Part shown: piece after piece, positions 1-64,000 of the stretch
Layout of the letters: each line of letters opens with the position of its first letter
Position numbering within the stretch: position 1 is the first letter of the stretch
NCBI GenBank assembly: GCA_051252135.1
Contig: JBPOGH010000001.1
Coordinates: forward strand, 32,001 to 96,000
Length of the DNA: 64,000 bases
Direction of reading: 5' to 3'
From: Verrucomicrobiaceae bacterium
Lineage (GTDB): Bacteria; Verrucomicrobiota; Verrucomicrobiia; Verrucomicrobiales; Akkermansiaceae
Position numbers and translations under genes: made by a program
Notes under the pieces: generated by a model
Told to the model about the DNA's origin: nothing
The model's database searches: none
Seen by the model: the letters and a program-made list of their open reading frames with translations, nothing else

Positions 1-82
1 TGGTTGCCGGGCCCCAGGTGATGTTGGCGGCGTGTGAAACCCCTAAGAGAAGGGTGGTTGCGAGGATGGAATGGGGAGACAT
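1..82 (-). CDS. 5' end of a secreted protein (partial, runs off the window)
   Basis: Minus strand ATG at 82 reads MSPHSILATTLLLGVSHAANITWGPAT..., a signal-peptide-like start; open to the window edge. Confidence 0.6.
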   Translation of the reverse strand, partial: MSPHSILATTLLLGVSHAANITWGPAT

Positions 83-179
83 GGTAGATGAGGGAAGATG
101 GATTTTTAAAGATGCGAGGTCACGCCGATACTGCACCTTTGAGTGCTTTTTTTCAATCGAAGTGATGCCTGATTCTCCG

Positions 180-2264
180 TTATCGAGCGGAGAGGACGAC
201 GTATTCGTGGCGGGTGACTTTGCCGTCGTTGTCTTTGTCGAAGTTTTTGAAGCGGGTCTCGAGGTTCTTGCCTTTTTGTCCGGCGAGGTATTCTTCGAGG
301 GTGAGAATGTCGTCCTTGTTGGTGTCCCATTTATCGAAGGGGGCGTTGCGATCTCCTTTTGTTTTCGCCTTTTTCTTGGGAGCTTCGGTCTGTTTATGGT
401 CGGCGACCGCGATGGCTGCTTCGTAGTAGGATTTGGTTCGCTTTTTGCCGACGACCTCGGGGTAGCTGCGGAGGAAGTTGTTTTCGTCGATGAGGTTGAG
501 GTAGAAATGGGTGGTTCCTTTGGGGAGTTCTGCAGTGACCTTGTTGTTGTCCTTGAGACTGGCTGAGGTGCGGAACCATTCCTCGTAGCGCTCGCCGCCA
601 TTGAGGGTATAGATGAGGTCGGCGCGGGCGACTTTGGCTCCGTTTTCCTGGTAGGTGAACTCGACGGTTTGGTCGGTGCGGAGGTGAGTGAGCACGGTGG
701 GGACCTTTTCTTTGTTGGGTAAGGCGGCTCCGGTGGCGGGATTGTAGTAGGGGTAGCTGGCCTTCATCTCTTCGAGGATTTCGGTGAGACGTTGGTTCAT
801 GGCGGCGGTTTTTTCGGGGTGGGCTGCGGCGATGTTTTTGGCTTCCTCAAAGTCGACGCGCTTCTGCTCATCGCCGCTGGTTTCGTAGAGGCGGAAGAGT
901 TCGAGCTCGGGAGATTCGGGATTGAGGAGGTGGTCGTAGTTCCGGATGAGCTTGAAATCGCCGATGCGGATGGTGCTTTCAAGTGCGCCGCCGTGGGGGA
1001 AGTGCCACATCATGGTGTCGCGTGGGGAGCCATCGGGGTTCTTGACGAGCTTGGGGTCGCGTGGGTTTTCGGTGAGGAGGGGAAGGAGGTTGAGGCCGTC
1101 GAGTTGTTTGTCTTCGGGGCGGGGGGTGCCGGTCATGGCGAGAATGGTGGGGTAGAAATCGAGTCCGTTGGCCATGACCTCGGTCTGGACGCCGGCGGGG
1201 ATACCGGGGCCGGTGATGATGAGGGGGACGCGGGTGCCGCCTTCTTTGGCGGAGATTTTTCCGCGATCGAGCGGATTGTTATCGGTGTAGCGCTCTTTTG
1301 GGCCGCCTTCCATGCCGCCGTTATCGGAGGTGAAAATGAGGTAGGTGTTTTCGCTGAGCTTGTGACCGGGCCAGCGTGGGTCCTCGGTGGTTTCGAGGTA
1401 GGTGATGACGGTGCCGAGGTAGTAGTCGAGTTCCTCGACCATGGAGCCGTAGAAGGGATTTTTTTGACCGGGGGTTTCTTTCTTCGGTGGGCTTTGGGGA
1501 TCGGTTCCCATGCGCCCGGTGTATTTATTGAGGAGGGCTTCGGAGCGGGTCTGAATGGGTGAATGGACGAGCCAGGTGGCATAGAAGAGGAAGAAAGGGT
1601 CGCCTTTGTTCTCCTTTACGAAGGTGAGTGCGTCCTCGTTGGTCTGGTGACGGGGGAAGCCATTTTCATCGAGGCGGTAGGGGTCGTCCTCGGCAGTGGT
1701 GGCGAATTCCGCGAGGCGATCTTTCATGCCGGTGCGCGCGCCGCGGCTGGCTTCGCTGTAGTCAAAGCCCATGTCTTTGGGCTGCGGGAAGGCGTGGTGA
1801 TCGATGGCCATGTGCCATTTCCCGGAGTGGCCGGTGGTGTAGCCGTTCTTTTTCAATGCACGGGTGATGGTGAATTCATCGGCAGGGATTCTTCCGCTAT
1901 ACCATGGGTCCATCATGCGGCTGTTTTTGCTGAGGGGGGTGGGAGGCGCTCCACCTACGACGTGTGTTTTTTGAGCGCGGGCGGGGTGGTTTCCGCTGAC
2001 GATGGCGCAGCGCGAGGGGGCGCAGGTGGGTGCGGGGGAGTAGGCCTGCCAGAACATGACGCCTTTTTTTGCGAGAGCGTCGATGTTGGGGGTTTCGTAG
2101 GGTGAGGGGTCGTCGATGTCGTAGCATTTGACGTCCTGCCAGCCGAGGTCGTCGGTGAAGAGGAGGACGATGTTGGGCTTGGCGGGGCGGGTGTCGTCGG
2201 CGTGCAGCAGGGAGATCGCCGAGGTGAGAGCGATAACGATGGCAGGGAGAAGGTTATTCTGCAT
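180..2264 (-). CDS. Secreted S1 sulfatase with C-terminal EF-hand pair
   Basis: Signal peptide MQNNLL..., PNIVLLFTDDLG, CAPSR motif, GKWH, SDNGG; C-terminal DTNKDDILTLEE and DKDNDGKVTRHE EF-hand loops. Start moved to ATG 2264. Confidence 0.92.
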   Translation of the reverse strand: MQNNLLPAIVIALTSAISLLHADDTRPAKPNIVLLFTDDLGWQDVKCYDIDDPSPYETPNIDALAKKGVMFWQAYSPAPTCAPSRCAIVSGNHPARAQKTHVVGGAPPTPLSKNSRMMDPWYSGRIPADEFTITRALKKNGYTTGHSGKWHMAIDHHAFPQPKDMGFDYSEASRGARTGMKDRLAEFATTAEDDPYRLDENGFPRHQTNEDALTFVKENKGDPFFLFYATWLVHSPIQTRSEALLNKYTGRMGTDPQSPPKKETPGQKNPFYGSMVEELDYYLGTVITYLETTEDPRWPGHKLSENTYLIFTSDNGGMEGGPKERYTDNNPLDRGKISAKEGGTRVPLIITGPGIPAGVQTEVMANGLDFYPTILAMTGTPRPEDKQLDGLNLLPLLTENPRDPKLVKNPDGSPRDTMMWHFPHGGALESTIRIGDFKLIRNYDHLLNPESPELELFRLYETSGDEQKRVDFEEAKNIAAAHPEKTAAMNQRLTEILEEMKASYPYYNPATGAALPNKEKVPTVLTHLRTDQTVEFTYQENGAKVARADLIYTLNGGERYEEWFRTSASLKDNNKVTAELPKGTTHFYLNLIDENNFLRSYPEVVGKKRTKSYYEAAIAVADHKQTEAPKKKAKTKGDRNAPFDKWDTNKDDILTLEEYLAGQKGKNLETRFKNFDKDNDGKVTRHEYVVLSAR

Positions 2265-2576
2265 AGCTGGGAGTTTTGGAGAGAGTGAGAGAATGATTTT
2301 TACGCTGAAGCGAGGGAATGTATCGCCTGAGGAAGAGTGTTGGGTGTCAGCCGTCAACGAGAAATTTATTATGCGCTCAGAGGAGAGTTCGATTCCAGCG
2401 GGAGGTGGATGTGGGTTTTAGAGAGGAGGGTGAGGGGGCTGATTTGATAGGTACGGGGTGAAAGAGCCGAGTGGGTAGGTGATGGTTAGGGAGGGAGTGG
2501 GTTTTGAGGAGGTTTCTTGGGTTCCGCGGCGGTGATGAGGAGACTGACGAGCGGCACTTTTTTCAGGAAGCGGGGG

Positions 2577-3932
2577 CTATTTTGGTTGAGTGGCGGGGGA
2601 GAGGGCGGGGTCGTCCAGATCGAGGCGATAGAGGATTTGGTTGTAGTCGTAGCGCGGGGTTTTGACGGGGGATTTGGAGAAGAAGGTGGTGTAGGTGCCC
2701 TCGAAGATGAGGACGGGGCTGTTGGCGGGTGAGAGGTCGGGGTGGATGCGGGGGTTGTAGAAGGTGTAGGTGGCGTGGCTGAGGATCTTGATGGCGGGGC
2801 CCCAGGGGCCGGTGGGTTGGGAGGCTTCGGCATACCAGAGCTGGCCGAGGGGGGAGGGGTTTCCGTGGAGTTGGGTGAAGACAGTGAGCCATTTTTTGCG
2901 GTAGGAATTCCAGACGATGGAACCGCGGTGGGGTTTGATGGTTGAGCCGTCGGTGGTGGTTACTTTTTGCTGGGGGGTGAGGTGTTCCCATTGGGCGGGG
3001 TCTTGCCAGGCTTCGAAGGTGGCGGGGACGCGGAGGGTGGGGAAGGGATCGCCGAAGTAGGCCCACCTTTGGCCATCGGGGTGGGTGTGGATGACGGGGT
3101 GGCCGTTTGGTGCGGGCGGAGGTTTGGGTAAGTCGGGATGGTGATCCCAGAGGACTTTGAGGGTTTCGAAGTTTTGGGTGTCTTCGTTCCAGTGGCAGAG
3201 GCCGAGTTGGTAGACGTCGAGGAAGTTTCGGATCTTGGCGAAGGTGGCGACGAGGTGGGGGGTGTCGTTTTTGTCGGGGAGAGAGAGGTAGCCGCCGAGC
3301 CAGGTGGGGCCATCGCCGGGGAGTTGGGCGACAGGGCGGGGGGTGCCATCGGGGGCGCGGAAGTAGTGGAGGGGGAGTTTGAGGGGAGGCTCGAGGGATT
3401 TGAGGGGAGAGGGCGCGGTGGTGGCGCTGGTCATGTGGAAGATGCCGAGGGGGTAGGGGGCGAGATTGGAGTCGCCCCAAGCCCAGAATTTTTTCCCGCG
3501 ATGGAGGGTGGTTTGGATGCTATCGCAGCCGAAGATGCCGCTTTCTTTCCAGTCGAGGTGTTGGCCGAGTTTTTGGCTTTCGGCGAAGAGGCCGGCACCG
3601 GTGAGGCGGCCGAGGCGTTTGGCGATGATGGTGCGGTCGACTTTGATTTGATGTGTGCCGTCGGTGGTGGGTGTGATGCGGAAGCCGCGGTAGCCGAAGC
3701 CATCGGCGGGGAGTTGGTAGCCATCGCTGGTGAGGGTGAACCAGGTTTCGCGGTCGAGGAGATCGGGGGCATCGATGGCAATGAGTCCGGCGTTGTCGGT
3801 GACGAAGGTGAGGTTGTGGGTGGTGGTGAGTTGGACGAGGGGGACGGGCCAGTTGTTCTCGCGGTCGACGATTTGGATTTGGAAGGGTTTGGCGAAGACG
3901 ACGGTGGGGAGGAGGAAGAGGAGTCGTTTCAT
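2577..3932 (-). CDS. Secreted hypothetical protein (possible beta-propeller, DUF4185-like)
   Basis: 451-aa ORF with signal peptide MKRLLFLLPTVVFA; Trp/Gly/Pro-rich C-terminal region (WYAEASQPTGPWG, YTFYNPRIHP). Fold is inference. Confidence 0.75.
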   Translation of the reverse strand: MKRLLFLLPTVVFAKPFQIQIVDRENNWPVPLVQLTTTHNLTFVTDNAGLIAIDAPDLLDRETWFTLTSDGYQLPADGFGYRGFRITPTTDGTHQIKVDRTIIAKRLGRLTGAGLFAESQKLGQHLDWKESGIFGCDSIQTTLHRGKKFWAWGDSNLAPYPLGIFHMTSATTAPSPLKSLEPPLKLPLHYFRAPDGTPRPVAQLPGDGPTWLGGYLSLPDKNDTPHLVATFAKIRNFLDVYQLGLCHWNEDTQNFETLKVLWDHHPDLPKPPPAPNGHPVIHTHPDGQRWAYFGDPFPTLRVPATFEAWQDPAQWEHLTPQQKVTTTDGSTIKPHRGSIVWNSYRKKWLTVFTQLHGNPSPLGQLWYAEASQPTGPWGPAIKILSHATYTFYNPRIHPDLSPANSPVLIFEGTYTTFFSKSPVKTPRYDYNQILYRLDLDDPALSPATQPK

Positions 3933-4110
3933 GGGGGTGGGTTAGGATACGGTGCCTTTTGTGGGAGTCTTAGTATTGATTGGTGGTGTTTGAGGGTTTG
4001 GGGCTTGGATGTTGACAGGTGGTTTGGGTGATTTTTACTATCTCCAATACCTGCGAAGGGTTGAATTGGGCGACGTGCCCGTACCCAGGTTTGCGGGGCT
4101 GTGTTCTGCG

Positions 4111-4785
4111 ATGAAAGCTCCGCCCATCTTTGCTCCAACGTTTCACGGTGATGTTGTGAGGGTTCGGGAGCTCCTTGAAGCGGATCCTGAACTGATTTCA
4201 GCAAGAAATGCAAAAGACCTCACGCCTCTTCACGTTGCGGCGAGTCGGGGTCAGGCTGAGGTGGTGCAGGTGTTACTTGATTACGGGGCCGATGTTCATG
4301 GGCCGACGGAGAAGGGGGAGTGGACACCCATCGTTTATGCGGCCTACCGGGGGCATTTGGAAGCGGTTGAGATTTTGGTCGAGAATGGCGCGGGGGTTAC
4401 CGAAGGGGACGGCAATCCGATTCATTTTGCGGGGCAGCGGAGGCATCGAGAGATTTGCCGGTTGTTGGTGGAGCATGGCGCGGTTGATGATCTTGTGGTG
4501 TCGACGGATGTGGATCAGCTTCGATTGTTTCGAGCGGCGTATGGGTATGATGCCGATCTGGTCGAAGAAATTCTCACGCGTCGTCCAACGCTTGTTGAGG
4601 CACGAGATCGAAATGGTCGGACCCCGCTGCATGAAGCTTGCACCAACGGGGATATCAAAACCGTTCGGGTTTTGCTGAAGTATGGTGCTAACGTAGAGGC
4701 TTTGGATCGTAGGAAAGAGAGGCCGCTGGATCGGGCTTTGGCTCATCGGCAACATGCGGTTGCCAAGCTGTTAAAGAAAGAGTGA
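4111..4785 (+). CDS. Ankyrin repeat protein
   Basis: Repeated TPLHVAA/TPIVYAA/NPIHFAG/TPLHEAC ... LL..GADV motifs; likely start ATG 4111. Confidence 0.9.
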   Translation: MKAPPIFAPTFHGDVVRVRELLEADPELISARNAKDLTPLHVAASRGQAEVVQVLLDYGADVHGPTEKGEWTPIVYAAYRGHLEAVEILVENGAGVTEGDGNPIHFAGQRRHREICRLLVEHGAVDDLVVSTDVDQLRLFRAAYGYDADLVEEILTRRPTLVEARDRNGRTPLHEACTNGDIKTVRVLLKYGANVEALDRRKERPLDRALAHRQHAVAKLLKKE

Positions 4786-4825
4786 GTGGGGTTTTGGTTT
4801 GGGAATCGGTGAAGAAGGTGGTGGA

Positions 4826-4965
4826 GGTGAGATTGAATCGGGGGGCGGGGGTCAAGGGAGGGGCGTGTGATTCTCGCGACCCTTCAGGTCGCTGTGTTTT
4901 GGCGATGGGGGATCCCATGGCTGAAGCCATGGGCTTTGTTGTGATGAGCTTTCCGCTCTTTGGGA
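4826..4965. repeat. ~140-bp tri-hairpin REP-like element, copy 1
   Basis: Hairpins GCGACC-cttca-GGTCGC, CCCATGGC-tgaa-GCCATGGG, GAGC-tttcc-GCTC; closely similar direct copy at 5620-5761. Confidence 0.85.
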
Positions 4966-5180
4966 TGCCGACAGCGATGCTCGGGGGGCGCGGAGGCTTC
5001 GTTGGAGGGTTTGCGATCATTGGTCATGAAGGAGCCGCAGCTGCATTGAAGGGATGGATGTTGACAGTGGGTATTGAGGATTTGTAGTGTGGCGGGAGCT
5101 TGTTAAAGGAAAATCGGAGTATCGTATTTATGGTTCGTAAGTCTGAGCGATTCCTATCATTTGTTAAAAATTATAAGACC

Positions 5181-5537
5181 ATGAAGCACATTACCTCTAT
5201 CATTCTGGCGATATTCCTTTCGAGCTTTGCGTCAGCTGCTCCCAGGGGAGAGAGGATTGATGGCCCAATTAAAGGGGTGCTGTTAGCTGGCGTTAAAGAC
5301 GGGAATGAGATTTCCGAGGGGGTTGTGTTCCTTGCTGACGATGGCGTGATTTTCGCAGCTGATTCAGCAACAATTGGTCCTGATGGCAAGAGTATCACTT
5401 TTAAGGGAAAGCCCTTTTTTGTGAAGGAAGGAACGAGAATTCATGCTGATGAACTTGGCGAGTGGATGCGTCTTACGGTCAAGGGGGAGGTGAAAACCAG
5501 TAAGGGCAAGTGGCAGATGGTGATTCCTAAAAAATAG
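5181..5537 (+). CDS. Small secreted hypothetical protein (possibly LptA/OstA-like beta strands)
   Basis: ATG 5181 MKHITSIILAIFLSSFASA signal peptide; AT-richer than flanks; lies between the two repeat copies. Confidence 0.7.
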   Translation: MKHITSIILAIFLSSFASAAPRGERIDGPIKGVLLAGVKDGNEISEGVVFLADDGVIFAADSATIGPDGKSITFKGKPFFVKEGTRIHADELGEWMRLTVKGEVKTSKGKWQMVIPKK

Positions 5538-5619
5538 GGCGAATAGCAAAGCTTGTTGCTGAGTGATTTTTGAATTTATCGGCGATTACAGGTCGTTCGT
5601 TTGCGGGCGGGATTGGGTG

Positions 5620-5761
5620 GGTGAGATTGAATCGGGGGGGGCGGGGATCAAGGGAGGGGCGTGCGGTTCTCGCGACCCTGTAGGTCGCTGTTTTCCGGTG
5701 ATGGGGGAACCTATGGCTGAAGCCATGGGCTTTGATCTGTCGAGCTTTCAGCTCTTTGGGA
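5620..5761. repeat. ~140-bp tri-hairpin REP-like element, copy 2
   Basis: GGTGAGATTGAATCGGGG...GCGACC-ctgta-GGTCGC...CCTATGGCTGAAGCCATGGG...GAGCTTTCAGCTCTTTGGGA; aligns with 4826-4965. Confidence 0.85.
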
Positions 5762-5792
5762 AGGGAGGGCGGGGAGGCGGGTGTGCCGGGGT

Positions 5793-7370
5793 TTATTTTT
5801 TGGCTTTGGGGAGGCCGATCTTGCAGTAGGGCGGGAAGTCGAATTGGTCGCCGTGGAGGCGGGGGTCGTGGTGGGTGGTGAGCTCGGCGAAGAGTTGGGC
5901 GCGGAGGGCTGAGCGGGTGGCTTCGAGGTGGGGATCGCGGGCGAGGTTCTTCATTTGGTGGGGGTCGTTTTTGAGGTCGTAGAGTTCCTCGGTGGGACGG
6001 GGGCCGAAGCCGAGATTCCAGTGGAGTTGGTATTTCGGGTTGTTGCGGTTTTGGACGAAGAAGGCTTTGGTGGGGCCGGCGTCGACATCGGCGTAAGTGA
6101 CGCGAGTGTTGTTGGCGAGTTGGTCGAAGGTGAGGGGTTCGTTTTCGGCGAGTTTAAGGAGGTCGCCCATGGCTTCGCGCTCGGCCTTGAAGTTGACGAT
6201 GTAGAGGTGGTCGGCGGTGCGGATGGCGCGCATGGGATAGGGAAGTTCGAGGGCGCGGGCGGACTCGACGTGGACCTCGCGGCCGATGAGGGCCCAGGAG
6301 CGGAGGTTGGAGTGGTCGCCTGACTTGAGTGCGGGGAGGAGGTTTTCGCCGTGCATGGAATCGGCTTTTTGAAGGCCGCCGGCTGCAAGGAAGGTGGGGG
6401 CGAGGTCGATGAGGGAGATGGGCTTTTCGATGACCTGGGCGGGCTTGATGTGGTCGGGCCAGCGGGCGGCGAAGAGGACGCGGGCTCCGAAATCGTAGCA
6501 ATTGGTTTTTCCGCGAGGGAAGCCGGGTGCTCCGTGGTCGCCCGAGATGACGATGAGGGTGTTGTCGTATTCGCCGGTCTTTTTGAGCTCTTCAATGAGG
6601 ACGCGGCAGCATTCATCGAAGGCCATGGTTTCGCCGAGGTAGTCGGCCATGTCCTCGCGGATGACGGGGACGTCGGGGAGGAAGGGCGGGAGTTTTACTT
6701 TCAGTTGGTCGGGGTCGAGGTTCCAGAGTTTTTTGCCGGATCCCTTGATCCACTTGCGGTGGGTGTTGGTGGGGTGGAAGTGGTAGAGGAAGGGTTGGCC
6801 TTCCTTGCGGGCAGCGAGGAAGGATTGGAAGTTGGCGCGGCATTCCCGGTAGAGTCGCTCTTTGGCGGCGTCGATGTTTTTGGCGGCTGAGACGTTTTGG
6901 GAGAAGCCGTTGACCCTGCGTCCGGCTTTGTTGAAGGAGGGGCCGAAGGTTTCGCCTTTGACGTGGTTTTTATGGGTGAGGCCGATGTGGTAGCCGGACT
7001 CTTCGAGGAGTTTGGCGTAGCCTTTGATGTTGTTCCAGGGGTCGGTTTCGTCGGGGCCGTGCCAGCGGTGGTGGAGCTGGGAGCAGGAGCCGTTGGTGAA
7101 GAAGTGGCGGCCTGAGATGAGGGCGGCGCGGCAGGGGGAGCAGGAGGGGGCGGAGACGAAGGCGTTGGTGGCGAGGGCTCCTTCGCTCGCGAGCTTGTCG
7201 AAGGTGGGAGTAGAGAGGAGGTCGTTGACGGAAGGGGTGTCTTTTGAGCGGTAGGCGGAGGCGTAGCGGCCGAGGTCATCGGCGAAGAGGAAGAGGATGT
7301 TGGGGCGCTTGGCGGTGTCCGCGAAGCCGGGGTTGATGAGCGCGAGGGTGAGGAGGAGGATGCGTTTCAT
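5793..7370 (-). CDS. Secreted S1 sulfatase (N-sulfoglucosamine sulfohydrolase-like)
   Basis: Signal peptide, RPNILFLFADDLG, CSPCR motif, GDHG..FPRGK, YPMRAIRT, EELYDL..DP. Confidence 0.92.
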   Translation of the reverse strand: MKRILLLTLALINPGFADTAKRPNILFLFADDLGRYASAYRSKDTPSVNDLLSTPTFDKLASEGALATNAFVSAPSCSPCRAALISGRHFFTNGSCSQLHHRWHGPDETDPWNNIKGYAKLLEESGYHIGLTHKNHVKGETFGPSFNKAGRRVNGFSQNVSAAKNIDAAKERLYRECRANFQSFLAARKEGQPFLYHFHPTNTHRKWIKGSGKKLWNLDPDQLKVKLPPFLPDVPVIREDMADYLGETMAFDECCRVLIEELKKTGEYDNTLIVISGDHGAPGFPRGKTNCYDFGARVLFAARWPDHIKPAQVIEKPISLIDLAPTFLAAGGLQKADSMHGENLLPALKSGDHSNLRSWALIGREVHVESARALELPYPMRAIRTADHLYIVNFKAEREAMGDLLKLAENEPLTFDQLANNTRVTYADVDAGPTKAFFVQNRNNPKYQLHWNLGFGPRPTEELYDLKNDPHQMKNLARDPHLEATRSALRAQLFAELTTHHDPRLHGDQFDFPPYCKIGLPKAKK

Positions 7371-7417
7371 GTGAGGGGAAGATTTAGCGGAAAGGGAGAG
7401 AGTTGGAAGGAAAGAGC

Positions 7418-8374
7418 CTATTTGGGGTTTGTGAGGCTGATCTTTTCGCTGCGGTATTTTTTCCAGAGTTCGTCGAGGCGGGTGGTGATTTCATCTTGGG
7501 TGCCGACGATGAGCCAGTAGCGGTAGGAAAGGGTAGATTGGGGGCCGAGGTTGACGAAGGCGACGGGGGCGATGTGGGTGCAGGGGCCGGCGGCGGGGTC
7601 CTGGGTTTTGCCGGCGCCATGGGGGCCGAAGTTCCATGATTTGGCATCGGGGCTGAAGATGGCGATGCCCTGGCCGTTGGCGGAGAAGGCGGCCATGGCG
7701 TTGCGGGGGGAGGTGGTGACGCCCCAGGGTGGTCCGATGGGTTGGGTGACGGTCTGCCAGTTGCCGTCGCCCTGGTAGGTTTTGAAGGTGTCGAAATTTC
7801 GGGTGAAGTAGCAGGCGGGGACTTCCTGGGGGCTGCGGTGGGCGGGGCCCCAGCGGTCGTTTGGCTGGCGGGAGCAGACGAGTTCGTTTTTGACGACGAC
7901 GACATTGGGCATGTCGGGCTCGAAGGCGGTCCATTGGCGCATGAGGGCTTCGGCTTCCTCATCATGCATGTCCCAGAGCTTGGGGACGGTTTCGGCGAAG
8001 AGGGTGTTGGCCTTTATGTCCTTGGTGAAGGTGGTGACGCGGGCCCAGGAGCCGACGCCTCCGCCTTGAATGGGGTTCCAGCTCCAGGGGCTCCAGGCTT
8101 TGTGTTGGCCGTCGGCCTGGCGGTCGAGACGTTTTCCGGCGTAGTAGGATTGCTGGATGAGGCGGCCGGGGTCGGTGGAGTTGATGGTGTTTTTATGGTC
8201 GTTCTCGGACCAGGAAAGGTGGGTGATGGAAGCGCCCATGGCCTTGTCGATGCCGATGCGGAGGGTGGGGTTCTCGATGGTGAGGAGCTCCTTGGGCGGG
8301 CGTTGGAGAGGGGTGGATTCTTGGGCGGAGAGGTGGGAGGCGAGGAGAAAGAGCAGGGCGCGCAGGAGGGGCAT
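7418..8374 (-). CDS. Secreted hypothetical protein
   Basis: 318-aa ORF with signal peptide, Trp-rich, genome-typical codon usage; upstream of a sulfatase on the same strand. Confidence 0.8.
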   Translation of the reverse strand: MPLLRALLFLLASHLSAQESTPLQRPPKELLTIENPTLRIGIDKAMGASITHLSWSENDHKNTINSTDPGRLIQQSYYAGKRLDRQADGQHKAWSPWSWNPIQGGGVGSWARVTTFTKDIKANTLFAETVPKLWDMHDEEAEALMRQWTAFEPDMPNVVVVKNELVCSRQPNDRWGPAHRSPQEVPACYFTRNFDTFKTYQGDGNWQTVTQPIGPPWGVTTSPRNAMAAFSANGQGIAIFSPDAKSWNFGPHGAGKTQDPAAGPCTHIAPVAFVNLGPQSTLSYRYWLIVGTQDEITTRLDELWKKYRSEKISLTNPK

Positions 8375-8470
8375 GGAGAGGTTACGTGGGGGGAGCGGGG
8401 GATTTAGCAGGGAATGGGTGAGGGTTGGTCGTGGGAGAGTGGAGATCTATTGGCCTGCGTGAGGTTGTGT

Positions 8471-8551
8471 CGCCCTACAGGGCTTGGGGTTGTGGACAGG
8501 CGAGTAACCCAGGGCGGTGCCCCGGGCTTCGTTATTTTGCTCCTTTGGGGC
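8471..8551. repeat. Tri-hairpin REP-like element (distant relative of 4826/5620)
   Basis: GCCC-taca-GGGC, CCCAGGGC-ggt-GCCCCGGG, GCTCC-tttg-GGGC in the same order as in the other copies. Confidence 0.6.
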
Positions 8552-8559
8552 GGGAGGAG

Positions 8560-8608
8560 GAATTAGGAATTAAGAATTAAGAATGGGGAATGGGGAATGG
8601 GGAATGGG
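8560..8608. repeat. Heptamer tandem repeat: (GAATTAR)x3 then (GAATGGG)x4
   Basis: Seven 7-bp units read directly. Confidence 0.9.
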
Positions 8609-8614
8609 GAGGGG

Positions 8615-11600
8615 TTATTTTAGGGTGGCGAGGTAGGCGAGGATGTCTTCGATTTCCTGGGGCTTGAGGATGAGGCCCATGGGGGGCATGGGGGAGGCGG
8701 GGAGGGGGTAGCCTTCGGCGATGTCGGCGTTGGGGTCGAGGACGGAGGCGCGGATGTAGTCGGCTGTTTTGCGGGTGGCGATGCCATCGAGGGCGGGGCC
8801 GACGATGCCGCCTTCTCCGCCGACGATGTGGCAGCGGCTGCAGGCGGCAACCTCGTGATGGAGGAAGAGGTCTTTTCCTTGGACGGCGTCGCCGGGTTGG
8901 ACTTCGTCATTGTGATCTTCCGAGGGGGCGGGGATGAGCTCGGAGAGGCGGAGGTTTTTGTAGAAGGCGGTGCCTGTGGATTGGCCCCAGCCGCCGAAGA
9001 GGGCGTTGACGGCGAGGGATTTGTGGTTTTGGGAATCGAAGTCGACGGAGACTTCGGTCCAATCGTTTCGCTTCTGAAGAGCCTTGGTGGCAACGCGGGG
9101 ATTTTGGAGTTGGTGGATGTTGAGGAGTGCTCCACTTCCGTTGCCACGGATTCCGATGGTTTTGATTTCGGCACTGAGACGGTAGCGGGTGTTTTGTTTG
9201 ACGGTGACCTCGCTGGTCCACGAGGTGTCGATGAGCTGGGGCGATTGGATTTTTAGGATGCCATCGGTTTGGGTGTGTGTTGCGCCCCGGCCATTGTAGA
9301 TGACGGGCTTCCAGGTGGCGTTGGCGAGGAGGTTTTCTTCGGCGGGGAGGAAGTTGAGGTCAGAGGCGATGGAGATGCCGTGTTTTTTGGCAGCGGCTCC
9401 GAGGGCTTCCTTGAGGAGAGGGTCGGCGCGGTTTTCGTCATTTTTTCCCAGCGTGGTGATGGCGTTGGTGAGCGCATCGGTGGTGGGGAATTGAGCGATG
9501 GCGACGAAGGCGGCGAGGCGGGTGGTGAGATTGGGGTCGTTGATGACGCCGGACTGGAAGAGGAGGCTGCTTCCGTTTTCATCAAGAGAGAGGGCGCGAG
9601 TGGCGTTACGCCGGAGGATGGGGTCGGTGGAGAGGAGGGCCGTGCGGTGGGTTTCGGGATCGAGTTGTCCGAGGCCATGGAGGGTCCAGAGGGCGTGGGT
9701 GGATCCGATGCCGGGTTGGGCGACCATTTTTTTGAGCGATTCAGTGGCGGAGGTTTGCTTTTGATCGACGAGAAGGCGTTGGGCGGTGAGGCGCCAGAAT
9801 TGATTGTGGTGGCCGAGGGCGGCTACGAGGTTTTCGGTGGATGCTCCGTGGAGTGAGGTGATGGTGGATTTGGGGGCCTTATCCCAGATGAGTCGGTAGA
9901 TGCGGCCGTGCTGGCGGTCGCGGTTGGGATTGATGTGGGCGTTGCCCTTTCCGTTTTGGGCATCGTAGCCCCCGCGTCCGGCGTTGGGGGTGGGGTTGTG
10001 CTGGATGATGAAGTTGTACCAATCGGAGATCCAGAGGTTGCCATCGGGGCCGACCTCGGCGGCGACGGGGGAGAACCATTCGTCGGCGGAGGCGATGAGG
10101 GCGAAGTCGTTTTTGGCGTGATAGCCGGCGCCTTTGGGCGAGGTTTGGAATTTTCCGAGGAGATTTCCGGTGGGGCCGCAGACGAAGGCGGTGTTGCCCT
10201 GCCATGAGGTCGGGAAGTTTTCGGAGTTGGCGAAGGCGTGTCCGGCGGCGGCGGTGTAGCCACCGAAGACATCGACCTGGCGGATGTTCGGGGTGATGGG
10301 GTGGAAGGTGGGTGAAGAGGCGATGATGTCGGCGCTGAGTCCGCGTCCGCCGGGCAGGATGGTGGCGGGGATGCCGCCGAAGAAACTGGGGTTGTTATTG
10401 GCGGTGGAGCCGAAGGTGTCACCGGCGGGATTGAAGCCGAGGCCCCAAGTGTTGTTGTTGAACTGGTGGAGGAACTCGAGATGGGAGCCGTCCTTTTGAA
10501 AGCGGTAGACGCCCATGCCGAATTTTTTGCCGTCGTGATTGTAGGCGGAGTATCCGACGGTGCCGTAGAGTTGGTTATCGAGACCGTAGCGGAGATTAGA
10601 GGGGCCGGCGTGGGTGTCGCCGGTGCCCCAGCCGGTGAGGACGACCTCGCGGACGTCGGCTTTGTCGTCGCCATCGGTGTCTTTTAGGAAAAGAGTTTCA
10701 GCGGCGTGGTGGACGTAGACTCCGCCGTTTGCGAAGGTGAGAGAGGTAGGGATGTTGAGTCCGTCGGCAAAGACGGTGACCTTGTCGCAGAGGCCGTCGC
10801 CATCGGTGTCCTCGAGGATTTTAATCTTATCGTCGCCGACGCGTTCGGCTTTGATTTCGTTCGGGTAATCGACGGTTTCGGCAGCCCAGAGGCGGCCTTT
10901 TTCATCCCATGCGAGGCTGATGGGGTTGACGATTTGGGGTTCGGCGGCGAAGAGCTCGAGCTTCCAGCCGATGGGGACCTGGGTGTATTTGAGGCTGTCG
11001 GCGGGAGTGAGGGGGTGTTGATACTGAAGTGGCTTGGGGCGTTTTTCGTAGTTGGGGATGTTATCGCGGGTCTCGTAGGTGAGAGGGGGGCGGGAGGCGA
11101 GGAAGGTCTCGTAGGAGGCTTTGCGCTTATCGCCGACGGCCCAGAGGATGCCGGACTTGAGGAGCTGGTGGAAATTGGGCTGGGTCCAGACGCGTTGGTC
11201 GTGTCCGGAGGCGGTGTAGAAGACGCGGCCCTGGCCTTGTGTGCGGGTCCAGGTCCAGGGTTCGGGGGTGGTGATGTTGTCGTCTCCCTCCGGCTTGCGG
11301 ACCATGAGGATGTCGCGATCCGATCCGTGCATGGAGTGGACGTAGGTTTCATCCCAGGCGTGGAATGACTCGAGGCCCTTCATGGCAGGGTGGTCGGGCT
11401 TGGTGATGGTGGGGGTGAATTCCTTACCCTTGTGGTGCTTGAACTGAGCACCGACGAGTTTCACGAAGCCGGGTTCGTTTCGGAAGCAGAAGGAGGCGGA
11501 GTGGACGGGGATGAAGCCGCCGCCGTCTTCGACAAATTTGACGAGGTTTTTGAATTGGTGCGGTTCGATGGTGTCGTGGTTGGCGTAGAGAAGGATGCCA

Positions 11601-11854
11601 TCGAATTGACTGAGGTAGGAGATGTCTCCGAGGGCTTCTTCAACTGAGGTGGTGTAGTCGAAGTAGATACCATCCCGGCCGAGGGCCTTGGAAATGATGG
11701 GGTAGTATTCGTTGGAATTGTGGACTTCGCGGTCGTGACCGAGGAAGAGGATTCTGATGGGGCCTTCTTTTTCAACCGTTTGTTCCGGGGTGGTTTGCGC
11801 GAGGGAGAGGAGCGCGATGAGGGCGAGTGGGAAGAGGAGGAGAAGGTGTTTCAT
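8615..11854 (-). CDS. PVC-type heme-binding CxxCH protein: ThuA-like domain + dehydrogenase-like beta-propeller + HEAT-like region + CBM-like module + cytochrome c
   Basis: ThuA motifs (WDETYVH, GQGRVFYTASGH), LFAAEP..VNP...WDEKGRLW, DTDGDG repeats, DWYNFIIQHN, C-terminal CSRCH...GPALDG...SPMP. Confidence 0.88.
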   Translation of the reverse strand: MKHLLLLFPLALIALLSLAQTTPEQTVEKEGPIRILFLGHDREVHNSNEYYPIISKALGRDGIYFDYTTSVEEALGDISYLSQFDGILLYANHDTIEPHQFKNLVKFVEDGGGFIPVHSASFCFRNEPGFVKLVGAQFKHHKGKEFTPTITKPDHPAMKGLESFHAWDETYVHSMHGSDRDILMVRKPEGDDNITTPEPWTWTRTQGQGRVFYTASGHDQRVWTQPNFHQLLKSGILWAVGDKRKASYETFLASRPPLTYETRDNIPNYEKRPKPLQYQHPLTPADSLKYTQVPIGWKLELFAAEPQIVNPISLAWDEKGRLWAAETVDYPNEIKAERVGDDKIKILEDTDGDGLCDKVTVFADGLNIPTSLTFANGGVYVHHAAETLFLKDTDGDDKADVREVVLTGWGTGDTHAGPSNLRYGLDNQLYGTVGYSAYNHDGKKFGMGVYRFQKDGSHLEFLHQFNNNTWGLGFNPAGDTFGSTANNNPSFFGGIPATILPGGRGLSADIIASSPTFHPITPNIRQVDVFGGYTAAAGHAFANSENFPTSWQGNTAFVCGPTGNLLGKFQTSPKGAGYHAKNDFALIASADEWFSPVAAEVGPDGNLWISDWYNFIIQHNPTPNAGRGGYDAQNGKGNAHINPNRDRQHGRIYRLIWDKAPKSTITSLHGASTENLVAALGHHNQFWRLTAQRLLVDQKQTSATESLKKMVAQPGIGSTHALWTLHGLGQLDPETHRTALLSTDPILRRNATRALSLDENGSSLLFQSGVINDPNLTTRLAAFVAIAQFPTTDALTNAITTLGKNDENRADPLLKEALGAAAKKHGISIASDLNFLPAEENLLANATWKPVIYNGRGATHTQTDGILKIQSPQLIDTSWTSEVTVKQNTRYRLSAEIKTIGIRGNGSGALLNIHQLQNPRVATKALQKRNDWTEVSVDFDSQNHKSLAVNALFGGWGQSTGTAFYKNLRLSELIPAPSEDHNDEVQPGDAVQGKDLFLHHEVAACSRCHIVGGEGGIVGPALDGIATRKTADYIRASVLDPNADIAEGYPLPASPMPPMGLILKPQEIEDILAYLATLK

Positions 11855-11895
11855 TTGGGAAAGAGGGACTTTGGGAAGGAGGGAGGGGGATGTTT

Positions 11896-11953
11896 GCGAC
11901 GGTCATAGACCGCCGCTACAAAAGGGGAGGGCGGGGCTGGAAGCCCCGGCTCC
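11896..11953 (-). repeat. Two REP-like palindromes (GGAG- and GTAG-type)
   Basis: Minus strand reads GGAGCCGGGGCTTCCAGCCCCG and GTAGCGGCGGTCTATGACCGTCGC: tetranucleotide followed by an imperfect palindrome. Confidence 0.65.
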
Positions 11954-11954
11954 C

Positions 11955-13085
11955 TTATTGGATGGTGAACTCGGGGAGTTTGATGAGGGCACCGCCTTGT
12001 TGGGCGGACTCGTGGGCGAGGATTCCGGTGCAGGTGATGTTGGCGGATTGGACGTCGTTGGGGTAGCCCTCGCCGCGGCCGTGGAGGAGTTCGACGAACT
12101 GGTGGACGAGGTGCGGGTGGGAGCCGCCGTGGCCGGCGCCCTGGGTGAAGCTGAGGTGGTCTTCTCCTTCTTCGCCGCCATAGACGCCACCGGTGGTGAA
12201 GGGGGCGATCTCCTCGGGGAGGAGGTGGGCGTAGTCCGGGCAGGTGACTTTTTCGGGAATCTCGGGCTCGGGTTTCTTGGCTGTGTGGACGACGAGTTCC
12301 TCGCCCTCGATGAGGGGCCACTCGACGGATTTTTCGCTGCCGTAGACCTCCATAGACTCGCGGTATTGGCGGGCGACATCGAAGAGAGAACGGTAGACGA
12401 GTCCGGAGAGATCGGAGTCCTTGAACTTCACATGGCAGCTTTCGACGGCATAAGGAGAGCCGTAGCAGTCGTGCATTTCCTCGCGGATGGTTCCGGAGGC
12501 GAAGCAGGAGACGTACTCCGCCTGATGGCGGCCGAGGCCGAGAAGGGGGCCGACGCAGTGGGTGGCGTAGTGCATGGGGGGGAGGCCGGGCCAGTAGCCG
12601 GGCCAGCCATCCATATCCTGCTGGTGGGAGGCTTTGAGGAACTGGAGTTTGCCGAGTTCGCCGTTGTCGTAGAGCTCTTTCATGAAGAGGAACTCGCGGG
12701 CGTAGACGACGGTTTCCATCATCATGTATTTGAGGCCGGTGGAGGCGCAAAGTTCGACAATGGCTTTGCAGTCCTCGACGGAAGTGGCCATGGGGACGGT
12801 GCAGGCGACGTGCTTTCCGGCCTTGAGGGCGGCGATGGTTTGCTCGGCGTGATTGGGGATGGGAGAGTTGATGTGGACGGCGTCGATATCGGGATCGGCG
12901 AGGAGGTCCTCGTAGCTGGTGTAGCGTTTTGAGATGCCGTATTTATCGCCGATCTCGTTGAGCGAGGACTCGGTGCGTTGGCAGATGGCAGCCATTTCGG
13001 CGCCGGGGTGGCGTTGATAGATGGGGACGAATTCGGCTCCGAAGCCGAGGCCGACGATGGCGATGCGCACTGGTTTTTCTGACAT
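11955..13085 (-). CDS. Gfo/Idh/MocA family NAD-dependent oxidoreductase
   Basis: IAIVGLGFG Rossmann motif, DIDAVHINSP..H, AGKHVACTVPMA; start ATG 13085. Confidence 0.9.
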   Translation of the reverse strand: MSEKPVRIAIVGLGFGAEFVPIYQRHPGAEMAAICQRTESSLNEIGDKYGISKRYTSYEDLLADPDIDAVHINSPIPNHAEQTIAALKAGKHVACTVPMATSVEDCKAIVELCASTGLKYMMMETVVYAREFLFMKELYDNGELGKLQFLKASHQQDMDGWPGYWPGLPPMHYATHCVGPLLGLGRHQAEYVSCFASGTIREEMHDCYGSPYAVESCHVKFKDSDLSGLVYRSLFDVARQYRESMEVYGSEKSVEWPLIEGEELVVHTAKKPEPEIPEKVTCPDYAHLLPEEIAPFTTGGVYGGEEGEDHLSFTQGAGHGGSHPHLVHQFVELLHGRGEGYPNDVQSANITCTGILAHESAQQGGALIKLPEFTIQ

Positions 13086-13156
13086 GATGGGTGAGAGAAT
13101 CATTTTCCGGATGAAAATACTAGGGGGAGAGCGAAAATTTTGTGTATGATTGCGAC

Positions 13157-13879
13157 ATGATTCGCGATGAGTGGGTGCGAGGTTTACGGCCGGGGCAGGT
13201 GTCGTATTTGTTCGATTACCTTCCGGACACCTTGTACTTTGCCAAGGACAAGGAAATGCGGTTGATGGCGGGGAACCGGGCATTTATCGAGCGATGCGGT
13301 TTTGCGACCGAAGAGGAAATGGTGGGTCGCCAGGATCGGGAAATTTTTCCGGTGGAGTTGGCGACGAAGTACCTTGAGGACGATCGGCGGGTGATTGAGA
13401 GCGGGGAGGCCTTGGTGGAGATTGTGGAGTTGTTTCCGAATCGTCTTGGTGAGCCGGAGTGGTTCATCACGGATAAGATTCCGCTTTTTGATGTGAATGG
13501 TGAAGTGGCGGGGCTGTGCGGGATGGTGCGAAGTTTTGAGGGGGCGAGGGCGCACTTGCAGCCGTATCTTGATCTGTTGCCGGTGACGGAATTTCTGAAG
13601 GAGAATTATGACCGGAAGGTGGTGTTGCCGGATTTGGCGAAGCAGGTGGGGATGTCGGTGAGGAAGTTGCAGCGACGGTTTCAGGAGACGTTTAAGACGA
13701 CGCCCCAGCAATACATTGGTCGGCTCCGGATTCTGGAGGCGTGTGAGCTTCTGGTGAAGACCCAGCTCACGGTGACGGAGATTGCGCTGCGGGTGGGTTT
13801 TTATGACCACGCGGCGTTCTCGAAGAAGTTCTCCGAGTTGATCGGGATGTCGCCGAGGGAGTATCGGAAACGGAACTAA
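13157..13879 (+). CDS. AraC family transcriptional regulator with N-terminal PAS domain
   Basis: PAS (FAKDKEMRLMAGN...), C-terminal LAKQVGMSVRKLQRRF and EIALRVGFYDHAAFSKKF..GMSPREYR; divergent from the oxidoreductase. Confidence 0.92.
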   Translation: MIRDEWVRGLRPGQVSYLFDYLPDTLYFAKDKEMRLMAGNRAFIERCGFATEEEMVGRQDREIFPVELATKYLEDDRRVIESGEALVEIVELFPNRLGEPEWFITDKIPLFDVNGEVAGLCGMVRSFEGARAHLQPYLDLLPVTEFLKENYDRKVVLPDLAKQVGMSVRKLQRRFQETFKTTPQQYIGRLRILEACELLVKTQLTVTEIALRVGFYDHAAFSKKFSELIGMSPREYRKRN

Positions 13880-14136
13880 CCCTTACGGTATTTCCCGAGG
13901 GAGGCGGCTTCGAGGCGGTTGATGCGGCGGCCGAGGTAGAGAGCGAGGGCGACGCAGACGCCGAGGGTCCAGGTGCCCCATGAAGGGTTGGCGAGGAAGG
14001 AGCCGATGGCAAAGCCGAGTCCGAGGCAGAAGAGGGCGAGGGAGGCGGCGAAGAGTGTGATGATCTGCCGGGGGATGACAATGAGATCATCGCGGTGGCG
14101 TTCTTTGAGGAGGTGCTGGAAGTCGTCGCCGATCAT
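13876..14136 (-). CDS. Small hypothetical membrane protein
   Basis: 86 aa with two hydrophobic segments; codon usage like other minus-strand genes. Confidence 0.6.
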   Translation of the reverse strand: MIGDDFQHLLKERHRDDLIVIPRQIITLFAASLALFCLGLGFAIGSFLANPSWGTWTLGVCVALALYLGRRINRLEAASLGKYRKG

Positions 14137-14223
14137 GATTTGAGGATAACGGGGAGGAGCGGGGGCGGAAGGAGAAAGGGAAGCTCTGGCTTGCGGGGAG
14201 GCGGCTGGTTGGTAAAAGGAGGG

Positions 14224-14865
14224 GTGAAGAAACTCCCCCTTGTTCCGTTTTGTCTCGCCCTACTTGTGATGGTCTCCTGCTCGACCGCTTATTATGCGGC
14301 GATGGATAAGCTGGGGTATGAGAAGCGTCATATTTTGGTGGATCGGGTGAAGAAGGCGAAGGGATCGCAGATTGAGGCGAAGGAGCAGTTTTCCTCGGCG
14401 CTTGATGAATTCATCGCGGTGTCGAATTACAAGGGGGGCGATCTTGAAAAGATGTACCGGAAGATTGAAAAGGCTTACGAGAAGTCGGTGGATCGTGCCG
14501 ATGAGGTGCGGGAGCGGAACGACAAGGTGGCCGCGACGGGGAAGGCTCTTTTCAAGGAGTGGGGAAAGGAGATTAAGGAGTATTCCGATCCGCAGTTGGC
14601 GGCGGCTTCACGGGAGAAGTATGCGGCGGCCCAAGTGCGCTACAAAGAGCTGCTGACGGCGATGCGGAATGCGGAGTCGAAGTTGGACCCGGTGTTGGCG
14701 AAATTTCGCGATCAGACGCTCTTTTTGAAGCACAATCTGAATGCGAAAGCGATCGCGGCACTGGAGACGCAAGTGACGCGGGTGAAGGTGGATGTGGCGC
14801 GGTTGATCCGCGATATGGAACGATCGATTGCGGAGTCCGATCGCTTCATCAAGGAGATGAAGTAG
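14224..14865 (+). CDS. DUF2959 family coiled-coil lipoprotein
   Basis: Lipobox LVMVSC, YYAAMDKLGYEKRHILVDRV, FLKHNLNAKAIAAL; GTG start at 14224 inferred. Confidence 0.8.
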   Translation: MKKLPLVPFCLALLVMVSCSTAYYAAMDKLGYEKRHILVDRVKKAKGSQIEAKEQFSSALDEFIAVSNYKGGDLEKMYRKIEKAYEKSVDRADEVRERNDKVAATGKALFKEWGKEIKEYSDPQLAAASREKYAAAQVRYKELLTAMRNAESKLDPVLAKFRDQTLFLKHNLNAKAIAALETQVTRVKVDVARLIRDMERSIAESDRFIKEMK

Positions 14866-14870
14866 TTTGC

Positions 14871-16796
14871 TTAGAACTTCCAGTTTTGGGTCTTGGCTGG
14901 CCCTTGGGAGCTGATGGAAATGGAGTCGATCCTGACGGTCTGTCCGGTGGCGGGGAGGTGGATACGAAGGATGCCGAGGCTGCCGGTGGCGGGGAGATCG
15001 ATGGAGAGGTCGTTCCATTTTCCGGCTTCGAGGGTGAAGGGTGTTGAGCCGATTGGTGGTTTGCCGTTGGACCAGGAGACTTTGCCGTTTCCGCCTTTGG
15101 GGGCGAGGATGCGGAGGGTGATTTTTGAGGGGCCTTTGTGTTGGGTGACGCCGATTCCGAGGAAGGGGTCGGGGGCGGTGCCTTTGATGGTGAGGATGCC
15201 GTCCTTGATGGCGGTTTGACTGTTGCGTGCTTTCCATCCCTTGAGGGTGGGATCGAAGGCGTCGTCTTTTGCGGCGCCTTTATTGGGAGTGGCGGCTTTG
15301 GGTTGGCGGACGCGGTTTTTTCCTTCGAGTTCGGGTTGGTATTTTGCAGGGTCGAATTTGGGGTTGGGGACGGGTTGGACGGCGTTGGTCGCGGTGAGGA
15401 AGTGGGTGATGAGGGCGTCGAGCTTTTGGACGACTTCGGGGTTTTGGGAGGCGAGGTTGTTCTTTTCGCCGATGTCTTCCTTGAGGTTAAAGAGGCGGTA
15501 GCGGTGGGCTCCGTCTTCGCCCTGGAAGAATTCGCGAATGAGTTTCCAGTGCTCGTGGTGGACGGAGATGGAGGGTGGGATCCAGTCGGGGACGGGAGGG
15601 TCGTGAGGGAAGTAAGTGAAGATGGCTTCGCGGGAGAAGGGTTCGCCACGGAGGGCGGGAGCGAGGCTGACGCCATCGAATTCCTGACCTTCTTCTTTTT
15701 TGAGGGGAAGGAGGTCGAGGAAGGTGGGGAAGAAGTCGGTGGACTGGACGAGGGCGTCGCTGCGGGTCTCGGGCTGAATGTGACCGGGCCAGGCGACGAT
15801 CATGGGGACGCGGACGCCGCCTTCGAACATGGAGGCTTTTCCTCCGCGAAGAGGGAAGTTGCTGGTGGGGGTGGTGCCATCGACTTCGTTGTACATGTTT
15901 CCTCCGTTATCGGAGAAGAAGACGATGATGGTGTTGTCGGTGAGTTTGAGTCGGTCGAGGGCGTCGATGAGGGTGCCGATGGCGTCATCCATGGCTTCGA
16001 CCATGGCGGCGTAGGTGGGGCTGCGCTGGGGGTCGTTGGGGTCGATGAGGGGCCGGTATTTTTCGATGACTTCTTCTTTGGCATCGAAAGGGGCGTGGAC
16101 GGAGAACATCCAGTAGTTGAGGAGGAAGGGTTTGTCCTTGTTCTTCTCCATGAAGGCGACGGCTTCTTCGGCCATGCGGTCCTCGATGTGCTCCTTGGGG
16201 TGGTTGGGATCGAAGTCGGGGTAGCGCCAGGGGGCGACGAAATTTCCGGCGGGTCCGGGGCCGTGCCAGTGGGGGATGTCAATGTCGAAGCCGTTTTTGA
16301 GAGGCGAGTGGGGTTCGGCGCCGAGGTGCCATTTGCCGAAGTGGGCGGTGGCGTAGCCCGCGTCCTTGAAGGACTCGCCGAGGGTGTAATACCTGGTGTC
16401 GAGTCGGTTGACGGGATTGGGTTGGATGGCTTTGTTTTTGGGGGCTGAAGTGGTGCCCTCGGTTGCGGTGAGAATGGGCGTTCCGATGTGGCAGTTCGGC
16501 GTGGTGAGTCCGGTGCGGGCGGGATTGAGCCCGGTGAGGATACTGGAGCGGGTGGGCGAGCAGAGGGGGCTGGCGGAGTAGGCGCGGGTGAAGGTCATGC
16601 CGCGCTTGGCGAGCCGCTCGATGTTGGGAGTCCGGTAGAGTTTGGTGTGGCCGTAGAGGGTGGTGTCGGCCCAGCCGAGGTCATCTGCGAGGATGAAGAC
16701 GACGTTGGGCGTGGAGGAACTTTGAGCAGCGAACAGTGAAGATGAACTCTGAAGGAAGAGGGCGAAGAGGAGATTTGAGATTTGAGATCTGAACAT
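14871..16796 (-). CDS. Secreted S1 sulfatase with C-terminal beta-sandwich module
   Basis: [43 protein letters not shown]. Confidence 0.93.
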
Positions 16797-16807
16797 GAGA
16801 TTTGAGA
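16770..16807. repeat. GAGATTT heptamer repeats overlapping the sulfatase start
   Basis: GAGATTT GAGATTT GAGATCT GAACAT GAGATTT GAGA; encodes the N-terminal MFRSQISNL. Confidence 0.7.
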
Positions 16808-16869
16808 GGGCTTTGGTTGTGGGAGGAGGCTCACGCAGAGACGCGGAGTTTTTTTTGGCGGACTAGAGG

Positions 16870-18642
16870 TTAGTTTTTGCCGGGAGTCCAGGTGATGGTG
16901 TTGGTGGCGTCCTTGAGAGTGATGGTGCCGATTTGGACGGGGTGGTTGGGGAGGAGAAGGCGCAGGTGAACGGTCGTTGATTTGGCGGGAACTTCAAGAG
17001 TGAGAGTTTGCCATTCCGTGGAGGCGGCGAGTTGGGTGGTGGTTTCTTTACCGGAGAAGAAATCCTTTTGTTCACTGGTGCGCCAGGAGATGCCGAGGGG
17101 GCCGCCCTGAGAGGCGCGGATGTTGACGGTAGCGGTGAAAGGGCCGTTGAGGTTGAGTTGATTTTTGACGAGGAAAGGGGCTTGTTTGGAGGCGGGGAGG
17201 GGGGTGATGTGGAGGGATCCGTCCTTCAGTTCGTGGGAGCCATTTCGGATCGTGGCGTTGGATTGGGGGTGTGCTTTTTCCTTTTTGGCGGTTGGTTTCG
17301 GGACGTCTTTGCCATCGAGGTAGAAGTCGAAATATCGGTCCCAAGTGGCGGACATTTTACCGGAGGGGAGTCCGGCGGGGGTGAGGTCGGAAGACCAGGT
17401 GGAGAGTTGGGTGTGGAGGCGTTCGACGATGTCCGGGTGCTTGTCGAAGAGGTTGTTTGACTCGCCGGGGTCGGTGTCGAGGTCGAAGAGATATTGGCGA
17501 TCACCACCGCGGAGGAGTTTCCATTTTCCATCACGGATGGCGGCCTGGTCGATCCAGCGCCAGAAGAGGGTGCGCTCGGGGAGGGTGTTTGCTTTGAGAT
17601 GAGGGATGAGGTTGAGGCCATCGAATCCGGAGTGGTCGGCACCGGCGAGATGGGCGGTGGTGGCGGTGGCATCGAGAGCGATGATGGGCTGGTGGTAGAC
17701 GGTGTTGGCGGGAAGGGTGCCGGGCCAGGAAATGAGGAAGGGAACGCGGATGCCGCCTTCGGCAAGCATGCCCTTTTCGCCATTCATGGGTTTGTTGAGA
17801 GAGCCATCCCAGCCGGGGCCTCCGCCGGGGGCGTCGATCTTGTGGATCTTGAGTGGGGCTCCGTTATCGCCGATGTAAAAGATGAGGGTTTTTTCGGTGA
17901 GGTTATGTGCTTTCAGTTCGGCGACGATGGCACCGACTCCGTCATCCATGGCGGAGATCATGGCGAGGGCCTGGCGGCGGCGCTGGGGCATTTCGCCGGG
18001 GAAGCGGTCGAGGTATTTTTTGGGAGCGTCGAGGGGGACGTGGGGGGCACGGTAGGCGAGGTAGATGAAGAAGGGGTCGTCCTTGTGCTTGCGGATGAGG
18101 GTGCGGGCCATGTCCGAGCAGTCATCGAGGTGGTAGCTGGTTTGAGGGAGATTGCGGACGGGGATTTTGTTTCCTTCGCGGTCGACGTTTGCGGGACACG
18201 GTGCGTCGCGGTTTTTGTTGTAGAAGTAATCGAAGCCGTGTTGGTCGATGGCGTTGCCGGGGCCGAGGTGCCACTTGCCGATTTGGGCGGTGGTGTAGCC
18301 GACTTTTTTGAGGCGTTCGGCGATGGTGAGTTCGGCATCGAAGCCGGAAAGGTCTTTGCCATTTGCTTCGACGTTGAAGCGATTTTGGTAACGTCCGGCG
18401 AGGAGTCCGGCACGGGAGGGGATGCACTGGGGGGCGGAGGAGTAGCCGTTGGTGGCGCGGATGCCGGAGGCGGCGAGGGCGTCGAGGTGCGGGGTTTTGA
18501 GATCGTGGTAGATGCCGGCGGGGCCGATGTCAGGCCAGCCGTGGTCATCAGTGTAGATGAGGATGATGTTTGGCTTCTCCTCTTCGGATCCGCATAGCTG
18601 GGAGGTGAGGAGAGCGGCGAATGCGAGAGAGAAGAATTTCAT
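16870..18642 (-). CDS. Secreted S1 sulfatase with C-terminal beta-sandwich module
   Basis: MKFFSLAFAA signal, PNIILIYTDDHG, CIPSR, GKWHLG, GDNGA, GEKGMLAEGGIRVP; start ATG 18642. Confidence 0.93.
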   Translation of the reverse strand: MKFFSLAFAALLTSQLCGSEEEKPNIILIYTDDHGWPDIGPAGIYHDLKTPHLDALAASGIRATNGYSSAPQCIPSRAGLLAGRYQNRFNVEANGKDLSGFDAELTIAERLKKVGYTTAQIGKWHLGPGNAIDQHGFDYFYNKNRDAPCPANVDREGNKIPVRNLPQTSYHLDDCSDMARTLIRKHKDDPFFIYLAYRAPHVPLDAPKKYLDRFPGEMPQRRRQALAMISAMDDGVGAIVAELKAHNLTEKTLIFYIGDNGAPLKIHKIDAPGGGPGWDGSLNKPMNGEKGMLAEGGIRVPFLISWPGTLPANTVYHQPIIALDATATTAHLAGADHSGFDGLNLIPHLKANTLPERTLFWRWIDQAAIRDGKWKLLRGGDRQYLFDLDTDPGESNNLFDKHPDIVERLHTQLSTWSSDLTPAGLPSGKMSATWDRYFDFYLDGKDVPKPTAKKEKAHPQSNATIRNGSHELKDGSLHITPLPASKQAPFLVKNQLNLNGPFTATVNIRASQGGPLGISWRTSEQKDFFSGKETTTQLAASTEWQTLTLEVPAKSTTVHLRLLLPNHPVQIGTITLKDATNTITWTPGKN

Positions 18643-18703
18643 GGGAGAGGGAGCTCTTGGGGCTGGGTGAAAATATACCTTAACTGGAGAGGGATCTATC
18701 AAG

Positions 18704-18717
18704 AAGAAACGTTTCTT
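18704..18717. promoter_or_regulatory. Candidate LacI-family operator AAGAAACGTTTCTT
   Basis: Perfect 14-bp palindrome with central CG, adjacent to a minus-strand TTGATA upstream of the sulfatase; similar sites at 26303 and 27805. Confidence 0.75.
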
Positions 18718-18740
18718 TTTCCGGTATCAAAGAAGGTGAG

Positions 18741-18770
18741 AAAAAACCCCGGACCGTGGGACCGGGTTTT
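18741..18770 (-). terminator. Probable intrinsic terminator
   Basis: AAAAAACCCCGG-accgtggga-CCGGGTTTT hairpin with a U-tract on the minus strand, after the GH78-sulfatase unit. Confidence 0.6.
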
Positions 18771-18778
18771 GAGATTTT

Positions 18779-18919
18779 CTATCGATCAGAGGGGCCTAGC
18801 AGCGTCTCCGAAGCATCGCCGAAGGGATCGGTGACGAAGGTGAAGTCAGCGTCGCCATTTCCGAAGGTGCGGGTGGCCTCGTCGTCGAGATTGCCGGTGG
18901 ATTCGAAGTCGAAGATCAT
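18779..18919 (-). pseudogene. 46-codon ORF resembling a duplicated sulfatase C-terminal module (possible frameshifted tail)
   Basis: MIFDFESTGNLDDEATRTFGNGDADFTF... overlaps the upstream stop (ATGA) and echoes AGNGGADFTF in the upstream protein. Confidence 0.4.
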
Positions 18920-21765
18920 TGTGCCGGGGCGGAGGTTTCGACGCGGAAGTCATCGAAGATGGAGCTGCCGGAGGACCAGGTGGTGAGGCCGAAGCGGCTG
19001 TTGAGGGGGATGTTGGTGCCGAGATCGAAGGCGAGGTTCTCGTAGTAGAGGACGCCGGCGGGAGTGAAGATGCGGAGGTCAACGAGGGAGGAGCCTTGAG
19101 TGCCGGAGATCTGGAGGGTGTAGAGGTCTCCGTTGGCGGAGTAGTCGGCGAGGGAGTTTTCGGCGATGAGGGTGGAGGAGGCGGAACCTTGGGTGACGCG
19201 GACGAGGCGGACGTCCTTTCCGGTGCCGCCGGGGGTGCTGCGGCCATCGGCGAGCATGAACTGCCAGAAGGAAGAGCTGCCACCATCAGGAACGATGCCG
19301 AAGGCGAGACCGGAGGCGACGCCGTTTCCATTGAAGCCGGTTTTTACGGAGGCGGTGAAGGAGGTTTCCGAATCGAGAGAGATGAGATCGTAGGAGCCGA
19401 GAGTGAGTGGGCCAGCGGGGGCGGAGGCCTGATCGCTGGCGAAGGTGAAGTCAGCTCCGCCATTTCCGGCGATGGCGAGAGTCCAGTCGGGGTCGGCGTT
19501 GAGGGCGCGGGATTTGCCATCGAAGGAATCGGTGGGGGTGCCGGTGGGTGGGGAGACAGGGGAGTGGTATTGCTGGGTGCGGCGGGAAAGTTCCGAGGGG
19601 TCGGAGTTGTAATCCTCGGTGAGGGTGCGCCATTCGCTGAGTTCGTGGCGGAGGTTGGCGATGATGGGGGCGAGAGAGGGATCGTTGATGAGATTGTTGG
19701 TGCACCAGAGGTCGGCATCGAGATCGAAGAGCTCTTCATCGGGGAGGGGGTCGCCGCTGGAGTTTTTTCCGGTGACGGATTGGAGAAGGAGTTCGCGGCC
19801 GAGGGTTCCCGTGGCGGCGAGGGTGGCATCGTAGGTGCGGTTGAACCAGGGAGAGCCGCCCTGATATTGGTCGGTATTGAGGGCGAGGGCGGGGTTGGCA
19901 AGGGTGCCGGAGGGTTTGGAGATGTTACGAACGTAGTAGTAGCGGCCATCGGTGACGGCTCGGGCATCGTAGTAGCGATGGCAGGCGGTGAGCATGGTAT
20001 CGCGATCCGGGATGTCATTTTGAGTGCCTTCGAAGATGGGGCGAAGGGATTTGCCGAGGTGGCCCGGGAGCCGGGGCATTCCGATGTAGTCGGTGAGCGT
20101 TGGGGCGATGTCGAGATGGCTGACGGGTTCGGTGATGCGGCGGTTTCCGCTGACTCCGGGGCCTGCGACGAGTAGTGGAATCTGGAGTCCGGTGGAGTAG
20201 ATCGACTGCTTGGCGCGGTGGAGGCCAATGCCATGATCGGAAGTGAAAATGATGAGTGTTTCGCCATCGATGCCGCGATTTGCGAGGGTGTCGACGCAGG
20301 CCTGGACGATGCCGTCGATGACCTTAATGGAACCGAGGTAGTCGGCGATATCCTGACGAACACCGGGGACGTCGGGGTAGCAGTTCGGGACGTCGATGGC
20401 GTTGGCGTCGATATTGGTGACTCCGCCATCGCCGGTGAGGCCTCCCGATGGATCCCAGACGCCGTTGGCATTGGGAACGGCTTTGAAGGGGAGGTGGGGA
20501 GAGCCGACATTTGCCCAGAAGAAGAAGGGGCGGTTGCCGGCCCGGGTGATGACATCGTTCATCGCGGTGGTGGCAGCGGCGGGTGTTCCCAGGTTGGGGT
20601 GTCCTTCGTGGTAGGGGAATTTGCGGACGGGCTGGACGTGCGACTTGGAGGAGACCGCGGTGTACCAACCGCGATCGCGGAGGACCTCGATGAGAGTGGG
20701 AAGATCCTCATGGACGCCACCGAGGGTGGTGTTGGAGGGGTCAGAACCGGAGGGGAGCGGGAAGTCGACTCCGTAGTTGAAGACATTCCGGTGGGCGCTG
20801 TTGGTGTGGGGGAAGGTGCCGGTGTAGAGGGCCATCTTGGATGGCGAGCAAACGGGGGAGAGGCAGAAGGCGCGATCGAAGACGACGCCTCCGGTGCCGA
20901 GGGCATCGATGTGCGGGGTGTCGAGCCCGCGGGTGGTGTTGTCCTCCGGGTTGGGGCTGTCACCGGTGAAGCCTCCGACGGGGTTGGAGTCGTAGAGGCC
21001 GAGGTGGAGGCTTTGGTCCTCGGTGATGAAGAAGAGGATGTTTTTTACGGGGATGACGGGTGAGGTGCCGAGAGAGAATTCCTGTCCGTCGGTGACGGTG
21101 TCGCCATCGAAATCGGTGGTGCGAGAAATGTGGGTCAGGTTGGTGAAGGCGTCGGTATCGCTGTGATTGAGGCACCATTGTTCGAAGTGGTCGGGGATGG
21201 TGTCGCCATCCGAATCGACCGAGGTGAGTGGGTCGGTGCCCTGGAGGAACTCGATGTCGTCGGCGACCTTATCTCCGTCGGTATCCCACTTGAGAGGGTC
21301 GGTTCCGAGGAGGGCTTCCTCTTTGTTGGTGAGTGAGTCGGTGTCGGAATTGAGGGCTTCGTGACGGATGCGTCGGACGAAGTTTTTTCCGGCATCAAAA
21401 GGGATGGTGACGGTGGTGTCCGAGCCATCAGAAAGGACGGGGGCGGACTGGCGGGTCCAGTTGAGGAGGTCCGGAGACGTCTGGGTGAGGTCACGCATCC
21501 AAGGCTCACCGGGGAAGGTGATGTCAGTGGAGTTGGTTTGGCGGTCGACGTTGGCTTTGAATGAAGAGTTGGCGTCGTTGGGATCGGTGAAGGCGCGTCC
21601 TTCGTCGTGGTTCAGGCAGCCGTCGGCATCGAAGTCATCGAATGGCGCGGCGGCTGCCGAAGGGTGGAGGGATTCCCAAACATCGCTGATGCCGTTGTTG
21701 TTCTGATCGAGGGCGGAGGCCGGTGCGATGATAAGGACCGCGAGGGATGGAAAGAGGCGGGACAT
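18916..21765 (-). CDS. Modular secreted sulfatase: Asp-rich DxDGD (TSP3-like) repeats + S1 domain + C-terminal beta-sandwich
   Basis: Signal peptide, GTDP..DTDGD repeats, KNILFFITEDQ, variant motif CSPSK, SDHG, EELFDL..D. Confidence 0.85.
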   Translation of the reverse strand: MSRLFPSLAVLIIAPASALDQNNNGISDVWESLHPSAAAAPFDDFDADGCLNHDEGRAFTDPNDANSSFKANVDRQTNSTDITFPGEPWMRDLTQTSPDLLNWTRQSAPVLSDGSDTTVTIPFDAGKNFVRRIRHEALNSDTDSLTNKEEALLGTDPLKWDTDGDKVADDIEFLQGTDPLTSVDSDGDTIPDHFEQWCLNHSDTDAFTNLTHISRTTDFDGDTVTDGQEFSLGTSPVIPVKNILFFITEDQSLHLGLYDSNPVGGFTGDSPNPEDNTTRGLDTPHIDALGTGGVVFDRAFCLSPVCSPSKMALYTGTFPHTNSAHRNVFNYGVDFPLPSGSDPSNTTLGGVHEDLPTLIEVLRDRGWYTAVSSKSHVQPVRKFPYHEGHPNLGTPAAATTAMNDVITRAGNRPFFFWANVGSPHLPFKAVPNANGVWDPSGGLTGDGGVTNIDANAIDVPNCYPDVPGVRQDIADYLGSIKVIDGIVQACVDTLANRGIDGETLIIFTSDHGIGLHRAKQSIYSTGLQIPLLVAGPGVSGNRRITEPVSHLDIAPTLTDYIGMPRLPGHLGKSLRPIFEGTQNDIPDRDTMLTACHRYYDARAVTDGRYYYVRNISKPSGTLANPALALNTDQYQGGSPWFNRTYDATLAATGTLGRELLLQSVTGKNSSGDPLPDEELFDLDADLWCTNNLINDPSLAPIIANLRHELSEWRTLTEDYNSDPSELSRRTQQYHSPVSPPTGTPTDSFDGKSRALNADPDWTLAIAGNGGADFTFASDQASAPAGPLTLGSYDLISLDSETSFTASVKTGFNGNGVASGLAFGIVPDGGSSSFWQFMLADGRSTPGGTGKDVRLVRVTQGSASSTLIAENSLADYSANGDLYTLQISGTQGSSLVDLRIFTPAGVLYYENLAFDLGTNIPLNSRFGLTTWSSGSSIFDDFRVETSAPAQ

Positions 21766-21774
21766 GAGGAGGGG

Positions 21775-24561
21775 CTAGTTTTTCACGGTAAAGGCATGGC
21801 TCCCCGAAGTGAGTTGGTGGGTCTGGTTTTCGGGGGTCTTGTTGGTGAAGGGAGACTTGGTTGGGAGGATGAGGGTGGCGGTGGTGTTGGGAGGGATGGT
21901 GGCCTCGTAGAGGAGGGAGCCGTCGTCCTGTTTTTTCCAATGAATGGAGATGCGCCCCTGGGGTGAGTCGTGATGAGCTTTGACCCAGGAAATGGTGTTG
22001 GGGTCGGCTTTGTAAGCATCCGGGCTGGGGAAGTGCGGGTGGAGTTTGATGGTGGAGTAGCCGGGGGAGTCGGGCTCGATCCCGGCGAGGGTGGACATCA
22101 TCCATCCGGTGACGGCACCGAAGGCGTAGTGGGAGAAGGAGTTCATGGCGGCGTTCAGTGTGCCGTCGGCTCCGCCGAAGCCGTATTCCTCGGTGTAGGA
22201 ATTCCAGCGTTCCCAGATGGTGGTGGCTCCGTTCTTTACCTCGTATCCCCATGATGGGTAGAGGCGAGACTGGATGAGTTTCATTGCGGCGTCGTGTTGA
22301 CCGGTGGCGGTGAGCATGGGGAGGAGAGGCTTGGTGCCGAGGAAGCCGGTGGTCATGCCGGTGTTTTTTTCATTAGCTCCTTTGGCGAGGAGTCCGGCTA
22401 GGATGGAGCCTGTTTTCTTGCGCTCGGCAGGGTCGGTGAGGATTCCGCAATCGAGAGCAAGGACGTAGGAGGTCTGGGAGGTGAGCTTGAGGGTGCCGTC
22501 ATTGTTCAGGTAGGTCTTGCGGAAGTTTTGGCGAAGGGTGTTGGCCCAATCGCGGTAGTGGTCGGCTTCGGTATTGAGTCCCTGGGCGGCCGCCATTTCC
22601 GCCATTTGTTCCGAGATGAGGGTGAAGTAGCAGAGGTCGATGTATTCGTGCGGGGTGGGGTCGTCGAGATTGAGCCAGTCGCCCCAAGGTGCTCCGAACG
22701 CGGTGCCTTGGAGCTTGGGGTCATTCTTGTGGCGGGCGTTCATGAAGCGGGTCATGGCGGGCCAGTGCTTGGTGAAGAAGTCGGTGTCGCCGGTGGCCTT
22801 CCAAATGGCATGGGGGACGATGACTCCGGCATCGGACCAGGCGGTGGCGTGGATGGCACCGCCGTGTCCGAAGGGATAGGGGGCGTAGGAGGGGTAGTAG
22901 CCCTCGGGGGTCATGGAGTCTTCGAGTTCGCGGAGCCATTTCTTGAAGAAGGCGGCGACATCGGCGTGGTAGGCGGCGGTGGCGGCGTAGATTTGAGCGT
23001 CGCCGGTCCAGCCCATGCGCTCGTCACGCTGCGGGCAATCGGTGGGGAGGTCGATCCAGTTGCCGCGTTGGGTCCAGACGGCGTTGAGGAAGATTTTGTT
23101 CACGACGGGATCGGATGATTCAAAGCCGGAGGCGAGGGGAGTGTCCGAGTGGAGAACGAGTCCGGTGATCATGGAGAGATCGGGTTTTTCGGAGATTCCT
23201 CGTACTTCGACGAACTGGAATCCGTGGAAGGTGAAGCGAGGGGTCCATGTTTCGCCGTTGGGGTCACCTTTGAGAATGTAGGTGTCGGTTGAACGGGCAG
23301 CACGGAGGTTCTCGGTCATGAGGCGTCCGTCGGGGTGGAGCATTTCGCCGAAGCGGAGAGTGATTTTCTGTCCGGCTTCGCCTTTGACCTTCAGACGGAT
23401 GTTGCCGGCGATGTTTTGGCCGAGGTCGAAGATGTAGACGCCGGGGGCGTGCTCGGTGACGGACTTGGCGGAGAGTTCCTCGATGATACGGACAGGTTGG
23501 GCGGGGTAGGCTTCGAGGACGGGAGGTTTGACGAAGCCGAACTCGCGTTCTTCCTTCACGAAGCGGTCGATGAAGATGGCTTTGGTGGAGCCGTTGTCCT
23601 TGGCCAGAATGGCGGGCTCCCAAGCGGAGTCATCGTATCCGGGAGTGGACCAGCCGGCGAGTTCCTTGCGGGCATCGTAGGCTTCGCCCATGAGGAAATC
23701 GGCTTCGAACTCGGGGCCGGTGGTGACTTTCCAAGTGGGGTTGGTGCTGATCTTATCAGTCGTGCCATCTTCGAAGGTGAAATGGATTTCCACCATGAGG
23801 GCGGGGGTTTTACCGTAGGTGTTTCGTCCGGTTTTGTGGGGGCCATAGCCGACGAATTTTCCGTAGGCGATGTATCCGGCATACCAGCCGTCTGCGACGA
23901 TGGCTCCGAGGGCATTTTTTCCTTCCTTGAGTTGGTCGGTGATATCGTAGGTGTTGTAGTAGGCGCGCTTTGCGTAGTTGGTCCAGCCGGGGGCAAAGTA
24001 GGTGTCGCCGACTTTCTTGCCATTAAGCTCGAGCTCGTAGATGCCGAGAGCGGAGGCGTAGGCGACGGCGCGCTTAATTTTTTTACGATTTTTGAAGGTG
24101 GTGCGGTAGTAGCGGGCGGAGGGGAGGTAGAGCTCGTTGCGGTTGTCGTGGAGTTTCGAGGTGTCCTTGAAGGAGATCCAATGGGCGGTAGGCTTGGCGT
24201 TGATGAAGGAGGTGGTGAAGGTCTGGGTCGCGGACCACTCGGAGGGCTGGTCGTTTTGGTCCCAAGTGCGGGCCTTCCAGGAAATGAGAGAGTTGGAAGG
24301 GACGGAGTCGCCAGGGTAGACGACGAAACTTTTGTTAGAGGCGACTTTTTCCGAATCCCAGAAAATGGAGTCATCGGCGTAGGCGATGATTTGGTAAGCG
24401 GATTGTGAGGCTCCTTGCTCATCGGTAGCCATGGCCCAGGAGAAGCGGGGCTGGGCGTCGTCGAGGCCGACGGGGTTGACGCGGTGTTCAACCTGGAGAT
24501 TGGTGACTTGGTGTGCGTGGAGGGAGGACGCGAGGATGGCGGAGAGGAACAGGGATTTCAT
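21775..24561 (-). CDS. Alpha-L-rhamnosidase, GH78
   Basis: PTDCPQRDERMGWTGDAQ, GATTIWERWN, MNSFSHYAFGAV, DLGQN, PRFTFHGFQFVE; start ATG 24561 gives a signal peptide. Confidence 0.95.
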   Translation of the reverse strand: MKSLFLSAILASSLHAHQVTNLQVEHRVNPVGLDDAQPRFSWAMATDEQGASQSAYQIIAYADDSIFWDSEKVASNKSFVVYPGDSVPSNSLISWKARTWDQNDQPSEWSATQTFTTSFINAKPTAHWISFKDTSKLHDNRNELYLPSARYYRTTFKNRKKIKRAVAYASALGIYELELNGKKVGDTYFAPGWTNYAKRAYYNTYDITDQLKEGKNALGAIVADGWYAGYIAYGKFVGYGPHKTGRNTYGKTPALMVEIHFTFEDGTTDKISTNPTWKVTTGPEFEADFLMGEAYDARKELAGWSTPGYDDSAWEPAILAKDNGSTKAIFIDRFVKEEREFGFVKPPVLEAYPAQPVRIIEELSAKSVTEHAPGVYIFDLGQNIAGNIRLKVKGEAGQKITLRFGEMLHPDGRLMTENLRAARSTDTYILKGDPNGETWTPRFTFHGFQFVEVRGISEKPDLSMITGLVLHSDTPLASGFESSDPVVNKIFLNAVWTQRGNWIDLPTDCPQRDERMGWTGDAQIYAATAAYHADVAAFFKKWLRELEDSMTPEGYYPSYAPYPFGHGGAIHATAWSDAGVIVPHAIWKATGDTDFFTKHWPAMTRFMNARHKNDPKLQGTAFGAPWGDWLNLDDPTPHEYIDLCYFTLISEQMAEMAAAQGLNTEADHYRDWANTLRQNFRKTYLNNDGTLKLTSQTSYVLALDCGILTDPAERKKTGSILAGLLAKGANEKNTGMTTGFLGTKPLLPMLTATGQHDAAMKLIQSRLYPSWGYEVKNGATTIWERWNSYTEEYGFGGADGTLNAAMNSFSHYAFGAVTGWMMSTLAGIEPDSPGYSTIKLHPHFPSPDAYKADPNTISWVKAHHDSPQGRISIHWKKQDDGSLLYEATIPPNTTATLILPTKSPFTNKTPENQTHQLTSGSHAFTVKN

Positions 24562-24591
24562 AGGAAACGATGAAAGTAGGTGGGGATAAGG

Positions 24592-24616
24592 AAGCACACC
24601 CAAGATGGGTGTGCTT
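24592..24616. other. Perfect intergenic hairpin
   Basis: AAGCACACCC-aagat-GGGTGTGCTT between the small membrane gene and GH78; no clear U-tract, so role unclear. Confidence 0.5.
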
Positions 24617-24634
24617 GAGAAAGACCGGGATGGA

Positions 24635-24835
24635 TTAAATTTGGTCTTGGGTGGAGGTATCGAGTTCCTCCTTTTGGAAGGCGAGCCACGGGGTGGCTGC
24701 GACATACCAAACGACCATTCCAATCGCCATCATGGTGAAGGTTGATTTCTCCGAGAGGTCGGAGAGGAGATGGAGGAGTGGCGGGATGATGGTGAGTGCG
24801 AGACCCAGAAGAGCGATAATCGGTAAGAATTTCAT
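24635..24835 (-). CDS. Small two-TM membrane protein
   Basis: 66 aa, two hydrophobic helices, 18 bp downstream of the permease. Confidence 0.75.
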   Translation of the reverse strand: MKFLPIIALLGLALTIIPPLLHLLSDLSEKSTFTMMAIGMVVWYVAATPWLAFQKEELDTSTQDQI

Positions 24836-24853
24836 GACGATATGAGGTGGAGG

Positions 24854-26230
24854 TTAGGCGCTTTTCTTAAGCAGGGTTTTACTGAAGACGATATGGAGGA
24901 TGGCGGTGGCGATCCAGCAGGGAAGGATGCAGAACCATGAGCTGACTCCGACAATCTTGATGAGATAGGTCGCAAAGGCAACCGGGATGAGCCAAGCGAG
25001 GAGGACTGCGGGATTGAGACCGATGCCGCTTTTTTCAGCGGCGAACTGGGTGAATCCGGCGCGCCGGGCGAAATACCAATCGGCGAAGATGACAGCACCC
25101 ATGGGAGCGAGGACGGTTCCGTAGAAGCCGACAAAATCGAGGAGTTTGAAGGCGAATGCGGGGAAGAGACCGGCGATGGTTGCGACCGTTCCTGCGACGA
25201 GCGTCATCGTGGTGCGGGATGATCCGGGGATCATGGCCTGGAAGGCGAGACCGGCGCGGTAGATGGTGGGGTTGGCGGTGGTCCAGCCGGCGACAACGAC
25301 ACAGACGATGCCGGCGAGGCCGGCGACATTGGCGGCCATGATGCCGGGGTTTGGGCTGGTGTCTCCGCTCATTTTGATCTGAGCGGCGAGCATGAAGGCG
25401 GCGGAAATCCAGGCCATGTAGTGACCGACGAACATGCCGCCTGCTGCGGCCCAACCGGCGTTGGCATTTTTGGCGTAGCGGAAAACGGAGAGGTCAGCCA
25501 TTCCGATGTGCATGGCGGAGTTACAGAACCAGGCGAAGAGGGCGACCGACCAGAAGCCCATGGGCTCGGTTGCGTTGCTGTCCTGGGCAATGTTGATGGA
25601 TTGGGTCCAGACGGCGTTGAGTCCTTCCCAGTTGTCGGCACCGATTTGCTTGAGGGCGACGAATCCGCAGGCGAGGAAGACGAGGACCATCCAGGGGGAG
25701 GCGACGTTTGCGAAGCGGGCGACCATGTCGTATCCGCGCGCGGCGACGAGGGCGATGACGGCTCCGACGGCAAGGACGATGATGATGAAAGCGGCGCTGT
25801 TCGGGTAGACGGCTTCGAAGGCAGGCATTTCGATGTTGAAGGGGATGCCGACCGCGGTTGCCGAGACGGTGATCATGGCTCCGGCGAGGAAGCAGAAGAG
25901 GATGCCGTTCGCGAGGTTGTAGAATTTGACCAGTTTGTTTCCGGCGATTTTTTCGAGGTGGAAGTAAAGGGTCATGCGGGCCTTGGTCGCAATGGGGGCG
26001 CAGACGAAGCGCCAACTGAAGACGGCGAGAAGGTTGCCCAAGAGGAGACCGAGGAAGATATTTTGAAGGGTGACGCCATTGAGAAGGAAGAGCGGACCGA
26101 TCATGAACTCGGTCCCCGCGGCGTGTTCGCCGGAATACATGCCCCAAAATTTACCCGGACCTTTACGGGCGTTTTCCGGCACCGGGGTGCGTTCGTACTC
26201 GTTGTTTGCGTGGTTTTCTTCGTCAGCCAT
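24854..26230 (-). CDS. Purine-cytosine permease (NCS1/CodB-like) family transporter
   Basis: EYERTPVP N-terminus, many TM segments, AGWTTANPTIY motif. Confidence 0.85.
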   Translation of the reverse strand: MADEENHANNEYERTPVPENARKGPGKFWGMYSGEHAAGTEFMIGPLFLLNGVTLQNIFLGLLLGNLLAVFSWRFVCAPIATKARMTLYFHLEKIAGNKLVKFYNLANGILFCFLAGAMITVSATAVGIPFNIEMPAFEAVYPNSAAFIIIVLAVGAVIALVAARGYDMVARFANVASPWMVLVFLACGFVALKQIGADNWEGLNAVWTQSINIAQDSNATEPMGFWSVALFAWFCNSAMHIGMADLSVFRYAKNANAGWAAAGGMFVGHYMAWISAAFMLAAQIKMSGDTSPNPGIMAANVAGLAGIVCVVVAGWTTANPTIYRAGLAFQAMIPGSSRTTMTLVAGTVATIAGLFPAFAFKLLDFVGFYGTVLAPMGAVIFADWYFARRAGFTQFAAEKSGIGLNPAVLLAWLIPVAFATYLIKIVGVSSWFCILPCWIATAILHIVFSKTLLKKSA

Positions 26231-26266
26231 AGTGTGTGTGGGAATAACCTTTCCCGAAGTTGGGGA

Positions 26267-26294
26267 ACAATAGGAATTGATGCAGGTGCGTCAA
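26267..26294 (-). promoter_or_regulatory. Putative sigma70 promoter of the permease operon
   Basis: Minus strand TTGACG-N16-TATTGT. Confidence 0.5.
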
Positions 26295-26302
26295 CCTCAA
26301 AC

Positions 26303-26316
26303 AAGAAACGCTTCTT
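26303..26316. promoter_or_regulatory. Candidate LacI-family operator AAGAAACGCTTCTT
   Basis: One mismatch to the 18704 palindrome; in the divergent permease/lacI intergenic region. Confidence 0.75.
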
Positions 26317-26372
26317 CCGAAAGAAGTTAATCCAGTTGCAGAATAGGGTGTGGTTGTCTAACACTTCCCGAG

Positions 26373-27398
26373 ATGGCAGTCGGTAAAGTCAGACTCAAGG
26401 ATGTCGCAGAAAAAGCGGGAGTTGCGGTGAATACAGCATCGACGATATTGAATCGTCGACCCAACTCATGGGCTTCGAAAGAAACCGAGGAGCGGGTGTT
26501 TGCGGCGGCCAAGGAGTTGGGTTACCGGCCCAACCGTGCAGCAGTGGCATTACAGGCCGGATGTTTTAAGACGATTGGTCTTTTGATCGCGGATTTGGAG
26601 AATCCTTATTACACGCATTTCTCGGAAGTGTTTGGTAATCAGATTGAGAGTCGTGGTTATGATCTGTTGATCGAGAACTGGCGGACGGACTTGCAGCGTG
26701 AGAAGAAGCTTTTGGAGGATTTTGTGCATCGCAATGTCGATGGGGTGGTTGCGTTTGTGAGTGATATTGAGGAACACCGGGAATTTTTGGAGAGTCAGAC
26801 GAAAGCGGGATTTCCGATTGTGGCGCTGGCGATGCCCGGTCCGGATGAGATGGGGCTTGATATGGTGACGCCGAATTTCGGTCCCGGGCTGCGTGAGGCG
26901 GCTTCGATTCTTCACGGGTTGGGCCATCGTAAATTTGCCTTTTTGGCGGCCAAGTCCGGTGGTCAGCGGGTAGGGAAACGGCCGGCTCTTTTCCGGGAGT
27001 TGATTGATGAGTATGGCGACTCGGAATTGGAGGTTGTGGATTCCGGTCCGACTCTCAAGGAGGCCCGTGATCTGGGCCATGCATTGTTGAGCAAAGAGAA
27101 CCGGCCGACCGCGATTGTCGGTCTCAATGATCTTGCGGCGATTGGGGTGATGCGTGCGGCCAAGGATTTGGGATTGAAGGTTCCCGAGGATGTTTCGGTG
27201 GTTGGGATTGATGGAATTCCGCTGGCGGAGCAGTTGGTGGTGTCTCTTTCGACTATTGCCCAGCCTCATGAAGAGATGGTGGCGAAGGCGATTGAGTTCC
27301 TGATGGCGCGGATTGACAGTGATGAGGTATTGGCCCCCCAGAGGGCTGATTTTCCGACGCGATTCATCAAGCGGGAGTCGGTTGGGCCTCCACGTTGA
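26373..27398 (+). CDS. LacI family transcriptional regulator
   Basis: LKDVAEKAGVAVNTASTILN HTH, LGYRPN hinge, PTAIVGLNDLAAIG, VPEDVSVVGID. Confidence 0.95.
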   Translation: MAVGKVRLKDVAEKAGVAVNTASTILNRRPNSWASKETEERVFAAAKELGYRPNRAAVALQAGCFKTIGLLIADLENPYYTHFSEVFGNQIESRGYDLLIENWRTDLQREKKLLEDFVHRNVDGVVAFVSDIEEHREFLESQTKAGFPIVALAMPGPDEMGLDMVTPNFGPGLREAASILHGLGHRKFAFLAAKSGGQRVGKRPALFRELIDEYGDSELEVVDSGPTLKEARDLGHALLSKENRPTAIVGLNDLAAIGVMRAAKDLGLKVPEDVSVVGIDGIPLAEQLVVSLSTIAQPHEEMVAKAIEFLMARIDSDEVLAPQRADFPTRFIKRESVGPPR

Positions 27399-27403
27399 TT
27401 TTC

Positions 27404-27430
27404 TCCCGCAGTGGAGCGGGGACCTTTTTG
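27404..27430 (+). terminator. Possible intrinsic terminator after the LacI gene
   Basis: CCCGC-agtgga-GCGGG hairpin followed shortly by TTTTT. Confidence 0.45.
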
Positions 27431-27458
27431 TGTTAGGGGGGAGATTCAGTCCTTTTGA

Positions 27459-27773
27459 TCACTCCTGATGAAATACCATTTTGAGGGAAGTGGTGACCGG
27501 GGAGTTGTCGGGATGGGTTTCCATGAGGTCGGCCATGTGGCGCCACCATTTTTTGACGGTGGGGGAGTTGGGGAGTTGATCAGCGGTGTGGTGGTCACTG
27601 AGGCATTGGACGGCGAAGAGAGTGAGGGTTTCGGGGTCGAGGAAGATTGAGTAATCGGAGATTCCGGCTTGGGTGAGTTCAGCTGCGAGTTCCGGCCAGA
27701 TCCGGTTGTGGCGACGGTGATATTCTTCTTCGTGGCCTGGCTTGAGTTGCATTTTGAAGGCGACCTTTTGCAT
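27459..27773 (-). CDS. rhaM: L-rhamnose mutarotase
   Basis: AFKMQLKPG..EEY..RH..IWPEL, AGISDYSIFLD, KWW.HMADLMETHPDNSP; start ATG 27773. Confidence 0.95.
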   Translation of the reverse strand: MQKVAFKMQLKPGHEEEYHRRHNRIWPELAAELTQAGISDYSIFLDPETLTLFAVQCLSDHHTADQLPNSPTVKKWWRHMADLMETHPDNSPVTTSLKMVFHQE

Positions 27774-27804
27774 GGTGGGGACGATTATGCACACTTTGCG
27801 TCAC

Positions 27805-27826
27805 AAGAAACGTTTTAAGTTTGACA
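27805..27826. promoter_or_regulatory. Candidate LacI-family operator AAGAAACGTTTTAA plus adjacent TTGACA
   Basis: Two mismatches to the palindrome; in the divergent rhaM/isomerase region, 2 bp from TTGACA (27821-27826). Confidence 0.65.
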
Positions 27827-27914
27827 GTTGGGTGTGTGTCCTCTTTTTTTCCTGCAGCAGGGATCGAGAAAGAGAATGCTCGATTTGCCACCCATCCTAA
27901 CTGACTTTTGACAT

Positions 27915-29117
27915 ATGTCCGACGATTTTCATCAGCGCATTTCCCGAGCCCTTGATCATTTTGAAATCGAGTTGCCGTCGTGGGGTTTCGCTGATACCGG
28001 CACTCGTTTTGGGAAATTTATGCAGGATGGGGCTGCGATTGATCTGGGAGACAAGCTGTCGGATGCGGGTGAGGTGAACAAGTTGACCGGGTGCTGTCCG
28101 CAGGTGGCGACGCATGCGTTGTGGGATTTTCAAGAAGGGCAGGATTCGGCGGAAATTGTGGAATTGGCCAAGAGTCATGGAGTGCGTTTGGGATCGATGA
28201 ACCCCAATCTTTTTCAAGATCAACAGTATAAGCTGGGAAGTCTTTGCAACGCTGATGCGGAGATTCGGAAGCAGGCATCGGATCATGTGATCGACTCGAT
28301 CAAGAGGGGGCAGGAAGTGGGCAGTCGTGCGGTCTCGCTCTGGTTGGCGGACGGGACGAACTATCCGGGACAAGACTCGATCCGTGATCGCAAGAGACGC
28401 CTCGAGAATGCGTTGGGTGAGTTCCACAAGCATCTTGCGGAGGATCAATTGTTCCTGGTGGAGTATAAGCCCTTCGAGCCGGCCTTTTACCATACTGACA
28501 TTGCGGATTGGGGGATGTCCTACATTTACGCGAAGAAGATGGGGCCACAGGCGAAGGTGTTGGTTGATACGGGCCATCATTATCAGGCGCAGAATATCGA
28601 GCAGATTGTGGCCTGGCTTCTGGATGAGGACATGCTGGGAGGGTTCCACTTCAACGACCGGCGTTATGCGGACGATGATTTGACTCTGGGCTCGATTGAT
28701 CCGTATCAGATTTTTCGGATTTTCAGCGAGATTCATGGCTTTGCGGCATCACAAGGCGGCAAGTATCCCTCGGTGGAGTATATGGTGGATCAGTCGCACA
28801 ACCTGAAGCCCAAGATGGAAGCGATGATCGAGACGGTGACGGCGGCGCAGGAGCTTTATGTCAAGGCGTCGCTGGTGGATCACGATCAACTTTCGCGTCA
28901 TCAGGAGCGGGGTGAGATCGTGGATGCCGAACGTATTCTCAAGAAGGCCTTTGGGACGGATGTCACCGGAGCGATTGGCGAGTGGCGTCGCGGACGAGGA
29001 CTTGCGGAGGACCCGTTGACGGCCTTCCGCGAGAGCGGATACCTCGACGATATTTCCAGGGAGCGAGCATCCCGCCGCAAGGAGCTCGGGATCGTTTCCG
29101 GGGGCGGATATGCCTGA
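27915..29117 (+). CDS. rhaI: L-rhamnose isomerase (RhaI type)
   Basis: IELPSWGFADTGTRF, WLADGTNYPGQ, EYKPFEPAFYHTDIADWG, DTGHH, GGFHFND..YADDDL, DQSHN. Confidence 0.92.
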   Translation: MSDDFHQRISRALDHFEIELPSWGFADTGTRFGKFMQDGAAIDLGDKLSDAGEVNKLTGCCPQVATHALWDFQEGQDSAEIVELAKSHGVRLGSMNPNLFQDQQYKLGSLCNADAEIRKQASDHVIDSIKRGQEVGSRAVSLWLADGTNYPGQDSIRDRKRRLENALGEFHKHLAEDQLFLVEYKPFEPAFYHTDIADWGMSYIYAKKMGPQAKVLVDTGHHYQAQNIEQIVAWLLDEDMLGGFHFNDRRYADDDLTLGSIDPYQIFRIFSEIHGFAASQGGKYPSVEYMVDQSHNLKPKMEAMIETVTAAQELYVKASLVDHDQLSRHQERGEIVDAERILKKAFGTDVTGAIGEWRRGRGLAEDPLTAFRESGYLDDISRERASRRKELGIVSGGGYA

Positions 29118-29156
29118 TTCGAATTTTTCAATTACCAATTTCAACACACCTTTTTT

Positions 29157-31349
29157 ATGTCCTTTTCACCAACTGAATACAGACACGTCAACTATGGCTG
29201 GGATGATGCCCAGGTAGCAGGGATGAGCGCCGTTGAGCGTCTTGCCTATCGTTCCAATATCCTGGGTGCCGATCAGCGCATCACGAACACCGGAGGAGGA
29301 AACACCTCTTCCAAAGCGAATGAAACCGATCCTCTCAGCGGGGAAGAAGTTGAGATTCTTTGGGTGAAGGGATCGGGTGGAGATCTTCGGACGTCCACGG
29401 TAGAGAACTTTTCGTCCCTCTATCAGGACAAGCTGATTGCCTTGCAGAAGATTTACAACGAGACGACTCCGAATGGAGTGAAGACACAGATCGAAGACGA
29501 CATGGTGGGGATGTATCGTCACACGACCTTCAATCTGAATCCACGGGCTTCATCGATTGATACGCCGTTGCACTCCTTCATTCCTTACAAGCATGTCGAC
29601 CACATGCACCCGAACTCCTTCATCGCTCTGTGCGCGACGAAGAACTCGGAAGCGATCACGAAGGAGATTTTTGGTGACGAGATTGTCTACACTTCCTGGC
29701 AGCGTCCGGGATTTGATTTGGGACTTCTTTTCCAGAAAGTCTGTGAGGAGAATCCCAATGCCAAGGGAATCAACATGGGGCAGCACGGGCTGATTAACTG
29801 GGCGAACGACGACAAGGAGTGTTACGAGCTGACACTTGAGTTGATCGAGCGTGCAGGCCGCTACATCGAAGAGCGTGACAAGGGGGCGGACACCTTTGAA
29901 GGTCAGAAGTTCGGCAAGCTGGGCGAAGAGCAGCAGAAGGAACTTGTGAGCGAGATTGTCCCGTGGCTTCGCGGTCAGGTGAGTCAGCAGAATCGCTTTG
30001 TGGCGACGATCGAAACGACCGATGCGGTTCTTGAATTTGTGAACAGCAACGCGGCTCCACGTCTTGCCGAGCTGGGGACGTCCTGCCCGGATCACTTCCT
30101 GCGGACGAAGATCAAGCCGCTTTATGTTGATTGGAATCCTGAGACCGAGGGGCTTGATGTTCTGCGGACGAAGCTGACGGCCGGTCTTGAGAAGTATCGT
30201 GCGGATTACGCAAGTTACTACGAGGCGAACAAGGAGACGCATTCGCCAGCGATGCGCGATCCGAATCCGACGGTGGTGTTGATCCCGGGTATCGGGATGG
30301 TGGCTTTTGGTAAGAACAAGAGTGAGTCACGGGTGACGGCTGAGTTTTACAACTGTGCGATCTCGGTGATGCGTGGTGCGGAAGCGATCGACGAATACAT
30401 CGGCCTTCCCCAGAAAGAGGCTTTTGATATCGAATACTGGGCTCTTGAAGAAGCCAAGTTGCAGCGGATGCCACCTGAGCGCGAGTTTGCGCGTAAAGTG
30501 GTGATCGTGGTGGGCGCCGGAAGTGGAATCGGCAAGGAAATGGCAAATCTTATGATTGATCAGGGGGCGCACGTGGTGTGTGCCGATCTGAATCAGGAGA
30601 GCGCACAAGCAACTGCTGACGAGCTGATCGCGAAAGTGGGTCAGGGAATCGGAGTGGCTGGCACGGGGATTTCGGGTTGTGGAAACGCAATTGGCTTGGC
30701 TTGTAACGTGACCGACCGTGAGTCGATCAAGGCGATGCTTGCGGAGGTTGTTTATGCTTACGGTGGTTTCGACCACATCGCGGTGACGGCGGGAATCTTT
30801 GTTCCACCCGATCGCACGGGTCACATCCCTGACGACAAGTGGGGGCTGACTTTTGGAATCAACGTGGCCGGGCCGTATTTTGTGGCTGATGAGGCTGCCA
30901 AGATTTGGAACGAGCAGGGACTCCGAGGTTCGATGGTTGTGACGACCAGTGCGAATGCGGTGGTCTCCAAGAAGGGAAGTGTTGCCTACGACACCTCGAA
31001 GGCGGCGGCGAACCATTTGCTGCGTGAGCTTGCGATAGAGCTTTCTCCGCTTGTTCGGGTGAACGGAGTGGCGCCCGCTACCGTGGTGGCCGGAAGTGCG
31101 ATGTTCCCCCGTGATCGGGTGATCGCTTCGCTGACGAAATATGACATCGCGTTTAGCGATGATGAGGAAACGGAAGATCTTCGCGACAAGCTTGCGCAGT
31201 TTTACGCGGACCGGACCTTGACGAAGGCACCGATCACCCCGCGTGATCAGGCCAACGGAATTCTGTTTATGTTGAGCGAAGCCTCATCGAAAACGACCGG
31301 ACAGATTCTGGCAGTTGACGGCGGTCTCCATGAAGCGTTCCTTCGTTAG
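29157..31349 (+). CDS. Bifunctional rhamnulose-1-phosphate aldolase / short-chain (lactaldehyde) dehydrogenase, RhaEW type
   Basis: GGGNTSSK, VKGSGGDL, SIDTPLH..HVDHMHP, CPDHFLRTK; SDR domain GAGSGIG, YDTSK. Confidence 0.93.
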   Translation: MSFSPTEYRHVNYGWDDAQVAGMSAVERLAYRSNILGADQRITNTGGGNTSSKANETDPLSGEEVEILWVKGSGGDLRTSTVENFSSLYQDKLIALQKIYNETTPNGVKTQIEDDMVGMYRHTTFNLNPRASSIDTPLHSFIPYKHVDHMHPNSFIALCATKNSEAITKEIFGDEIVYTSWQRPGFDLGLLFQKVCEENPNAKGINMGQHGLINWANDDKECYELTLELIERAGRYIEERDKGADTFEGQKFGKLGEEQQKELVSEIVPWLRGQVSQQNRFVATIETTDAVLEFVNSNAAPRLAELGTSCPDHFLRTKIKPLYVDWNPETEGLDVLRTKLTAGLEKYRADYASYYEANKETHSPAMRDPNPTVVLIPGIGMVAFGKNKSESRVTAEFYNCAISVMRGAEAIDEYIGLPQKEAFDIEYWALEEAKLQRMPPEREFARKVVIVVGAGSGIGKEMANLMIDQGAHVVCADLNQESAQATADELIAKVGQGIGVAGTGISGCGNAIGLACNVTDRESIKAMLAEVVYAYGGFDHIAVTAGIFVPPDRTGHIPDDKWGLTFGINVAGPYFVADEAAKIWNEQGLRGSMVVTTSANAVVSKKGSVAYDTSKAAANHLLRELAIELSPLVRVNGVAPATVVAGSAMFPRDRVIASLTKYDIAFSDDEETEDLRDKLAQFYADRTLTKAPITPRDQANGILFMLSEASSKTTGQILAVDGGLHEAFLR

Positions 31350-31361
31350 TATTCACCAACG

Positions 31362-32846
31362 ATGAAAACCGACGTTCTCCTTATTGGTTCCGGAATCATG
31401 TCCTCGACTCTCGGGGTCATGCTCAAGGAGCTGCAGCCGGGCCTCTCGATTCAATTGATCGAAGTGACCGACAAGCCTGCGCAGGAGGCGTCGAATGGCT
31501 GGAACAACGCGGGCACCGGGCATGCCGGAATCTGCGAGCTTTCCTACACTCCTCATCAGGAGGCGGATGGGAGTGTCAATGTTTCCAAGGCGATCTCGGT
31601 GTTTGAGGATTTTGAGCATTCGCTTCAGTTCTGGGCGCATGCCGCACGCAAAGGGATTATCAAGGATACGAGGGAGTGCGTGAATCCGCTTCCGCACATC
31701 TCACTTGTTCACACCGAAGAGCAGTTGCCTTACCTGAAGGCGCGCTTCGAGGGGTTGAAGGGGCATCATTTCTTTGAGCCCATGAAGCACTCGACGGACC
31801 GGGATGAGATCAAGTCCTGGGCTCCGCTTTTGGTGGAGGGGCGTGATCCCGATCAGCCGATTGCGGCGACCTTCATGGACGGAGGGACTGATGTGAACTT
31901 CGGCGAGATTTCCCGAAATTTCTGTGAGTGGCTGGATCAGCAAGAGGGCTGTGAGGCTCACTTCGGTCATCGGGTTGTTGATCTCAACAAGAAGGGCAAG
32001 GGCTGGTTGGTGACCGTTCGTGAAGAAGCGACCGGTGAGAAACGCCAGATTGAAGCCGGCTTTGTCTTTATTGGAGCCGGTGGTGGGTCACTTCCGTTGC
32101 TCCAGAAATCGGGTATTCCGGAAGTGAAAGGCTATGGCGGTTTCCCGATTGGTGGCCAGTGGATGATTACGAGGAATCCGGAAGTGGTGGCAAAGCACAC
32201 CGCCAAGGTTTACGGGCAGGCTTTGGGAGCGGCGCCGACGATGGCAGTTCCTCATCTGGATACCCGGGTGATCGATGGCGAGCGTTACCTTTTGTTTGGG
32301 CCGTTCGCAGCGTGGACGGGGAAGTTCCTTCACAATGGGGGGAGTCATACCGATTTGCCGTTTTCGGTTCGGCCCAGCAATATTTTGTCGTTGATGCGGG
32401 TGGGTTTCCACAATGTGGATCTGGTGAAATATCTCGTGCAGCAGGGCATCCAGTCGAAGGCGTCGCGGATGGAGGAGCTTTACAATTTCTATCCGGACGC
32501 GAAGGAAGAGGATTGGGAGGTGATTGATGCGGGAATCCGGGTGCAGGCGATCAAGCAAGAGCCCGGAGAGGAGCCGGGAATCGTGCACTACGGCACGGAG
32601 GTCCTTACGAGCGCGGACAAGAGTATTTCGGCCCTTTTGGGGGCATCACCGGGAGCTTCGGTGTCGACCCAGGTGATGTTGGAGTGCATCCAGCGTTGCC
32701 TTCCAGACTTGCTGGAGTCTGACGAGGCGAAGGCGCGCATGAGTGAGATGATTCCCAATTGGGATGAGGACCTCAAAGAGGCTTCGGCAAGAGATCGCTA
32801 TCTTGATATTCACGGGAAGGCGATGGCCGACCTCAATCTTCTTTAG
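31362..32846 (+). CDS. mqo: Malate:quinone oxidoreductase family flavoprotein (substrate possibly L-lactate)
   Basis: IGSGIMS, SNGWNNAGTGHAGICELSYTP, GTDVNFG, FIGAGGGSLPLLQKSGIPE, PTMAVPHLDTR, LLGASPGAS. Confidence 0.88.
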   Translation: MKTDVLLIGSGIMSSTLGVMLKELQPGLSIQLIEVTDKPAQEASNGWNNAGTGHAGICELSYTPHQEADGSVNVSKAISVFEDFEHSLQFWAHAARKGIIKDTRECVNPLPHISLVHTEEQLPYLKARFEGLKGHHFFEPMKHSTDRDEIKSWAPLLVEGRDPDQPIAATFMDGGTDVNFGEISRNFCEWLDQQEGCEAHFGHRVVDLNKKGKGWLVTVREEATGEKRQIEAGFVFIGAGGGSLPLLQKSGIPEVKGYGGFPIGGQWMITRNPEVVAKHTAKVYGQALGAAPTMAVPHLDTRVIDGERYLLFGPFAAWTGKFLHNGGSHTDLPFSVRPSNILSLMRVGFHNVDLVKYLVQQGIQSKASRMEELYNFYPDAKEEDWEVIDAGIRVQAIKQEPGEEPGIVHYGTEVLTSADKSISALLGASPGASVSTQVMLECIQRCLPDLLESDEAKARMSEMIPNWDEDLKEASARDRYLDIHGKAMADLNLL

Positions 32847-32849
32847 AGC

Positions 32850-34337
32850 ATGCCTGATTCCAAGTCTGTCTATCTCGCTGTTGATCTGGGTGCCGGCAGT
32901 GGTCGGGTTATTGCCGGGGTGTTGCAAGGCGATAAGCTCAGCCTTGAGGAGATCAACCGTTTTGAGAACAAACCTTTTGAAAAGAATGGCGGGCTCTATT
33001 GGGATTTTGAGAGCTTGTGGGAGGGGATTATTGAGGGGCTGAAAAGGTCGGTGGAGACGTATTCCGCGGAGATGATCCGGTCAATCGGGGTGGATACCTG
33101 GGGGGTGGATTACGGCTTGCTCGACAAGGACGGGCAGCTTTTGGGAGGCCCCCGGCATTATCGGGATGAGCGGACGAGTGGGGCGATGGAGAAGGTGTTT
33201 TCGCAAGTGAGTGAGGCAGAGGTTTTTGAAGAGACGGGGCTTCAATTCATGGAGATCAACACCCTTTTCCAATTGGCGGTGGAGGCGAAGGACGGGGAAA
33301 GCCGGTTGAAAGACGCGGAGCAATTTTTACTGATACCGGACCTGATCAACCATCGCCTGACCGGTAAGGCGTATTGCGAGCGGACGAACGCGAGCACGAC
33401 GCAGTTCTACAATCCGGTCGAGAAGGATTGGTCGAAGAAGCTCTTTGGCGCGGTCGAGGTGCCGCTGGAAGTGACTCCGGAGCTCATCGCAGCCGGCGAG
33501 AGTCTGGGCGGAGTGCTTCCCGGGATTCGGGAGGCGACCGGAATTGGCGAAGCGACGGAGGTGGTGACGGTGGGAAGCCACGATACGGCTTCGGCGGTGG
33601 CGGCGGTGCCTGCGGACGCGGGAACGCGGTTTGCTTATTTGAGTTCGGGGACGTGGTCGCTGCTGGGTGTTGAGCTGGACAAGCCGGTGATGACGCCGTT
33701 GGTGCACGAATACAATTTCACGAACGAGGTGGGTGTTTTTGACACGATTCGTCTGCTGAAGAATATCAACGGATTGTGGCTGGTGCAGGAATGCCGGCGA
33801 ATCTGGAATGAGCAGGGGCGGGATTTGAGCTACGCGGATTTGGCAGGGATGTCGCGTGAAGTGGAGCCGTTGACTTCATTTGTGGATCCTGACAGCGAGC
33901 GCTTTGGGCGACGGGCGAACATGCCGCAGATGATTCGTGATTTTTGCCGGGAGACCGGTCAGCACGTGCCGGATGGTCCGGCTGAGATTGTGCGGCTGAT
34001 TGCGGACAGCTTGGCGATGAAGGTGCGATTTACGCTGGGTCGGCTTGAAGAGCTGATCGGGCATCAGGTGGAGATTCTCCACATCATTGGAGGAGGGGGG
34101 CAGGACGAGATGCTCAACCAAAGCATCGCCAACAGCATCAATCGCCCGGTGGTGGTGGGGCCTTACGAGGCGACGGCGGCGGGGAATCTGATGATGCAAA
34201 TGGTGGCGTGCGGGGAGCTTTCGACCTTCGAGGAGGGACGGGCGATGATCCGGGATTCCTTTGAGACGAAACGGTTTGAGCCCGAAGCTCCTGAGAAGTG
34301 GGATGAGGCCTATGAGCGGTTCAAGGGGCTGCTCTGA
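32850..34337 (+). CDS. rhaB: Rhamnulokinase
   Basis: LAVDLGAGSGR, SIGVDTWGVDYGLLD, HDTASAV, SSGTWSLLGVE, FTNEVG, EATAAGN. Confidence 0.93.
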   Translation: MPDSKSVYLAVDLGAGSGRVIAGVLQGDKLSLEEINRFENKPFEKNGGLYWDFESLWEGIIEGLKRSVETYSAEMIRSIGVDTWGVDYGLLDKDGQLLGGPRHYRDERTSGAMEKVFSQVSEAEVFEETGLQFMEINTLFQLAVEAKDGESRLKDAEQFLLIPDLINHRLTGKAYCERTNASTTQFYNPVEKDWSKKLFGAVEVPLEVTPELIAAGESLGGVLPGIREATGIGEATEVVTVGSHDTASAVAAVPADAGTRFAYLSSGTWSLLGVELDKPVMTPLVHEYNFTNEVGVFDTIRLLKNINGLWLVQECRRIWNEQGRDLSYADLAGMSREVEPLTSFVDPDSERFGRRANMPQMIRDFCRETGQHVPDGPAEIVRLIADSLAMKVRFTLGRLEELIGHQVEILHIIGGGGQDEMLNQSIANSINRPVVVGPYEATAAGNLMMQMVACGELSTFEEGRAMIRDSFETKRFEPEAPEKWDEAYERFKGLL

Positions 34338-34376
34338 TGGGGTGGGGCTGTGAGGGGTGACTGTTTGCTTCGCAAC

Positions 34377-35951
34377 CTAGCCCGGAAGCATCATGCTGCG
34401 GATGGCGTAGAACAGGAGAGCGGCCATGATTCCCGAAGCGGGGACCGTGATGACCCAGGCGGCAGCGATTTTGAGCAGTGCTGAACGCTTCACCAATTCC
34501 TGCCGGTAGACCTTCTTAAGTCCTTTGCGTTCGCGCTTGGTGAATTCCACCTTGGTGGTGTGCTCTTTGACTTGGGCGAGCATCTGACGTTTGTCTTTGA
34601 TCGATCCGTTTTTGAATTTTGTCATAAACGCTTCCACTTCGGCATGATTTTTTCCGGAGTGATGTTGTTCAATTTCATCAATGGTCTTTGCGTAGCTGGC
34701 CTTGAGAAACTCCCGTAGGAATCCGACTCCAAAGACTCCGCCCACGGCGATATGGGTTGAGCTTACCGGCAAGCCGAGTTGGGAGGCGATGATGACGGTG
34801 ATTGCGGCTGCCATTGCGATGCAAAACGCTCTCATCTGGTCGAGTTCGGTGATCTCACTTCCGACGGTGCGGATCAACTTCGGACCAAAGAGGGCCAGCC
34901 CGAGGACAATTCCCAATGCACCGATGGCCATGACCCAGAAGGGGATGGGAGCTTTGGAGGCGACCCCGTGGCTGGTGATAGTGTCGGCGATTGCGGCAAG
35001 CGGACCGACGGCGTTGGCGACATCATTGGCCCCATGGGCAAAACTCAATAAGGCGGCGGCAAATATCAGGGGCAGGGTGAAGAGGCGGTTGATGCTCTTT
35101 TTTTCGTTGTCCATTGAGGCCGAGTGTTTTCGGGTCAGTGACTTCGCCATGAAATAGGTGAACACGGCTAGGGTCAGTCCAATTCCGGAGGCCGTAAGAA
35201 TGTCCACTTTGACGATTTGCTTGAGCCCCTTCATGATCAGGTAGGTGCTGAAGGCGAGAACCATGATAGCGACGAGGATGGGCAAGATCCGTTGAGCCGC
35301 GGTGATCATGTCTTCCTTGTAGGTGATGCTGTGCTTGATCCAGTAGAGGAAGGCGGCGGCGATGATACCTCCGATGACCGGAGAAATGACCCAACTGGCA
35401 GCGATGAGCTTCATCTGATCCCAATTGGCGATTCCAAATCCTCCCGCAGCGATGCCTGCGCCGAGAACGCCTCCGACGATGGCATGGGTGGTGGAAACCG
35501 GGGCTCCGAGGGCGGTGGCGATATTCAGCCAAAGCGCCCCGGCCAGCAGGGCTGCCATCATGAGCCAGATGAAGACATCGGCATTTGGAATGAGGGACGG
35601 ATCGATGATTCCTTTTTTGATGGTGCTGACGACACCTCCTCCGGCAATGAGTGCTCCCGCTGCTTCGAAGATGGCGGCAATAATGATCGCTCCGGTCAGG
35701 CTTAGGGCTTTGGAGCCGACGGCGGGACCGACGTTGTTGGCGACATCATTGGCCCCGATATTCATGGCCATGTAGCCACCGATCATGGCGGCGATTACCA
35801 GTTCGATGCTGACCGGTTGACCATCCGGGCGAATGCTCGAAGAGAATAACATGATACCGACGATGAAAAGTAGGGCGGAGCCGATGCGGAACATTTCCTT
35901 GCGCCCGAATGCGGTGGCTTTTTCCAATTTTTGAATATTTTCGATCTCCAT
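34377..35951 (-). CDS. Inorganic phosphate transporter, PiT family
   Basis: Duplicated GANDVAN signature and PVSTTH/PVSSTH motifs. Confidence 0.95.
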   Translation of the reverse strand: MEIENIQKLEKATAFGRKEMFRIGSALLFIVGIMLFSSSIRPDGQPVSIELVIAAMIGGYMAMNIGANDVANNVGPAVGSKALSLTGAIIIAAIFEAAGALIAGGGVVSTIKKGIIDPSLIPNADVFIWLMMAALLAGALWLNIATALGAPVSTTHAIVGGVLGAGIAAGGFGIANWDQMKLIAASWVISPVIGGIIAAAFLYWIKHSITYKEDMITAAQRILPILVAIMVLAFSTYLIMKGLKQIVKVDILTASGIGLTLAVFTYFMAKSLTRKHSASMDNEKKSINRLFTLPLIFAAALLSFAHGANDVANAVGPLAAIADTITSHGVASKAPIPFWVMAIGALGIVLGLALFGPKLIRTVGSEITELDQMRAFCIAMAAAITVIIASQLGLPVSSTHIAVGGVFGVGFLREFLKASYAKTIDEIEQHHSGKNHAEVEAFMTKFKNGSIKDKRQMLAQVKEHTTKVEFTKRERKGLKKVYRQELVKRSALLKIAAAWVITVPASGIMAALLFYAIRSMMLPG

Positions 35952-36431
35952 GGTTTGAATGATGCGGTCTGCCGGTAGGAAGTGTTAGGGGCTCGAGAGA
36001 GCGGTTAGTGGTTGAAGTAGATCAGGAAGTGATTGAGCGGTTCACTTCCCGGGCAATTTGGGTCTGGCTGACGCAGAACGATTTTCTACCCCCAACCCAC
36101 CCTTGTAGGCATCAGATTCAGCGGTGTCCAAAGTGAAATCAGGGGTCAGGCGATTAGTCGGGGAGTGAAAGGGAATGGCTGGTGCATGAGGGTGGACCCG
36201 TGATTGCGCCGGAGGGCTCCACGATCGCGATCGCAGCAGGAGATGAGAGGGTCGATGGAATCATGGTGGTGAGGCCGGTTGATCGGTGCAGAGCCCGGAA
36301 TCGGCCGAAAACCAATTTGTATCCAAGGTGTTTTGAGCGATTGGAGGAGCGGGTTGGGAGGTGGAAAAAGGGGGATGATCGCGCTGGCGGTGAGGGAAGA
36401 GGTGGGGTAGGTTCCGGCACTTCGACTTTCT

Positions 36432-37856
36432 ATGGCTGATTTTTTCTATTCCGCGCTGCTGATCTTCATTGTGGTCATGCTTTTCAACGTGATCATTTTC
36501 GTTCACGAGCTGGGTCATTTCCTTGCTGCCAAATGGCGTGGGGTGAAGGTGGATCGTTTTCAGGTGTGGTTTGGAAAGCCGATTTGGAAGAAGGAGATCA
36601 ACGGGGTGCAGTATGGCTTGGGTTGGTTGCCTTTTGGTGGATTTGTGGCCTTGCCGCAGATGGCGCCGATGGAGTCGATTGAGGGTGGAAATCGTGATGA
36701 GGAGGAACTTCCGAAGATTTCGCCGCTGGATAAAATCATTGTGGCCTTTGCGGGGCCACTTTTCAGCATTCTGCTGGCTCTTACGGGAGCGCTGTTGGTG
36801 TGGACCGTAGGGAAGCCGCTTGATGCGATTGAGACCACGGTGGTGGGCGGGGTGGTGCCTGATGGTCCTGCCGATAAGGCGGGGATTCAGGCGGGGGATA
36901 AGATTCTCAAGGTGAATGGAGAGCCGGTGATTTGGTTTGCGGGTGATTTTGAGGCGATCCGTGAACGGATCATGCTGACCGAGGGCGACAGTGTGTCTTT
37001 TGAGATCGAGAGGGACGGGAAGGTGATCGACGTGGTTTCGGAATTTGAGATTGCCGAGACGTCATGGTTTCGGCGGCGCGGGCTTCCCAGTGTGGGGATG
37101 TCCGGGGCGGGTCCGGCGATTGTGGGTGGATTGATCAAGGGGGAGAATCAGAGTCCTGCGGAGCGTGCGGGCCTGAAGGTGGGTGATGAGGTGGTGGCGG
37201 TTGACGGGGTTGAGATTTTTGGAACGCTCCATGTGAGCCAGTTGCTGAAGGAGAATGAGTATCAGGAGAGTGTCTTTACGGTGAAGAGAGGCGATGAGAC
37301 GCTGGAAATGGCGGTGAAGCCGCTCCTGCCCATTGCGGAGAAGGGTAAGGGGTTTGATGAGCCCAAAGTGGGGATTTTGTGGGACCCGAAAGCGGGCCTG
37401 TCGACCCAGTTGACCTATCCGGCTCCCGTGAAGCAGATTGGGGACTCGATGAAGGCGATGTGGATCACGATCAAATCGGTGAGTTCGCCATCGTCGAACG
37501 TGGGGGTGGATCAGCTTGCGGGTCCGATCGGGATTGCGAAGACGAAGTTTCAGCTTCTGCAGACCGACCAAGGGTGGTTGCGGGTGTTGTGGTTCTTTGT
37601 CTTTTTCAATGTGAACCTGGCGATTCTCAACATGCTGCCGTTTCCGGTGCTTGATGGCGGGCACATTGTGATGGCGGTGGGCGAGATGGTGACGGGGAGG
37701 CCGGTGCAAGGTCGTATTTTGGAGGTGGTTCAGACCGGCTTCGCTCTGGTGCTGATTTCGTTCATGCTCTACATCACGACCAAGGATATCGGGGATAGTG
37801 TGCCGAACGGGGAAGAGGGGATTGGGACGATCAGGTGGCCTGAAGAAGGGGGTTAG
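36432..37856 (+). CDS. rseP: RIP zinc metalloprotease RseP
   Basis: HELGH, LPFGGFV, two PDZ domains, NMLPFPVLDGGH. Confidence 0.93.
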   Translation: MADFFYSALLIFIVVMLFNVIIFVHELGHFLAAKWRGVKVDRFQVWFGKPIWKKEINGVQYGLGWLPFGGFVALPQMAPMESIEGGNRDEEELPKISPLDKIIVAFAGPLFSILLALTGALLVWTVGKPLDAIETTVVGGVVPDGPADKAGIQAGDKILKVNGEPVIWFAGDFEAIRERIMLTEGDSVSFEIERDGKVIDVVSEFEIAETSWFRRRGLPSVGMSGAGPAIVGGLIKGENQSPAERAGLKVGDEVVAVDGVEIFGTLHVSQLLKENEYQESVFTVKRGDETLEMAVKPLLPIAEKGKGFDEPKVGILWDPKAGLSTQLTYPAPVKQIGDSMKAMWITIKSVSSPSSNVGVDQLAGPIGIAKTKFQLLQTDQGWLRVLWFFVFFNVNLAILNMLPFPVLDGGHIVMAVGEMVTGRPVQGRILEVVQTGFALVLISFMLYITTKDIGDSVPNGEEGIGTIRWPEEGG

Positions 37857-37898
37857 CTTGCACCGTGGGGAGTTGGTGGTTAGAACCAGAGTTATCAA

Positions 37899-38966
37899 AT
37901 GAAACCTTCTCCTCCGTCGGTCAATGTAGCCCGCTTGCTTTATCTCGTCCTCTGTGAGCTGGCCGGGTTGGGGATTGCGCTGAGTTCGCCGTTGATCGAG
38001 CTCTGGATGGGTTTGGCGGGTGGGTTGTTTCTGGCGGCATTCTTTATCTTTGTGGAAGCATTGATGAAGGGGTTTACGCTGCGGGGGTTTTCGACGGCGA
38101 CCTTTGGGTTGGCGGTGGGCTTGTTCTGCGCGTTTTTGTTGAACCGGGTGGGGATTGGGACTCTGGTGCAGGAAGCGGTGACGCCTTTTGGAGAGGAACC
38201 GGGTGATCTGGGTGAAACGCTGGCGCTGGCATTGAATGTGGCGATCTACGCGAGTTTGGGATTCATCGGGGCGACGCTGGCGCTGAGAAGCAGCCAGGAG
38301 GATTTTTCGTTCATCATTCCTTATGTTCGTTTCCGGCAGGATGCGGCATCGGGGCAGCCCTTGTTGCTGGATGCGGAGGTGATTGTGGATGGCCGGGTGG
38401 GCGGATTGATGATTGCGGGTTTTTTCACGGGTCGTCTGATTGTGCCGCAGTTTGTGCTGGATGAGTTGCAGGTGATGGCGAACTCACCTTCTCCGGGGAA
38501 GCGTCAGCGGGGACAGCGTGGGCTGGAGGTCTTGCAGGAGATGCAGGACAATCCGGGGATTCCGATTTCGATTCACGATGCCAGCGGGGTGGCGGAGGAT
38601 GAGTCGCTTCAGGGACGACTGGTGCAGACGGCGAAGCTGCTGGGGGCGCGGATTGTGACGACGGATGAGAATTTGACGAAGGTGGCGCATTTGCAGGGAG
38701 CGGGAGTGATCAATTTGAATGATTTGGCGGATTCACTTCGGCCTGCGGTAGTGGTGGGAGAGAAGGTGCGTCTGGCGCTGGTGCGAACCGGGAAGGATGA
38801 TCATCAGGGGGTGGGTTATATGTCGGACGGGACGATGATTGTGGTGAACCACGCGGTTTCGAGGATCGGGACGACCCAGGAGGTGGTGGTGATCAGCACC
38901 TTGAAGACGAGCGGCGGGGAGTTGGTTTTTGCGGAGTTGGCTGAAAACGTAGGTGAGACGGAGTGA
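37899..38966 (+). CDS. Membrane PIN/TRAM domain protein (YacL-like)
   Basis: N-terminal TMs, LLDAEVIVDGR, VPQFVLDELQ..A, RGQRGL, QGVGYMSDGTMIVV. Confidence 0.88.
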   Translation: MKPSPPSVNVARLLYLVLCELAGLGIALSSPLIELWMGLAGGLFLAAFFIFVEALMKGFTLRGFSTATFGLAVGLFCAFLLNRVGIGTLVQEAVTPFGEEPGDLGETLALALNVAIYASLGFIGATLALRSSQEDFSFIIPYVRFRQDAASGQPLLLDAEVIVDGRVGGLMIAGFFTGRLIVPQFVLDELQVMANSPSPGKRQRGQRGLEVLQEMQDNPGIPISIHDASGVAEDESLQGRLVQTAKLLGARIVTTDENLTKVAHLQGAGVINLNDLADSLRPAVVVGEKVRLALVRTGKDDHQGVGYMSDGTMIVVNHAVSRIGTTQEVVVISTLKTSGGELVFAELAENVGETE

Positions 38967-40303
38967 GTGGGATTGACGCGATTTCGGTGACCCAGCTGGC
39001 GCGGCGGATCCGCAATCTGCTGGAGATCGAGGTGGGTGAGGTGTGGGTGGAGGGTGAGGTGAGTAATCTGCGGAAGCAGTCGAGCGGACATTGGTATTTT
39101 ACGCTGAAGGACGAGAGTGCGCAGATTTCCTGTGCGATGTTTGGGGCGCGGCGGCGGGAGGGATCGGAGTTTGTGGAGGATGGGGCGAAGGTGAAGATTT
39201 TTGGGGAGACGAGCTTTTATGAAGCGCGGGGGAGCACCCAGTTGATTGTGCGGAAGGCGGCGGCGGTGGGAGTGGGGAATCTGCAGGCGAAATTTGAAGA
39301 ACTGAAGCGGAAGCTCGATGGGGAGGGACTTTTTGCCGCGGAGAGGAAGAAGAAGCTGCCGTTTTTTCCGAAAGTGGTGGGGGTGGTGACTTCACCGACG
39401 GGGGCGGCGTATCAGGATATGCTGAACGTGCTGGGACGGCGTGCACCGTGGCTGACGGTGGTTCTTTTTCCGGCGGCGGTGCAGGGGAAGGGCGCGGAGC
39501 GGGGCGTGGCGCGGGCGATTCGGCGGGCAGGGAATGCGGAGGCGGAAGGGCTGCCGCAACCGGAGGTGATTATTGTGGGGCGAGGCGGGGGATCGTTGGA
39601 GGATCTTTGGAATTTTAACGAGGAAGTGGTGGCGCGAGCGATTGCGGCGTCGGAGGTGCCGGTGATCAGTGCGGTGGGGCACGAGATCGACTTTACGATC
39701 GCGGACTTTGTGGCTGATTTGAGGGCTCCGACTCCGAGTGCGGCGGCGGAGCTGGTGGTTCCGGACCAGGGGGAGTTGGTGGAAAAACTGCGGCGTCAGC
39801 ATTCGCGAATTGACCGGCTGGTGCAGGACCGGGTGGAGCGTTTTGGGGAGCGTCTGAGTTATCTGGAACGGGGGTCGCTGGGGCAATCACCGGAGCGACT
39901 GCTGCGTGATCCGATGCAGCGTTTGGATGAGGCGGAAAAGGATTTGGATCGCGGAGTGGAGGCGATTTTAAGAGAGAAGGAAGCAGTCGTTTCCGACTTT
40001 GAGGCGAACTGGAAGTATTTTCACCCTCTCGAGATGCTTAAGGCGCGTGGGGAGAGATTGAAGACGAAACGAGATGCTTTGGAACGGGTGATGGAGGATG
40101 CACTGAAGGGACGTGAGGACAAAGTTTCCAAGCTCGAGTCCCTCGTGCATGCATATGGGCCGGGGTCGACGCTGGAGCGTGGTTTTTCAATCACGTTTGG
40201 GCCGGACGGCGAGATCATCCATGATCCGGCGAATCTGGAGAAGGGGGAGCGGATCGAGACGATGCTCCACAAGGGGACGCTGGTGAGTCGGGTGGAGAAG
40301 TAG
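38963..40303 (+). CDS. xseA: Exodeoxyribonuclease VII large subunit
   Basis: VWVEGEVSN..SGHWYFTLKD, RGGGSLEDLWNFNEE, SAVGHEIDFTIADFVADLRAPTPSAAAE. Confidence 0.96.
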   Translation: MSGIDAISVTQLARRIRNLLEIEVGEVWVEGEVSNLRKQSSGHWYFTLKDESAQISCAMFGARRREGSEFVEDGAKVKIFGETSFYEARGSTQLIVRKAAAVGVGNLQAKFEELKRKLDGEGLFAAERKKKLPFFPKVVGVVTSPTGAAYQDMLNVLGRRAPWLTVVLFPAAVQGKGAERGVARAIRRAGNAEAEGLPQPEVIIVGRGGGSLEDLWNFNEEVVARAIAASEVPVISAVGHEIDFTIADFVADLRAPTPSAAAELVVPDQGELVEKLRRQHSRIDRLVQDRVERFGERLSYLERGSLGQSPERLLRDPMQRLDEAEKDLDRGVEAILREKEAVVSDFEANWKYFHPLEMLKARGERLKTKRDALERVMEDALKGREDKVSKLESLVHAYGPGSTLERGFSITFGPDGEIIHDPANLEKGERIETMLHKGTLVSRVEK

Positions 40304-40314
40304 GGCCGGGGGCC

Positions 40315-40866
40315 TTACATCATGCCGAGCTTCATTTTGCCTTCTTCGGAGATCATGTCCTGATTCCAGGCGGGGTCCCAGACGAGTTCGACGTCGGCAT
40401 TGTTGATCTCGGGGAGGGTCATGATGCGGGCCTGGGCATCGGCCGCGATGACGGGTCCCATGCCGCAGCCGGGAGCGGTGAGGGTCATTTTGACTTTGAC
40501 GTCGGTGCCCTCGCCGTCTTCCGCCTTGACGAGTTGGCAGTCGTAGACGAGGCCGAGGTTGACGATGTCGACGGGGATTTCGGGGTCGAAGACTTGCTTC
40601 ATCTGGTGCCAGACCTGCTCTTCGAGGGGGAGATCCTTGATGGATTCCCGCTCTTCTTGCTGGGCTTTTTCAGCTTCGGGATCGACTCCAAGGGCGTCGG
40701 TATCGGTAGAGGAAATCCGGGCGAGGCCAGCGGAGGTGGCGACGGTGTAGGTGCCGCCGAGGGTTTGGGTGATGACGACAGGGGTGCCGGCGGGAAGCGT
40801 GATGGAATCTCCGGAGGGGATCTGGATGGCTTCGACTTCGCGGGTGAGGCTGACTTCTTCGTGCAT
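40315..40866 (-). CDS. sufT: Fe-S cluster assembly protein SufT (DUF59)
   Basis: ITQTLGGTYTV, DPEIPVDIVNLGLVY, MTLTAPGCGMG; start ATG 40866. Confidence 0.9.
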   Translation of the reverse strand: MHEEVSLTREVEAIQIPSGDSITLPAGTPVVITQTLGGTYTVATSAGLARISSTDTDALGVDPEAEKAQQEERESIKDLPLEEQVWHQMKQVFDPEIPVDIVNLGLVYDCQLVKAEDGEGTDVKVKMTLTAPGCGMGPVIAADAQARIMTLPEINNADVELVWDPAWNQDMISEEGKMKLGMM

Positions 40867-40904
40867 GTGGTGAGATTCGATGATGCGGGCGGGAGCGCAA
40901 GGCA

Positions 40905-42128
40905 TTATTTTCCGAGACTGTAGAGGACTTCGCGGCGGCCGTCTTCGCCTGAGAAGCCGACGCGGAGGAAGAGCTCCTTATCGACGAGGACGGGGGAGGC
41001 GTAGGTGTCATCGCCGAGCTTGTTTACGGCGACTTTCTGAAATCCTTCGTGGGTGGCTTTGAAGACGGTGGTGGTGCCGTTCTTGATGGGAGCGTAGATG
41101 TGGCCATTGGCGAAGGCGGGGGAGGCCATGACGCCGCCGCGGCCGAGGCGTTCTTTCCACATTTCCTCGCCATCGGAAGCACGCCAACAGTGGGCGAATC
41201 CCTGGTCGGTGACGGAGTAGATGTATCCTCCGTGGGCGAGCATGGATTGCTCGTAGGCGCGTTCGTTGTTGCTCCAGAGTTTTTGGCCGGAGCCATCGGA
41301 CTTCACGCCCTTGGTTTCGTTTTTGGGAAATCCGCCGCTGGCGAAGACGGCATCGTCAGTCCAGACGGCGGTGCCGCAGGTGGCCTGGGAGATGTGGGGG
41401 GCTTCCCAGAGGAGTTTGCCGTTGGAAGGATCATAACTGTGAATCTTGAGTTGTCCGGCGATGATGAGCTGATCTTTTCCGCTGGTGCGGGCGATGATGG
41501 GAGAGGCCCAGTTGTCACCGGGGTTCCGTGGAGTGCGCCATTTCTCCTCTCCGGTTTGGGAGTCGAGGGCGACGAGGTAGCCTTCCTTTTCCTGATCGGA
41601 AACGACAATGACGGTTCCTTTGTAGATGAGGGGTGAGGCTCCGTAGCCGAAGGGGTAGCCTGAGTGGTAGGAGCCGACGGTCTTGCTCCAGACGAGGTCA
41701 CCGGCGGGTGAGACGGCGGAGACGAGGATTTGCCCGTTGTTATAAAAGGTGGTGATGACGTGCCGGCCATCCCAGGCGGGAGAGGAGGAAGCGTGGGAGT
41801 TTTCGCGGTGGATTTTGGGAGGGAGGCCGCCAGTGGCGAGAGCCTTGGTCCATTGGATTTTACCGGAGGCGCGATTGATGGAAATGAGAGACTGGGTGCC
41901 TTTTTCGGTGTCGCCGGTGGTGAGGAAGATTTGGGCACCGACGACGATGGGGGTGGAGTGGCCGAGGCCGGGGAGGTCGGTCTTCCAGAGGACATTTTTG
42001 TCAGGGGACCACTCGGTGACGGGGGCGGCATCGGCGGCGGCGTGGTTATCCATGGTGGGGCCGCGCCACTGGGGCCAATCGGAAGCGGTGGCCTGGAGGG
42101 CGAGGAAGAGGGTGAGGAGGTATTTCAT
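40905..42128 (-). CDS. Secreted PQQ-like beta-propeller repeat protein
   Basis: DWPQWRGP, GHSTPIV, ASP repeats, G..W blade motifs. Confidence 0.88.
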   Translation of the reverse strand: MKYLLTLFLALQATASDWPQWRGPTMDNHAAADAAPVTEWSPDKNVLWKTDLPGLGHSTPIVVGAQIFLTTGDTEKGTQSLISINRASGKIQWTKALATGGLPPKIHRENSHASSSPAWDGRHVITTFYNNGQILVSAVSPAGDLVWSKTVGSYHSGYPFGYGASPLIYKGTVIVVSDQEKEGYLVALDSQTGEEKWRTPRNPGDNWASPIIARTSGKDQLIIAGQLKIHSYDPSNGKLLWEAPHISQATCGTAVWTDDAVFASGGFPKNETKGVKSDGSGQKLWSNNERAYEQSMLAHGGYIYSVTDQGFAHCWRASDGEEMWKERLGRGGVMASPAFANGHIYAPIKNGTTTVFKATHEGFQKVAVNKLGDDTYASPVLVDKELFLRVGFSGEDGRREVLYSLGK

Positions 42129-42213
42129 GGCGGGAATGTGGCCTTTTTTGGGGAGAAGGCAAAGTACGAGATTTGCATGTCCAAGGGCGGGGATGTTTCG
42201 GATAGTGGCGGGG

Positions 42214-43164
42214 ATGTTGGCGCGCTTGGTGAATCTGTTTTGGTTGTGGACGGTGTTGGGGACGGCGTGGGCGTGGTTTTATCCGGGGCACTTCATCTGG
42301 TTTCTGGGGATGATTCCGGGGACGGAGTTGAAGTGGATTCCGGTGGGGTTGGGGGTGATTATGCTGGGGATGGGGATGACGCTGACCTTTGCGGATTTTA
42401 GGGAAGTGCTGCGGATGCCGAAGTGGGTGGGGCTTGGGGTGGCGGCGCAGTTTTTGATCATGCCGATGGTGGGTTGGGGGATTGCGATGCTGTTTGCACT
42501 GCCGGATCAGTTCAAGCTGGGGATTATTTTGGTGAGTTGTTGTCCGGGAGGGACGGCCTCGAATGTGGTGACCTATTTGGCGCGGGGGAATCTGGCGTTG
42601 AGTGTGATGATGACGATGTGCTCGACGCTGCTGGCGGTGGGGTTGACGCCGTTTCTGACCAAGGTTTATGCGGCCCAAGGGTTGGAGATGAAGGTGGATG
42701 CGCTGGGGATGGTGGTCTCGATGGTGGTGATTGTGCTGCTGCCGATCTTGGCGGGGTTGGTGTTGAACTCGAGTTGCGGGGAGAAGGTGGCGAAGGTGAA
42801 GGAAGTGTCTCCGTTGGTTTCGGTGTTGGTGATTGTCCTGATCGTGGCGGCGGTGGTGGGGGCCACGAAGGAGAGTATTCTTACCTATTGGAGCACGCTC
42901 CTACCGGCGGTGTTTCTGGTGCATGCGTGTGGTTTTGGGCTGGGGTATCTCTGGGGACGGTTGTTTGGGCTGGAGGAGAAGGAGTGCCGGACGTTTTCGA
43001 TTGAAGTGGGGATGCAGAATTCGGGATTGGGATCGGAATTGGCGAAGGCGCATTTCACGATGTTGGCGGCGGCGCCGTGTGCGATTTCGGCATTTTACCA
43101 CTGTATGATCGGGAGTCTTCTGGCGAGTGTGTGGCGACGCCGGGGGTTACCAAAAAAGCGCTGA
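42214..43164 (+). CDS. Bile acid:sodium symporter (BASS) family protein
   Basis: IMLGMGMTL, AQFLIMP, CCPGGTASNV, SIEVGMQNSGL; start 42193 or 42214. Confidence 0.92.
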   Translation: MLARLVNLFWLWTVLGTAWAWFYPGHFIWFLGMIPGTELKWIPVGLGVIMLGMGMTLTFADFREVLRMPKWVGLGVAAQFLIMPMVGWGIAMLFALPDQFKLGIILVSCCPGGTASNVVTYLARGNLALSVMMTMCSTLLAVGLTPFLTKVYAAQGLEMKVDALGMVVSMVVIVLLPILAGLVLNSSCGEKVAKVKEVSPLVSVLVIVLIVAAVVGATKESILTYWSTLLPAVFLVHACGFGLGYLWGRLFGLEEKECRTFSIEVGMQNSGLGSELAKAHFTMLAAAPCAISAFYHCMIGSLLASVWRRRGLPKKR

Positions 43165-43209
43165 AGGGTCACGAAAGGGTCATTTTTGAGCGATAGAACT
43201 GTTTCTGTT

Positions 43210-44649
43210 ATGAAGACCAAGAATCTACTGAAAATTGTTCCCTTGTTGGGATTGCTGGGGTGGGCGTCAGCGCAGACGGTGGCGGAGCGCCTGGAGCAAG
43301 GGGTGCAGTTGCAAACGGCGGAGGGTGACCTGGAGGCCGCGATCAGCGAATACAAGGCGGTGTTGAAAGAGGCGGCGAGGTCCCATCGGTTGGCGGCGGA
43401 GGCGCGTTATCGATTGGCCGAGTGTTATGCGGCGATGGGGAATGAGGAGAGAATGCAGGTGCAGCTGCAGGCGCTACGGGACGAGTTTCCGCCGGACAAC
43501 AAGTGGGTGGTGAAAGGGGAAGGACTTGCGCCGGTGGTGACGGAATTTACAGGGACTCCCTGGCGTGACGGGCGGGTTTTTCATTATGAAATCAAGATGC
43601 CGACCGGTGACAAGATCGGGGATTTCCTGATCGCGCAGAGGAGGGTTTCGACCGAGCCGGAAGAGATTTGGGAATCGATCGCGGTGCGGAATGCGGGAGG
43701 GAAGAGTCTGAGTCGGACGGAGTTCACGACGAAGGGGCACCTTCCGTTGCGGAGCCGCTGGTTCATCGGGATGATGGGGGAGGTGAAGATCGACTTCAAG
43801 GAAGGCGGGAAAGCGATCTTTTCGAATGGCGATACGGGTGAGAGGACGGATGAATATGATCATGCGGCATCGAAGGATGCGCGGATTCCGGTTTTTGAGA
43901 ATGAGCAGATGATTCAAGTGATTCGGACGCTCAATCAAGAGGTGGGGACGAAGCAGAAGACGATCATTCTATCGGCTCATGCCGGAGCGACGCCCATTCC
44001 CTTCGATCTGGAGGTGGTGGGACATGAAGAGGTGACGGTGGGAGCGGGGACCTTTCAGTGTGTGAAGGTGGAATCGAGCATCAAGCAGGACTTTTATATT
44101 TCGACCGGACCGAATCGGGAATTGATCCGGATGGATGTGGGGCCGGTGACGATTGATCTGGCGAGCAGTGAGGAGTGGAAGCTTGATGTGCCGCACCATT
44201 TTGAATCGAAGCCTTTGGGAGCGTCGTTTTCGATCCCGGGAGCGATGTTTTATTCGCCGGAGATGTCGAAGGATGAAGTTTACCGCCTGCAAGTTTGGGC
44301 GAGTGACTTCGCCGGTCACGACGGTCTTCTGGAGATCAACAAGAAGAGTCACCTTTTGCCGAAGGCCCAAGGAGGATCAAGGGAGTATGCGGCGGTGCTG
44401 CACGAGGGATTTGCGAAGAATTATGACGAGTTCGAGGTGAAGGGGGATTGGGAGACGATCGAGATCGATGGGGTGGATGCGGTGGCGATGAAGATTGAAT
44501 CGAAGAAGGGGAGCCTGGTAACGAGAGAGTATCAGGTGCATGCGGTGGGGGAGGAATTGGCGCTGAGCTTTCGGTTGGATTATGCGAAGCCGGATGAAGA
44601 GCGGGCGATGGCGCGGGCGAAGGAAATTGTAGAGACGTTCCGGTGGTAG
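43210..44649 (+). CDS. Secreted protein with N-terminal TPR-like helix pair
   Basis: Signal peptide MKTKNLL..ASAQ, GDLEAAISEY...AEARYRLAECY, central EEVTVGAGTFQC (DUF3108-like). Confidence 0.75.
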   Translation: MKTKNLLKIVPLLGLLGWASAQTVAERLEQGVQLQTAEGDLEAAISEYKAVLKEAARSHRLAAEARYRLAECYAAMGNEERMQVQLQALRDEFPPDNKWVVKGEGLAPVVTEFTGTPWRDGRVFHYEIKMPTGDKIGDFLIAQRRVSTEPEEIWESIAVRNAGGKSLSRTEFTTKGHLPLRSRWFIGMMGEVKIDFKEGGKAIFSNGDTGERTDEYDHAASKDARIPVFENEQMIQVIRTLNQEVGTKQKTIILSAHAGATPIPFDLEVVGHEEVTVGAGTFQCVKVESSIKQDFYISTGPNRELIRMDVGPVTIDLASSEEWKLDVPHHFESKPLGASFSIPGAMFYSPEMSKDEVYRLQVWASDFAGHDGLLEINKKSHLLPKAQGGSREYAAVLHEGFAKNYDEFEVKGDWETIEIDGVDAVAMKIESKKGSLVTREYQVHAVGEELALSFRLDYAKPDEERAMARAKEIVETFRW

Positions 44650-44670
44650 GGTAGATGCGCAACCAATCAG

Positions 44671-46278
44671 GTGATGACAGCAAAGCGGGAACTCCAATTC
44701 TACCAGATGATCTTTGGCCTCATGTTGATGGGGATGATCGTGGGGTGGGTGGTGGTGATGCAGAGGCTGGTGAAGAGCGACGTGGAAGTGGCGCAGGCCC
44801 AGGCGCTTCGTGCGGAAGAGCGGCATCTTAGGGAGATTGTGGAGCGTTTCTACGGGAGGGCGGTTACGACGTCTGATCTTACCGAAGAGTGGTTCAAGGA
44901 AGCGGTCCTGAGCGATCGATTGGCCGGAGTCTGGAGTGGCGATCGAGCCAATAAGGAAGGCGAGACCGGAGTTCTGGCGTGGCCCGAGGGGGTGGAGATC
45001 GGGACGAGTGTTGATTTGGAAACGTTTCGAGATCAACTCGAATGGGGCGAGGTCAGTGAGGGGCGGGATCGGTTGGGGTCGCTCTTGTTACGGATCGCCC
45101 GTGCCGAGGGGGCCAGGTTTGGGGCGGTCGATCTCCTTCGGGAGGGAGTGTGGAACTATGGTGATTCCGGAGAGAGGATGAGTCCCGGATTTCGACTTCT
45201 TCTGATTCGTGCGCTGGAGGAACGGGAGCCCACGCCGGAACTGGGGCGGCTGAAAATTGCCGAGCGGATTCGGGCGATGGAGGGGGAAGTGGAGGATTTG
45301 GACATCAAGCTGGAGAAGCTCGTGGTGGATGGGATGGCCTTTTTCTTCACGAAAGATCAGCTGGAGAGTGTTTTTGAAAGTGAGGGGGTGGAGTTGAGTG
45401 AGATGGAGCCGGAGCAGCGTAATTTTGTAAGAGTGGCGGGATTGAAAGTCTGGCCTTATGTCAGTTTCACGGATGGAGCCGCATTGGTGTCGCAAGCCGA
45501 GGAGACCGGGGAGAAAATGATTTACGTCGTCGGTATTTCAACGGTGATCTCGACTCTGGGAGTGGTGTGGTTGGCGATTTGGTTTGGGAGGAATGAGCTT
45601 CAGTCGGCGCGGGCGCGGACCGATCTGGCGGCCTCGGTGGCGCACGAGTTGCGGACGCCCCTGGCGGGGCAGCGGGTGGTGCTGGAGTCGATGTTGGAGG
45701 GGGAGACGTTTAACGAGGAGTATTTGGAGATGGCGTTGAGGGAGAACCTGCGGCTGGGGAATTTGGCGGAGGAGTTTTTGACGTTTTCGCGCTTGGAGCG
45801 AGGGGTGCTGGAGCTGCAGCTGCGGTCGTTTTCGTTGATGGAAGTGGTGGAGCCGATGGTGGACGATTTCCGGCAGCAGCACGGGGACGGGGTGTTTGAA
45901 TTATCGGGTGATACGGGGGCGGTGGTGTTGGCTGATGAGGCAGCGGTGACGACGGTGGTGCGGAACTTGATCGAGAACGCGTGGAAGTATTCCGAGGGGG
46001 CGAAGAAGGTGGAGGTGCGGGTGTTTGAGGAGGGGGATGAGGTTGGGTTTTCGGTGAAGGACGAAGGGGTGGGCTTGTCGGCGGGCGAGCTGAAGAAGGT
46101 GTTTCGGCAGTTTTATCGGGTTGAGAAGAAGCTTTCGCGGTCGCAGGATGGTTTGGGGCTGGGCTTATCGATTGTGAAGCGGTTGGTGGATGCGATGGAG
46201 GGACGGGTGGAGGTGGAGAGCGAAGTGGGGAACGGGAGCGAGTTTCGGGTGTTTTTGAAGAAGGGAGGTCAGCGATGA
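44671..46278 (+). CDS. Sensor histidine kinase
   Basis: Two TMs, H-box AHELRTPL, NLIENAWKY, DEGVG, GLGLGLSIV. Confidence 0.95.
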   Translation: MMTAKRELQFYQMIFGLMLMGMIVGWVVVMQRLVKSDVEVAQAQALRAEERHLREIVERFYGRAVTTSDLTEEWFKEAVLSDRLAGVWSGDRANKEGETGVLAWPEGVEIGTSVDLETFRDQLEWGEVSEGRDRLGSLLLRIARAEGARFGAVDLLREGVWNYGDSGERMSPGFRLLLIRALEEREPTPELGRLKIAERIRAMEGEVEDLDIKLEKLVVDGMAFFFTKDQLESVFESEGVELSEMEPEQRNFVRVAGLKVWPYVSFTDGAALVSQAEETGEKMIYVVGISTVISTLGVVWLAIWFGRNELQSARARTDLAASVAHELRTPLAGQRVVLESMLEGETFNEEYLEMALRENLRLGNLAEEFLTFSRLERGVLELQLRSFSLMEVVEPMVDDFRQQHGDGVFELSGDTGAVVLADEAAVTTVVRNLIENAWKYSEGAKKVEVRVFEEGDEVGFSVKDEGVGLSAGELKKVFRQFYRVEKKLSRSQDGLGLGLSIVKRLVDAMEGRVEVESEVGNGSEFRVFLKKGGQR

Positions 46279-46943
46279 GGATGTTGATCGTGGAGGATGA
46301 TGCGACGCTGGGAGTGGGACTGCGGGATCATTTTTTGGGGCTGAACTGGGAGGTGTTGTTGGCGCGGGACGGGGAAGAGGGGTTGCGGTTGGCGTTTGAG
46401 GAGCGGATTGACATTATTCTGTTAGATTTGATGTTGCCGAAGGTGGATGGCTACGAGATTTGCCGATCATTGAGGCGGGAGAAGATCGAGACGCCGATTT
46501 TGATGCTGACGGCGAAGGGGCAGGTAGATGATGTGGTGCACGGACTGGAGACGGGGGCGGATGATTATTTGGTGAAGCCGTTTTCGTTACGGGAGCTGGA
46601 TGCGCGGGTGAAGGTGCTGATGCGTCGGGTGGATGACGGGAAGACGGATTTTAATTTCGGGGAAGGGTGTCATTTGGATCGAACGGGACGGGTGCTCAAA
46701 ATCGGTGGGGAGGTGATTGCGTTGACACCCAAGGAATTTGATTTGCTGGTGGTGTTTCTTCAGAATGCGGGTCGGGCGATGACGCGCGATCAGCTTCTGG
46801 GAGCGGTGTGGGGTCACGGCTTGTTGGTGACGGTGCGGAGTGTGGACCGCTGTGTGAAGACGCTGCGGAAGAAACTGGGGGAGCGGAACGTGGGCCCTTT
46901 GGTAGCGGTGCGGGGCGTGGGGTATCGCTGGGATGAGCGTTGA
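46275..46943 (+). CDS. OmpR-family response regulator
   Basis: LIVEDD, LDLMLP, GADDYLVKPF, winged helix LTPKEFDLL..VRGVGY; ATGA overlap with the kinase. Confidence 0.95.
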   Translation: MRMLIVEDDATLGVGLRDHFLGLNWEVLLARDGEEGLRLAFEERIDIILLDLMLPKVDGYEICRSLRREKIETPILMLTAKGQVDDVVHGLETGADDYLVKPFSLRELDARVKVLMRRVDDGKTDFNFGEGCHLDRTGRVLKIGGEVIALTPKEFDLLVVFLQNAGRAMTRDQLLGAVWGHGLLVTVRSVDRCVKTLRKKLGERNVGPLVAVRGVGYRWDER

Positions 46944-46947
46944 GAGC

Positions 46948-46979
46948 AAAAAAAAGAGAGCCGGTTAGGGCTCTCTTTG
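46948..46979 (-). terminator. Intrinsic terminator between convergent response regulator and thiC
   Basis: AAAAAAAAGAGAGCC-ggttag-GGCTCTCTTT hairpin with a long U-tract on the minus strand. Confidence 0.8.
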
Positions 46980-47001
46980 GGAAGAGGGGGGAGAATCCTG
47001 A

Positions 47002-49332
<2,331 letters not shown>

Positions 49333-49389
49333 TTAAAGAATCCAAAATTGTTCGTGCGTGCTGAAGATCGGCTCGGTATAAACGGATGT

Positions 49390-49848
49390 ATGAACAATCG
49401 CTTGTTGGCCGTTGGTGCGATCGTCCTCATTCTCTTAGTTGGGGGAGCAGGTTTTGGTATTTTTTGGACCAAAATGAACAAACCGATGGAAAGGTGGGTG
49501 GCTTATCCGCTGACTCCGTTTCCCCAAGTGGAACAACGGCAGGCCTGGGTAGACGAATGGGCTGAGATTGGAGAGCAAGACGGGGTTTTAAGGGCGGTTG
49601 TGCTGAACGAAAAGTTGGTTGATCGGTGGGGACTGGCCAATGAGGACTCTGCGGTAGAGCAGCTTCGCGAACGTTCCTTTGTGGACCTTTCCAAGGATAC
49701 CGAGACCATGCGGGTTGGAATCAGTGGAATCCGCAAGGAGATGGATGATCTCAACCGGCTGTCCGGAGCGCTCTTTAATGCGATCAAGGATCAGTTCGTG
49801 GTGAATCACCCCGAGCTGAAGCAGGTGTTGTCACCACCGGGTCAGTAG
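49390..49848 (+). CDS. Hypothetical membrane-anchored protein
   Basis: ATG 49390, N-terminal TM helix, 152 aa. Confidence 0.7.
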   Translation: MNNRLLAVGAIVLILLVGGAGFGIFWTKMNKPMERWVAYPLTPFPQVEQRQAWVDEWAEIGEQDGVLRAVVLNEKLVDRWGLANEDSAVEQLRERSFVDLSKDTETMRVGISGIRKEMDDLNRLSGALFNAIKDQFVVNHPELKQVLSPPGQ

Positions 49849-50478
49849 AGCTTCCTTTTCGAAGCGGACCTTGGGGAGTTCGGCGTATTTGTCGTCGGGC
49901 GAGCGGTAGCCGAGCGCGCAAGCGACGGAAGCGGTGTAGCCTTTTTCGGGCAGGTCGAGGATGCGGTCGTATTCGGCGGGGTTGAATCCTTCCATGGGGC
50001 AGGCGTCAATTCCGGTGACGGCGGCGGTGGTCATGAGTTGACCGAGGGCGATGTAGGTCTGGAGTTTGGCCCAGTGCTGGATTTGGTCCTGTGACATGGC
50101 GCCCATGAATCCGGACATCATCTGCTGGTAACCGCTGAGGGAATCGGCGCCGACCTGACGGACTTTACCGAGTTGATCGATCCACTCCTGGATTTCGGGG
50201 TCGCCTGCTGATTGGCGGGCGGCGAGGACGACGAAGTGGGAGCACTCGGTGACCTGGGTTTGATTCCAGGAGTGGGGAAGGAGTTGCTCTTTGACCGATT
50301 GATCGGTGATGACGACGAAGTGCCAGGGCTGGAGACCGAATGAGGAAGGGGTGAGGACGAGGGAGTCCTCGATGGCGGACCATGCTTCGGAGGGAATGTT
50401 GCGTTCCTTGTCGAAGACTTTGGTGGCGTAGCGCCAGCGGAGTGAGTCGAGGACGGCTTCGGGAGAGAGTGAAGTCAT
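49831..50478 (-). CDS. Nitroreductase family (NfsB-like) NAD(P)H oxidoreductase
   Basis: WRYATKVFD, LTPSSFGLQPWHF, GIDACPMEGF, ALGYRS. Confidence 0.93.
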   Translation of the reverse strand: MTSLSPEAVLDSLRWRYATKVFDKERNIPSEAWSAIEDSLVLTPSSFGLQPWHFVVITDQSVKEQLLPHSWNQTQVTECSHFVVLAARQSAGDPEIQEWIDQLGKVRQVGADSLSGYQQMMSGFMGAMSQDQIQHWAKLQTYIALGQLMTTAAVTGIDACPMEGFNPAEYDRILDLPEKGYTASVACALGYRSPDDKYAELPKVRFEKEALLTRW

Positions 50479-50485
50479 GGGGTGA

Positions 50486-52831
50486 CTATTCTGCACCGAC
50501 ACGGATTGGCAAGGACATGCTGGGGAATTCTTTCAGGGCGAAACTGAACATGATTCCGTATTCGTTATCGATGCGATTTTCCCGTTGGAAGAGTCCGACC
50601 GAGCCAACCCAGGAGTCGAAATCGTAGTAGATATTGTATTGCTGGAGTTCGAGCGTGCTGTCCTCGACCTCCCAGCGGTGGCGGGTGCCGATGCCCCAGT
50701 ATTCGTTGAGGCGGGCGTAGAACTCGAGTTCCATGCGGTTGGAGTCCCGCAGAATGGGGTGATCTTTTAACAAGCGGTGGCGGACCGAGACCTCAAGGCG
50801 ATCGTTCGGCATGACGGTGGCGGTGGTGGCGACCTCGGTAAAGTTCGAGCGGTTGAAGAGGGGGACCTGGGTGTCGAGCTCGAGGGCGAACCAAGGGAGG
50901 GGGTGCCAGCGGATTTCGTTGTAGAGGTTTGAGAAGTCGCGATTGAACTCTGGGTCCTGGAAGAAGGTGTTGAAGTAGGTGTCGACGGTGAGCCAATCGT
51001 GATTCCCTTCATTTCGATGGGTCATGATGCGGTTGCGCATGCCGAGGCGCATAATGGACCAATTGGCGAGGTCATCGATGGCGGTGAAGCGTCCGACGCC
51101 GAGCAATTGGGGGCGGGTGGTGGCGGTGAGGCGGTCGATGCGATCGAAGGAGGGGTCGAGCTCGTTGGTGGAGAGGACCGAGAGGGTGGCGTAGGGCTCG
51201 AGGACGTGGAGGGCTCCATCGAGGCCCCAATCCTCGTCGATCCAATCGGGGTAAGCTTTGGTGAGCTTGGTTGAGAAGTCGACACCGGCGAAGAGGTGGC
51301 TGCGGTCGGTTGAGTTACCGGGCCCTTCGACCGAGCCGTAGCTGGTATATCCGCCGCCGACCTTGGGAGTGATGGTCAGGTGTCCGATTTTGGAGGGGCG
51401 TGACCACTCGTGGTAGGAGTGGAAGCGGGCAAATCCGCGGTCGTCGAGGAGATTGGCAATTCTAGCGCGGTCCGGGTGGAGCAAGGGGAGGAGTGCGGCT
51501 TGGGCGGCGAGGGTATCGCGGTCAAAATCAGCGAGGTATTCGCGGTATAGCCCAAGAGAGGTTTGGCTTTCGTAAAGGACGTTTGAGTCAAGGAAGGGTT
51601 GCTTGATCCAATCGTAGGAGAACTCAAAGCGGGTATCGGATTGGTAGTATGAATTGGGGCGGACGCGGGAATTGAGGAGGGCGTAGCTGCTTCCGGTGCG
51701 GCGGGAGATACCCAAGGTGTTATCCGGGGCGGGGTTGATGTTGTAGAGGCTGGGGTCGAGGTCCTCGAGGTAGTAGGCGTCGCTGAGCCAGGTGAGATTT
51801 GCGTGGGCCGCATAAGTGGAGAAGGGAGTCTTGAGCAGGGTGAGGCGGTGGGCGAGCTCGGCGCGGAAACGGTCTTCATTGACGAAGGGGCGGGGAACCC
51901 CCGAACGACTCAAGGAGGGGTCGAGATCGTTCATGTAGTAGAATTTTAGCCAGCCAAAATCATCCTGTGGGTCGACTCTGGTATCGAAGAGGCTGACGCC
52001 GAGTCCGAGGCCGCGGCGTGAGTAGATATCGGCGTGCCAGTGGGAGAGGAGCCATGCGGATTCGTTGGCACCGGTGACGGGGTCGACCTCGCCGCCGAGC
52101 ATGACGCCGTAGCGGTTTTGAAGGAAGAGACCGAGGTTGGAGCGGCCACCAGGAAGGAAGTGGTAGCCGAGCTCGGCATTGAGAGGCTGGGAAAGGTAGG
52201 GGAGCCAGAAGAGGGTGCGATCACCGGCTTTGAGTTTGAGGTTTTTAAAGACAACGCGATCGCCTGGGAAGATGGTGGTTTTATCGGCGCGAAGCCACCA
52301 ATCGGGATTTTCGGCGTCGTGGGTGGTGATGCCGGCGTTTTCGCCGATGAACGCGACGCCATCGCGGTGAGGGACGGAGCGGAACTGGCCTGCTTCGAGA
52401 AGGAGGGGCTCCATGCCGGCGCGGAGTTTTTGGGTGTCGATCTTGCGCGTCTTGTGGTGGTAGACGGCGGATTCGCCACGGTAGACGAGGCCGCCCTGAT
52501 AGATGCTGACGTTTCCGCTGAGGTAGGCGGTTTGTTCTTCGACATCGAGGGTGATGCGGTTGGCGTAGGCCTGCATGCCGTTGTCGCCCTTGATCGAGAC
52601 ATCCCCAAGGAAGCGGACGGTGATCTTATCGTTGATGTAGTCGATCTCGGTCCGGGTGTTGGGTCCGGTTTCGATGAACTGAGGGAGGGAGGAAAAGGGA
52701 TCGGCTGATTCGATGGATTCTTCCGGTGGAGTGACGGAGCCGGGGAGAGGGAGGAGGGCTCCACGTGGGGAGTTATCCTGAGCTGAGAGGGAGAGGGTCA
52801 GCAGGAGGGGGAAGAGCAGAAGTCCGCGCAT
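50486..52831 (-). CDS. lptD: LPS-assembly protein LptD-like outer membrane protein
   Basis: Signal peptide, OstA-like N-terminus (LSGNVSIYQG, ITTHD..PDWWLRA, FWLPY), C-terminal amphipathic beta strands. Confidence 0.75.
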   Translation of the reverse strand: MRGLLLFPLLLTLSLSAQDNSPRGALLPLPGSVTPPEESIESADPFSSLPQFIETGPNTRTEIDYINDKITVRFLGDVSIKGDNGMQAYANRITLDVEEQTAYLSGNVSIYQGGLVYRGESAVYHHKTRKIDTQKLRAGMEPLLLEAGQFRSVPHRDGVAFIGENAGITTHDAENPDWWLRADKTTIFPGDRVVFKNLKLKAGDRTLFWLPYLSQPLNAELGYHFLPGGRSNLGLFLQNRYGVMLGGEVDPVTGANESAWLLSHWHADIYSRRGLGLGVSLFDTRVDPQDDFGWLKFYYMNDLDPSLSRSGVPRPFVNEDRFRAELAHRLTLLKTPFSTYAAHANLTWLSDAYYLEDLDPSLYNINPAPDNTLGISRRTGSSYALLNSRVRPNSYYQSDTRFEFSYDWIKQPFLDSNVLYESQTSLGLYREYLADFDRDTLAAQAALLPLLHPDRARIANLLDDRGFARFHSYHEWSRPSKIGHLTITPKVGGGYTSYGSVEGPGNSTDRSHLFAGVDFSTKLTKAYPDWIDEDWGLDGALHVLEPYATLSVLSTNELDPSFDRIDRLTATTRPQLLGVGRFTAIDDLANWSIMRLGMRNRIMTHRNEGNHDWLTVDTYFNTFFQDPEFNRDFSNLYNEIRWHPLPWFALELDTQVPLFNRSNFTEVATTATVMPNDRLEVSVRHRLLKDHPILRDSNRMELEFYARLNEYWGIGTRHRWEVEDSTLELQQYNIYYDFDSWVGSVGLFQRENRIDNEYGIMFSFALKEFPSMSLPIRVGAE

Positions 52832-52932
52832 AGAACAGAGAGAAAGCTAATGGCGGGTAAAAATGGTGTCGATAGCATTTCCTCTGACTCCCACTGGCAA
52901 AGTAACGGGGATGGTTTACCCTTCTGAAAGAT

Positions 52933-53802
52933 ATGGCAAAAACGATTGGGATCATTGGAGCTTCGGGCTGGTTGGGACGACACCTTGTGCCTGTTCTTTT
53001 GGAGAAGGGAATGGAGGTGGTGGGGTATTCGCGGTCGGCGAGGGAGGACGATGAGGTCCGCTGGCGGCGGTGGGATGGAAGGGGTGAGATTAATCTGAGT
53101 GAGGTGGATGTGGTGGTGAATTTGGCGGGGGAGTCGATTGATCAGCGGTGGACGGAGGAGCGGAAGAGGTTGTTTTACGAGAGCCGGGTGAGCTTGACGC
53201 AGAATCTGGTGAAGGCGATGGAGGAGCAGGGGTGCGGGCATTTGGTGAATGCGTCGGCTGTGGGATACTACGGGGATCGCGGGAATGAGTTGCTGCCGGA
53301 GAGTGAGCCGGCGGCGGAGAATTATTTGGCGCGGCTTTGTGAGGAATGGGAAGAGGCTGCGGCAGGGCCTGAGAAAGTGTGCCTTTTGAGGACGGGAGTG
53401 GTGCTGGGGAAGGGCGGAGGCGCGTGGGAGAAGATGTCGAAAATCTTTGGCCTCGGTGTGGGTGGGAAGCTGGGCTCAGGAGCGCAGTGGTTTCCTTGGA
53501 TTCATCTGGCGGATGAGATTGGCTCGATTGTCTTCTGTATCGAGAACGGGATTGAAGGGCCGGTGAATTTGGTGGCGCCAGAGAGTGTGACGAACGGGGA
53601 GTTCACCAAGGTGGTGGGACGCGTGATGAAGCGTCCGACCTTTTTTGCGGCTCCGGCGTTTGCGCTGAAGCTGGCTTTGGGTGACTTTGCGGAGGAGGGG
53701 CTGCTGGCGAGCCAGCGGGTGGTTCCGCAGGTGCTGGTCGATGGGGGGTATGAGTTCCGGTATCGCGATATTGAGTCGGCGGTGCGGGAGTTGTGTGACT
53801 AG
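52933..53802 (+). CDS. TIGR01777 family NAD-dependent epimerase/oxidoreductase
   Basis: GASGWLG, VVNLAGESI, ASAVGYYG, LGSGAQWFPWIH, GPVNLVAP. Confidence 0.92.
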   Translation: MAKTIGIIGASGWLGRHLVPVLLEKGMEVVGYSRSAREDDEVRWRRWDGRGEINLSEVDVVVNLAGESIDQRWTEERKRLFYESRVSLTQNLVKAMEEQGCGHLVNASAVGYYGDRGNELLPESEPAAENYLARLCEEWEEAAAGPEKVCLLRTGVVLGKGGGAWEKMSKIFGLGVGGKLGSGAQWFPWIHLADEIGSIVFCIENGIEGPVNLVAPESVTNGEFTKVVGRVMKRPTFFAAPAFALKLALGDFAEEGLLASQRVVPQVLVDGGYEFRYRDIESAVRELCD

Positions 53803-54899
53803 ACTCCGTGTTTTTCGTGCCACTCTTTGTAGACGACGGGGGAGATTTCCGAGGGTTTGATTTCGGAACGGCCGCCCCAGAAGACGTTGGTGTAGGAGAC
53901 GGGGATGCCGATGGATTCGAGGTGTTTGTCGATGGCGGCTTTGTGCTCGAGGACTTTGGGTTTTTCGGTGCCGTGGACGACTCCCATGATGTTGACGTTT
54001 CCGAATTGGGGGCCGCCTTCGCGCCAGTAGGCGTGGGTCATGCAGTGGTGACGACCGACCTCGCCGCCGGCTTCCTGTTCACGTCCTTTGGGGACGGCCC
54101 AGTGGAAGAGTCCGTTGAAGCGGGTGACGCGGGTGCCGGTCTCGGATGGTTTAACGTGCTCGAGGAAGGTGGAGAAGCGGCCGATGACTTTTTTCTCGTC
54201 GAGTTGCTTGGCGACCTCGCAGAACCGTTTGAGGGAGACTCCGGCTTTTTCGGCGCGGGCGTCCCAGCAGTTTTGGACGATTTCGTGGGGCTCGAGTTCT
54301 TCCTTGAGGGCGAGGAGGACGGTCCATTCCTCGTCGTCGAGCTCGACAACGGTGGTGGTCATCATTTCCGCCGGGGCGTCGATTTTAGCGCCGGGCTCGA
54401 GGCCTTTACGGCGGACGTGGCCGACTCCGAGGGCGAAGACGCCATTGGCGGGCATGAGGATGAATTCGTCCGCGCCGACGATGCGCTTGAGGACGTTGCC
54501 GTGCTCTTCGAGGGATTCGCCTTGGGGGACCTTGAGGGTGGTCCAGAGGCGGTAACCGGAGCCGGAGATTTGGCCATCGGTGGAGCGGATGACGACGTGG
54601 CCGGAGAAGGGATCTTCTTTGGCCATGAAGTCGAAGGCGTCGTTGAGTTTTTCCTCGGGGAGTTTCCAGGCGACGAGGGCGCCGTGGGCGAGCTTGGTGG
54701 AGAGGAGGGTTTGGCGGACACGGCGGATGACTCCAGCTTCGACCATGGCGCTGATGCGCTTGAGGACGGTTTCGAGCGGGACGCCGGATTCTTGGGCGAT
54801 GATGGAGAAGGGATCGTTTTGGAATCCGGAAACCAGGTCCTCGGAGACGCTGAGGATCTGGGCGTTGATGGGGTCGTCGTGTTCGGTGGGAATGCTCAT
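53799..54899 (-). CDS. Tandem Lrp/AsnC-fold protein, siroheme decarboxylase (AhbA/AhbB, NirDL) like
   Basis: Two HTH+RAM halves (GVIRRV..ALVAWKL..HVVIR; VIGRF..LFHWAVP..THAYWR..NIMGVVHG). Confidence 0.7.
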   Translation of the reverse strand: MSIPTEHDDPINAQILSVSEDLVSGFQNDPFSIIAQESGVPLETVLKRISAMVEAGVIRRVRQTLLSTKLAHGALVAWKLPEEKLNDAFDFMAKEDPFSGHVVIRSTDGQISGSGYRLWTTLKVPQGESLEEHGNVLKRIVGADEFILMPANGVFALGVGHVRRKGLEPGAKIDAPAEMMTTTVVELDDEEWTVLLALKEELEPHEIVQNCWDARAEKAGVSLKRFCEVAKQLDEKKVIGRFSTFLEHVKPSETGTRVTRFNGLFHWAVPKGREQEAGGEVGRHHCMTHAYWREGGPQFGNVNIMGVVHGTEKPKVLEHKAAIDKHLESIGIPVSYTNVFWGGRSEIKPSEISPVVYKEWHEKHGV

Positions 54900-56224
54900 G
54901 AAATTGGTGGTAGTGCTCTTACGAAGGCGAGGGCTTGGTCTTTGTCAGAAAGTCGGCCTTCCAGTTGTTCGGTTTGGACGGCGCGGAGGATTTCGCCGAT
55001 TTGGGGGCCGGGGGGAAGTCCAATCTCATCCATGAGCTCACGTCCGTTGAGGAGGGGCTTGGGGATGAGGGGTTGATTGGCGAATTCTTCCTTTTTGAGG
55101 AGGAGGAAGTCGTAGTTGTCGCGGAAGCCATTGCTGCTGTCGCAATCGACCCGGTGGAGTTCGATCTCGAGGGGGAAGGTGTCGGCCGACATGAAGCGCT
55201 TGAGCTTGGCGACGCGCATGTCCTGGACGTGCATGAAGCGCATGTGGCGCGAGACCATGAAGGCGACCTCGTCGATTACTTTATTGGAGTAGCGGAGGCG
55301 CTTGAGGATGACCTCAGCCATTTCGGCTCCGACTTTATCGTGGCCGTTGAAGCGGTGGCGTTCCTGTTCCTCGTCCCAGGTTTGGGTGGCGGGCTTTCCG
55401 ATGTCGTGGAGGAGGACGGCGAGGCAGAGATTGAGCGGGGCTTCGTTGAGGAGAGAGAGGGCGATGCGGGTGTGGACGTAGACGTCGCCCTCGGGATGCC
55501 ACTGAGGAGGTTGTTCACAGCCGATGAGGTCGAGGAGTTCGGGGAAGAAGACCTTGGCCATGCCGGTATCGACGAGGAGGTCGAGTCCGCGGGCGCGGTC
55601 CTTGGCGTGGATGATGCGGGAGAACTCGTCGCGGATGCGCTCGGGGGAAATTTTCTCGAGGAGGTGGGCGTTCTCGCTGAGGGCGGCGAGGGTGATTTCT
55701 TCGATCTCGACTCCGGTCTCGGTGGCGAAGCGGACGGCGCGGAGGAGGCGGAGGGCGTCCTCCTGGAAGCGGTCGCGGGGGACGCCGATGGCGCGGAGGA
55801 TGCCGGCTTCGAGGTCAGCGCGGCCGCCGACGAAGTCGATGATCTCACCGGTGAAGGGGTCTTCGAAGAGGCCGTTCATGGTGAAGTCCCGGCGTTGGGC
55901 GTCTTCCTCGGGGGTGGAGAAGACGACGGAGTCGGGGTGGCGGCCGTCCTGATAGACGCCATCGGACCGGAAAGTGGCGACCTCGATGGCGTTGCGATTT
56001 TCTTTTACGAGGATGACGCCGAAGTGCTCGCCGACGGCATCGCTTCGGGGGAAGAGGGCCTGGACTTCCTTTGGGGTGGCGGAAGTGGCGAGATCGTAAT
56101 CCTTGGGAACGCGTCCGAGCAGGCGGTCACGCACCGCGCCTCCTGCGTAGAAGACGGTGTGTCCGGCATCGCGCAGCACGGTGGCAGTGCGGAGGGCGAG
56201 ATCGGCTTGAGGGTGATCGCTCAC
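54896..56224 (-). CDS. cca: CCA tRNA nucleotidyltransferase with HD domain
   Basis: GGAVRD.LLG..PKDYDLAT, DAQRRDFTMNGL, EDALRLLRAVRF, HPEGDVYVHT, LLHDIGK. Confidence 0.9.
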   Translation of the reverse strand: MSDHPQADLALRTATVLRDAGHTVFYAGGAVRDRLLGRVPKDYDLATSATPKEVQALFPRSDAVGEHFGVILVKENRNAIEVATFRSDGVYQDGRHPDSVVFSTPEEDAQRRDFTMNGLFEDPFTGEIIDFVGGRADLEAGILRAIGVPRDRFQEDALRLLRAVRFATETGVEIEEITLAALSENAHLLEKISPERIRDEFSRIIHAKDRARGLDLLVDTGMAKVFFPELLDLIGCEQPPQWHPEGDVYVHTRIALSLLNEAPLNLCLAVLLHDIGKPATQTWDEEQERHRFNGHDKVGAEMAEVILKRLRYSNKVIDEVAFMVSRHMRFMHVQDMRVAKLKRFMSADTFPLEIELHRVDCDSSNGFRDNYDFLLLKKEEFANQPLIPKPLLNGRELMDEIGLPPGPQIGEILRAVQTEQLEGRLSDKDQALAFVRALPPIS

Positions 56225-56320
56225 GGGGGGAGGCTAACTTTGATTGGTAAAAGGTGAAGAGGGAATTGTGAGGGGAATATTGGAGGTCGATTTTTCCGGG
56301 GTGGCGGGTAGGTTTTCGGG

Positions 56321-57436
56321 GTGCTTCAGGTATGGCAAAACGAGGTGATGGGACTTGGGATTCTTCTCATGGGGCTGTGTGTGGGGTCGTTCTTGAATGT
56401 GGCGATCTATCGGCTGCCGCGGGGGCTTTCGGTGAATGAGCCGAAACGGTCGTTTTGTCCGCATTGCAAGACCCAGCTGCCGGCGTGGCAGAATATTCCG
56501 GTGATCACGTGGCTGATTCAGCGGGGGAAGTGCAAGAGCTGCGGGGCACCGATCGCGGTGCGGTATCTGTTGGTGGAGGTGCTGACGGGGGCGCTGTTTT
56601 TTGCGTGCTGGACGGTGTTTCCGATGGGTGGGGCGATTTTGGCGATCGTGATGCTGACGATTTTGGTGACGGTGTCGTTTATCGACGCGGAGCATCAGGT
56701 GATTCCGATTACGTGGACGGGTGCGGGGTCGGTGATTGCGGTGGTGGGAGCATTCTTTTCGAGTGATCTTTTGAGTTTTCTGGGGACCCAGTGGAGTCGT
56801 TATTTACCCGGAGGGATGGATGCGGCGGTGCTGGGCTGGGTGGCGGGATTTGGGACGCTTTGGTTGGTGGTGCTTCTGGGGAAGATGGCCTTTGGGCGGA
56901 AGAAGCATGTTTTTGACAAGCCGCTGCCGTGGAGCGTGGTGGAAGGGCATGGGGATGATCCGCAGATTCATTTCATGCTGGAGGAGGATCCGCACTCGTG
57001 GGACGAGTTGTTTTTTCGGGACTCAGATGAGCTGATTGTGACGGGGCATTCGTTCAAGGTGGACGGGCAGCGGGTGGCGGGGAAGGAGCTGATTCTGCAT
57101 CGTGATTTCTTCACCGTGGGGAGTGAGCGATGGGAGATGGAGGCATTGAAATCGCTGGAAGGGAAAGCGGAGCAAGTGGTGATTCCGCGTGAGGCGATGG
57201 GGAACGGCGATCCGCACTTGTTGGGAATGATTGGGGCGTTTTTGGGGTGGCAGGCGGTGCTCTTTACGATCTTTGCGAGTTCGATTTACGCGATTGTGGC
57301 GGCGATTGTGGCGCGAGTGGGTTTTGGGAAACCGCTGCCGTATGGACCGTTCTTGGCCTTAGGTGCGGTGACTTGGTTGTTTGGCGGGTGGAAATGGTGG
57401 GTGGTTTATTTTGAGGCGTTGCGGGTGGGCCTGTGA
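56321..57436 (+). CDS. pilD: Prepilin peptidase (A24A)
   Basis: GSFLNVAIYRLP, CPHC..CKSC, IDAEHQVIP, MGNGD, PYGPFLA. Confidence 0.88.
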   Translation: MLQVWQNEVMGLGILLMGLCVGSFLNVAIYRLPRGLSVNEPKRSFCPHCKTQLPAWQNIPVITWLIQRGKCKSCGAPIAVRYLLVEVLTGALFFACWTVFPMGGAILAIVMLTILVTVSFIDAEHQVIPITWTGAGSVIAVVGAFFSSDLLSFLGTQWSRYLPGGMDAAVLGWVAGFGTLWLVVLLGKMAFGRKKHVFDKPLPWSVVEGHGDDPQIHFMLEEDPHSWDELFFRDSDELIVTGHSFKVDGQRVAGKELILHRDFFTVGSERWEMEALKSLEGKAEQVVIPREAMGNGDPHLLGMIGAFLGWQAVLFTIFASSIYAIVAAIVARVGFGKPLPYGPFLALGAVTWLFGGWKWWVVYFEALRVGL

Positions 57437-57594
57437 TGTGGAGTGGCTGGGAGCGACGAGCTAGCGAGCAACGAGCGGGTGAGCTTTTTTAGGAGCTTGG
57501 GGGATGGGCCTGGAAGGAGGGAGGAGAGAAGATTTTCAAAAGGGGGACAAAAACAATTGCAATGAGCGGGGCGGGGTGATTTCTTCGCGGCGCT

Positions 57595-57681
57595 GCGCGC
57601 GTGGCGGAATTGGTAGACGCGCATGATTCAGGTTCATGTGTCCGCAAGGACGTGGAGGTTCGATTCCTCTCGCGCGCACCA
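57595..57681 (+). tRNA. tRNA-Leu(CAG)
   Basis: Acceptor stem GCGCGCG/CGCGCGC-A-CCA, D-loop GGAATTGGTAGAC, anticodon arm CATGA-TTCAGGT-TCATG, long variable arm, GGTTCGATTCC. Confidence 0.97.
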
Positions 57682-57754
57682 TTTCTCACTTTGGACAGGA
57701 GTTTGAGATATCGAATCGCAATTGGGTGATTCGTGAGGTAGAAATAAGGGAATC

Positions 57755-59179
57755 GTGAACTCTCGGAATTCCATCTCAGCCATTATTGGCGCACTCATGG
57801 TGTTGTTGGCTCTCTGGGGTTTGTTTGAGAGGAGTGGCTGGCTTGAGGGCGCTGATGGGAAGGATGAGGAAGCAGCAGAGGCGAAGAGAGTTTCAGATCG
57901 ATCGGCGTTTGATGAATTGGATGCCGATGTAAGCAATTCGGAGGCTCAACGGTTGCTCTCGGAGTTGGACGAGGCGGCGGAGCGTTGGTGGGAGGAGAAC
58001 AGGGAGCTGTTTGATTACTCTGGAGATACGGAGATAAATTTTAAGTTGGGATTCAAGCACTCGAAGGATTGGAGTGATGCTCAGGTTGAGGCGGTAGCGA
58101 AGTATGTCTTGTCCTCGGATGATGTTGGTGATGGGTCGGGATTAATGAAGGGAGTGTTTGCGCAGTGGGGGAGTCGAGATTTTGAAAGTGCTCTCGAGAA
58201 TCTGCTTGGAATTCATACTTTCCACGATGTTGGGATTCAGGATGATCCGTTTGCTGAACCCGATGGTCCACCGAGAGACTTGACCGTTCATCCCTATCGG
58301 CCACTTGGAGATATGGCTTATGTGGGGATTTTCAGAGGCGAGAAAAGTTCGAAAAAAGCTTGGGAGGTTTTTAAGAAGCACGCTGAGGAATTCGGCGGCT
58401 ACGGGCAGTTTGCTCGTGTCGACTATGAAATTATTGGCGATGTTTTTGGGCGATTTGTTCAAGATTATCCGAGGCTGGCTCTGGAAGAATTTTTTGAGGT
58501 CGGAAACGACGATCGGCAAGATTTAATGGCATCTCAAGTGGTGAAGGAAGATGGGGGGCAGTATGATTGGGCTGAGATTTTGAAACGTTATTCGAGTGGT
58601 TCAAATGCCAAGAATACAACAAGTGTTTCAGCGACTCATAACCTATTGATGGGGAGATGGCTTCAAGAAGATGTGGCAGCTGCAGAACGTTGGTGGGTTG
58701 AGGAGGCTCCGCTTGCTTATTCCAGATATTCGAAATCCTTGGAGAAGGCAGAATCCAAGGGACTCGACCTGCGCTTCGAGACGGATGTTGTTCCTTTGGG
58801 GGTTCCAGCTGCGAATTGGTATTTGTCTGATCCAAGGGGAGCGGTGAATTGGGCGAAGGGGAAAGCTCGCTTGGGTGACGAGTCCAATGTCGGCCATTTC
58901 GTAAGCTCGATACTCCGGCTACAGCTACGGTCTCAGCACAGTGAGAGTGATCTCCCGTTGGTGTTGAGTGAACTCGTTGGTGCGTTTCCTGAAAAGGATC
59001 AACGGGGTAAGGTTTTAGAAAGTTTCAATCGGTCGAATAACTTTCACCCCTCTCGCTATTTTCACAGAGACCATGAATCGTCTTCTCGAGCCATCGAAAT
59101 GTTCGAATCTATGGATCTTCCGGAGGAAAGCAGAGAGTTGCTTTTGGGGCGAGTTCGGAGGCGTTTGGAGAGGGAATAA
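57755..59179 (+). CDS. Hypothetical membrane-anchored helical protein
   Basis: 474-aa ORF, N-terminal TM, W...D...A..W helical motifs; AT-richer than neighbours. Confidence 0.75.
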   Translation: MNSRNSISAIIGALMVLLALWGLFERSGWLEGADGKDEEAAEAKRVSDRSAFDELDADVSNSEAQRLLSELDEAAERWWEENRELFDYSGDTEINFKLGFKHSKDWSDAQVEAVAKYVLSSDDVGDGSGLMKGVFAQWGSRDFESALENLLGIHTFHDVGIQDDPFAEPDGPPRDLTVHPYRPLGDMAYVGIFRGEKSSKKAWEVFKKHAEEFGGYGQFARVDYEIIGDVFGRFVQDYPRLALEEFFEVGNDDRQDLMASQVVKEDGGQYDWAEILKRYSSGSNAKNTTSVSATHNLLMGRWLQEDVAAAERWWVEEAPLAYSRYSKSLEKAESKGLDLRFETDVVPLGVPAANWYLSDPRGAVNWAKGKARLGDESNVGHFVSSILRLQLRSQHSESDLPLVLSELVGAFPEKDQRGKVLESFNRSNNFHPSRYFHRDHESSSRAIEMFESMDLPEESRELLLGRVRRRLERE

Positions 59180-59362
59180 AGGAGGTGGAAAGCTGGGGAG
59201 TGAAGGAGTTTGAGATTGACGGTAAAAACTGGAACCAAGGATTGAGGTGGGAAAGGGTGACTTATTCACAATGGGGAGAGCTGAGGAACATTCGTCTTGC
59301 TCCGGTGGGGCTGGTGGCTTAGCCCTCGGGCGGGTCGTTTCATGGCCCAATACATCACGATT

Positions 59363-60907
59363 ATGGCTATCGCACGCGCGCTTCTGTCTGTTTCCGACAA
59401 ATCCGGTTTGGTTGATTTTGCAAAGTCCCTTCATGAGGACTATGGGGTGGAGCTCCTTTCTACCGGGGGCACAGCTGCGGCACTTCGGGAGGCCGGGCTT
59501 CCGGTGCAAGATGTGGCGGAATACACGGGAGCACCTGAGCTTTTTGAAGGTCGGCTGAAGACTCTTCACCCGAAGGTGCACGGAGGACTCCTCCAGCGTC
59601 GTGACAGTGATTCCCATATTGCCCAGGGGAAGAAGCACAACATTCCCACGATCGATTTGGTGGTGGTGAATCTTTATCCTTTTGAGCAGACGGTTGAGAA
59701 AGAGGGAGTGACGCTGGAAGAGGCGATTGAGAATATCGACATTGGCGGTCCTTCGATGCTGCGCAGTGCTTCCAAGAATTACGCGGCAGTGACGGTGGTG
59801 ACCGATCCGGGTGATTATGGTCGGGTGCTGGAAGAGATGGAGGAGCACAGTGGCGATACTTCCCTGCGGTTGCGCGAGGAGCTGGCGATCAAGGTGTTTC
59901 GGCGGACTTCGGAGTATGACGGCGCCATTTCGAACTTCCTCGGGAAGTGCGATCAGGGAACGGCTTGTAGTTTTTCGGTGAATCTTCCGCTCGACCGCGA
60001 TCTGCGCTACGGGGACAACCCACACCAGAAATCGCGTCTTTATGGAGCGTTTGGGGAGTGTTTTACGCAGCTGCAGGGGAAAGAGCTGAGCTACACGAAC
60101 ATTTTGGATGTCGAGGCGGCGGCGGATTTGATTTTGGATTACCGTCGTCCGACCGTGGCGATTCTGAAGCACACCAACCCGTGCGGGGTGGGGCAGGATG
60201 ATGATGATCTCCGGGTGGCGTGGGAAAAGGCCTTTGAGACCGATCGTCAGGCGCCCTTTGGCGGAGTGATCGTGACGAACCGTCCGCTGACCGAGGGGTT
60301 GGCGCGGATCATTTCCGGAATTTTTACCGACGTGATCATTGCACCCGACTACGAGCCTGAGGCCCGCGCGATCCTTCAGAAGAAGAAGAACCTTCGTCTG
60401 ATGAAGCTTGAAGAGGGTTACGAGAAGTATCGCAAGGCTCCGGTGGTGCGTTCTTCGCCAGGTGGATTGATGGTGATGGATAAGGATCACACCGTGATGG
60501 GTCTTGATGATTTGGAGACCAAGGTGGTGACCAAGCGTCCTCCGACAGAAAAGGAGATGCTTGCGATGCGCTTTGCGTGGCGGGTGGTGAAGCATGTGAA
60601 GTCGAACGCGATCGTCTTCAGCTCCTCGGACCGGACGCTCGGCATTGGCGCCGGCCAGATGAGCCGGGTGGATTCCTCCCGGATTGCGGTTTGGAAGGCC
60701 AAAGAGGCCGGACTTTCTCTCAAAGGGAGCGTGATTGCTTCAGACGGACTGTTTCCGTTCGCGGACGGACTTGATGCCGCGATTGAAGCGGGGGCAACGG
60801 CGTGCATTCAACCGGGTGGCTCGATTCGGGATGAGGAAGTGATTGCAGCTGCTGATGCGGCTGGTCTTGCGATGGTCTTCACGGGACATCGTCATTTTAA
60901 GCACTAG
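59363..60907 (+). CDS. purH: Bifunctional AICAR transformylase / IMP cyclohydrolase
   Basis: RALLSVSDKSG, STGGT, KTLHPKVHGG, IDIGGP, LRYGDNPHQ, KHTNPCG, KSNAI, QPGGSIRD; start ATG 59363. Confidence 0.97.
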   Translation: MAIARALLSVSDKSGLVDFAKSLHEDYGVELLSTGGTAAALREAGLPVQDVAEYTGAPELFEGRLKTLHPKVHGGLLQRRDSDSHIAQGKKHNIPTIDLVVVNLYPFEQTVEKEGVTLEEAIENIDIGGPSMLRSASKNYAAVTVVTDPGDYGRVLEEMEEHSGDTSLRLREELAIKVFRRTSEYDGAISNFLGKCDQGTACSFSVNLPLDRDLRYGDNPHQKSRLYGAFGECFTQLQGKELSYTNILDVEAAADLILDYRRPTVAILKHTNPCGVGQDDDDLRVAWEKAFETDRQAPFGGVIVTNRPLTEGLARIISGIFTDVIIAPDYEPEARAILQKKKNLRLMKLEEGYEKYRKAPVVRSSPGGLMVMDKDHTVMGLDDLETKVVTKRPPTEKEMLAMRFAWRVVKHVKSNAIVFSSSDRTLGIGAGQMSRVDSSRIAVWKAKEAGLSLKGSVIASDGLFPFADGLDAAIEAGATACIQPGGSIRDEEVIAAADAAGLAMVFTGHRHFKH

Positions 60908-60938
60908 AAATAGGGGCGTTTGGCCTTACACTCGGACC

Positions 60939-61694
60939 ATGAGCTTATTGCTGGGCGTTAATATCGACCATGTGGCCACGCTTCGGCAGGCCCGTTATGC
61001 ATTGAATGGAGATGCTCCCATCGTAGAGCCGAGTGTGCTGGAAGCGGCGCGGGAGGCGCAGGCGGGTGGGGCGGACTCGATTACGATCCACGTGCGCGAG
61101 GATCGGCGACACATGCAGGTGGAGGATGCCTGGCTAATCCGGAAAGAGATCGATCTGCCGCTGAATTTGGAAATGGCGAATACGGAGGCGATGTTGGCCT
61201 TCGCGTGTGAATTGAAGCCGGACTTCGTATGCCTCGTTCCGGAGAGCAGGGAAGAGGTGACCACGGAGGGTGGGCTGGATGTGACGGGAAATTTTGATGC
61301 GCTGCAGGGGACGATTTCGACTCTTCAAGAGGCGGGAATCAAGGTGAGCTTGTTCATCGATCCGGAGCCTGAGCAGATCATTGCGGCGGCGAAATTGGGG
61401 GCGGAAATGATCGAGTTGCACACGGGCGCGTTCGCTCTGGCCCGGGGTGAAAGTTATTCACAGGAACTCACAAGGCTTCAACAGGGAGCTGATTTGGGTG
61501 CCGAGCTGGGATTGCAGGTGAATGCAGGGCACGGCGTTCATTATGAGAATATTAACGATGTTTTTTCCGTAAAAAACCTCACCGAGTTGAACGTGGGTCA
61601 TGCGTTGATTGCGCGGGCGATCTTTGTGGGTTTGCGCAAGGCGGTCTCGGAGATGAAGCTCCTGATGGCGGCCTATCCGGGAGGTGGCGAGTGA
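60939..61694 (+). CDS. pdxJ: Pyridoxine 5'-phosphate synthase
   Basis: LGVNIDHVATLRQAR, HVREDRRH, LVPE.REEVTTEGG, ELHTG, AGHG. Confidence 0.96.
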   Translation: MSLLLGVNIDHVATLRQARYALNGDAPIVEPSVLEAAREAQAGGADSITIHVREDRRHMQVEDAWLIRKEIDLPLNLEMANTEAMLAFACELKPDFVCLVPESREEVTTEGGLDVTGNFDALQGTISTLQEAGIKVSLFIDPEPEQIIAAAKLGAEMIELHTGAFALARGESYSQELTRLQQGADLGAELGLQVNAGHGVHYENINDVFSVKNLTELNVGHALIARAIFVGLRKAVSEMKLLMAAYPGGGE

Positions 61695-62074
61695 AGCTGA
61701 TCGGGATCGGGATTGACGTGGTCGAAGTGGATCGGGTGCGGTCGTCCTGGGATGAATTCGGGGATCGTTTCGTGCAGCGGATCTTCACGGAGGCGGAGCG
61801 GGAATACTGCGATCGGCAGAAGCGTCCCGAGATTCATTATGCGGCGCGATTTGCGGCGAAAGAGGCGATTTCGAAAGCGCTCGGCACCGGAATTGGAAAA
61901 ACGATTGGTTGGCTTGATATGGAGATTGTGCGACTGGAGTCGGGCGAGCCTGAAGTTTTGCTGACGGGATCGGCCCGTGAATTTGCGGATTCCCGAGGAG
62001 TGACCGAAGTGAAAGTGAGTCTGACCCATGCCCAGCACTACGCGGCGGCGAATGCGGTGGTGATGGGAGAGTAG
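61691..62074 (+). CDS. acpS: Holo-ACP synthase
   Basis: GIGIDVVE, ARFAAKEA.SKALGTG, VSLTH. Confidence 0.95.
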   Translation: MKLIGIGIDVVEVDRVRSSWDEFGDRFVQRIFTEAEREYCDRQKRPEIHYAARFAAKEAISKALGTGIGKTIGWLDMEIVRLESGEPEVLLTGSAREFADSRGVTEVKVSLTHAQHYAAANAVVMGE

Positions 62075-62162
62075 GTGAGCTTTCCTGATTGATGGGGCAT
62101 GGTGATAATTGCCGATGTCTGATATTATTGACTTTTGAACAAAATGGGGCAGAATTGTCCCG

Positions 62163-62771
62163 TTGAAACCGATTCCGTCAGCTGTTTTGCCTCCCAGGGA
62201 AGACTTGATCCAATGCAGTCAATGCTTTGGGACGGTGCGGGTGCCCGAGAGCCCTGTTTCGTTGAGCGGGCCTTGTCCATTTTGTGGAGCGAGGATTACG
62301 ACGCCGCAGAAGGCGCAGGCCTTGCCTCCGATTCCCAGTCGGGTTGAAGTGGTTCCCCCACAGCCTGTGCTGCAACAGGAGGAGCCTGCCGCGAATGTCG
62401 AGCGTCCGGCAGATGATCGTTGGGCGGCCCGAAATTTTGCCACCACGGTGGCTCAGCAAGAACGACCAAAATCAGAGGGCTCATCTGGGACCGCACGGGC
62501 CCAACCATTCCAGCGCTCGGGCGTTGTCCGTTTACAGCCATCGGACGGGACGCAGGGAAATCGTAAATTTATGGCTCAACCCGCGGTGCAATCGCGGCCT
62601 GTTGAGCAAGAAGAGGGCGGTCGACGGACGGGCTTGCGGATCGTGGCACTGCTGGGATTTCTTTTGATCGGTGGAGGCGGGGCCTATGTCGCAATTGAAA
62701 ATCGGGAGGTGCTTTTTGGGGAAGTGGAGAGTGGGCCGGTTGAACGTATCGTTTCCGAGACTCATCCGTGA
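62163..62771 (+). CDS. Hypothetical protein: zinc ribbon, Pro/Gln-rich linker, C-terminal TM
   Basis: CSQC...CPFC, low-complexity linker, hydrophobic IVALLGFLLIGGGGAYVAI. Confidence 0.65.
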   Translation: MKPIPSAVLPPREDLIQCSQCFGTVRVPESPVSLSGPCPFCGARITTPQKAQALPPIPSRVEVVPPQPVLQQEEPAANVERPADDRWAARNFATTVAQQERPKSEGSSGTARAQPFQRSGVVRLQPSDGTQGNRKFMAQPAVQSRPVEQEEGGRRTGLRIVALLGFLLIGGGGAYVAIENREVLFGEVESGPVERIVSETHP

Positions 62772-63376
62772 TCAATTCAATTGATGAGCTGGCAGGACCG
62801 CCGGGGTTGATTCTGGCCTCCGGATCGCCCCGACGGAGAGAGCTGCTCAAGAAGGCAGGAGTGATCTTTGAGATTGTTCTTCCCGAGGTTGAGGAACTTC
62901 CGGCAGGAGCGCTGCCAGCCCGCGAGCTGAGTCTTGAGAACGCGCGGATCAAGGCTCGCGCGGTGGCGGTTGATTTTCCTGATGCGATTGTGTTGGCATC
63001 AGACACCGTGGTGGCGTTGGGAGAAACGGTGTTTGGAAAGCCCGGATCACTGATGGAAGCCGCTGAAAATCTGCGGAGGTATCGGGGGAAGACCCAAGAG
63101 GTGATCACCGGGGTGGTTTTTCAACATGGTGAGCAGATCGAAGAGTTCATTGAGGTTTCCTATGTTAAATTTCGCGATTATTCCGACGAGGTGATCGAAA
63201 ACTATTTGGAGCGGGTGGACGTCCTGGACAAGGCGGGGGGATACGCGATTCAAGATCACGGAGATTGGTTGATTGAGAGTATTGAGGGTGATTATGACAA
63301 TATTGTGGGCTTGCCGCTTTCGAAGGTCCTCGCTCATTTGGAAAAAATGGGTTTTTCTTGTGGCGGAAACGGATGA
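62768..63376 (+). CDS. maf: Maf family nucleotide pyrophosphatase
   Basis: LILASGSPRRRELL, ASDTVV, GKP, DKAGGYAIQ, GDYDNIVGLP. Confidence 0.95.
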   Translation: MINSIDELAGPPGLILASGSPRRRELLKKAGVIFEIVLPEVEELPAGALPARELSLENARIKARAVAVDFPDAIVLASDTVVALGETVFGKPGSLMEAAENLRRYRGKTQEVITGVVFQHGEQIEEFIEVSYVKFRDYSDEVIENYLERVDVLDKAGGYAIQDHGDWLIESIEGDYDNIVGLPLSKVLAHLEKMGFSCGGNG

Positions 63377-64000
63377 TTGAGCCAGTGGACGACCTTCCCA
63401 GATACCCCCTTATTCTGAACCCAAGAGCGAAGAGTGAGAAGGGTCGTCGTGCGCTGCAATTCCTGATGGCCAATGCCACCCGCTTTGTCATTTACGCCAC
63501 ACGGAGTCGGGAGGAGGCGATCGAGCTGGCCGCGAGGTTTGCGCGTGAAGGCGAAAAAGTGGTCGTCGCGGCCGGGGGTGACGGGACCTTGAACGCGGTG
63601 ATTGAAGGTTTGGCGGGAACAGAGACGACCTTGGGGGTTTTTCCGACGGGAACGATGAATGTTTTTGCGAGAGAGATGGGGATTCCTTTTGATCGCTTGG
63701 TGAATGCGCTGGGAGTGATCGATGCGGGGCATCGTAAGGTTGTGGATTTGTTCACAATGAATGGTGCGTCCTTTGTGCAAATGGCGGGGGTTGGGTTTGA
63801 TGCGCAGGTGATTGAAGAGACGACCTGGGAGAGCAAAAAGCGCCTGGGGCCGTTGGCTTATCTTCTATCGGCGGTACGGGTGTTGGGTGCGACGCCGCCG
63901 GTGGTGAAGGTGGAGTGTGCCGACGGCCGGAAATTTGAAGGAGTTTGTCTGTTGGTAGGCAATGGCTCGCTTTACGGAGGGCACTTTCCGCTTTTTCGGG
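63373..64000 (+). CDS. Diacylglycerol/lipid kinase family protein (partial, runs off the window)
   Basis: ATG 63373 MIEPVDDLPRYPLILNP..., VAAGGDGTLNAV, LGVFPTGTMNVFARE, AGVGFDA. Confidence 0.9.
   Translation, partial: MIEPVDDLPRYPLILNPRAKSEKGRRALQFLMANATRFVIYATRSREEAIELAARFAREGEKVVVAAGGDGTLNAVIEGLAGTETTLGVFPTGTMNVFAREMGIPFDRLVNALGVIDAGHRKVVDLFTMNGASFVQMAGVGFDAQVIEETTWESKKRLGPLAYLLSAVRVLGATPPVVKVECADGRKFEGVCLLVGNGSLYGGHFPLFR

Follow-up and report, generated by a model that had tools for sequence, protein, structure and literature searches.

Half of each fucose or rhamnose carbon skeleton exits as L-lactaldehyde and then as L-lactate. The enzymes treated here belong to the malate:quinone oxidoreductase (Mqo) family, a group of drug targets represented by one structure, at low resolution; Spahich in 2016 reportedly modelled Lqo and Mqo. 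In passages of PMC3417369, Lqo of Staphylococcus aureus is described as oxidising L-lactate and not malate. Passages of PMC3870299 present L-lactaldehyde as common to rhamnose and fucose catabolism, report that RhaEW orthologues form L-lactate and DHAP in vitro and place lldD/lldEFG within RhaEW regulons; 'mqo' has 0 occurrences in the main text of that paper. LutABC has been described together with rhamnulokinase in a Chthoniobacteraceae genome (excerpt of PMC11596606). Excerpts of PMC8857213 identify Verrucomicrobiota and Planctomycetota as main degraders of algal polysaccharides rich in fucose and rhamnose and assign the lactate step to a dehydrogenase of the bacterial microcompartment (BMC) locus; for several Puniceicoccaceae MAGs they record a TIGR01320 protein under the name malate dehydrogenase (quinone). 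The sections of PMC11874196, PMC11958385 and PMC13608581 at hand hold nothing on a link between mqo and deoxy-sugars, and searches that paired mqo with either sugar or with lactaldehyde, and that reached few subscription journals, retrieved no title or abstract start describing the clade discussed below.

We analysed a window of 64,000 nucleotides from genome G000, an assembly that is 96.6% complete. The GC skew of the window (1-64000) is strongly positive throughout (0.15-0.49 per 2 kb) and dips lowest across the rha operon (28-32 kb and 34-36 kb). The relevant features are:

18916..21765, - strand: sulfatase, 949 aa, N-terminal part repetitive; next gene downstream after the GH78 rhamnosidase
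21775..24723, - strand: GH78 alpha-L-rhamnosidase (profiles); true start probably near 24561
24854..26230, - strand: cytosine-permease-like (NCS1-like) transporter, likely for rhamnose (NF008241, E 8e-14)
26373..27398, + strand: LacI-family regulator, likely RhaR (profiles; adjoins rhaA in several same-genus loci)
~27459..27794, - strand: L-rhamnose mutarotase RhaM (TIGR02625, 102 > 99.6; PF05336)
27915..29117, + strand: L-rhamnose isomerase of the RhaI type, rhaA (TIGR02635, 487 bits, below the cut-off of 531)
29157..31349, + strand: RhaEW, rhamnulose-1-P aldolase / L-lactaldehyde dehydrogenase, 730 aa (TIGR02632, 981.8 > 567.75; NF006189, 1071.8 > 634)
31362..32846, + strand: clade-X Mqo-family flavoprotein, 494 aa, ATG start (PF06039, TIGR01320, tree, residues, model)
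32850..34337, + strand: RhaB-like rhamnulokinase (best model TIGR02627, 460 bits, below the cut-off of 528; FGGY_N/C)

RhaEW, isomerase, kinase and mutarotase occur within one locus, as is characteristic of a RhaEW-type pathway. The gene order is rhaA-rhaEW-mqo-rhaB, and the ORF coordinates and profiles confirm what had been read from the sequence alone, namely that mqo sits between a rhaEW-type gene and rhaB at distances of 12 bp and 3 bp, respectively. The GC and GC3 contents of mqo (0.56/0.68) are in line with those of the neighbouring genes. We infer co-transcription of mqo with the rha genes; a promoter/terminator scan of 26000-34600 returned counts at shuffle level (3 vs 3.3; 11 vs 9.4). 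The transporter has no Pfam match and recurs, at 50-85% identity, in Akkermansiaceae and Rubripirellula rha loci, and we regard it as a candidate for an unrecognised rhamnose transporter. The position of the sulfatase beside the GH78 rhamnosidase suggests sulfated rhamnan as a substrate.

The mqo product belongs to the Mqo family: it matches PF06039 over its full length (E 6e-195, residues 2-476) and has a DAAO-type FAD fold, its AlphaFold model (pLDDT 84.6) superposing on the mycobacterial Mqo 9dm1_A with a TM score of 0.93 and an rmsd of 2.1, with L2HGDH as the next match (E about 1e-20). The score with the Mqo model TIGR01320 (615 bits, cut-off 550) is not discriminating, because staphylococcal Lqo also passes (625), while the score with the staphylococcal Lqo model NF040844 (498 bits) is far below the cut-off of 915 (control Lqo 1020). 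The closest relatives, at 90-92% identity, are found in Akkermansiaceae MAGs. The genome contains one Mqo only, which is the rha-linked copy, and one NAD-dependent malate dehydrogenase (NAD-MDH) gene, unlinked to the rha operon. The lack of a lut or lld gene noted earlier for the window extends to the whole genome as assembled: the searches recovered no LUD domain and no full-length FMN_dh (two short partial matches, none at E<=1e-40), and likewise no lactate permease (PF02652) and no BMC domain. Three unlinked genes might act on lactate, each scoring below its NCBIfam cut-off: one of the Ldh_2 family, one for a D-2-hydroxyacid dehydrogenase and one for a flavoprotein resembling GlcD.

Mqo matches were recovered from 56/151 genomes of the family, at 61-100% identity in 24 and at ~39-52% in 44, with both in 12. 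The 113 proteins of our tree are the window protein, those of 39 loci of the family and of named GTDB loci, Mqo of E. coli, two Lqo from staphylococci and three further Mqo of the plasmid collection; 8 duplicates, one locus interrupted by a stop and partial matches of <400 aa were omitted. The tree represents a quick search with SH-aLRT support, without bootstrap and with no outgroup. In this tree 63/113 rows form what we call clade X (SH-aLRT 100, stem 0.6), the named rows of which are all Verrucomicrobiota or Planctomycetota. The rha-linked copies, for which the sequence-only reading had envisaged a common clade, all fall here. Staphylococcal Lqo branches with the Mqo of Bacillota, and an AU test with 33 of the 113 rows rejected a topology that unites Lqo and clade X (p 0.003); on the tree, clade X is shown to have arisen independently of staphylococcal Lqo. 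The parallel that had been drawn with S. aureus Lqo is supported as to the predicted function; clade X is of separate origin and not orthologous to that enzyme. In several coagulase-negative staphylococci lqo and an L-lactate permease gene are plasmid-borne (L081, L082; 33 Staphylococcus plasmid records matched). In the closed genome G370 a clade-X-like gene (G370:C1:3048844-3050325) gave separate matches for residues 3-211 and residues 211-472, which suggests a frameshift.

Linkage to deoxy-sugar genes is a property of clade X. A rhaEW, rhaB, rhaA, rhaM, fucI or aldolase gene was found within 6 kb in 49/62 clade-X loci (window excluded) vs 0/48 other Mqo loci, 33 of which had >=5 kb on both sides. 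The linked loci comprise 8/9 from Planctomycetota, 28/31 from named Verrucomicrobiota and 13/22 under family handles; for the remaining 13/62 no rha/fuc gene lies within that distance, and no RhaB match was found in the clade-X genomes G061 and G084. A second sample, of 301 genomes of the phylum, contained 39 genomes with an Mqo match and 26 intact copies with the clade signature (see below); a RhaB-like kinase lies within 1.5 kb of 22/26 of these and was found for two more in wider flanking sequence, but not in G358 and G430. The five distant RhaB-like kinases that were tested score best as rhamnulokinase, all below the cut-off. The possibility that an ordinary mqo landed in one operon by chance, with no functional link, is what automatic annotation alone would favour; the linkage is not chance, because it recurs in the clade loci and in none of the other Mqo loci, and its conservation in two phyla and in many gene orders refutes this possibility, to which we attach next to no probability. 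The sequence-only reading had made its case depend on such conservation in other genomes.

The genetic contexts of clade X are diverse: rhaEW-X-rhaB, rhaEW/deoR-rhaB-X and rhaB-fucI-X (FucI-type loci L053, L118, L121, L124, L135 and L189), and, in Rubripirellula (L112), aldehyde dehydrogenase-rhaB-double aldolase-clade X. In L216, clade X stands at the end of a locus for a PV microcompartment, which also encodes PduL, BMC-H, acetate kinase, EutN shell proteins, an acylating aldehyde dehydrogenase and an aldolase. In L132, a Phycisphaerae contig, the order is rhaM-SDR-FAA hydrolase-amidohydrolase-clade X, a cluster that we take to resemble a non-phosphorylative route ending in pyruvate and L-lactate. 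L-lactate is the product common to the RhaEW, FucI, PV microcompartment and non-phosphorylative-type contexts. The proposal of a variant of rhamnose catabolism is supported, but the predicted role is not confined to rhamnose. In four Rubripirellula/Rhodopirellula rha loci (L109:37-1326, L111, L112 and L115) the gene immediately before clade X encodes a class II aldolase of 430 aa that is doubled in tandem, with two Aldolase_II stretches.

We then compared active-site residues, mapped from PfMQO (H123/E128, Y330, H343/D345, R446) by motif and, for R393, by motif alignment. H54, E59, Y284, H298, D300 and R393 are kept in the window protein, and the same set was found in all 36 loci checked. According to passages of PMC11097338, PfMQO requires H123, Y330 and H343, and R446 is proposed to bind the C4 carboxylate of malate. 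Loss of this distal Arg was considered as a lactate signature and rejected, as the Arg is present in clade X and in Lqo alike; R393 does not discriminate, because both staphylococcal Lqo rows retain the Arg too. Other positions do separate the groups. The canonical Mqo rows, the malate specificity of most of which is by annotation, have N61, P293, S295, Q392 and L408 in 48/48 each, and in the clade-X rows these are replaced by S (63/63), T (62/63), A (62/63), I (63/63) and V (63/63), respectively. With H409 (62/63) this gives the clade-X signature S61, T293, A295, I392, V408, H409; the two staphylococcal Lqo rows have T295, K392 and I408. Position 392 adjoins R393. Position 295 is three before H298 and is therefore, by this offset, likely the equivalent of L299 of DmL2HGDH, in the distal pocket: in that enzyme L299, three residues before H302, binds the distal carboxylate by its backbone together with R393 (passages of PMC10726252). 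The residue pattern fits what would be a reshaped distal pocket. A further Mqo homologue (L234, G424:C72:24515-25927; 51% identical) carries a third signature, N61, A293, G295, I392, L408, S409, and perhaps represents another specificity shift; its genome, G424, also has LutABC.

Clade X alternates with known lactate dehydrogenases at the same position. The slot after deoR-rhaB holds clade X in six loci (L215-217, L220-222), lut genes in four (lutA-lutB-lutC domains verified in L218; lutB/lutC in L219, L223 and L224) and an LldD-type gene in L196 and L197, and such a gene also follows rhaB in L198. G058, of the same genus as the window, has the operon of the window without mqo, and an LldD-type gene elsewhere in the genome. 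The 43 RhaEW genomes, in a table that was compiled by hand and in which kin are included so that the counts are not independent, divide into 16 with clade X only, 26 with LUD or long LldD-type only, one with both (G030) and 0 with neither; the 'long LldD-type' class in these counts was delimited post hoc, on the length of the match, with 3 partially matching genomes left unclassified, and the member tested scores below the LldD cut-offs. With canonical Mqo as control the same 43 genomes gave 6 with Mqo only, 20 with Lut/LldD-type only, 7 with both and 10 with neither (Fisher p 0.50), although outside genus g1 the control is also associated (p 0.008). In all 151 family genomes, Lut or long LldD-type genes occur in 1/24 clade-X genomes vs 96/127 others. 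LUD (52 genomes) and long LldD-type (45) are never together in one genome, as expected of interchangeable enzymes. On the RhaEW tree clade X changes state 7 times, and 5 independent pairs gave 4.4 in the predicted way and 0 opposite, an underpowered comparison (sign test, p 0.125). In the phylum sample, LUD was found in 2/27 clade-X genomes, both with a non-rha-linked copy, vs 5/10 canonical-only genomes, a count that leaves out G424 (third Mqo type). Exclusion with LUD alone was rejected as too weak a proof, because in the family sample LUD seldom accompanies canonical Mqo either (2/44 genomes). The mutual exclusion foreseen between rha-linked mqo and lutABC thus proved almost complete, and it covers LldD-type genes as well, but it has the exceptions given (1/24 in the family and, for LUD, 2/27 in the phylum). 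A short FMN 2-hydroxy-acid dehydrogenase type (L075:1489-2601, G045 and relatives), which adjoins an ApbE-family gene in L075, is present in 19/151 genomes; it co-occurs with clade X in 6/24 genomes and, as it is found with both clade X and LutABC, probably has another substrate.

A different role would be that of a true malate:quinone oxidoreductase in deoxy-sugar operons, which together with NAD-MDH would run a malate/oxaloacetate loop that moves the NADH of lactaldehyde oxidation to quinones. In a search for NAD-MDH that covered 80 genomes, a match was obtained in G000 and in 49/50 other clade-X genomes (G080 missed), one match among the 50 being partial and two having a stop inside. In favour of the loop, Puniceicoccaceae-type deoxy-sugar loci end in a dehydrogenase (L216:16045-17037, with counterparts in L215 and L217-L224) that lies 5-10 kb from clade X, where this is present, and keeps the MDH motif PRKxGMER; the one scanned among the loci compared here passes the MDH cut-offs, and it is the only MDH found in several small genomes. 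That this microcompartment-locus dehydrogenase is an MDH-derived lactate dehydrogenase, which would leave small genomes without MDH, was rejected, 14/14 copies keeping PRKxGMER. The TIGR01320 score, the retention of all six Mqo catalytic and binding residues and the status of the gene as sole Mqo in G000 would also agree with a malate loop. The loop is weakened, however, because the same MDH stands equally beside the lut genes of L218, L219, L223 and L224; in G000 the MDH is unlinked, four Mqo-invariant residues are changed in clade X, and canonical Mqo is also carried by 12/24 clade-X genomes of the family sample. It would leave unexplained both the exclusion with Lut/LldD-type genes and the 16 RhaEW genomes without either, and we hold it to be quite improbable.

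A broader L-2-hydroxy-monocarboxylate:quinone oxidoreductase, acting on L-lactate and also on glycolate, L-glycerate or 2-hydroxybutyrate arising where these aldolases process other sugars, or alternatively an enzyme of both lactate and malate, could account for the retained R393, for the 13/62 unlinked loci and for L142, a long-branch member from Pirellula with FAA hydrolase, D-2-hydroxyacid dehydrogenase and GntR regulator genes as neighbours and no rha genes. The partners that are swapped in the same slot are, however, LutABC and LldD-type genes, and S. aureus Mqo and Lqo, tested side by side, are each single-substrate, so that we consider this broader activity unlikely.

Oxidation of L-lactate remains the reading that we prefer. 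Clade X occupies the place of known lactate dehydrogenases in two phyla and therefore likely oxidises L-lactate, not malate; we are confident, short of certainty, in predicting a FAD-dependent L-lactate:quinone oxidoreductase that finishes deoxy-sugar catabolism. The conversion of lactate to pyruvate that the sequence-only reading had proposed as completing the pathway is, as a prediction, supported by clade, linkage, near-exclusion and shared slot. In the locus of the window, GH78 would release rhamnose, RhaM, RhaI and RhaB would convert it to rhamnulose-1-P, and RhaEW would yield DHAP and L-lactate, as shown for orthologues (PMC3870299). The clade-X enzyme, presumably membrane-associated and with quinone as acceptor, would then oxidise L-lactate to pyruvate, with the electrons entering the quinone pool. 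Homology with PfMQO and DmL2HGDH suggests that H54, with E59 as its partner, would take the C2-hydroxyl proton while the hydride goes to FAD N5, and that Y284 and H298 would hold the C1 carboxylate. In the weakest step of this scheme, the loss of invariant polar Mqo residues (N61S, P293T, S295A, Q392I) may adapt the distal pocket to a methyl in place of a carboxymethyl group. Malate oxidation would be covered by NAD-MDH, the gene of which is present here and was matched in nearly all other clade-X genomes searched.

Clade-X proteins are named malate dehydrogenase (quinone) in databases, and the mqo of the window is probably misannotated: it would be an Lqo by function, not by descent. More broadly, it seems probable that clade X is a second, independent L-lactate:quinone oxidoreductase derived from Mqo, which has spread through the two phyla and which databases list under the TCA cycle. 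As a third interchangeable module, besides LutABC and LldD, it would bring the lactate half of rhamnose and fucose back into central metabolism in marine methyl-pentose specialists, also at the exit of the PV microcompartment, where the 'lactate dehydrogenase' of the locus looks like a malate dehydrogenase; the six-residue signature would identify the clade and point to a malate-to-lactate switch. If this is true, the lactate-to-pyruvate gap is filled in genomes without a recognised lactate dehydrogenase (16/43 RhaEW genomes), the annotation of clade-X proteins is to be corrected, and a second natural malate-to-lactate switch stands beside that of staphylococcal Lqo, with specificity residues that become directly testable.

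Compared with the known systems, the predicted reaction is that of staphylococcal Lqo (S. aureus SACOL2623), an Mqo-family paralogue with 44% identity to the window protein. The catalytic His/Tyr/Arg are kept in both, and positions 295 and 392 are off the Mqo consensus in both, as T/K in Lqo vs A/I in clade X; Lqo adjoins an L-lactate permease gene, whereas clade X sits in deoxy-sugar operons. Canonical Mqo (E. coli b2210, M. smegmatis 9DM1) has the same fold and 46-50% identity to the window protein, but is never found beside rha/fuc genes (0/48 loci), clade X being a separate long-stemmed clade. L-2-hydroxyglutarate dehydrogenase (DmL2HGDH, 8W78), the next-closest fold, has the same H/Y/H/R active-site set at ~16% identity, and is reported in passages of PMC10726252 to be inactive on L-lactate and L-malate. 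LutABC/LldEFG, an Fe-S complex, and LldD, an FMN barrel, serve the same pathway step in rhamnose regulons (excerpts of PMC3870299 and PMC11596606) and share the slot after rhaB with clade X; they are non-homologous to it, and their distribution is complementary.
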